Virus record (IMG/VR): IMGVR_UViG_3300049828_000060
Location: 1-33,902 of that record
Length of the DNA: 33,902 nt
DNA from: a virus
Taxonomy: Duplodnaviria > Caudoviricetes
Strand: one strand, 5' to 3'
Part shown: in pieces, positions 1 through 33,902 of the stretch
How the letters are laid out: each line of letters starts with the position of its first letter
Numbering within the stretch: the first letter of the stretch is position 1
The notes under the pieces: generated by a model
Seen by the model: the letters and a program-made list of their open reading frames with translations, nothing else
Databases searched by the model: none
Told to the model about the DNA's origin: nothing
Translations under genes and position numbers: made by a program

Positions 1-1
1 T

Positions 2-85
2 CCATATGTTAAGTATGGTGGGGTTTGGAGTGAGCCGGATAGGATTTACAGGAACACCAACGGAAACTGGAAGAGGATTGCCTAA
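2..85 (+). CDS. C-terminal end of the tail protein beginning at 33262 (wraps across the window ends)
   Basis: Frame reads [27 protein letters not shown]; TAA (83-85) overlaps the next ATG (85); in frame with the open ORF at the window end. Confidence 0.75.
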
Positions 86-948
86 TGGCAAACGTAAAAA
101 TATCCGATCTGACAGCCGCCGCTGCCGCAACTTCAACCCAACAGTTTGAGGTAAACGATAGTGGCGCGTCCAAGAGCGTAACTGGCGCTCAGCTTAAGTC
201 ATTCGTTCTTGCTGACATTACGGCTTCTGCTGCTGAGCTAAACATCTTGGATGGCGCAACAGTTACAACTGCTGAGCTAAACATCTTGGATGGCGTCACG
301 GCAACGACTGCCGAACTTAACATCCTCGACGGCGTCACCGCGACGGCGGCGGAACTGAACATTCTCGACGGCGTGACGGCTACCACGGCGGAGTTGAACT
401 TCGTCGACGGCGTCACCTCCGCGATCCAGACGCAGCTTGATGCTAAACAAGCCGAAGATGCCACGCTAACCGCTCTGGCTGGCCTTAACACGACCGCAGG
501 CTTGGTTGTTCAGACCGGAACGGACACGTTTACCAAGCGGACCATAACGGCGGGAACTGGCATTACGGTCACTAACGGAAACGGCGTTTCTGACAACCCG
601 ACGATTGCGGCGGATGCACCTACAACTGCTCAGGTCGGCTCTGCTACGGCTGGCTTGGCTGCACTAGCTGTAGGGACTTATATTATTGCTTGGAACACAA
701 GCACAACTGCGGTCGCATCTGGCGGTACAATTGCTGGGTCCAGCTTGCGGTATCAGTCAACTCTTGCATCGGGCCTAAATCCGTTTGACACGAAGTCACA
801 ATCCAGTTCTACGTTTTCCACTACTGGTAATACTGCTCTAACTGGAACGTGGCGGGCGCTGACCCATGGTGGTGGCAGACTTACAGTAGGCTCGGGGCGC
901 AGCACCAGTTACCAATGGCCCGCTGCAATTTGGTTGAGGACAGCATGA
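85..948 (+). CDS. Tail fibre protein
   Basis: MANVKISDL start, five 13-aa (V/A)TA(T/S)xAELNILDG repeats, Thr/Ala/Gly-rich shaft, C-terminal GTWRAL...WLRTA tip, followed by a fibre chaperone. Confidence 0.85.
217..420 (+). repeat. Five degenerate 39-nt tandem coding repeats in the tail fibre
   Basis: GCTGAGCTAAACATCTTGGATGGCG occurs twice exactly 39 nt apart; further copies diverge at synonymous sites. Confidence 0.9.
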
Positions 949-1358
949 TGAACTACAGAAACCCAAAACGGACTTCCGAAGGCTGGATCGACTGCGAGAT
1001 CGAACATACTGACTACGGGTGGATACCGTTCACCTGTGACCCGAATGACACCGGGGCTTTGTTCGACACGGCTGCACTTTACGCCATGATGGAAGCAGAC
1101 CCTGCAACCGCACCCTACGTCCCTCCCACTGAGGCAGAACTTCTGGCGGCTGCAAGCACTGAGGCACGTGCGCTCCGCGCAGGTCTTCTTGCTAAGCATG
1201 TAGACGCCTTTGTCATGAACCCACTTCGCTGGGCCGACCTGACCGCAGAGCAGCAGGGCGAGATTGCAGCCTACCGTCGTGCGCTGCTAGACATCACGGA
1301 TCAACCGGGTTTTCCGACAAACATTGCTTGGCCGGAAGTCCCGGCCTTCGCGCAGTGA
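945..1358 (+). CDS. Tail fibre assembly chaperone
   Basis: ATGA overlap with the fibre stop; [17 protein letters not shown]-terminal motif and [25 protein letters not shown]-terminal motif typical of phage tail assembly chaperones. Confidence 0.85.
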
Positions 1359-1921
1359 CGCTCTACCTGCCCGGTCTATCTTTTGTGGCTGTCCCAAAGA
1401 CGGCCACAATTTCTATTGAGCGGGCCTTCTCTCCCTTCGCTTTCGACTTCAAGCCCCATCAGCACCACGCTGTTGATGAGGTAAAATCCCGCTCCCCCAA
1501 CCCATGCTTGGCCGTCATTCGGCACCCACTGCGCTGGATGGAGAGCTACTACAAATATCTCCGCTTCTCGCCGTACTTCGCGCATTCAGGCTCCATCTGG
1601 GGCCTGCATTCAAAGTCGTTTGAGCAGTTTGTCTGGGCCTACATTCGTGGGCAGCACATGTGGCCTGAGCCGCTGAGAGACCAGTCGTCCTATGTCTCGC
1701 GCAACGGCAAGGCGGTTGAGCATCTTTACCGATACGAAAACCTAAGTAATGCCGTCGATCACCTGTGTGAAGCCTGCGGTGCAAGGGTCGCTTTAGAGCG
1801 GCACAACGTCTCACGCAATGTGCCTCTTGATCTATCCGCAGAGGCGGTGTCTGCATTTGAGCAGTCAGCAAAACGCGACTATGATCTATACGAAACCTTG
1901 GGGTTAGCACATGCCGCCTAA
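1355..1921 (+). CDS. Sulfotransferase family 2-like protein
   Basis: GTGA overlap; FVAVPKTATISIE (5'-PSB-like), VIRHPLRWMESYYKY (3'-PB-like) and YRYENL motifs. Confidence 0.75.
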   Translation: MTLYLPGLSFVAVPKTATISIERAFSPFAFDFKPHQHHAVDEVKSRSPNPCLAVIRHPLRWMESYYKYLRFSPYFAHSGSIWGLHSKSFEQFVWAYIRGQHMWPEPLRDQSSYVSRNGKAVEHLYRYENLSNAVDHLCEACGARVALERHNVSRNVPLDLSAEAVSAFEQSAKRDYDLYETLGLAHAA

Positions 1922-1942
1922 AATTCTCTGACGGAGTAAAAT

Positions 1943-2176
1943 ATGGAAACGATGGAAGTTGTTGAGACGGTTATGCAGTGGATTGTAGCCCCAATTGCTG
2001 GCTTTGTTTTCTGGATGTATCGCACACAGCAAGACCACGCTACTAAGCTGGCCGTGCTTGCGGCAGTGCATGAGGCAAACAAAGAAGCTCATGACCGGGA
2101 GTTCAAAGAGATGCGAGAAAACTTCAAACGCGTCTTTGAGAAGCTGGACGGCATTGAAGCCGCTTTGAGAAAGTGA
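1943..2176 (+). CDS. Membrane-anchored coiled-coil protein (holin/haemolysin-like)
   Basis: GGAG RBS; one N-terminal TM segment (WIVAPIAGFVFWMY) then coiled coil ending KLDGIEAALRK. Confidence 0.6.
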   Translation: METMEVVETVMQWIVAPIAGFVFWMYRTQQDHATKLAVLAAVHEANKEAHDREFKEMRENFKRVFEKLDGIEAALRK

Positions 2177-2316
2177 GCGTCCCTCTGATCTGGGTGGGCT
2201 ATACCCATCTTTGGATCGACGGGCGTATGATCTTTGTTAAGATTTGTAGATACACTGCGGAGATAGCAATAGCCGTTGATCCTTTGTCCTTCTGTCCACC
2301 GTTCTGGAGCTTGTGA
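2173..2316 (+). CDS. Small hypothetical protein (47 aa), not in the ORF track
   Basis: VSVPLIWVGYTHLWIDGRMIFVKICRYTAEIAIAVDPLSFCPPFWSL; GTGA overlap upstream and TGATG overlap downstream fill the gap exactly. Confidence 0.6.
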   Translation: MSVPLIWVGYTHLWIDGRMIFVKICRYTAEIAIAVDPLSFCPPFWSL

Positions 2317-2807
2317 TGTTTGACCCAGTTAGCATTGGCATGGCAATCAGCGTTGGAAGCAAAGCCTTCTCAATGCTTAAGCAAGGCATTGCTGCTGGCC
2401 GCGAGATACAGGACATGGCGTCCCAACTGTCTGAATGGGGCAAGGCTGTGTCTGACATTGCCTACGCTGCGGACAAGGCTAATGAGCCTCCCGGCGTCTT
2501 CAAGACGTTGTTTGGCAACAGCAATCAGAAGAGCGCTATCGACATCTTTGCTGCTCAGAAGCAGTGCGAACAACAGCGCAAAGAGTTGCGCCAGCTTATC
2601 AGCTACACTTACGGCAACGATGCTTGGCTAGAGTTTCAGGCAATTGAGCGTCGAGTGCGAGAGCAGCAACGTGAGCAAGTCTATCGCCGCAAAGAACTAA
2701 TCGAAGGCATACTCGAAGCTGCGCTGTGGACTGGAATTATCTTGGCTACAAGCGTTATTGCAGGCTTTGGTCTCTACTTCTGGGGCCGCTATTTAGGGAG
2801 GTGGTGA
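2316..2807 (+). CDS. Hypothetical membrane protein of the lysis region
   Basis: MFDPVSI start, helical body, C-terminal TM helix; translationally coupled. Confidence 0.7.
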   Translation: MFDPVSIGMAISVGSKAFSMLKQGIAAGREIQDMASQLSEWGKAVSDIAYAADKANEPPGVFKTLFGNSNQKSAIDIFAAQKQCEQQRKELRQLISYTYGNDAWLEFQAIERRVREQQREQVYRRKELIEGILEAALWTGIILATSVIAGFGLYFWGRYLGRW

Positions 2808-2998
2808 TGGTGCTGGAACACTGGATATGGCCAATCTTTGCTATCATTATTGGCGGACTTTTTTATTTCAGTGAAGACGGATGGTATCGGTATCCGTGCC
2901 AAGACCCTGCTAACTGGGCATTGATTGAGTGCCAACCACCTATTTGCCTTCGCACAAAGAACTGCGCTGATGATCTGACAGGAGGTGTTGCGCCATGA
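2807..2998 (+). CDS. Small Cys-rich membrane-anchored protein
   Basis: TGATG overlap; N-terminal TM then YRYPCQDPANW..C.PP.C....C. Confidence 0.65.
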   Translation: MVLEHWIWPIFAIIIGGLFYFSEDGWYRYPCQDPANWALIECQPPICLRTKNCADDLTGGVAP

Positions 2999-3264
2999 GA
3001 AAGAATGACCCTGACTTTCTGGAAGCCAAGCTACGTTATTTTGTTGGCGTATCTTTGACTCTGATTTTGGGCTTTAGCATCTTCATCATTCTATACTCAC
3101 TGGTCTTTGTTACCCAGCCTTTGGGTGAAAGCTCTGAGAATGACCGCGCCTTGTTTGCCATACTTACCCCCATTGCCTCGTTCATCACGGGTGCGCTTGG
3201 AGGTGTGATGGCCGCAGGCAATAACCGCAAACGTGACGCTGACCAGCAGGAGACAGAAGAATGA
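2995..3264 (+). CDS. Two-TM membrane protein, holin candidate
   Basis: Two hydrophobic helices, charged C-terminus, GGAGG RBS, upstream of the endolysin. Confidence 0.6.
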   Translation: MRKNDPDFLEAKLRYFVGVSLTLILGFSIFIILYSLVFVTQPLGESSENDRALFAILTPIASFITGALGGVMAAGNNRKRDADQQETEE

Positions 3265-3488
3265 TTGGACGCATGATTGGAATGTTCATGGGCCGCAAGC
3301 TCAAAGAGAAAGCCGTGGACGCTGTGCTGGACAAAGTAAACCTGCCTGACCCAGTGGAGACTGCAATCAAAGTTGCCGCCACTGGTAACGTGGGTGATTT
3401 GCTTGGCGGCATGGGCAAGGACATGGCACAGGAAGCTGTGCTTGGTGCAATCACAAAGAAGGTTCCGATCAAGAGACCTAAGAAATGA
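3261..3488 (+). CDS. Hypothetical protein
   Basis: ATGA overlaps on both sides, AGGAG RBS. Confidence 0.6.
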   Translation: MIGRMIGMFMGRKLKEKAVDAVLDKVNLPDPVETAIKVAATGNVGDLLGGMGKDMAQEAVLGAITKKVPIKRPKK

Positions 3489-3889
3489 AGTGGCTGTCCT
3501 TGCTCTTATTGACGGCTGCGCCTGCTCATGCCTATGAAATTACCCGCGTCATTGATGGCGATACCGTGGAGATTGCGGTGGATTTTCTTCCGTCGCCCCT
3601 GCCGCCTAAGCTGTCAATCCGCGTTATTGGCATCGACACCCCAGAGAAAGCACCTCGCGCTCAATGCGATGCGGAAGCAGCTTTGGCTAAGAAAGCCAGC
3701 GCCTTTACAAAAGACGCGGTTGCCAATGCGTTTGAGGTCGATGTCAAAATACTCAAGTGGGACAAGTACGGCGGCAGAGTCTTGGGTGAAGTTTACCTAG
3801 ACCGCCAGAGCCTAGCCCAAAGCCTGATCTCTGCTGGTCTTGCCCGTCCCTATAAGGGGGAAGCAAAACAATCTTGGTGCGAGGAGTAA
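3485..3889 (+). CDS. Staphylococcal nuclease (SNase/thermonuclease) family protein with signal peptide
   Basis: RVIDGDT, IRVIGIDTPE, DKYGGRVLG and GLARPY motifs; MKWLSLLLLTAAPAHA signal with an AxA site. Confidence 0.9.
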   Translation: MKWLSLLLLTAAPAHAYEITRVIDGDTVEIAVDFLPSPLPPKLSIRVIGIDTPEKAPRAQCDAEAALAKKASAFTKDAVANAFEVDVKILKWDKYGGRVLGEVYLDRQSLAQSLISAGLARPYKGEAKQSWCEE

Positions 3890-3894
3890 GCACG

Positions 3895-4509
3895 ATGTCT
3901 GATGCAATGAAGAAACTGCAAGAGAAGTGTGGAGTTGCTGCTGATGGTGCCTTTGGCCCGAACACAGCCCGGGCTATCGCCAAGCACTATGAGCTATCTC
4001 CTGAGCGCGGCGCTCATCTGTTGGGGCAAGCCAGCCATGAGAGTGGTGGCTTTAAGCTTACCAAGGAGAATCTAAACTACCGTGCGGAAACCATGTGCAA
4101 GGTCTGGCCTTCGCGGTTCAAGACTTTGGCTGATGCTGCTCCTTATGCCAACAATCCAAAGGCACTGGCTGATAAGGTTTACTCTGGGCGCATGGGCAAT
4201 GGAGAAGGCGAGGGTCACATCTGGATTGGCCGTGGCTTCTTGCAGTTGACGGGCAAGGATAACTACCGATCCTTTGCCTCTGACATGCGTGTGCCTGACG
4301 TTATGCAGAATCCTTCTCTTGTCGAGACCGACTATGCAATGGAAACCGCTATGTGGTTCTTCGAGAAGAACGGACTGTTCGCCATTGCTGACAAGGGCGT
4401 GAGCGAGGATACCATCAAGCAAATCACCAAGCGTGTGAATGGTGGCTACATTGGATTGGATCACCGCAAGAAAGAGACCGAGAAGATTTACGGTTGGCTC
4501 AAAGCGTGA
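3895..4509 (+). CDS. Endolysin, glycoside hydrolase family 19, with short N-terminal PG-binding segment
   Basis: LQEKCGVAADGAFGPNT, HESGGF..ENLNY, GRGFLQLTGKDNY, ITKRVNGGYIGLDHR; GAGGAG RBS. Confidence 0.92.
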   Translation: MSDAMKKLQEKCGVAADGAFGPNTARAIAKHYELSPERGAHLLGQASHESGGFKLTKENLNYRAETMCKVWPSRFKTLADAAPYANNPKALADKVYSGRMGNGEGEGHIWIGRGFLQLTGKDNYRSFASDMRVPDVMQNPSLVETDYAMETAMWFFEKNGLFAIADKGVSEDTIKQITKRVNGGYIGLDHRKKETEKIYGWLKA

Positions 4510-4515
4510 TGTCGT

Positions 4516-4594
4516 GAGGGGCGCGATGGTGGATGATAAGCCGTAGCGCAGTCTGATCTTCGACCAATACAAAGCCGTGCTTTGTGCGCCCCTC
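4516..4594. other. Structured intergenic element (three-way junction) at the late/early convergence
   Basis: GAGGGGCGC/GCGCCCCTC closing stem, ACAAAGC/GCTTTGT hairpin, imperfect TGGTGGATGATAAG/CTGATCTTCGACCA stem. Confidence 0.6.
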
Positions 4595-4597
4595 GAA

Positions 4598-4957
4598 TCA
4601 CATCCTAATGCCCTGATGATTGGTCTTCAAGGCTTCGTATCGCATGATAGCAAGGAGCAATCTTTCTTTCATTGCGGTCGTTGCTCTTGGAGACAATGCT
4701 CTTGTTAGCTGGTCTCGGCTTATCCCTATTTCTTGGGCAGCAATTGTCCTTGATGGAAAAGTTGTCTTGCCTAGAGTTAGTGGCTTTGCTCCAGCTTGAT
4801 TGCCAATCTGCCCGCCTGCCAGATTAAGGCCAACGCGCTCAAGTGTTCCAGTGTGAGATAGTCTGGTGCTGATGGCTGAGGGTGTGACGCCTGCCCACTG
4901 CGCTGCTTCTTTCTGTGATCTAAAAACTACGCCACGAATCTCGGTAATGTTTGTCAA
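4598..4957 (-). CDS. DNA-binding protein with two NUMOD1-like/HTH repeats
   Basis: IRGVVFRSQKEAAQWAGVTPSAISTRL and LGKTTFPSRTIAAQEIGISRDQLTRAL; TTG start with GGAGG RBS. Confidence 0.65.
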   Translation of the reverse strand: MTNITEIRGVVFRSQKEAAQWAGVTPSAISTRLSHTGTLERVGLNLAGGQIGNQAGAKPLTLGKTTFPSRTIAAQEIGISRDQLTRALSPRATTAMKERLLLAIMRYEALKTNHQGIRM

Positions 4958-5117
4958 CTGCCGCCTCCTTTATGCGGTCGATCTCTGCTTTGTTTTTCTC
5001 TGCCATCCAGAGAATCATCTCATACTGTTCCAGTGTAACCCACCAGCCGGGAAGCTTGACGTAACCCGCGTCTCTTAGAGCACGGGCTGCTGGGCTATCG
5101 CTGGCGGATCGGGTCAT
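4920..5117 (-). CDS. Hypothetical protein
   Basis: TAATG coupling to the upstream ORF; LRDAGYVKLPGWWV motif. Confidence 0.6.
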   Translation of the reverse strand: MTRSASDSPAARALRDAGYVKLPGWWVTLEQYEMILWMAEKNKAEIDRIKEAAVDKHYRDSWRSF

Positions 5118-5290
5118 TAGTCGCTGTCCCTTGTGATTTCGTAAGATACTAGATGCAGGACACCAACGGCTGCGGCGAGAGGCATCCGACCCTCATACTC
5201 ATAGATCAGAGCCTTGATCCGATCACCCAGTTCCCCGGTCACGTCCTCGGCCCTCTTGCCGTCGCCCTTCAAGACGCGGATGTCAGTCAT
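5117..5290 (-). CDS. Hypothetical protein (57 aa), not in the ORF track
   Basis: MTDIRVLKGDGKRAEDVTGELGDRIKALIYEYEGRMPLAAAVGVLHLVSYEITRDSD; GGGG RBS; fills the gap with coupled ends. Confidence 0.65.
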   Translation of the reverse strand: MTDIRVLKGDGKRAEDVTGELGDRIKALIYEYEGRMPLAAAVGVLHLVSYEITRDSD

Positions 5291-5480
5291 GGCTTTCCCC
5301 CATCAACGCTGTCACGTCAGTCAGGTCTGTGAACGTGAGGTAGCAGTGGTTGCTCTTGCCTATGCCAAGCAACACTTCGTGCTGGTGCATGGTGCGGCTC
5401 CTCGGTGCATACCGTAGCCCATTACGGCGAACCAACTCGCGTAGCAGTTCTTCGTCGGTATATTTCTGCAGGTCAGTCAT
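5283..5480 (-). CDS. Hypothetical protein
   Basis: MTDLQKYTDEELLRELVRR; AAGGAG RBS; overlapping junctions. Confidence 0.65.
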   Translation of the reverse strand: MTDLQKYTDEELLRELVRRNGLRYAPRSRTMHQHEVLLGIGKSNHCYLTFTDLTDVTALMGESHD

Positions 5481-5739
5481 GGCTCTCTCCTTTGATCTCT
5501 GCGAGGGTGGCGAGGGCGATGTCGCGCATATCTTTGAATGCTTCTTCCACCTCATAGTCTTCGCCCCAGATCATTTGCTCATCGCGCTTAGCAATGGCGA
5601 GCAGCCCAGCTTCCGCCTTCGCCAGCTTGTCAGTCAGAGCCTCGATGCGGGCGGCGGATTTGCGGCACCAATCGCAAGCCATTTCTTTGGTCGCATGTAC
5701 TGGATAGCCGCAAGCGCCACAGCATGTTTGGTCACTCAT
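5473..5739 (-). CDS. Hypothetical protein with CxxC/CxxC and coiled coil
   Basis: CCGAC...CDWC, AARIEAL; AAGGAG RBS. Confidence 0.65.
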   Translation of the reverse strand: MSDQTCCGACGYPVHATKEMACDWCRKSAARIEALTDKLAKAEAGLLAIAKRDEQMIWGEDYEVEEAFKDMRDIALATLAEIKGESHD

Positions 5740-5977
5740 GGCTCTCTCCTTTGATCAACGCGCTGTCAGCTTCTGCCAGTGTTTCTGCTAAATCGCGAAC
5801 AGGAATGCCGCGCAAAATTCTTTCTGGGATAGGGCGAATGCGGTTTAGTGCAGACCGAAGCGCATTCCGCTCCTTGGTCAGGGCTTCGATGCGGTCGGCG
5901 GCTTGCTTTGTAAGAGCCACAAGACCGCCCCATGTCGGCTCACTCCGAAGCTGTTCAATTAGTTCTTCGTCAGTCAT
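5732..5977 (-). CDS. Hypothetical coiled-coil protein
   Basis: MTDEELIEQLR...AADRIEAL; ATGA overlap with the upstream ORF. Confidence 0.65.
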   Translation of the reverse strand: MTDEELIEQLRSEPTWGGLVALTKQAADRIEALTKERNALRSALNRIRPIPERILRGIPVRDLAETLAEADSALIKGESHE

Positions 5978-6189
5978 TTCCGCCCCCGTTCCCAAGCCGC
6001 CCGCGACAGCCGATTGGCCAGCGTGTCCATGTCTTCGATGGTAATCTGGCGGTTAGCCACAATGGCCCAGTAAACTAAGTCCATGAACCGCTTGGGCGGT
6101 AACACAGAGGCAGCATTGCTAATGCCAAGTGCTGCTTCTGACTGGATGTCACGGTGCGGCATGACCTCTTTGCTTCTGCGAAAAAACAT
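5974..6189 (-). CDS. Hypothetical protein
   Basis: TAATG coupling to the upstream ORF; continuous operon. Confidence 0.6.
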   Translation of the reverse strand: MFFRRSKEVMPHRDIQSEAALGISNAASVLPPKRFMDLVYWAIVANRQITIEDMDTLANRLSRAAWERGRK

Positions 6190-6614
6190 TATTTCTTCTC
6201 CCTCTTGGCTCTCTCGACTACGCTATCAATCACGTCGATAAGCACTGGATTCTCACTAAGAATAATCTCTGCTCTGCGAATTGATGATGCCACAGTTGAA
6301 TGGTCGCGCTTAACAACAGCACCGATCTGTTGAAGCGACATGCCTAGTCTCTTACGAAACGTGTAGGCCATGATGTGACGGGCGTTAGCTATGGCTGCTG
6401 TATTGTTGTAGCCAATAAACTCATCCTTGGTTACGCCAGCTAGCTCAGCGAAGGTCTCAATGATTACGTTCTCGTCGTGATCGTTGCCCTTGCGAATGGT
6501 TACAAAGATGCTTGGTTGTTTGTAGGCCAAGCCCTTTTCTCTGCGGTAACTGGCCTTCTTGGTTTCTTCTGCGCTCTTGGCCAGAAGATTTGCATACTTC
6601 TCTTCGTGTGTCAT
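6189..6614 (-). CDS. DnaA C-terminal (domain IV)-like HTH protein
   Basis: ARHIMAYTFRKRLGMSLQQIGAVVKRDHSTVASSIRR matches the Bac_DnaA_C signature (SL..IG....RDHSTV). Confidence 0.8.
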   Translation of the reverse strand: MTHEEKYANLLAKSAEETKKASYRREKGLAYKQPSIFVTIRKGNDHDENVIIETFAELAGVTKDEFIGYNNTAAIANARHIMAYTFRKRLGMSLQQIGAVVKRDHSTVASSIRRAEIILSENPVLIDVIDSVVERAKREKK

Positions 6615-6632
6615 GGCTCTCTCCCAGAAGGT

Positions 6633-6652
6633 GCCGGGGCTTTCACCCCGGC
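6633..6652 (-). terminator. GC hairpin after the SSB-like gene (weak terminator or mRNA stabiliser)
   Basis: GCCGGGG-TGAAAG-CCCCGGC followed by ACCTTCT; poor U-tract. Confidence 0.45.
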
Positions 6653-6659
6653 GAAGTTG

Positions 6660-7034
6660 TTAGAACGGGATGTCGTCGTTAAGACGATCTTCTTTTGGTT
6701 TGCCTCCGTCTGCGCGTTGGTCAGAGACAGCGAAGGTCATGTAAGGATTGCCATCCTTCATGCGCTTCCATGCTGCGAGGCGGCGCTCACGATTGCCATC
6801 AGTGATTGGGCCTGTGTAATCCGGCGCACTCTCAGATTCTTTCTTCTCGTTGGGGAACAGGGTTCCAACCTTCTCGAAGATTTCGATGATCTGTTTGCCA
6901 GATTTTGTTTCGTCTTTGATTAAGACGACCTTCTTTTCACGGCCTCCGTCATTGACCTTGCCTTGAAGGATAAGGCGCTGCTTATCAAATGGCTTGAACG
7001 CTGCGCCTTTGTCCGTGTTGTCGTAGTCTGCCAT
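6660..7034 (-). CDS. Putative single-stranded DNA-binding protein (DUF736-like)
   Basis: YDNTDKGAAF, APDYTG, acidic C-terminal tail LNDDIPF; follows the annealase gene; AAGGAG RBS. Confidence 0.7.
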   Translation of the reverse strand: MADYDNTDKGAAFKPFDKQRLILQGKVNDGGREKKVVLIKDETKSGKQIIEIFEKVGTLFPNEKKESESAPDYTGPITDGNRERRLAAWKRMKDGNPYMTFAVSDQRADGGKPKEDRLNDDIPF

Positions 7035-7056
7035 GCTTCTGGCTCCTTGTATGAGA

Positions 7057-7518
7057 TTACCAACCGCTTTCATCGGTCGGCTTACCTGAGTCTGCTGCGT
7101 ACTTGTTGCCGTCATATTCCCCAAGGAACACATCGGCATTGAATCCAAGGTGAGACAAAGCCTTGGTCAATCCGTCAGTCACCGACATCTTCGGTGCATC
7201 TTCATTCAGCCTACCCTTCGTTGCGTCGAAGAACTTGCGACAGCCGGGGAAGGGGCCGAACACATTGCCGGGGCTTTCAGTCCAGACCTCGACATCTGAC
7301 ACAACGGCGGTGTCGCCATTGGACAGGTTCACAAAGTGTGTCTTGGCAACCCAGCCCCAGCCATGGCCAACGGGACCAAAGGCTTTGGTCGCTGACTTGA
7401 CCTGATACTGAGGGTCAATGGATGTGAAGGATCGTGCGCCAAGCGTGACCTTCTTGAGATACTTGGGATCGGATTTGCAAACCGCATCCCATAGGCTCAT
7501 CGTTGTAGTGTCAGTCAT
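7057..7518 (-). CDS. Putative Rad52/Sak-like single-strand annealing protein
   Basis: SIDPQYQ..AT..FGP.G.GWGW and K.SVTDGLTKALSHLGFNADVFLG; lies between exonuclease and SSB. Confidence 0.6.
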   Translation of the reverse strand: MTDTTTMSLWDAVCKSDPKYLKKVTLGARSFTSIDPQYQVKSATKAFGPVGHGWGWVAKTHFVNLSNGDTAVVSDVEVWTESPGNVFGPFPGCRKFFDATKGRLNEDAPKMSVTDGLTKALSHLGFNADVFLGEYDGNKYAADSGKPTDESGW

Positions 7519-7720
7519 CTTTTGGTTCTCCTCTTGCGTAATCTATTGTGAACTTTACGGAGCCGATTCTTGGTTTATTGGGCGAAGACACTTCGTATCC
7601 AGTAATTGGACCCAGTGCTGTTCGGCCCGAGCCGAAACGATATTTAAATCTGGTTTCCATATCGCCGCCGTGTGTTTCCACAAGGTTATTGATAATGCCT
7701 TGAAGCTCTTTCAGTTTCAT
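7511..7720 (-). CDS. Hypothetical protein
   Basis: MKLKELQ start, GAGG RBS, overlaps the next gene. Confidence 0.6.
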   Translation of the reverse strand: MKLKELQGIINNLVETHGGDMETRFKYRFGSGRTALGPITGYEVSSPNKPRIGSVKFTIDYARGEPKDD

Positions 7721-7723
7721 TGC

Positions 7724-8488
7724 TTACCTCACAGTGAAGAGAAGTGATCCGCTCTTGGACCGCTTGATGGTGAGAAGATCGCAGTAAACTTCCCGCTCGT
7801 TGTCACCGACCATTGCTTTCAGGTCTGACTTGGCGTTGTCAAAAGCCTTAGCTGCGTCCTTGTTCTGGATGTAGTCATGCGCTCGGCTGATGAACTCGTT
7901 GTCATGGCTGGCGTCTCGCTTGACCATCTGGTCCACCGGGATTTTGTCGATGGAGATTTGCGGCGTATCGACACCAACAGGTTCTTGATCCCGTAGAACG
8001 TAGCCCCAGAAGTCAGACACCACTGCCCACATTGAATTGAAATACTCTTCGTTGCGCGAGACATAGGCTGACTCCCACTTGCTGTTGCCAAAGATCACTG
8101 ACAGGTAAGCGCCATCTGCATTTGCAAGCTTGGCGTATAGCTGCACCTGCGGCATGTACCGTTCAATCACTGCATCCATAGTGTTGAAGTGGTTGGTGTG
8201 TTTGGCTTCGACAATCTCGTTGCCCCACTTGGCGTCGATGGTTCCAACAGCAGGGACATTGCCGATGGTCTGGCTGAACTTTGCTTGATGATCGTGAAGC
8301 AAGCAGCCGCGCTGAACCTGAAACCAATTGAGGTTGAACGACTCAGTGTGTGAGCCAAGCTGAACTGCGATGTTGTTGCTGAGGTCGTCGCTCTCCTTGC
8401 GTCCTGTCTTGACCTGCCAGAGATCAAGCCAGTCCCCTTCAAGAATGCGAACGCAATCAGACCCGCCGATGAAGCCAGTCCTAATCAT
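7724..8488 (-). CDS. YqaJ-like viral recombinase / lambda-exonuclease family protein
   Basis: R.GFIGGSD, LWQVKTG, G.IDA...VEAKHT, YMPQVQLY. Confidence 0.9.
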   Translation of the reverse strand: MIRTGFIGGSDCVRILEGDWLDLWQVKTGRKESDDLSNNIAVQLGSHTESFNLNWFQVQRGCLLHDHQAKFSQTIGNVPAVGTIDAKWGNEIVEAKHTNHFNTMDAVIERYMPQVQLYAKLANADGAYLSVIFGNSKWESAYVSRNEEYFNSMWAVVSDFWGYVLRDQEPVGVDTPQISIDKIPVDQMVKRDASHDNEFISRAHDYIQNKDAAKAFDNAKSDLKAMVGDNEREVYCDLLTIKRSKSGSLLFTVR

Positions 8489-8519
8489 AGTGTTTCTCCC
8501 GTTTGTTATCCCAGTAATT

Positions 8520-8548
8520 ACACTACTGCTTATGTGCAGCTATGTAAA
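8520..8548 (-). promoter_or_regulatory. Sigma70-like promoter for the recombination operon with a palindromic operator in the spacer
   Basis: TTTACA-N17-TAGTGT on the minus strand; the spacer contains CTGC-N6-GCAG. Confidence 0.55.
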
Positions 8549-8990
8549 GGTCATACTTCTGAAGCTGATCTTCAGTGACATGCTCAAGAAGTTGCTTGCG
8601 TTTGGGTCCGTGCAGCCATGATTCACAGATCGATTCTCCTGCGTTTACACGCTTGACTGCAATTTGAAGTGGGTCGATACGCCAAGACGTAGAGTCTGCG
8701 CTGTGCGCGGCTATTTGGCGGCTCTGCGCTGAAGCCCGCGCTGCGTCGATGAACTCTTTGATTGTCGGCAGGGTGCGGCTCTTGGCAGATCGTGAAACCT
8801 CCTTCGTAATTGAAGCGAGGAGGTTTCCGATCTGCTCTGCTGAGAGGGGTGATGGCAGGTTGGCGTTGATGGCTTCGATCACATCCATCGCTGACACCTT
8901 GGCGTCCACATCCCGAGGCATGTTGAACCTGATGATGATGTCAGACTTAAACCAGTTAGAGATGTGCGAGATGCGTTGACTATAGTCCAT
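8523..8990 (-). CDS. Putative helicase loader/inhibitor (lambda P / G39P-like by position)
   Basis: Directly downstream of the initiator; SRTLPTIKEF motif. Confidence 0.5.
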   Translation of the reverse strand: MDYSQRISHISNWFKSDIIIRFNMPRDVDAKVSAMDVIEAINANLPSPLSAEQIGNLLASITKEVSRSAKSRTLPTIKEFIDAARASAQSRQIAAHSADSTSWRIDPLQIAVKRVNAGESICESWLHGPKRKQLLEHVTEDQLQKYDLYIAAHKQ

Positions 8991-9660
8991 CGAGTGCATC
9001 CCCCCATCCTGACTTGGACTTGCGCTCTACCTTCTCAGCCTCAAGGTCGTCTTCCCAACGCTCACCATTCAACCACGTTGATGCGTGTGGGATAAACTTC
9101 TGTTCGGTTCCTGCCTCTGCCACATGCTTGGCGTAGGCCAGTGCTGCTTGAACAATTAGGTTAGGATCGGTTCTTGTTGCTGCTCTGGTAAATGCAGCAC
9201 GGGCATCACCCTTCCCAATGCGGCGGGGGTATGCCTGCCAGAAGGCGAGGAAAAAGGGAGTGTCGAGGGGGTGTGCAGATTTTGCACCCGAAGTAGTAGT
9301 ATAGTTAGCTACTCTTTTCTTAGTAATATCTAACCTAGTAATATTACTATCTACTTCGTGTGCAGAATTTGCACGGGTATCGTCTTCATCTGGCATGTCT
9401 TGCTCCATAGATGTGATGATATAGATGTTCGATCCACCTGAACGTGGTTCGATGCGAAGGTATCCTTCGTCTTCAAGGTACTGGATTGCGGTGACTACAG
9501 ACCGAACAGAGACACAGGCATCATGCGCTAGTGTCTCCCTAGATGGCCAGCATTCTCCATTGCCATTGGCATAGCGGGCTATCGCTAAGAGAACGACCTT
9601 GGCTGTAGGATTTTTGATGCGCGTCAGCGCAATGTCTGCTAACAGATCGAAGTGGATCAT
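8980..9660 (-). CDS. Phage replication initiator (lambda O-like; N-terminal HTH_36 wHTH)
   Basis: AKVVLLAIARYAN..GECWPSRETLA...VSVRSV..AI..LED.GY; C-terminal FWQAYPRRIGK and FIPHASTWLNGERWED; GGGGAG RBS. Confidence 0.88.
   Translation of the reverse strand: MIHFDLLADIALTRIKNPTAKVVLLAIARYANGNGECWPSRETLAHDACVSVRSVVTAIQYLEDEGYLRIEPRSGGSNIYIITSMEQDMPDEDDTRANSAHEVDSNITRLDITKKRVANYTTTSGAKSAHPLDTPFFLAFWQAYPRRIGKGDARAAFTRAATRTDPNLIVQAALAYAKHVAEAGTEQKFIPHASTWLNGERWEDDLEAEKVERKSKSGWGDALDGL
9271..9374. other. Putative replication origin within the initiator gene
   Basis: Two palindromic GTGCAGA(T/A)TTTGCAC units (9273-9287, 9360-9374) flank an AT-rich tract with TAGTAATAT repeats. Confidence 0.7.
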
Positions 9661-9719
9661 GAGGGTGACTCCCCTTTCATGGTTCAGGCCGACGCTGCTC
9701 TCCCCAGCTAGGCCATCAT

Positions 9720-9755
9720 ATGGGCGGGTCGAGTGCGTCAACACTCCCCGCCCAT
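9720..9755 (-). promoter_or_regulatory. Long hairpin upstream of the initiator gene with TTGACG in its loop
   Basis: Minus strand ATGGGCGGG-GAGTG-TTGACG-CACTC-GA-CCCGCCCAT, then TATGAT. Confidence 0.5.
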
Positions 9756-9768
9756 TCTTCTTAGCAGA

Positions 9769-10014
9769 TCACTGATGTTCTGGCCACCAGAGTTTGTCTT
9801 GCGTCATGCTGTAGTGGCCAACAACTTTATTGTAATCAGCAAGGTGATCTTCTCTGACCTTACGTTCGCAATGGATAGGCCATCCTTTATTTTTTAAATC
9901 ATAAATTCGAGCGGCCAATCTAAAGCATCCAAACATTTGCAATGCTTGTAGTGGCGTAATAGTTTTCCCTGTTTTCAAGTAGTTAAGGATTTGTTGGTTC
10001 TGCGCTTCTGTCAT
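9769..10014 (-). CDS. Small winged-helix DNA-binding protein (HTH_39-like)
   Basis: QNQQILNYLKTGKTITPLQALQMFGCFRLAARIYDLK. Confidence 0.8.
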   Translation of the reverse strand: MTEAQNQQILNYLKTGKTITPLQALQMFGCFRLAARIYDLKNKGWPIHCERKVREDHLADYNKVVGHYSMTQDKLWWPEHQ

Positions 10015-10330
10015 TGCTGCTCTCCATCAGCTTGTGAAATGTTTCGCCGGACATAATCACGACGACTTGCGGCTCTCCTCTTCGCCGCTTGTAGATAGCT
10101 AGGTCACGGTTGGTCAGCACAGTGAAGGGACTTGGGAAGCTGGACGCATCCCGGTACTTCACCTCTGTTACCAGTCGGTGTCCCATGATTTCTGTGATGA
10201 TGTCCCCTGAATACTCTCCTCCCAATGCGCCCGAGAGGGGCTGGCGTTTAGCTGGGAGGCCAATCTTTTTGAGCCAGTCGACAACCCAGTTCTCATGGTA
10301 GGTTCCTTTGGCTTTGTTTCTGTTGGGCAT
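9983..10330 (-). CDS. Holliday junction resolvase (PD-(D/E)xK, Hjc-like)
   Basis: NKAKGTYHE, KRQPLSGA, GDI....EVKYR. Confidence 0.8.
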   Translation of the reverse strand: MPNRNKAKGTYHENWVVDWLKKIGLPAKRQPLSGALGGEYSGDIITEIMGHRLVTEVKYRDASSFPSPFTVLTNRDLAIYKRRRGEPQVVVIMSGETFHKLMESSNDRSAEPTNP

Positions 10331-10452
10331 TGGTCGCTTTCATAGCAGGACATGCAGATCAACCAGTGACCACCGTATTGCTTTAAGATGGCAACGAAGT
10401 TGGCGACATGCGAGTTGCAGTTGTCACACTTGATTCCGCTGGACGACCTCAA
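10168..10452 (-). CDS. Possible zinc-finger protein overlapping the resolvase
   Basis: CDNC...CMSC pair fills the 10331-10423 gap; TTG start; 163-nt overlap lowers confidence. Confidence 0.4.
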   Translation of the reverse strand: MRSSSGIKCDNCNSHVANFVAILKQYGGHWLICMSCYESDQCPTETKPKEPTMRTGLSTGSKRLASQLNASPSRAHWEESIQGTSSQKSWDTDW

Positions 10453-10675
10453 TGTCGTAGCCCAGTGCGTCCAGCCAGCACATCAGCATAAACCCAGAGG
10501 GTATACGCTTGTGAGTTTCCCATTTGTGGATCAGCGATACCGTACATCCGATGATGTCAGCTAGTGCTTCTTGGCTTAAACTTCGCTCGGATCGTGCGAG
10601 GATTAAACGAGACACCAGCTCTTCGTAGTTCTTCGGTATGCTTACGGGCTTGTTGAAGTGCGTGAAGTTTTTCAA
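10424..10675 (-). CDS. XRE-family HTH regulator
   Basis: LILARSERSLSQEALADIIGCTVSLIHKWETHKRIPS. Confidence 0.8.
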   Translation of the reverse strand: MKNFTHFNKPVSIPKNYEELVSRLILARSERSLSQEALADIIGCTVSLIHKWETHKRIPSGFMLMCWLDALGYDIEVVQRNQV

Positions 10676-10838
10676 TGGCCTGCATCACCCTCGCTGCTGT
10701 CTCATGGCGAAGCTCCGTATCACCGTTGATTGTGCGATAGTAGGTAGAGGTTGGGATGTCAGCCTCTTTGAATGACTTCAATAGGCTGAGTCCACACTCT
10801 TCGGCTCTGTCTTTGAGGATGTTCAGGTATGATTTCAT
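10557..10838 (-). CDS. Cro-like HTH protein, possibly leaderless
   Basis: GLSLLKSFKEADIPTSTYYRTING..ELR; no SD, but a promoter/operator lies immediately upstream. Confidence 0.65.
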   Translation of the reverse strand: MKSYLNILKDRAEECGLSLLKSFKEADIPTSTYYRTINGDTELRHETAARVMQAIEKLHALQQARKHTEELRRAGVSFNPRTIRAKFKPRSTS

Positions 10839-10847
10839 GCCGGAATA

Positions 10848-10873
10848 ACTGCATGGTCGCAGCTATAAGTCAA
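10848..10873 (-). promoter_or_regulatory. Promoter with second copy of the CTGC-N6-GCAG operator
   Basis: TTGACT (10873-10868), then ATAGCTGC-GACCAT-GCAGT, 10 nt before the ATG at 10838. Confidence 0.55.
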
Positions 10874-11003
10874 CCTCGTTGAGTATTTGTCTTACAAAGT
10901 TAAGGCATGAGGCGGCAGGAAGGTAGCCAATCAGCTTCCCATCCTGCCATACATACACTCCATCAGGTCTCGTCGTCAGGATCACTGACGTATCCGTTCC
11001 CAT
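10863..11003 (-). CDS. Small hypothetical protein (start uncertain)
   Basis: MGTDTSVILTTRPDGVYVWQDGKLIGYLP; fills the gap in the operon. Confidence 0.45.
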   Translation of the reverse strand: MGTDTSVILTTRPDGVYVWQDGKLIGYLPAASCLNFVRQILNEVDL

Positions 11004-11148
11004 GACAACACTCACACACTTCGATTCTGACATAGATATCTCCATACGGATTGCTAGAAGACATGCGTGAGTAGTGTTCAACCTCCACCTCGCCTTGCCC
11101 TCCACATTCAGGGCAGTCAATCCACCCCTCAGAATATGATGTCGTCAT
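10963..11148 (-). CDS. DnaJ-type CxxCxGxG zinc-finger miniprotein
   Basis: CPECGGQG and CECCHGNG; GAGG RBS. Confidence 0.75.
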   Translation of the reverse strand: MTTSYSEGWIDCPECGGQGEVEVEHYSRMSSSNPYGDIYVRIEVCECCHGNGYVSDPDDET

Positions 11149-11341
11149 CTAGTGGTGCCTCATAGATATGTTGATGCTCCTGCTCCCAAGCATTGGTTGC
11201 CCGTGAGATAAACTTCTCGCGGTTAAACTTGGGGTTCGAGGCTGCAAGTTTATCTGCTAGATCATGCAGTACACTCGGCCAGCCCACCATAGGGCCGACC
11301 GTATCTGCAATGAAATCAAAGTGTTGGCGTGACATCTTCAT
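11129..11341 (-). CDS. Conserved small phage protein
   Basis: MSRQHFDFIA...LADKLAASNPKFNREKF; GAGGA RBS; ends DDIIF. Confidence 0.7.
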   Translation of the reverse strand: MKMSRQHFDFIADTVGPMVGWPSVLHDLADKLAASNPKFNREKFISRATNAWEQEHQHIYEAPLDDDIIF

Positions 11342-11540
11342 GTTTTCTGTCCTCTGTCCGATAATCTTTGTGTTCGATTGGTTCACAAACCAGTGTGTCT
11401 CCATCGTGGTGATAGAACTCTACGCAAATCTGTTCGCCTCGCGCATCAACTCCAACAAACATGTAGACAGTGAAGTCATTGAACCTGTTTACATACTGTC
11501 TAAGCGTTGTGATTTTGTGCTTTGAAACTATAGTCGTCAT
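11316..11540 (-). CDS. Hypothetical protein
   Basis: ATGA overlap with DUF932 gene; GGGGAG RBS. Confidence 0.6.
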   Translation of the reverse strand: MTTIVSKHKITTLRQYVNRFNDFTVYMFVGVDARGEQICVEFYHHDGDTLVCEPIEHKDYRTEDRKHEDVTPTL

Positions 11541-12367
11541 GCGATTTCTCCCCAGAGTTTGTGTTGCATTGCCTTGGCAATCGCATCTTCACGATTGCGG
11601 CGGGCGACTTCAGGATTCTTCAGGTCGCTGGTGTGGCTAGCCCAGTAGGTTAGGCAGTTATACAAAGCCCACTTGTTGGACCCGAGTTGGTCTGCTTCGT
11701 CACCCCAGATAGAAAGCAGGCGCTCAAGCTGACGCTCGTTGGTCTTGCCTGCCTGCTGCATGGTGTATGCCTTGGCAACAGTGGCCTTGAAGAATGTCTC
11801 GGCCATGTCCGTGGTGACACGGGCTGACATCCAGTTACGCCATAGATCAGGCTGCGTCAGAAACATGTCGAGTGCGTTAATCATCTTGAGCGAAGAGCCT
11901 TCGATGTTGATCGACTCGGTGTGCTTGAAGCGAGACTGCGCTGCATGTTGTGGTGTGGTGCAGCCATTGAGACAGAACAAGCGAAGGCCATCGGCTGCTT
12001 GGCTGAATGCCCAGCTTGCATCGTAGCTGTTGAAGAAGCTGATGCGGAACTTAACAAAGTCACCGACCTTTGGCTGCACAGTCAGATCGTTAAACAGAAT
12101 CTCACCGCGTAGCTTGCGACCACCTTCAACCACTGAGAACTTGGTCGTGTAATCTTGGCTGACGTTGGCTGTCTTCAGTGCATCCATCATGCTGTTTACC
12201 ACATCGTCATGCTTAACGATGCGATAGCGTGAGCCGTGAACACCAAGCACTTCGTTGGTATCAGTCCGCATTACGCACTGCTGATCTGGAATTGGATTGC
12301 CGAACTTGTCATAAACTTCCTGCATCTCAACGGGAAATGCGAAGGCTTCAGGCTGCATGTCAAACAT
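11537..12367 (-). CDS. DUF932/DUF945-family protein
   Basis: RTDTNEVLGVHGSRYRIV, NSYDAS, RLFCLNG, FKHT, NKWALYNCLTYWASH; GGAG RBS. Confidence 0.85.
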   Translation of the reverse strand: MFDMQPEAFAFPVEMQEVYDKFGNPIPDQQCVMRTDTNEVLGVHGSRYRIVKHDDVVNSMMDALKTANVSQDYTTKFSVVEGGRKLRGEILFNDLTVQPKVGDFVKFRISFFNSYDASWAFSQAADGLRLFCLNGCTTPQHAAQSRFKHTESINIEGSSLKMINALDMFLTQPDLWRNWMSARVTTDMAETFFKATVAKAYTMQQAGKTNERQLERLLSIWGDEADQLGSNKWALYNCLTYWASHTSDLKNPEVARRNREDAIAKAMQHKLWGEIA

Positions 12368-12378
12368 TGGTTCTCTCC

Positions 12379-12567
12379 TTATTGCATTGACAGAACGGCG
12401 GTGACATCCGAACACCAGATGCCATCTTGCGGTAGGTTGAATTGGTCACGCTCTTCACCAGTGAAGAAGGTTGCCTGATCGTAGTCGGTCCAGCCAAACT
12501 TGTTGGACCAGAAGACAGGTTTATCGCCAGTCATTGACGGCTTATGTGCGATCACAAAGTTAATCAT
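12379..12567 (-). CDS. Small early protein (WSN..GW motif)
   Basis: VFWSNKFGWTDYDQATFFT..ER...NLP; GAGGAG RBS. Confidence 0.7.
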   Translation of the reverse strand: MINFVIAHKPSMTGDKPVFWSNKFGWTDYDQATFFTGEERDQFNLPQDGIWCSDVTAVLSMQ

Positions 12568-12736
12568 TGGTTCTCTCCTCTATCTTGATTGCCTTGCGCC
12601 ACTTGTAGATGGACGCGATTGATACATTCATTTTCTCTGCGGCTTTTTCAGTTCCGATTTGCTTTGACAGTCGAACCGCTTCGAGTCTCGTCGTGTCGTC
12701 CAGCCCGTAGTCCGGGTGGTATGGTGAGCGTTCCAT
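12560..12736 (-). CDS. Small HTH protein (58 aa), not in the ORF track
   Basis: MERSPYHPDYGLDDTTRLEAVRLSKQIGTEKAAEKMNVSIASIYKWRKAIKIEERTND; GGGAGG RBS. Confidence 0.75.
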   Translation of the reverse strand: MERSPYHPDYGLDDTTRLEAVRLSKQIGTEKAAEKMNVSIASIYKWRKAIKIEERTND

Positions 12737-12759
12737 GTGTGATCCTCCCGGTCAGTGGC

Positions 12760-12843
12760 TCAGGGTGTGAGCCAAAGACCTCCGAACAGAATGGCAAACA
12801 GTAGGACTGATCCGATTGCTGCGTCGATGATGTCACGTTTCAT
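12760..12843 (-). CDS. 27-aa single-TM peptide, not in the ORF track
   Basis: MKRDIIDAAIGSVLLFAILFGGLWLTP; GGAG RBS. Confidence 0.6.
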   Translation of the reverse strand: MKRDIIDAAIGSVLLFAILFGGLWLTP

Positions 12844-12866
12844 AGCTATCTCCAGCGTTGTGAAAT

Positions 12867-12884
12867 GGGGGGCCGAAGCCCCCC
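12867..12884 (-). terminator. UUCG hairpin after the first early gene
   Basis: GGGGGGC-TTCG-GCCCCCC then ATTTC. Confidence 0.55.
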
Positions 12885-12894
12885 GTGAGGGGCC

Positions 12895-13302
12895 TCAGGA
12901 TGCGAGGCCAAACTTGGCGAGGCGGCTGTCGATGCCGTGGCCAGTTGCGACGTGGGTGCGCTTGGGACGTGCGGTCCACTCTTCGCCAGCGAGGAGGAAG
13001 TACACTCCCTTGTCGGCGGCATGACGCTCTTCGAGGATGGCAAGCTCGGCTTCCATCTGCTCATAGCGGTCAAGCAGGCGTTCCAGTTTGACATCGGTGA
13101 TTTCTTGTCCACGCTGGGGCAGAAGGTCTTTGATCTCAGCGGCAAGGTCGCCCATCTGTCCCGTGCCAGTACGCTTCCACATGAGGCTATTGTAGCTGGT
13201 GAAGCAGGCATCCCGTGCCATGGAGATTTCAAGGTATTCGTTACCGTTATGGTATTTGATGACGGCGAGTTTCAGATCGACAAGGTTGGTTTGCTTAGTC
13301 AT
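12895..13302 (-). CDS. First early gene, helical hypothetical protein (135 aa)
   Basis: AGGAG RBS before MTKQTNL; GQEITDVKLERL...Y...GEEWTARP motif. Confidence 0.75.
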   Translation of the reverse strand: MTKQTNLVDLKLAVIKYHNGNEYLEISMARDACFTSYNSLMWKRTGTGQMGDLAAEIKDLLPQRGQEITDVKLERLLDRYEQMEAELAILEERHAADKGVYFLLAGEEWTARPKRTHVATGHGIDSRLAKFGLAS

Positions 13303-13582
13303 GTCTAGGTCTCCTGTTTGTTGGCGAGGACCACCCTCGCCATGAGTGCAAGACGCACCTGCGAGTAACCGACGAAGGAGGCTTGCAGTTCGCAAGCGTA
13401 ATCCCCCAAAGGCGGATGTGTTCGAGGGCGCAACGGAGACGCACAGACCAACAGCGACTGTGCAAAAGGATTATGCTTGCGAACTGTTACCGCTGGTGCG
13501 ACGCCAGCATGAAGGGCGAGGTGGCCACAGCAGAACAGGAGACCGCCAGACGCGCTGAGCAAACCAACCTTGGAGCGTCTGA
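13272..13582 (+). promoter_or_regulatory. ~310-nt nested imperfect inverted repeat; candidate ssDNA (Frpo-like) promoter or structured RNA
   Basis: Concentric stems 13281-13298/13555-13572, 13308-13323/13528-13544, 13331-13341/13515-13524, 13354-13368/13487-13500, 13386-13404/13468-13486. Confidence 0.7.
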
Positions 13583-13640
13583 CACTGGCCCTTTTAGTAT
13601 GCCTTATCACGTTTAGCTGTAACAATCGACCAAAGCAGGG

Positions 13641-13654
13641 TTTGTGCGTTGACA
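13641..13654 (+). promoter_or_regulatory. Late promoter motif copy 1 (terS)
   Basis: TTTGTGCGTTG overlapping a perfect TTGACA, about 50 nt before terS. Confidence 0.6.
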
Positions 13655-13701
13655 GCCCTTTAGCAGAGGTGGCTTATGGGGGGGACATAGGGGGGGCTGA
13701 C

Positions 13702-14088
13702 ATGGTAGGTAAAGCACCTGCAACGAAGGACAGGATGACACCGAAGCAAAGGGCGCTGGTTGAGGCGTATGTTGCAAACGGTGGTAACCTGACGAAAGCC
13801 GCAGCAGAAGCAGGATACGCTGAGGGCAACAGCGGAAGAGTCACAGCGTGGAAGAGTATGAAGCTACCACATGTGCAGCAGTACCTGATGCAGCAGACAG
13901 CAGCGGCGTTCAGTACACATGCAGCGATGGCTGTACACAAGGTCGCTAGCTTGGCACAGAAGGCAAAGAGTGAGTATGTACAGCTCGAAGCGAGTAAGGA
14001 CATATTGGATCGTGCTGGGTTCAAGCCGATAGACAGGGCACAGGTGCAAGTCGCTGGAGACATTAGAGTTTCCATCGATCTTGGCTAG
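13702..14088 (+). CDS. terS: Terminase small subunit
   Basis: MTPKQRALVEAYV....NLTKAAAEAGY HTH, SEYVQLEASKDILDRAG; first late gene. Confidence 0.85.
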   Translation: MVGKAPATKDRMTPKQRALVEAYVANGGNLTKAAAEAGYAEGNSGRVTAWKSMKLPHVQQYLMQQTAAAFSTHAAMAVHKVASLAQKAKSEYVQLEASKDILDRAGFKPIDRAQVQVAGDIRVSIDLG

Positions 14089-14215
14089 CGGAGAAAAGTT
14101 CCGGTGAATGATTCTGTAAGGTAGGGGGTGGGGGGAAAACTGAGAGACACAAGGTTACATATAGTCCCTCACTCGTATTTTTTCCCACCAAGGTTCGCTA
14201 TCAAGGAGATGATTG

Positions 14216-14503
14216 ATGAGAGTTGGAGTGATGATTGGTTCGAGGTTCAAGGATCGAGTTCCTGAGCGTCAGCCTTTTGGTGACAGCACTGTAGCTAAGA
14301 TGGGGATGGGGAATGGCGAAGAGTCCAGCGTGGCAGCGGAAGGCGGGGCAGAACCCAGAGGGCGGGCTAAACGCCGCCGGAAGAGCCAGTTACAAGGCGG
14401 AGACGGGGGGAACCTTGAAGGCTCCGGTGAAGTCGGGGGACAATCCGAGGCGGGCCAGCTTCCTAGCGCGGATGGGGTCGATGCCGGGACCGGAGAAGGA
14501 TGA
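14216..14503 (+). CDS. Hypothetical protein overlapping the next gene
   Basis: AAGGAG RBS before the ATG; 191-nt overlap with 14313-14621. Confidence 0.4.
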   Translation: MRVGVMIGSRFKDRVPERQPFGDSTVAKMGMGNGEESSVAAEGGAEPRGRAKRRRKSQLQGGDGGNLEGSGEVGGQSEAGQLPSADGVDAGTGEG

Positions 14504-14621
14504 GAAGGGAAGGCCGACGCGGTTGCTTCTGAGCTTGAAGGCTTGGGGAGCTAGCAGCAAGGCTGATGCGAAATCGAAGGCGCGGGCGATTAGTGCGCGG
14601 CTCAAAGCGAAGAAGGATTAG
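14313..14621 (+). CDS. Basic conserved phage protein (DUF6321-like)
   Basis: SPAWQRKAGQNPEGGLNAAGRASY, RRASFLARM, PTRLLLSLKAWG. Confidence 0.8.
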   Translation: MAKSPAWQRKAGQNPEGGLNAAGRASYKAETGGTLKAPVKSGDNPRRASFLARMGSMPGPEKDEKGRPTRLLLSLKAWGASSKADAKSKARAISARLKAKKD

Positions 14622-14625
14622 GCTC

Positions 14626-14811
14626 ATGTGCTTTGGTGGTGGACCTGACATTCCGAAGACTGAGATTGAGTATGAGAAGAAGGACTACGGTCCTCTTCCT
14701 TCATTGCGGGTTGGTGAGACTGTGGATCGGAAGGGTCCGACCTATCAGAGTGTGCGCCAAGGGTCTAAGGTTCGGAGCCTGTTGATGCCGATGGGGATGA
14801 GCAATGGCTGA
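14626..14811 (+). CDS. Small MCFG-start protein (T7 gp6.7-like virion protein candidate)
   Basis: MCFGGGPDIPK...RSLL; AAGGA RBS. Confidence 0.55.
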   Translation: MCFGGGPDIPKTEIEYEKKDYGPLPSLRVGETVDRKGPTYQSVRQGSKVRSLLMPMGMSNG

Positions 14812-14980
14812 GTCTCGGGTGAACGAGGCTGGGAACTACACCAAGCCGGGGATGCGAAAGACTTTGTTCCAGCGGATTAAGGCTGGCGGCAAGGGTGGCA
14901 ATCCGGGACAGTGGAGTGCGCGGAAGGCTCAGATGTTGGCCAAGCAGTACAAGGCCAAGGGCGGAGGATATACTTCGTGA
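14804..14980 (+). CDS. DUF5872-like protein, N-terminal half (58 aa), not in the ORF track
   Basis: NYTKPGMRKTLFQRIKAGGKGGNPGQWSARKAQMLAKQYKAKGGGY. Confidence 0.8.
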   Translation: MAESRVNEAGNYTKPGMRKTLFQRIKAGGKGGNPGQWSARKAQMLAKQYKAKGGGYTS

Positions 14981-15225
14981 AAGCACCTCAGAAAAGTTTG
15001 GCTGCGTGGACAAAGCAGAAGTGGACCACGAAGAGTGGCAAACCTTCTACGCAAGGCCCTAATGCCACGGGCGAGAGGTATTTGCCTGAGAAGGCAATCA
15101 AGGCTTTGAGTGCCAGTGAGTATGCGGCTACGACTGCAAAGAAGCGCGAGGCTACCAAGGCTGGTAGGCAGGTCTCGAAGCAACCGAAGAGCATTGCAGA
15201 CAAGGTTAAGAAGTATCGCGCATGA
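14977..15225 (+). CDS. DUF5872-like protein, C-terminal half
   Basis: GTGA overlap; QKSLAAWTKQKWTTKSG...GERYLPEKAIKALS; GGAGG RBS. Confidence 0.75.
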   Translation: MKAPQKSLAAWTKQKWTTKSGKPSTQGPNATGERYLPEKAIKALSASEYAATTAKKREATKAGRQVSKQPKSIADKVKKYRA

Positions 15226-15410
15226 GCTTTATCTCTACGATCACCAGTCAAGACCTGACCCTTCTTCGCGGCATCGTGAGGAAGGTTCATCTTCGTTACG
15301 TTCCGAAGGAACATGCAAATGACAAAGAGTGCGACAAGCTCATTGAGAGCTTGGGGCCTGAGATTGCGGAGCGGATGATTCGGTTCGGGGTGGACAAGGG
15401 ACTTCGATGA
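15222..15410 (+). CDS. Small hypothetical protein preceding terL
   Basis: ATGA overlaps on both sides. Confidence 0.7.
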   Translation: MSFISTITSQDLTLLRGIVRKVHLRYVPKEHANDKECDKLIESLGPEIAERMIRFGVDKGLR

Positions 15411-16930
15411 TCGACTTCAAGTATAAGCCTGATGGTGAGGTGCTGAAGGACTTCATGAAGGACGACACCTTCTTTCGCGGCATCCGTGGCCCTGTCGGTT
15501 CAGGCAAGTCGGTCGGCTGTTGCGTTGAGGTTTTTCGTCGCGCCTTAATGCAGTCGAAGGGGCCGGATGGTAAGCGCAAGAGCCGCTGGGCCATCATCCG
15601 AAATACCAACCCACAGCTTAGAACAACGACAATCAAGACTTGGCTGGACTGGTTCCCTGAGAATGATTGGGGCAAGTTTACTTGGTCAGTGCCTTACACG
15701 CACATGATTAAGAAGGGTGACTTGGAGCTTGAGGTTATCTTCCTCGCCCTTGATAGACCCGAAGATGTGAAGAAGCTGCTGTCGCTGGAACTCACTGGCA
15801 TCTGGATTAACGAGGCTAGGGAGATTCCCAAGAGCATCATTGATGCTTGTACCATGCGCGTGGGTCGCTACCCTTCTATGCGTGATGGTGGCCCTAGCTG
15901 GACTGGCGTTATCGCAGATACCAACGCGCCGGAAGAAGATCACTGGTGGCCGATTATGTCTGGTGAGGTTCCGATCCCAGACCACATTCCCAAAGAGCAG
16001 GCCAAGATGCTGGTAAAGCCAAGCAACTGGCGCTTCTTTACTCAGCCTGCCGGGATGGTTGAGGTCAAGAATGATAGCGGCGACATTGAGAAGTACGAGC
16101 CAAACGCAAAGGCCGAGAACCGCAAGAACATGATGCAGTCGTATTACCCGAACTTGATTCAGGGTAAGACCAAAAGCTGGATTGATGTCTATGTGATGAA
16201 CCGCCTTGGCACCATTCAGGATGGAAAGCCAGTGTATCCCATGTTTGCCACAGAGGCTCACGTTGCTCAGGAAGAGATTCCGATTGCGGCGGGCCAGCCT
16301 GTCTATGTTGGATTGGACTTTGGCCTTACGCCTGCGGCTGCAATTGGCCAGAAGGTCAGAGGTCGGTGGCTGATTCAGTCTGAGATTGTTGCCATTGATA
16401 TGGGCATCGTCAGGTTTGCTGAGGTTCTACGCAATGAACTGGCAACTAGATTTGCAGCGGCTGGCGAAACTATCATCTATGGCGATCCGGCTGGTGACTT
16501 TAGAGCGCAGACCGATGAATCAACGCCGTTCCATATCTTGCGAGGCGCTGGATTGCGGGCTTTTCCTACGCACTCCAACTCGCCGGACCTTCGGATTGAA
16601 GCTGTTTCTTCTCAGCTTACCAAGATGGTCGAAGGCAAGCCCGCGTTTCTCTTGGATCGGCGCTGCACCACAATCATCAAGGGCTTTGAGGGCGGCTATT
16701 CCTACAAGCGCATGGAAGTTTCTGGTGAGCGGTATGCCGACAAGCCAGAGAAGAACATGTTCAGCCACGTCCATGACGCCTTGCAGTATCTTCTTCTCGG
16801 CGCAGGCGAGGGACGAGCCTTGATGAATAGTCAGAAACCAGCGCAGGTTACAGTCGCCAAGCGTGACTTTGACGTGTTTGCGCGGCAAGATAAGCCTAAG
16901 CGCAGGCAGGGACTCTGGGCTAGGATGTAG
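15407..16930 (+). CDS. terL: Terminase large subunit
   Basis: Walker A GPVGSGKS, Walker B IWINEARE, DTN motif, nuclease GLDFG and HVHDALQY. Confidence 0.95.
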   Translation: MIDFKYKPDGEVLKDFMKDDTFFRGIRGPVGSGKSVGCCVEVFRRALMQSKGPDGKRKSRWAIIRNTNPQLRTTTIKTWLDWFPENDWGKFTWSVPYTHMIKKGDLELEVIFLALDRPEDVKKLLSLELTGIWINEAREIPKSIIDACTMRVGRYPSMRDGGPSWTGVIADTNAPEEDHWWPIMSGEVPIPDHIPKEQAKMLVKPSNWRFFTQPAGMVEVKNDSGDIEKYEPNAKAENRKNMMQSYYPNLIQGKTKSWIDVYVMNRLGTIQDGKPVYPMFATEAHVAQEEIPIAAGQPVYVGLDFGLTPAAAIGQKVRGRWLIQSEIVAIDMGIVRFAEVLRNELATRFAAAGETIIYGDPAGDFRAQTDESTPFHILRGAGLRAFPTHSNSPDLRIEAVSSQLTKMVEGKPAFLLDRRCTTIIKGFEGGYSYKRMEVSGERYADKPEKNMFSHVHDALQYLLLGAGEGRALMNSQKPAQVTVAKRDFDVFARQDKPKRRQGLWARM

Positions 16931-16932
16931 TC

Positions 16933-16955
16933 CAGCGAAGCAGCTTCGCTGTTTT
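16933..16955 (+). terminator. Intrinsic terminator after terL
   Basis: CAGCGAAG-CAG-CTTCGCTG followed by TTTT. Confidence 0.65.
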
Positions 16956-16963
16956 GTGCATTG
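16953..16963 (+). promoter_or_regulatory. Late promoter motif copy 2 (portal operon)
   Basis: TTTGTGCATTG about 50 nt before the ATG at 17012. Confidence 0.55.
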
Positions 16964-17011
16964 ATGCAACCTCGCATCTGTGCTTTTCCAAGGGAAACAT
17001 AGGAGGCAACC

Positions 17012-17269
17012 ATGTGCTTTGGACCAAGTTCAGCAGAGAAGGCCGCTGCGGCTGAATCTCAGAAAACCCAACAAGAAGCTGCCGCCAAGCAGCAAGAAGC
17101 AGCAGATGCCGCTCAGCGTGAAGAGGCCGAGCGTCGTGCTGAAGCTAAGCAAGGCGACATCGAAGCTGCAATCTCCTCGCGCACAACTCGTCGCGGCATG
17201 AGCGGTGGCGCTGGGCGTCGCTCCCTGTTCACATCTGGCGGTGCTGGCTTCTTGGGAAGGTTCCAGTAA
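17012..17269 (+). CDS. Small virion protein preceding the portal (T7 gp6.7/7.3-like)
   Basis: MCFGPS start, Ala/Gln coiled coil, GRRSLF; AGGAGG RBS. Confidence 0.75.
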   Translation: MCFGPSSAEKAAAAESQKTQQEAAAKQQEAADAAQREEAERRAEAKQGDIEAAISSRTTRRGMSGGAGRRSLFTSGGAGFLGRFQ

Positions 17270-18811
17270 ATGAAAGACCCCTTGGCCAAAAAGTATCTGG
17301 AACGCTACCGGAAGGCCAAGGCTTTTCGAGAGAACTGGGTTCCCCTGTTTGAGGAGTGCTACGAGTATGCACTGCCTCAACGTGAGTCCTTCTACTACGA
17401 AGAAGCAGGCCAGCGCCGCGACGACAGAATCTTTGACGAGACTGCCGTTGTAGGTGTGCAGGAGTTTGCAAGCCGACTGCAAAGCGGACTTGTTCCAAAC
17501 TTTGCACGTTGGGCTGATCTTGTTTCTGGCTCAGAGGTTCCGCCTGAACAGCGTGATGCTGTAGATAACGACCTTGATGAAGTCACTGAGTATGTCTTTG
17601 AGATTCTTCAAAGCTCCAACTTCAATCAAGAAGTCCATGAATCGTTCATGGATTTGGCCGTTGGCACTGGCGTCCTCGCTGTGGAAGAGGGTGACTCAAT
17701 CAACCCGGTTGTTTTCTCAGCAGTCCCGCTGCCGCACATCGTTCTTGACACTGGCCCCGATGATCGGATTGACCATGTGTTCCGTGAGCGGAAGAAGGTG
17801 CGCTACTCTGATTTGAAAATCCTCTATCCCAAAGGGACGTTCGATCAGAAGGTCGAGCGCAGAATGAGCGGAGACGATACCACTACTGTTCTTGAAGTGG
17901 TGTGCCGTGACTACGACCTTCGCAATGAAGAGGGTTACTATCACTATGCAATCTGCATGGAGACAGAAACCGTTCTTTACAAGAAGCAAATGAAGGGCGT
18001 TGGCTCTAATCCTTTTGTTTGCTTCCGCTGGTCGAAGTGCGCTGGTGAAGTCTATGGTCGCGGCCCGCTTCTCAATGCGCTGTCTGCTATCAAGACGACC
18101 AACCTAACCATTGAGTTGATCCTTGAGAACGCGCAGATGTCGATCAGTGGCATCTATCAGATGGAAGATGATGGGGTGATTAACCCAGACACGATTCGTC
18201 TGGTTCCCGGCACAATTATTCCCAAGGCTATGGGAAGCCAAGGCTTGCAGCCAATCAATGCAGCTGGTCGCTTTGACGTGGCCCAGCTTATCTTGAGCGA
18301 CATGCGTTTGAACATTAAGCGCGCACTCTACAACGATATGCTTGGCAACCCAGACAAGACCCCGGCAACGGCAACCGAAGTCGCTGAGCGCATGGCCGAC
18401 CTTTCTCGTCGCATTGGCTCTGCCTTTGGTCGCTTGCAGGCTGAGCTTGTGCAGCCAGTTCTTCAGCGCGTGATCTACATTCTGAAGAAGCAGGGTCGCA
18501 TCCAAGTCCCGGTGATTAACGGACGTGAAGTTAAGGTGCGCTCCGTTTCTCCGCTGGCTCAGGCTCAAGCCAATCAAGACATCTCAAATGTGGCCCGTTA
18601 CCTACAGCTTGTTGGCGGCACCTTTGGTCCTGAAATGCTTCAGCTTCTCATTGATGGCGAAAAGACCGCCATTCACTTGGCCAAGAAGTTTGGTGTACCA
18701 GAGAGCTTGATCCGTGACGAAGAGCAGCGTAAACAAATAGCTGCAATGGCGCAGCAGTTGGCGCAGCAACAGTCAGGGATGCAGGGTGGTCAACCAATCC
18801 AACAGGGTTAA
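17270..18811 (+). CDS. Portal (head-to-tail connector), T7 gp8-like
   Basis: 513 aa; IFDETA, RW....GEVYGRGP, TATEV.ER, GRLQAELVQP, SPLAQAQ. Confidence 0.95.
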   Translation: MKDPLAKKYLERYRKAKAFRENWVPLFEECYEYALPQRESFYYEEAGQRRDDRIFDETAVVGVQEFASRLQSGLVPNFARWADLVSGSEVPPEQRDAVDNDLDEVTEYVFEILQSSNFNQEVHESFMDLAVGTGVLAVEEGDSINPVVFSAVPLPHIVLDTGPDDRIDHVFRERKKVRYSDLKILYPKGTFDQKVERRMSGDDTTTVLEVVCRDYDLRNEEGYYHYAICMETETVLYKKQMKGVGSNPFVCFRWSKCAGEVYGRGPLLNALSAIKTTNLTIELILENAQMSISGIYQMEDDGVINPDTIRLVPGTIIPKAMGSQGLQPINAAGRFDVAQLILSDMRLNIKRALYNDMLGNPDKTPATATEVAERMADLSRRIGSAFGRLQAELVQPVLQRVIYILKKQGRIQVPVINGREVKVRSVSPLAQAQANQDISNVARYLQLVGGTFGPEMLQLLIDGEKTAIHLAKKFGVPESLIRDEEQRKQIAAMAQQLAQQQSGMQGGQPIQQG

Positions 18812-19052
18812 TATTGGAATAGACGGCAGCGTAAGACCTGTCGATGCTGACAGACAGATCAGCCAGAACATAGCGGAGGTCTTCTCGTCCCCAGCGGGCA
18901 AGGAAGTCCTTCGCTATCTTCGTTCTATCACCATCGAAATGGTCAGTGGTCCGAACATCACAACCGAAGAGCTTCGACACTTAGAGGGCCAGCGCTATCT
19001 CGTCGGCTTGATTGAGCGTCGTATCGACCATGCACATAGGAGCAAACAATGA
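18786..19052 (+). CDS. Small protein between portal and scaffold (Bbp19-like)
   Basis: VFSSPAGKEVLRYLR...LRHLEGQRYLV. Confidence 0.75.
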   Translation: MVNQSNRVNIGIDGSVRPVDADRQISQNIAEVFSSPAGKEVLRYLRSITIEMVSGPNITTEELRHLEGQRYLVGLIERRIDHAHRSKQ

Positions 19053-19795
19053 GCGAATCGCTTTTGTCAGGAACGCCAGCGCCCGCTGCTGTAAACGATC
19101 AGATCACTGACTCCGTAACTCAAGCTGCACCGCAGCAAGCTGACCCTTCTCAGCGCCCCGAATGGCTCCCTGAGAAATACAAGTCGCCCGAAGATTTGGC
19201 CAAGGCTTACAAAGAGCTTGAGGGCAAGCTTGGCACCCGCGATGAAGATATGCGGAAGAAGGTGATGGAGGAGCTTCAAGCCGAAGCTTACAAGGATCGC
19301 CCGCCGTCCGCTGGCGAGTATAGCCTTCCCGACTTTGTGAACGAAGAAGAGGCTGTGAACAGCGACCTACTCAAGTGGTGGGCAGATCAAGCCTTTGAGA
19401 ATGGCTACTCTCAGTCTGAGTTTGAGAAGGGCATTGAGATTTACATGAAGTCTATGCCCGCACCTCCGGACTTGGAGGCGGAGCGTAGCAAGCTTGGCGA
19501 CAGTGCAAACCAGCGCATTGAAGCCGCCTCAATGTTTGCAACCAAGTTCTTCCCAGAAGAAACTCTGCCTGCCATTGAGCGCCTGTGTGAAAGCGCAGAG
19601 GGCATCATTGCCCTTGAGATTATGATGGAGGCCATGAAGGATGGTAGCTTCTCGCAAGCGGCCAATCCGGCAAGCGGTACATCGGAAGCAGACCTTCGTG
19701 AGATGATGAAGGACGAGCGTTATTGGAATCCCGCAAAGCGCGACAGCGATTTTATCAAGAAGGTCGATGCCGGGTTCAAGAAAATCTATGGCTAA
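19049..19795 (+). CDS. Capsid scaffolding protein, T7 gp9-like
   Basis: RPEWLPEKY, LAKAYKELE, acidic helical composition, C-terminal MKDERYW. Confidence 0.88.
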   Translation: MSESLLSGTPAPAAVNDQITDSVTQAAPQQADPSQRPEWLPEKYKSPEDLAKAYKELEGKLGTRDEDMRKKVMEELQAEAYKDRPPSAGEYSLPDFVNEEEAVNSDLLKWWADQAFENGYSQSEFEKGIEIYMKSMPAPPDLEAERSKLGDSANQRIEAASMFATKFFPEETLPAIERLCESAEGIIALEIMMEAMKDGSFSQAANPASGTSEADLREMMKDERYWNPAKRDSDFIKKVDAGFKKIYG

Positions 19796-20297
19796 GCCCT
19801 TCCTAGAAGAACGTGGCCTACGGCTTGTGGCGCTTGAACAGCGCCACATCCTGCCCTTCGTCGCCAACCTTAGCGCAGAAAACCTAAGAGAGTTTGAGAC
19901 GCTGTATCAGCGGTCGCCCTTAGAATCCCTTGAGGCAATTGTTCACAACCCTTTGGTTTATGCTGTGGAAAAAGATGGGCAACCGCTAGCTGTGACTGGC
20001 ATTGACCCAGATCACGGCTTTATGTGGGCAATGTTTAGCAAAGATATGCGGAAACATTGGATCAGCTTTGCCAGAGCTTCGATCAAACTGATGGCCTTCT
20101 ACAATCTCCTTCATCCGCGCCTGACCTGTGATGTCTGGACTGAGAACGAGATGATCCATCAATGGTTAGTTTCTCTTGGCTTTCTGCCGGAACGTGCTAT
20201 TCAAAGTGCAAATGGACAAGTGGTCATCCGTTTTGTGCGTTGCAGCCCTGAGCAAAAGTCTGTTCAGACTACAACATTACGGCCCGTGCTGCACTGA
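19788..20297 (+). CDS. GNAT-fold protein similar to T7 gp13 (internal virion protein A)
   Basis: NLSAENLREF, PLAVTG...WAMFS, VWTENEMIHQWLVSLGF. Confidence 0.65.
   Translation: MAKPFLEERGLRLVALEQRHILPFVANLSAENLREFETLYQRSPLESLEAIVHNPLVYAVEKDGQPLAVTGIDPDHGFMWAMFSKDMRKHWISFARASIKLMAFYNLLHPRLTCDVWTENEMIHQWLVSLGFLPERAIQSANGQVVIRFVRCSPEQKSVQTTTLRPVLH
20232..20242 (+). promoter_or_regulatory. Late promoter motif copy 3 (major capsid)
   Basis: TTTGTGCGTTG followed by CAGCCCT, as in copy 1. Confidence 0.55.
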
Positions 20298-20374
20298 GAG
20301 GCCCGCAAGGACACCCTCGTTGAAGTGAGAAGGCGGATACCCGTCAGACCTCAACTTCAACATGGACCTTGAAA

Positions 20375-21184
20375 ATGGCTAACACAATCGACCAAGCCTT
20401 CATCAAGCAGTTTGAGACCGAAGTTCACATGGCGTATCAGCGCATGGGTTCCAAGCTCCGGAACACTGTTCGCACGACCAACGTGACTGGTTCGTCTGCT
20501 CGATTCCAGAAGATCGGTGCGGGTTCCGCATCAACCAAATCCCGCAATGGTAACGTCGCTCCGATGGAGTTGGCGCACACCTATGTCGAAGCAACGATGG
20601 CTGACTTCTACGCAGCCGAGTACATCGACAAGCTGGACGAACTGAAGATCAACATCAACGAGCGTCAAGCCGTTGCTCAGTCGGCTGCTGCCGCCCTTGG
20701 CCGCAAGACCGACGAACTGTTGATCACTGCTATGGACGCTGGCGCAAACGCAACCCAAGTCAACTCGGCTGCTGCCGCTGTTGAGAAGGCTGACATGCTG
20801 ACGCTGTTCGAACTGTTCGGCACCAATGACGTTCCTGAAGATGGCCAGCGTTATATCGCTATGCATCCGAAGGGCTTTGCGGACCTGTTCAACATCACCG
20901 AGTTTGCTTCCTCGGATTATGTTGGCCCGCAGAACCTGCCGTTTGCTGGCGGCATGACCATGAAGGAATTCCTCGGCTTCAAGATTTTCTCGACCTCGGC
21001 GGTCACGGCTGGCAAGAACCTTGCCTACCACACCACCGCTGTCGGCCTCGGCATCAACGCCGATGTGCAGACGGAGATCAACTACGTTGCTGAGAAAGTC
21101 TCGCACCTCGCAACGTCGATGATGTCGATGGGTGCCATTGCTATTGATAGCAACGGTATCTACGAACTCCTCGACAATAACTAA
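20375..21184 (+). CDS. Major capsid protein
   Basis: MANTIDQAFIKQFETEVHMAYQRMGSKLR, EYIDKLDELK, AALGRKTD; follows the scaffold. Confidence 0.92.
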   Translation: MANTIDQAFIKQFETEVHMAYQRMGSKLRNTVRTTNVTGSSARFQKIGAGSASTKSRNGNVAPMELAHTYVEATMADFYAAEYIDKLDELKININERQAVAQSAAAALGRKTDELLITAMDAGANATQVNSAAAAVEKADMLTLFELFGTNDVPEDGQRYIAMHPKGFADLFNITEFASSDYVGPQNLPFAGGMTMKEFLGFKIFSTSAVTAGKNLAYHTTAVGLGINADVQTEINYVAEKVSHLATSMMSMGAIAIDSNGIYELLDNN

Positions 21185-21196
21185 GGAGAACCAGAA

Positions 21197-21466
21197 ATGG
21201 CATTTACCCCTGCTTCTCTGACCCGCTTGGCTGGAGCTTCGGGTGTGTCCCTGTGGCACTACTCGACCGCTGACGCCATTGCTGATGTCAACACCGCTGG
21301 TTACTTCAACTCGGCCTCGAACATGCTGAACGTCAATGACGTTATCATCACTGTCACCGAGACTGGCGGAACTCCGGCTGTCAGCCACACCTACGTCAAC
21401 TCGAATTCGGCTGGCGTAGTTGACGTTGTGAATGGCGTTGCCATCACTTCGACTGACTCCGACTAA
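21197..21466 (+). CDS. Small structural protein (capsid decoration candidate)
   Basis: LWHYSTADAIADVNTAGYFN motif; strong AAGGAG RBS; cotranscribed with MCP. Confidence 0.7.
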   Translation: MAFTPASLTRLAGASGVSLWHYSTADAIADVNTAGYFNSASNMLNVNDVIITVTETGGTPAVSHTYVNSNSAGVVDVVNGVAITSTDSD

Positions 21467-21474
21467 GAAAGGAG

Positions 21475-21494
21475 AGGGGGGCTTCGGCCCCCCT
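21475..21494 (+). terminator. UUCG hairpin after the capsid genes
   Basis: AGGGGGGC-TTCG-GCCCCCCT; no U-tract. Confidence 0.5.
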
Positions 21495-21502
21495 AACCCC
21501 AC

Positions 21503-22081
21503 ATGCCAGCAAACACAGCAATCAAAGTCTGCTCCCGCGCCTCCATCCTGATGGGTGGCCAATCCATTGCCTCCTTTGAAGACGGAACTGTTGAGGCCGA
21601 TGTCTGCGAAGCGATGTATGATGATGTTGCTCGGGCATCCTTGACCAATACTCGGTGGCGGTTTGCCACAAACCAATCCATTCTGACGCGCAATGCCTCT
21701 GCCCCTACTGGTAGATTCGATGCGTCCTATCAGCTTCCGGCAACCATGTTGATGCTCAACGCAATCACTGTGAATGATATGCCGATTGAGTATGACATCT
21801 ACGGCGACAAGGCTTTCTGCAATGCAGTGGCCTCTGATGTTGTGATTGCTGACTACATCTTCCGCGCAACAGAAGCTAACTGGCCCGCTTACTTCACCAT
21901 TGCTGTGGAGTTTTCGATGGCTGCAATCTTGGCTGTCTCGGTTGCGCGTGATGCCCAGCTTGCTTCACTCATGGAGCAGAAGGCCAATCTCTATATGATG
22001 CAAGCTCGTCGTCTCGACTCTCAGCAGCAGACCACGCGCAAGCTCAACACTTCGAGGTTCATTGCTCAAAGGCGTAGCTGA
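21503..22081 (+). CDS. Tail tubular protein A (T7 gp11-like adaptor)
   Basis: ICSRA..LMG..I.SF, WRFAT, YQLP; size and synteny. Confidence 0.85.
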   Translation: MPANTAIKVCSRASILMGGQSIASFEDGTVEADVCEAMYDDVARASLTNTRWRFATNQSILTRNASAPTGRFDASYQLPATMLMLNAITVNDMPIEYDIYGDKAFCNAVASDVVIADYIFRATEANWPAYFTIAVEFSMAAILAVSVARDAQLASLMEQKANLYMMQARRLDSQQQTTRKLNTSRFIAQRRS

Positions 22082-24315
22082 TGCAGAAGATTCGCGTCCC
22101 CATCAACAGCTTTCAGTATGGTGAGGTGAGCCGTTCTGCAATGATGCGGACCGACACTCCGGTATACAACGCCTCTGCTCAAAGCTTGAAGAACATGGTT
22201 GTGATGTCCGAGGGCAGCATCGTAAAGCGTCCCGGCCTCAAAAACCACTATCGCTTCGCTGACATTGTTGAGGACACTGACAAGGTGTTTCAATCATTTG
22301 TTGCTCCGTTTGTTTTCTCAGACGATGAGCAATACTTGATCTCCATTGAGCATGAAAAGGTGCGCTGCTTCCGCTTGGTCGATGCAACTCTAAGTCTTGT
22401 GGCAACTCTTACTCAAGACACCAACACCGATCCTCTGCCCTTTGATGATGATTATCTTCATCAATACACCTACGCTCAGTATGGCGATGTTATGTTCATT
22501 TGCCATCCGTTGTTTATGCCAAGAATGTTGACCCGCACTGGCCTCACTAGCTTTGAGATTACGCCCTACACCTTTGACACCCGCGCTGATGGTTCTCAAA
22601 TCTATCAACCCTACAGCGTGTTTCATCGGCATGGTGTGACCATTGATCCTAGCGCCACTTCTGGCACTGGCGTTACCTTTACAGCTAGTACTCCATACTT
22701 TGACACAACGGGATCAATCTCTGGCGGCAGCTATCCTGACTCTCTGCATGTTGGGGTGGTCATTCGCGTTGGTGATACTGAGGTAGAGATTACCAGCGTT
22801 CAGTCTGCTACTCAGGCTACGGGTGACATCATTGGAACCCTGCGTATTCGCCTGACTGTTCTTAATCCCCTGCGGACGACAGATGGTAGCGCGGTTGTTG
22901 AAGTCACTCACATTGAGCATGGCTTTGCTGGCGGTGAGGCCATTACGATTGAGGGTGCATCTGCGGTTGGTGGCATCAATGCCGCTCAGATCAACGGCGC
23001 AAGAACTGTTGGCACGATCATCGACAACAACACTTACACCATTACTGCTGGGGCAAGCGCAAACCTTGCAGAAGATGGTGGTGGCTTGGTTAAGGTTGTC
23101 ACTCATGCCCCAACAGATCAGTGGGATGAGCAATCATTCTCTGCTGTTCGCGGCTACCCTGCAGCTGTTGCTTTCCATGAAAACCGACTTGTCTTTGGCG
23201 GAACGATTGAAGAGCCGGATACTCTTTGGTTCAGCAAGATTGGCGAGTTCTTTGACTTCGATGTCGGAACTGCTCTTGATAATGAAGCGTTCAACCTTGT
23301 TGCCGCAACTGGTGACGTGAATGAAATCCGCTACCTAGTCTCAAGCCGTGACTTGCAGGTGTTCACCGACGCTTCGGAGCTTTATGTTCCTGCGTTCTTG
23401 AATCAGGTTATCACGCCGACCAACGCCCAGATCAGAAAGCAAACGCCATATGGCAGCGTGTTTGTAACGCCGCATCCTCTGGATGGTGCGACTGTCTTTG
23501 TTCAGACTGGTGGTAACGTAGCGCGAGAGTATCTCTACACTGACTCTGAGGATGCCTATACCTCTACGGCTATCTCTACTGTTGCCTCGCATCTCTTGAC
23601 CGATCCCATCGACATGGATGTGGTTCATGGCGCATTTGAGGAAGCTGAGTCCTATGCCGTGTTGGTTCTTCGAGACGGAGACATGGCCGTCTTTGGTTCC
23701 AATCGCGCTGAGAAACGTGCTGGCTGGACCCGCTGGGAATCTGCCTCTGGCCGATTTGGTTCTGTTGCCGCTATTGATGATCGGCTCTTCGCCACTGTTT
23801 GGTGCGGTGGATACCTCAAGCTCTGCGAGTTTACTGGGGATACTGGCTTGGATAGCTATGTGTCTGGCGCTGGACCCACTATCAGTATGAGCAATGTCTT
23901 CGACAACGGAAGCACCGTTCACATTGTTGGGGTGGCTACTAGCACTGGTCGCCTTGATTACCTTGGTACTCAGGTTGTCGCCAGCAATCAGGTTACTGTC
24001 TCTTCATTCACCGGATACTCCAACTTCTATGTGGGCATCCCGTTTGTCATTGAGATCAAGACCAACCCAATTGACGCTGGGATAGGCAATGGTCCTGTCA
24101 CTGGCGATGTGCGCGGCATCTCTTCTGTCATAGTGGACATGAAGGATACTCGGTCCATGAACGTGAACAGTCGGCCACTGATTACAACTGAAGCCGTGAC
24201 TGGTAAGAGGGAGTTCAGGGTCAATGGATATGGACGCGATCCTCAAGTTACGATTACTCAGACCTACCCATTGCCGCTTCAAGTGAACGGCCTCATTGCG
24301 GAGTTGATTGTCTAA
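22081..24315 (+). CDS. Tail tubular protein B (T7 gp12-like nozzle)
   Basis: SFQYGEVS, KRPG, YAQYGDVMFICH, GYPAAVAFHENRLVFGG, LWFSKIGEFFDF; 744 aa. Confidence 0.9.
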   Translation: MQKIRVPINSFQYGEVSRSAMMRTDTPVYNASAQSLKNMVVMSEGSIVKRPGLKNHYRFADIVEDTDKVFQSFVAPFVFSDDEQYLISIEHEKVRCFRLVDATLSLVATLTQDTNTDPLPFDDDYLHQYTYAQYGDVMFICHPLFMPRMLTRTGLTSFEITPYTFDTRADGSQIYQPYSVFHRHGVTIDPSATSGTGVTFTASTPYFDTTGSISGGSYPDSLHVGVVIRVGDTEVEITSVQSATQATGDIIGTLRIRLTVLNPLRTTDGSAVVEVTHIEHGFAGGEAITIEGASAVGGINAAQINGARTVGTIIDNNTYTITAGASANLAEDGGGLVKVVTHAPTDQWDEQSFSAVRGYPAAVAFHENRLVFGGTIEEPDTLWFSKIGEFFDFDVGTALDNEAFNLVAATGDVNEIRYLVSSRDLQVFTDASELYVPAFLNQVITPTNAQIRKQTPYGSVFVTPHPLDGATVFVQTGGNVAREYLYTDSEDAYTSTAISTVASHLLTDPIDMDVVHGAFEEAESYAVLVLRDGDMAVFGSNRAEKRAGWTRWESASGRFGSVAAIDDRLFATVWCGGYLKLCEFTGDTGLDSYVSGAGPTISMSNVFDNGSTVHIVGVATSTGRLDYLGTQVVASNQVTVSSFTGYSNFYVGIPFVIEIKTNPIDAGIGNGPVTGDVRGISSVIVDMKDTRSMNVNSRPLITTEAVTGKREFRVNGYGRDPQVTITQTYPLPLQVNGLIAELIV

Positions 24316-24893
24316 TGGACCCGATCACAATGATGTTCCTTGCATCGACTGTGGCTTCTGGTGGAGCGCAGGTTGCAGGTGGAATTGGGGCTGCACGAAC
24401 CGCTAAGTTCAATGCTTGGCAGACTGAGTTTGCTGGTCGGCTCGAAGCCTTCAACATTGAGAGTGAGCGCAAGCTCAGCATGGCCGAGGCGGCACAGCGT
24501 CACAACGATAGGCTTCAGCTTTATCGTGAGAACCTGTCATCCAACATTGCATCCTTCGCGGCATCTGGTCGTGACGTTGGCGGAAGTGATCGGACTGTTG
24601 CTGCGTTTCTTGAGCGTCAAAAAGAGGTTGCGGCTGGCGACACTAACCGCTCTGACTTCATGGCTCAGATTCAATCGCAGAAAATGATGGCTGAAGCTGA
24701 GTCTGCACGGGCTGGCGGTCAGCAACGCGCTGCGGCGATTAGGGCAGAAGGCAAGGCTGCTGCTGTCTCAGCGGCGATTGGTGCGTTTACCACTGTTGCT
24801 GGTGGCCTGCACCAATACAACATGATCCGAACTCCTGCACCGACTCGCTCTACTACAGTGCGGCCACGAGCTAACCCATTTACAGGTTCATAA
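24315..24893 (+). CDS. Internal virion protein (T7 gp14-like)
   Basis: MDPIT start with hydrophobic Ala/Gly segments, AASG.D motif; follows the nozzle gene. Confidence 0.75.
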   Translation: MDPITMMFLASTVASGGAQVAGGIGAARTAKFNAWQTEFAGRLEAFNIESERKLSMAEAAQRHNDRLQLYRENLSSNIASFAASGRDVGGSDRTVAAFLERQKEVAAGDTNRSDFMAQIQSQKMMAEAESARAGGQQRAAAIRAEGKAAAVSAAIGAFTTVAGGLHQYNMIRTPAPTRSTTVRPRANPFTGS

Positions 24894-25520
24894 ATGTCGA
24901 TCATCCGCGAGAAGAATCAGTTTGCCATTGGCCCTATCGGTGTAGCTAGAACTGCTGCTCCCGTTGAGGGAAGCAATGCGGCTAGCACAATAGCTGAGTC
25001 GGTATATCGCTCTGCCAATCAGATGTCGGAAATGTTCTTTCGTCGCGCCGCTCAGAAGGCTGAGAAGGCTGGCTTAGAAACTGCGGCTGGCGTAGCGCCG
25101 ACTGACATTATGCTGATTGATCCTGCGACTGGTGCGCCCAAGGCTTACGAACCGCCAAAGGGCATGGGCCTAATTGCTCAAGAAGCTTATCAGCGTGTGA
25201 TCGCTACTCGCTTCCAAGCTGCTATTGAGGATGAGATCAAACTCAAGGCTACTGAGTTGTCGATTAAGTATGATGGATCGGTTGACCGCTACTCTGCGGC
25301 AATGAGCGAATACATTGGGGCAATGGCTGAGAACGCAGATGGTCAGTTCAAGGGGCTGATTGTTGATATTGGCAGTAGCTATCTAAACGCAACACGCGGA
25401 GCAATGGCTCTGGACCAGATGCGTAAAGAGCGAGACGCGGCAAAGAAAGCTTATGAGGTTTCTTACAATGCAGGGCTTTTAGCTTTGGAAGATGCGTCTG
25501 CCTACGGCTATGAGGAGTAA
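24894..25520 (+). CDS. Internal virion protein (ejection protein, part 1)
   Basis: Helical Ala-rich 208 aa in the gp15 position. Confidence 0.65.
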   Translation: MSIIREKNQFAIGPIGVARTAAPVEGSNAASTIAESVYRSANQMSEMFFRRAAQKAEKAGLETAAGVAPTDIMLIDPATGAPKAYEPPKGMGLIAQEAYQRVIATRFQAAIEDEIKLKATELSIKYDGSVDRYSAAMSEYIGAMAENADGQFKGLIVDIGSSYLNATRGAMALDQMRKERDAAKKAYEVSYNAGLLALEDASAYGYEE

Positions 25521-25525
25521 AGACA

Positions 25526-28018
25526 ATGGATGAGACCAAACAAAAGCTAAGCTTCTCGAATGTTCCCGCACTAAACCCATCAAGCCTTGGTGGGTTTCTT
25601 GCTTCGTCCATGAAGGTTGCCCAAGAGGATGTGATTAAGGCTGAGCTTGCGCCGCCTGAATCTATGGCCCAGCTTAACTTCGATCAGCAACAGGCTGTTG
25701 CCCGTGGTTTCCTGCGTGGCTTTGTAAACAAGCTGGACAAAACCAACCCTGACAGCAAGGAAATCCTGAACATCCTGAACGGAGCCATCCGTTCTCAGGA
25801 CTTTGCAACTGTTGAGTCTATCTCTCCAAAGCTTGCCTCTGCCCTTTCAATCTACAAGGAAAACCCAAAAGCCTTTAACGACTATCAGTCCTTCTCCAAG
25901 GAAGTTCTGCAAGGTCAGATGGCTGTTGTTGAGTCCACCAGCAAACTGAGGGAAGCAGAGGTTAAAGCCGCTGTTGCTCAGGATGCTCGTCTCTTTGGTT
26001 CCGACACTGAGAAGCTTGCAACCAAAGTTAGGAACACGGCGTCCACAATTGCTGGCATTGGATCGTATACCCGCGAGGGCAACCTTCAGATTCAGGGTCT
26101 TCGTGAGGCTGCGGTAAATGAGCCTGATGATGTAATTCGTCAGGCATTGACTGACCGCGCCAACGCCTACGAGGCTTCACTGATTGATGGCTCAGTGTCA
26201 AACCTTGTTCGTGGCTTCACGCCACAGGATGTTAGCCGCTTGCGTCTGGCATTTGCTGATGGCGACTATAGCAACCTGAAGCCAGAAGAGCGCACTAAGT
26301 TCTTCATCATGCAGCAAAGCTTCCAGTCTCCGGAAGCGCGCAAACAGATTGACGATCAGCTTGCGTCTTATGCTGCTGGACCTGCAAAGTTTACCGAACA
26401 GAAGGCAAAGGATGCTGCACTTAGCACCCTTGATACTGATGTTTCATCCCGCCTTCCTCTGTTCCCTACGTTTACTAACTCCTTCCAGATTGAGAGCGCG
26501 GTCTCCAATCTGACTGGCAAGATCAATTCTATCTCTGGCCTGCCGGACGGTGATCGTTCTTCCGCAATCGAAGCTGTGAATGTTGGGGCCGCAAGGTCTT
26601 CACTGGCTTTGGCTATGAAGTTCACATCAACCGAAGCCGATACGCTTGCCATCAATAGCTACATCCGCACTGGCAATCGGGGCAACCTGCCAGACAGTGT
26701 GGTCAAATCCCTTGATGAGTTTAAGCAATACGCAACTGGAGTTGGCGATAAGGGGTTTGTTGACTCAACGCTGAACTCTATGACCTTGCAGCGTGACCGC
26801 GAAATCAAGGCTTTGAATGAACAGCGCGAAAAGCAAAGAGCTATTGCTGATGTAGCTGTAGGCATGGGCAATGCTGAAACGGATGGCGGACGTGCTGCGG
26901 CAAGCGGCCTGCTTCTGAACAACTTGAATAGAGCAGTAACCTCTGCTGGAGCTCCTCCATTGCCCGATGTTCCTCGGGACTTCTTTACCAACCCGACCTA
27001 CGTTCAAGACCCCAACTTGGCCAACGTGTTCACCAGCATTTACTCTACGCCGGGAGCCATGCCGAATGAGCTTCTTGTTGCGCTTGAGTCCGTTGCCGAT
27101 GGAAACATTCGGACGCAGGGTGGCTTTGACTACAAGACTGTCCTCTCTCACTATCAGCGTATGAAGGCTATCCCTGCTGCATCTGGGACTATCTTGAACC
27201 CAGCACTTAATGCTCTGTCTCTTGAAGAGCGCGGGATGCTTGATTTCTTGGTGGAAGCGCCACGGCTTCTTGGATCAGAGGATGCGTTGATTCCAATGAT
27301 TTCATCTGCAAACCAAGTTCGGATGCAAGAGAGCTTTCCCAAAAACGTAGAGCGTTTCCTTGGGGACGTTAAGCTTGAAGACTGGATGCAAGAGTCGCTT
27401 GGCGATAACTACGCATTGCTTAACGGACCTCAGCGAGAGTCGGTTAAGGCCTTGACCAACTTCATGATTGCTCAGAGCATGTCCACTGATGGGATGGCTT
27501 TGACTCCTAAGAGCTTGGCCCGCAGGCTTAATAGCCAGATGGATGAATTCTTCCCTGATGGTCGAGGCTATGTGGTTGAGCTTGTGGAGGGTATGCCTTC
27601 TCGGCGCACCAAGTATGCCCTGTCTCAAACTGTTGGTACAAACCAAGATGAGTTTGTTGGCTATGTTCTGGATCAGGTTGGTCAGTATGCGCCGGAAGGT
27701 CTTCGCGCTAAGAGCTTCTCTAGCGACATGCCATCCATCATCTTCGAAGACGGAAGCAAGATTGAACCCTACCTTGAGCTTATTCCGCGAGGCCCAGATG
27801 GTCTTGGCGGTGTCTCATACATGGTTGCTGAGTTTGACCCGGGGACTGGTATTCGCACCACGATCAATCGCAATGATGGCCAAGGCCCACTCATGATCTC
27901 AACGCGTGAGCGTGGGTTTGTTTCTATCGTCAATGACATCGAAGCTCAGAAGGTGCTTAATGCTGAGCAAGAGCGCGACGTGCGCCGCTCCTTCGAAAAC
28001 TTGGTAATCTCTCCGTAA
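25526..28018 (+). CDS. Internal virion protein (gp15-like ejection protein, part 2)
   Basis: 830-aa helical ORF with its own GAGGAG RBS; synteny. Confidence 0.7.
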   Translation: MDETKQKLSFSNVPALNPSSLGGFLASSMKVAQEDVIKAELAPPESMAQLNFDQQQAVARGFLRGFVNKLDKTNPDSKEILNILNGAIRSQDFATVESISPKLASALSIYKENPKAFNDYQSFSKEVLQGQMAVVESTSKLREAEVKAAVAQDARLFGSDTEKLATKVRNTASTIAGIGSYTREGNLQIQGLREAAVNEPDDVIRQALTDRANAYEASLIDGSVSNLVRGFTPQDVSRLRLAFADGDYSNLKPEERTKFFIMQQSFQSPEARKQIDDQLASYAAGPAKFTEQKAKDAALSTLDTDVSSRLPLFPTFTNSFQIESAVSNLTGKINSISGLPDGDRSSAIEAVNVGAARSSLALAMKFTSTEADTLAINSYIRTGNRGNLPDSVVKSLDEFKQYATGVGDKGFVDSTLNSMTLQRDREIKALNEQREKQRAIADVAVGMGNAETDGGRAAASGLLLNNLNRAVTSAGAPPLPDVPRDFFTNPTYVQDPNLANVFTSIYSTPGAMPNELLVALESVADGNIRTQGGFDYKTVLSHYQRMKAIPAASGTILNPALNALSLEERGMLDFLVEAPRLLGSEDALIPMISSANQVRMQESFPKNVERFLGDVKLEDWMQESLGDNYALLNGPQRESVKALTNFMIAQSMSTDGMALTPKSLARRLNSQMDEFFPDGRGYVVELVEGMPSRRTKYALSQTVGTNQDEFVGYVLDQVGQYAPEGLRAKSFSSDMPSIIFEDGSKIEPYLELIPRGPDGLGGVSYMVAEFDPGTGIRTTINRNDGQGPLMISTRERGFVSIVNDIEAQKVLNAEQERDVRRSFENLVISP

Positions 28019-28030
28019 AGGAAAGCAGAC

Positions 28031-31000
28031 ATGGCTATCACTGAAGCTGAACTGGTTGGCGGCACTAACGATCCCACCAGCTATGCCAGACCCTTTCGGC
28101 CCAGAACTCCTACTGTTTCTCAAGCTGTAGGCAATGAAATCTCCTACTACTTTGGTGGCATTGCTGAACAGCTAAGACAGAATGTTACCTACGGAACCAA
28201 GATTGAAGAAGGATATGACTTTACCAAGCATATCCCTACTGGCTTTGAGGGCTACGCTTCTGCGTTTGCAACGACAGTAAACCCTGAACATGCTGCCGAT
28301 GTAGCTCGGTTCATCACCAAGCGTCAGGAGCTACGTCAGGATCAATCAGATACTCCGGTGGGAACATCGCTGGTTGGTGCGCTTCTTAATCCAATCAACT
28401 TGATTCCTATTCCTCTCGGCGTTGCAATGTCTGGGACGCGGGCATCGCTTGCTTTGACTGCCAGCCGTGGCGCACTTGCTGTTGGCGGTGTTGAATTTGC
28501 TGCCAACCTTGGCATTGAGCAAACCGATCCGGTTCAAACTTGGACTGAGACATTTATGAACACGGCAACCGCTGCTGCGTTTGGTGGCGTTGCAACTGGC
28601 TTGTTTTCCGTTCCCGCCGTCTCAAAGACCAATGCTCTGGCTAAGGTCCGTGAGCAATCGACCGCAATCTTTACTGCGGCTCGCTCTATGGAAACGATGG
28701 GGGGCATGACTCCCGGTGCTATTGATCGCTTTACGGCGCGCAATACTCGACCGCTTGGTCAGACTGAGAACGTTGAAGACGCACTGCTCGGCGTCAACAC
28801 TCGTATCGCTGACCTTGAGCGTGAGCTTGTTATCATTGCCGATGGAAGCGGTGAGGCTCGACTCATTCAGGATGAGATTGATGAGCTTAAGATGCAGCGC
28901 CAAGGCTTTGCCGATGAGGCTTTCTTCCGCAAGGTAGAAGAGGCTGGCGTTGATCTTGGTGACATCTATCGCCCGTCAGAAGGTGCAGATAATCCCTTCA
29001 TCAACTTCGTTACCAATCCATTCCGCAGGGCAATCACTGCTAACTTCGGCGCTGCAAACAACGATGTGAAGAAGGCGTTTGTTGCGTTGGCTGGCGATGC
29101 TGGAACGCAACTCAAGCTGCATGAGGCTGGCGTTACGGCCCCGCTTTCTGTGCATCAACTCTCGACCAAAGACATTGGCGAGTTTGCAGTAACCTATGAT
29201 GGGATGGTCAAGCTGTGGGCTGAAGATACTGGCGCACCTGCACCGGGGACTTCTGTTCTAAGCAATCCCGATGTGAACATGACCAGCCTTTCCAGAATGG
29301 TTCAGCGTGATGGCCTGACCATTACGGCTTGGCTGTCAGAGGTAAACCGCAAGCGAGTCGTTGGCGGCGACATGACATCTGCTGAGGCTCGCGCTGCTCG
29401 GATGATGGATGATTACTTTGCTCGCTGGGAAGAGCGCCTGATTGAGACTGGGCAGCTTCGCACCAAGGCAACCCTAGCTCATAAGGTAAACGATCTTGAG
29501 CTTGAGGTGACTGCGCTTCGTGAGCGGATCGTAACTGCATCTGACGACAAGCTTGATGAACTCAATGCCACTCTTGCTTCGCGTCAGTCTGTCTTGGACG
29601 AGACGCGCTTTGAGCTTGAGAACCCAATGCTGGCCGAAAAGGAGGAAGCGTTTCTTCCCCGCTATTGGAACATGGGTGAGGTTCGCAAAAACCGCCAAGA
29701 GCTTAAGGACATCCTAATTAACTGGTATGAGCAAAACCCCTACATCATTCGGTTCAGCGATGAGACGATGAAGTGGGAGCGCATTGATCTGCCTGCTGAT
29801 CGTGATGCCATTGCTAAGCGGGCAGATGAAACCATCGAAACCATTCTTGGAAACCGCACTGACCCAGAGGGGCAGAACGTGTTCACCGGGGCTGGCCGTC
29901 CAAGCGCCTTGCGTTCTCGTCAACTCGACATCCCAAACAGCTTGGTGTTCAAGTTCATTGAGCAGAACCCAGTAAACGTCATGTCTTCTTATGCGTCTCG
30001 GACTAGCGCATCCTATCACTTTGCCAAACAGTTTGGCGGCAACCGCTCCAAGGTTGTTGGTGACATGAGGGCTAAGCTTGCTCTTGCTGGCGTTAAGCCT
30101 GATGTAATTGAGAAGACGGTTCGAGACTTCAACCACCTCTATGATCGGGTGATTGGTCGAGTGATCCAAGACCCTGACGCTTGGAACCAAAGGGCTGCTG
30201 CGCTTCTGCGCGATGCTGCATCATTCACCTATCTTGGTGGCGCTGGCATTGCTGCTGTCGGAGACTTTGGCCGCATCGTAATGGAGCATGAAGGTCAAAC
30301 TGTTGTTCGCGTTGCTCAGGCTATGTTTGATCCAGTGCTTCGGAAAGCGTCACGGGATCAGGTTCGCGCTGCTGGTGGTGCCTTGGACATGCTCTTGGGT
30401 TCTGCACACCTTCGCATGGTAGACGATCAGAACTACAACGTTATCAGCAATGGGGTAATGGATCGTGCGCGAAACACCTTCCATACCCTAAACCTTCTTG
30501 GCCCAGTCACCACGATTGCTAAGCAATTCTCTGGCGCTCTTGCTGGTCACAACCTAATTGAGCTTTCAGGCAAACTGGCCAATGGAACGGCGACTGAGTT
30601 TGACATCACCTACCTTGCCCGTCACGGGATTGATCCTGACTTGGCTCGGGCGATTGCTGAGTCCCCGTATCAGGTTGATCCCAAGACTGGGTTCATCCTG
30701 CCAAACGCCGATGAGTGGGCTGGCAACTACAAGGTTCCAACTGTTGAGGGGAATCGAGTTCGCATCATTGAGGTCAATGAGGACGGTTCTTCTGTAGGCA
30801 AGACCAATGACGCTGGTGAGTATGTTGCTGCCTTCTATCGTCCTGACGAAGAGGGGCCGGGAGGCACTATCTACTTCGACCGCGAGTACATTGAAGGAAA
30901 AATGTTTGATGACAAAGCGTGGACTAAGCCCCGAAAGGAAGGTGTTGATCCTCTTCCGAATGATGCTTTCAAAACCCCTCGGGAGTGGTCTAACTTTGTT

Positions 31001-32191
31001 ATGCTTCATGAAATCATGCACACTCGATTTGGAATTAATGATATTGAGTTTGAAATTCCAAAGCCAAAACAAGGGTTTACAAGGATTTATCGCTTTGCCG
31101 TAAAAGATCAAAAACGAGGTAAGGTTTCTGATTGGGTTGCGGAAAGTGAAGACTATCAAAACATGTTGAAAGCAACTGGCCGTTGGTTCTCTGACGATCT
31201 TGAAGAGGCACAATGGTATGTTAAGGAAAACCCAGAAGGTGAACTTCTATATGTTGATGTCCCAACAAAAGACCTTGAGTCTTATAGGGTTTCAAACATA
31301 GTCGAAACTGAAGACAAGTTGGACCCCAAATCTTTTTCAGCAAGGGCTGAGAAAGAGTTGTTTGTATCACGTGAGATTGCGGATCGCTCATTGCCCATGT
31401 CTTCACTTCGTTCTTCTGGCTATGAGAACAGGATCAATCAGCTTGCTATGATTGAGCACAAGAAGTCTCAGAAGATGGCGCAAGATACAGCTGATCGCTT
31501 CCGCACAGCGGTCAACACGTCGATCAACAACACTGTCTTGATGGCAACTCCTGCTGACAAGCCGATCATGATGGATGGCGTGGTCTATGTGAAAGCTGAG
31601 CTTGGCGCTCGTATTGGCCTTGAGCCTGACAAGAAGAACCCGGCCTACTCTCGGATTGAGAACGCCTTTCTTGCGCTACCCTTGCAGTTCTATGCCTACT
31701 CCTTGGCCAACGTGAACAAGACGGTTGGCTTGATGATGCAAGGCGCTGTGCGTAACCGCACGATGGGCATCGCTGCCATGATGGGCTTGGGTTACATGGT
31801 CACGGCCATTCGAACTCCAGACTATGTTTGGGAAAAGATGCCGATACAGGACAAGCTTGCTCGGTCCTTTGACATGTCCGGCATTGCCGCCCTCTACAGC
31901 GATCTGTTCTACACTGGCTTGCAAACATCACTGGCGTTTGGTGGACCAAACATCACGGGTGGCTTTATCTCTCCGCGCTTCCCGCAGAAGCCAAACATGG
32001 TGGATGCTGTTACTGGTCTAACTGGTGCTGGCACTTCATGGGCTGCTGACATGGGCCGCTCGGCTGCTTCGTTTGCCAATGGCGATTACAGCGAAGGAGC
32101 TGCTACGTTTGTGAAGAACCTGCCCTTCTCAAATCTGTGGTTCATTCGCGGCGAAGTGAACGAGTTTAGCCGATACCTTCGGGGTCAGTAA
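28031..32191 (+). CDS. Large internal virion protein (gp16-like) with inserted HExxH metallopeptidase and ART-like domains
   Basis: 1386 aa; FLPRYWN, TYLGGAGIAAVGD, LPLQFYAYS and KNLPFSNLW motifs of large ejection proteins; HEIMH at 31007-31021. Confidence 0.8.
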   Translation: MAITEAELVGGTNDPTSYARPFRPRTPTVSQAVGNEISYYFGGIAEQLRQNVTYGTKIEEGYDFTKHIPTGFEGYASAFATTVNPEHAADVARFITKRQELRQDQSDTPVGTSLVGALLNPINLIPIPLGVAMSGTRASLALTASRGALAVGGVEFAANLGIEQTDPVQTWTETFMNTATAAAFGGVATGLFSVPAVSKTNALAKVREQSTAIFTAARSMETMGGMTPGAIDRFTARNTRPLGQTENVEDALLGVNTRIADLERELVIIADGSGEARLIQDEIDELKMQRQGFADEAFFRKVEEAGVDLGDIYRPSEGADNPFINFVTNPFRRAITANFGAANNDVKKAFVALAGDAGTQLKLHEAGVTAPLSVHQLSTKDIGEFAVTYDGMVKLWAEDTGAPAPGTSVLSNPDVNMTSLSRMVQRDGLTITAWLSEVNRKRVVGGDMTSAEARAARMMDDYFARWEERLIETGQLRTKATLAHKVNDLELEVTALRERIVTASDDKLDELNATLASRQSVLDETRFELENPMLAEKEEAFLPRYWNMGEVRKNRQELKDILINWYEQNPYIIRFSDETMKWERIDLPADRDAIAKRADETIETILGNRTDPEGQNVFTGAGRPSALRSRQLDIPNSLVFKFIEQNPVNVMSSYASRTSASYHFAKQFGGNRSKVVGDMRAKLALAGVKPDVIEKTVRDFNHLYDRVIGRVIQDPDAWNQRAAALLRDAASFTYLGGAGIAAVGDFGRIVMEHEGQTVVRVAQAMFDPVLRKASRDQVRAAGGALDMLLGSAHLRMVDDQNYNVISNGVMDRARNTFHTLNLLGPVTTIAKQFSGALAGHNLIELSGKLANGTATEFDITYLARHGIDPDLARAIAESPYQVDPKTGFILPNADEWAGNYKVPTVEGNRVRIIEVNEDGSSVGKTNDAGEYVAAFYRPDEEGPGGTIYFDREYIEGKMFDDKAWTKPRKEGVDPLPNDAFKTPREWSNFVMLHEIMHTRFGINDIEFEIPKPKQGFTRIYRFAVKDQKRGKVSDWVAESEDYQNMLKATGRWFSDDLEEAQWYVKENPEGELLYVDVPTKDLESYRVSNIVETEDKLDPKSFSARAEKELFVSREIADRSLPMSSLRSSGYENRINQLAMIEHKKSQKMAQDTADRFRTAVNTSINNTVLMATPADKPIMMDGVVYVKAELGARIGLEPDKKNPAYSRIENAFLALPLQFYAYSLANVNKTVGLMMQGAVRNRTMGIAAMMGLGYMVTAIRTPDYVWEKMPIQDKLARSFDMSGIAALYSDLFYTGLQTSLAFGGPNITGGFISPRFPQKPNMVDAVTGLTGAGTSWAADMGRSAASFANGDYSEGAATFVKNLPFSNLWFIRGEVNEFSRYLRGQ

Positions 32192-32193
32192 TC

Positions 32194-32243
32194 TTTGTGC
32201 GTTGATGCAGCTTCTCTACGCTGCAATGAGTGGCGTAGAGAGG
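32194..32243 (+). promoter_or_regulatory. Late promoter motif copy 4 plus RBS-sequestering hairpin
   Basis: TTTGTGCGTTG (32194-32204); CTTCTCTACGC (32211-32221) pairs with GCGTAGAGAGG (32233-32243). Confidence 0.6.
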
Positions 32244-32250
32244 TGTTCCT

Positions 32251-32844
32251 ATGACGATCAATCTGGCCGACAACAATCCGCGTGTTGAGTACACAGTTGC
32301 CGAAGGGGTGACTCAGGATAGCTTTGCTGTCCCGTTTGAGTTCTTCAATGACGGCGACCTTAGTGTTTATGTCGATGGCGTTCTCAAAGCAGAAGGCACG
32401 GACTACACGATCACTGGCGGCGACGGCTCGACGGGTGACATTGAGTTTGTCACGGCAACTCCTCCTGATGTTCAGCAGGTCACTGGTATTGCGGGCGGCT
32501 CTAGCGTTGTTATCTTTCGTCGGACACCTATTGAGCGCACCAGTGACTTTTCTGCAGGCGCTGACATCAATCGCGCTGCCCTCAACGAGCAACTCGACAT
32601 CATCACAGCAATGCTTGCTGATGCAAAGGATCGCATTGACCGCTCCTTGCGCTTTACAGATTATGAAGTATCCCCAGATTCTCAGCTTCCAAATGCTCAA
32701 GACCGCGCTGGTGGCGTTCTTTACTTTGACGATGAAACTGGTGATGCAACTATCTACAAGGACTTCCCCAATCGCGTAACGGTTAGCGTTGATGCGCCTT
32801 CTGGCGGCGTTGATGGGGACATCTGGTTTAGAATTCTAACCTAA
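32251..32844 (+). CDS. Tail fibre adaptor (T7 gp17 N-terminal-like domain)
   Basis: FAVPFEFF...DLSVYVDG, DYTITG, RRTPIERTSDF, LNEQLD. Confidence 0.85.
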   Translation: MTINLADNNPRVEYTVAEGVTQDSFAVPFEFFNDGDLSVYVDGVLKAEGTDYTITGGDGSTGDIEFVTATPPDVQQVTGIAGGSSVVIFRRTPIERTSDFSAGADINRAALNEQLDIITAMLADAKDRIDRSLRFTDYEVSPDSQLPNAQDRAGGVLYFDDETGDATIYKDFPNRVTVSVDAPSGGVDGDIWFRILT

Positions 32845-32856
32845 AAGGAAACGCAA

Positions 32857-33249
32857 ATGGCCGCTCTTTCTGACTACGCCGAAAAGCTACTGCTCGACTT
32901 TCTAATGACCAGTGGAACTGCAACTCGCCCAACCGCTTGGTATGTCGCGCTTTATACTGCTGCGCCCTCTGATTCTGGTGGCGGCACTGAGGTATCTGGC
33001 AATGGCTATGCTCGTCAGGCTGTTACTTTTGCTGCAGCATCCACTCCCGGTGGCACTACCTCAAACACTGGCGCTGTAACCTTTACTGCAGCTGGTGGAA
33101 GCTGGGGTTCAATCAGCCACATTGGATTGCACGATGCTCTGACTAGTGGAAACCTTCTGTGGCATGGCGCTATGACTGCGGCCAAGACTATTGCTGATGG
33201 CGATACGCTTGAGTTTGCAATCGGCAACATTGACCTAACTCTCGCGTAA
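32857..33249 (+). CDS. Tail-associated structural protein
   Basis: LSDYAEKLLLD, YVALYTAAPSD.GGGTEVSGNGYARQAVTF, GNLLWHG motifs common in phage tail modules. Confidence 0.8.
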   Translation: MAALSDYAEKLLLDFLMTSGTATRPTAWYVALYTAAPSDSGGGTEVSGNGYARQAVTFAAASTPGGTTSNTGAVTFTAAGGSWGSISHIGLHDALTSGNLLWHGAMTAAKTIADGDTLEFAIGNIDLTLA

Positions 33250-33261
33250 GGTGGCATAGAG

Positions 33262-33902
33262 ATGGAAGGCCCTCGGATAACAGAGTCGGGAGATGTCCGT
33301 GTAACGGAATCTTCTGATCGCCGTGTTACTGAGGGCTTCATTGAAGGCTTCGTTTCCCTAAGCGGAGTTGGCTCAGTTGATGCGCTTGCAAACTTTTCCG
33401 TAAAGGTTTTTGCAAACTTAGCTTCTGATGGCAGCGTTCTTCTTGTTGGAGAGTCAACACTCTTTGGAAGACTAGACCTAAATGCTTCAAGCTCTGCTGT
33501 CTTTGATGGCGATCTTGTTGCTAACGGACTTCTTGATGTCTCTGCTTCTTCTCTGATTTCTTCTTCTGCTGTTAGAATTCAGTATGGTCTTGCAAACTTT
33601 TCTTTCAGTGGATCACTTGCAAGTGAAGCTGGCTTTAAGTTTGTTGCTGACTCTTCGATGTCGTCGTCTGGATCAATGTCTGCCGCTCAAAGCTTTATTG
33701 CTGATGGAAGATTTGGTGGAATACTTGAGAACTACATCAGGTTTACTGAGTCTGGGGATACTCGTGTAACCGAAGATGATGATGTTCGGATTACTGGGCT
33801 TCTGTCTCAGAACGAATTCACCGCTTCTCTTGTTGCTGAGGGAACAAGGCGTGGGTTTAGCAAAACCACACATGCAAAATATGATGGTGATTGGTTAGAA
33901 GC
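33262..33902 (+). CDS. Tail-associated protein, open at the window end and completed by bases 1-85
   Basis: MEGPRITESGDVRVTESSDRRVTE; no stop to 33902; the RxTESGDxRVTE motif recurs near 33739-33790. Confidence 0.75.
   Translation, partial: MEGPRITESGDVRVTESSDRRVTEGFIEGFVSLSGVGSVDALANFSVKVFANLASDGSVLLVGESTLFGRLDLNASSSAVFDGDLVANGLLDVSASSLISSSAVRIQYGLANFSFSGSLASEAGFKFVADSSMSSSGSMSAAQSFIADGRFGGILENYIRFTESGDTRVTEDDDVRITGLLSQNEFTASLVAEGTRRGFSKTTHAKYDGDWLE

Follow-up and report, generated by a model that had tools for sequence, protein, structure and literature searches.

The early and late arms of a podophage genome run apart from a common junction, and at this junction the DNA can fold back on itself over some 300 nt, through the ribosome binding site (RBS) and first codons of the first early gene. 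What does a fold-back of this size do at the start of early expression? The window, by which we mean the whole stretch of DNA analysed (33,902 nt, IMG/VR record IMGVR_UViG_3300049828_000060), is a 33.9-kb podophage record whose early genes occupy the minus strand, reading leftward from 13302, opposite a rightward arm that starts at 13702 and encodes terminase, portal, capsid, tail and internal virion proteins. Annotation of the 65 ORFs recognised a replication initiator, an exonuclease of the YqaJ/RecE type, an SSB-like gene and a DUF932 protein, and no primase, helicase, DNA polymerase or RNA polymerase. Virion proteins yielded no RNA polymerase family or motif, the 1386-aa protein at the level of family and motif searches, and the 830-aa virion protein lies nearest to T7 gp15-like clusters. 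An earlier, sequence-only reading of the junction had proposed a promoter of the plasmid Frpo type, in which host RNA polymerase reads a folded single strand.

The record occurs in runs of freshwater, soil, fish-gut and wastewater origin and in unlabelled metagenomes. Among cultured phages, Pelagibacter phage EXVC031P Hodr is nearest (portal 64%, TerS 46% identity), and HTVC024P is much more distant (portal 27%). Host assignment through genome-contig matches was rejected, the seven matches falling in unrelated MAG taxa and probably representing binned phage contigs. In the available portions of PMC8477408 and PMC10504331, pelagiphages of the HTVC010P type share the divergent early and late arms, the length of about 34 kb and the lack of DNA and RNA polymerase; the window differs from them in the portal distance just given and in its junction, since HTVC024P lacks the fold-back there, as does the stretch of MEP301 that was read. 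The YqaJ exonuclease is encoded in 11 of 11 near-complete genomes, and the early-arm DUF932 (TIGR03299) phage-plasmid protein (11537-12415) in 8 of the 11 checked. Elsewhere in the window, several small early genes (5281-6624, families D4-D6) share repeated GTCATGGCTCTCTCC-type starts, possibly recombination cassettes; a tail-fibre-like gene (216-412) carries 39-nt (13-aa) tandem repeats; and a tail-associated gene (1328-1921) has a weak sulfotransferase-like match (phrog_3347, E 2e-5).

On the plus strand, the region folds as a single long hairpin (DNA parameters, -87.9 kcal/mol, z -8.3). The minus strand of the window is also strongly folded (-80.6 kcal/mol, z -7.3), and with RNA parameters z was -11.2 for the plus and -7.2 for the minus strand; for each strand and each model, 0 of 100 shuffles was as stable. 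No local inverted repeat in the window ranks above the fold-back, which lies 6.5 SD (plus) and 4.8 SD (minus) below the GC trend of 169 segments of 336 nt, the next best lying at 2.8 SD, in a comparison that centred one segment exactly on the fold-back and took the others from a grid. Its features are collected in Table 1.

Table 1. Features of the early/late junction, in window coordinates.
Feature	Position	Strand	Remarks
First early gene	12895..13302	-	encodes 135 aa, entirely helical; assigned to no known family
Whole fold-back, imperfect inverted repeat	13264..13590; core 13272-13582	+	folding strand is the template of the first early gene
Basal left arm	13272..13323	+	complement of first ~10 codons, start codon (13302-13300), RBS (13310-13315) and leader
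Local 7-bp hairpin	13323..13341	-	conserved; predicted 5' stem-loop of early mRNA
Template side of weakly paired zone	13342..13353	+	minus-strand transcription predicted to start near 13343
Spacer stem, left strand	13354..13368	+	pairs with about 13487-13499; sequence free, pairing covaries
Left-arm insert / side loop	13369..13385	+	in 30/34 relatives, variable sequence
Core stem, left strand	13386..13404	+	contains TCGCAA (13390-95)
Apical domain	13405..13467	+	length and sequence variable
Core stem, right strand	13468..13486	+	contains -35-like TTGCGA (13477-82)
Non-template side of weakly paired zone	13500..13512	+	-12..+1 by position; GACGCC, a non-canonical -10
Basal right arm	13528..13582	+	sense copy (non-coding mirror) of the RBS and first codons, which has lost the start codon
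T[TGA]TAG[TC]A motif near hairpin foot	13593..13599	+	conserved, often twice
Late promoter-like site	13649..13696	+	TTGACA, about 19 nt, TA, then two G tracts; conserved
Terminase small subunit (terS)	13702..14088	+	first late gene

All of the stems listed in the sequence-only reading were found, with pair probabilities of 0.7-1.0 in the core stem (13386-404/13468-86) and the basal stem (13281-98/13555-72). The -35-like TTGCGA is paired, the three G·T wobbles between the arms lie on the plus strand, and the left arm covers the RBS and first codons, all as that reading had it. Other parts of it needed correction. The CCTCGCC/GGCGAGG stem (13335-41/13515-21) is rivalled on plus-strand DNA by the local hairpin 13323-41 (0.6 local versus about 0.4 long-range in the DNA model; about 1.0 long-range in the RNA model). 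A bubble placed at 13501-07 corresponds to a wider, weakly paired zone of about 13500-13512, and extra left-arm nucleotides put at about 16 form an insert of about 18 nt. A side loop with a GAA triloop at 13369-81 is conserved in relatives as to its presence and not its sequence; its pairing is weakly predicted (p 0.18) by ViennaRNA, which gives no score to sheared G·A.

The gene that starts inside the fold-back encodes a protein with a confident helical model (pLDDT 84.5) that matched nothing in the PDB; its only structural look-alikes are uncharacterised phage proteins, and the idea of a Gam-like nuclease inhibitor found no support, there being no PDB match. Directly after the gene, on the mRNA strand, lies a GC-rich, terminator- or stabiliser-like hairpin with a UUCG loop (12867-12884; z only -1.4).

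Relatives were collected by a TerS search and an early-protein search (80 + 80 loci). Those with an early-gene homolog and sufficient flank were kept (115; loci without a detectable homolog or start are outside this number) and collapsed at <80% identity to 45 representatives; four loci with a short flank or no usable start, and three with a wrongly called start, were dropped. In each of the 45 representatives an inverted repeat crosses the point where the first early gene begins, and in 43 it includes the start codon; the repeat lengths of this survey are inflated by alignment run-on. The best local repeat falls at the early/late junction in 11/11 near-complete genomes and spans 1.1-1.2 kb in five. 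In L177/L178 and L208/L209 the repeat reaches about 1.4 kb, and in L177 the mirror spans the entire first gene. Mirror length ranges among relatives from about 40 to about 600 nt, and L035, which has a different first gene, has a mirror matching that gene. Near-identical strains have, among the differences listed, 0-1 in the hairpin versus about 20 in the preceding 290 nt. Searches by blastn against phages and plasmids returned no homologs of the hairpin.

A second junction architecture (L004, L009, L026, L030, L044, L053 and L065) has smaller tandem hairpins before a pair of early genes; TTGAC lies on their 3' arm, and some of the hairpins do not reach the RBS. Upstream of terS in L004, L005, L009, L026, L030, L057 and L065, two or three distinct hairpins are accompanied by a small additional ORF and by more short hairpins, and several of these loci share a ATCCGCACGG..GTGTGTG motif.

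The sequence-only reading had also predicted that pairing would be conserved through compensatory changes, and that wobbles would favour the plus strand. Both predictions held. In a MAFFT alignment of 34 sequences (35 anchored loci, with L103 removed as mis-anchored), three helices paired in 90% of cells, versus 72% when shuffled and 37-44% when slid, and 18 of 24 stem pairs changed on both sides; these counts overstate significance because the relatives are not independent. Isolated mismatches scored on the plus strand over the 45 loci were G·T in 306 cases versus A·C in 39, where composition would give 178 versus 129. The remaining classes, scored symmetrically like the first, lean the same way (G·A 194 versus C·T 100, G·G 85 versus C·C 19, T·T 123 versus A·A 51). 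The lean to the plus strand holds in 42/45 loci, and the plus strand is the better folder in 44/45, as had been proposed for the window. The bias of the transversion classes argues against deamination alone as the cause. Since the plus strand is the template strand, the mRNA is not the fold under selection.

Loops speak to the nature of the folded molecule. GNA triloops are DNA-type, and cGNAg triloops numbered 24 on the plus strand, 1 on the minus strand and 12 in shuffles (maximum 18); about one third of the aligned relatives have a short apex carrying GNA triloop mini-hairpins. This evidence is modest because many copies share one apex. GNRA and UUCG loops were not enriched in the relatives' hairpins. 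A DNA-type reading of the triloops agrees with the available portions of PMC4496689, in which the loop of N4 promoters contains sheared G·A, and those of PMC5737381 indicate that such comparison separates ssDNA from RNA motifs poorly.

The arrangement of paired and unpaired elements matches that of an opened promoter. With an anchor chosen by sequence pattern, 35/45 loci have TTGC[GA][AG] at the distance expected on the 3' arm, and 10/45 lack it. Over the 35 anchored loci, mean pairing is 0.83-1.0 across the -35-like box and mostly 0.8-0.98 across the spacer, falls to 0.32-0.62 at positions 25-37 (about -11..+2, about 13 nt) and returns to 0.7-0.8 beyond. The claim of a duplex -35 followed 17-18 nt on by a weakly paired zone is thus borne out, and the box is conserved in sequence: the four TTGC pairs are constant, and flanking and spacer pairs covary freely. 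The downstream duplex spans leader, RBS and first codons, the corresponding stem of the window reaching only about 0.4 in the DNA model. The claimed insert in the left arm measures 11-31 nt in 30/34 relatives, and because it interrupts the arm, the spacing from -35 to bubble is lost in linear DNA. A TAnnnT -10 occurs in 0/34 of the window's clade; A occupies -11 in 29/34, barely over the A-rich background of the zone (0.53-0.79). In the available portions of PMC8407463 a T at -7 is absent from many alphaproteobacterial promoters, and the conserved late promoter at this junction mostly lacks it as well. Transcription from near 13343 would give a 41-nt leader that opens with the conserved 7-bp stem-loop. 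The folded plus strand is a conserved template-strand mimic of an opened sigma70 promoter.

A marine sister group, retrieved with the Hodr TerS alone (80 loci, of which 17 were too short and 55 distinct), has a long repeat in 37 of the 55 distinct loci and none long in 18. Its mismatches (G·T 150 versus A·C 70) are less biased than those of the window's clade, and in Hodr's closest kin the two classes are about even. EXVC031P Hodr itself has a 700-nt repeat; in Hodr and its nearest kin (L088 3405-4098; L181-L193) the repeat runs into the start of terS. In a scan by helical distance, designed post hoc after examples had been seen, TTG and TAnnnT separated by 16-18 helical positions occurred on the 3' arm in 14/38 hairpins versus on the 5' arm in 3/38. 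Eight of the 38, three of them close kin, reach -35/-10 spacing only when folded, so that canonical spacing does arise through folding in this post hoc scan; for TTGACA boxes among them, spacers that measure 31, 34 and 47 in linear DNA become 17. A cruder version of the scan gave 10 on the 3' arm versus 0, nine of them contiguous in linear DNA too and hence usable as ordinary rightward promoters. Hodr scored on the 3' arm in the cruder scan and on the 5' arm in the helical-distance scan.

Frpo/ssi ssDNA promoters were reportedly treated by Masai and Arai in 1997. In the available portions of PMC9849209, PMC12672017 and PMC11541004, they are described from the leading regions of F, ColIb-P9 and pESBL, in classes 1-3. 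According to the available portions of PMC9849209, PMC12672017 and 10.64898/2026.01.09.698686, plasmid ssDNA promoters are active in vivo from the folded strand with the duplex silent, and can also prime or delay strand conversion. As far as these portions go, the phage element resembles them in being a large non-coding template-strand stem-loop ahead of the earliest genes, in a -35/-10 spacing that folding would rebuild, and in its predicted need for host polymerase and predicted silence as dsDNA; the DUF932/TIGR03299 phage-plasmid protein in the same early arm is a further likeness. The duplex -35 is present as TTGCGA, and as TTGACA in several sister-group members. A canonical -10 at 16-18 bp is found in 0/34 of the window's clade and in 14/38 of the sister group, in 8 only when folded (post hoc). 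The phage element differs in its carrier, a tailed dsDNA phage for which no ssDNA phase is known, in its non-canonical -10 in the window's clade, in having a promoter activity that is predicted, and in a mirror that spans RBS and coding sequence, up to a total of 1.1-1.4 kb. A blastn search against 72,556 plasmids gave one 23-nt chance match (E 0.3). The Frpo-type interpretation is supported in fold, polarity, duplex -35 and bubble geometry, and not in sequence homology or, for the window's clade, a canonical -10. As judged from sequence and predicted structure, the fold-back on the plus strand is fairly probably an ssDNA-dependent promoter for host sigma70 polymerase that serves the first early gene.

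Other functions have been weighed against this one. 6S RNA is a free RNA of fixed size whose duplex-bubble-duplex form mimics an open promoter. A plus-strand RNA of the phage might likewise bind host sigma70 polymerase, or act as an antisense or sponge RNA; the shared geometry, the larger strand gap in RNA folding (z -11.2 versus -7.2), a G·U bias that fits RNA equally well and a T-run after the hairpin in many loci all fit such a molecule. We consider it unlikely: its 5' end would have to begin inside the early gene at a depth varying from tens to about 600 nt, and consensus scanning gave no plus-strand promoter. RNA tetraloops are not enriched, and Rfam, tRNA/tmRNA and consensus promoter scans of the window returned nothing relevant, the best Rfam match (E 2) being far under gathering scores. 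TTGACA and TAnnnT at helical spacing are, moreover, a sequence-specific feature of DNA promoters. The phage element also differs from 6S RNA in being continuous with the gene that it would template and in its conserved -35 sequence.

The same geometry and the same requirement for ssDNA would suit a single-strand origin, at which complementary-strand synthesis starts from a primer that host polymerase makes on the folded strand, expression being secondary. Frpo is reported, in the available portions of PMC12672017, to do both, and no phage primase, helicase or DNA polymerase is annotated here. The mirror follows RBS and coding sequence, even those of the swapped gene in L035 and the whole gene in L177, which counts against priming as the main job because a primer signal would not need it; the predicted start also yields a 41-nt leader with a conserved 5' stem-loop. 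Priming as the principal role thus appears rather improbable.

Expression could instead begin outside the hairpin. The T[TGA]TAG[TC]A motif is found in 42/45 relatives, with at least 2 copies in 21, and only 6 plus-strand copies exist in the whole window. It resembles a minus-strand -10, so that an ordinary or activator-dependent leftward promoter at TAGTA would start an RNA, in the window near the hairpin foot, with a long 5' leader that locks translation by folding over the RBS of the same RNA; the minus-strand RNA does fold well. This is improbable. The mismatches disfavour the minus strand, a consensus -35/-10 pair lies right of the hairpin in only 11/45 loci and at scattered positions, and the motif is often in tandem at about 10 nt and falls inside the mirror in loci with kilobase repeats. 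Four further TAGTA copies lie within the replication-initiator gene (9273-9374), where two near-identical 17-nt palindromic repeats flank an AT-rich stretch; this element, likely a replication origin, is the second-best local repeat in G002 too. The idea that TAGTA connects the hairpin foot with the putative origin was rejected, since it fits the window and G002 but not clearly the other nine genomes.

T7 concatemers are processed by way of fold-back priming from a 3' end. If the element were a structure of that kind, for genome ends or packaging, or the by-product of repeated copy-back, its likeness to a promoter would be incidental. The fold-back adjoins terS in all genomes, contig ends cluster on both sides of terS, and the mirror, which varies in length from about 40 to about 600 nt and is remade after gene swaps, implies copy-back events. 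This explanation is equally improbable, in that it leaves the constancy of -35 box, spacer, bubble and side loop unaccounted for. Contig ends (8/41 left ends within 171 nt upstream of terS codon 12; 7/41 right ends within about 190 nt of the stop) coincide with the G tracts that flank terS (13678-13696 and about 14121-14135), and may be assembly breaks; they were not accepted as termini. The only apparent terminal repeat, in G005, is 86% identical and was rejected as a strain chimera. Among 20 runs (contigs only), genome ends did not pile up; the contigs of the one RNA run all lay outside the hairpin.

The G tracts are conserved in relatives and are possibly a pac or nick site, a quadruplex or an assembly artefact. 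The late promoter-like site beside them (13649-13679) was parsed in 32/45 relatives, with T at -7 in 8/32, and may need a phage activator. TerS of the window is weakly like PDB 6w7t, 2cmp and 7joq and TerL matched nothing in the PDB; the packaging mode is not settled by terminase likeness.

The phage N4 has template-strand DNA hairpins as early promoters of a dsDNA podophage; in the available portions of PMC4496689, these have a stable loop with sheared G·A on a stem of about 7 bp; supercoiling extrudes them, and the polymerase that reads them is an injected phage enzyme. The fold described here spans 200-1400 nt, carries sigma70-type boxes and comes with no detected phage polymerase, so that the short N4-type stem is not matched. 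Cruciform extrusion on the N4 precedent, which would form the fold by supercoiling with no free ssDNA, is very improbable for an imperfect 300-nt repeat, as it would cost, by rough estimate, +310 kcal/mol against the 97-212 released at sigma -0.03 to -0.06, and no polymerase motif of the virion-read kind was found.

How might an ssDNA promoter work in a dsDNA phage? Host sigma70 polymerase would bind the -35 box on the folded plus strand and start near 13343, in a pre-opened zone where, for that reason, a strong -10 may be unneeded. The mirror arm would take the place of the absent non-template strand and, by re-annealing once the polymerase has passed, free the RBS from the RNA:DNA hybrid. 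The promoter would fall silent on conversion to dsDNA, and the same transcript could also prime repair synthesis. The least certain step is the source of the single strand, for which we suggest 5'-to-3' resection of the minus strand from the terS-side genome end, leaving the plus strand as a 3' tail; this end would enter first if packaging begins near terS. First-round resection would need a host enzyme, because YqaJ is an early gene product.

Host-polymerase ssDNA promoters are established for conjugative plasmids, and we found none described for tailed dsDNA phages: searches for such promoters or repeats in these phages, including the Hodr literature, returned plasmid promoters, N4 and unrelated work only, most subscription papers lying outside the search. 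Four core motifs had no match in the searched part of the PMC10690425 supplements, a listing as 'candidate RNA' being possible in the remainder. If the ssDNA-dependent promoter is real, these phages would pass, at entry or during replication, through a single-stranded phase that has gone unrecognised, and expression of the first gene would be tied to the physical state of the phage DNA. A mirror that tracks coding sequence would be a new answer to the release of mRNA from a single-strand template. The system can be approached in culture, with Hodr on Pelagibacter HTCC1062, and short variants that carry canonical boxes lend themselves to tests in vitro. We tentatively suggest, as a possible extension, that a widespread family of freshwater and marine podophages, including a cultured SAR11 phage, may expose up to 1 kb of ssDNA at the first-entering end and use a self-made mirror as both pre-opened promoter and stand-in non-template strand: a plasmid-style 'leading region' that would sense resection of the end and answer with the first protein.
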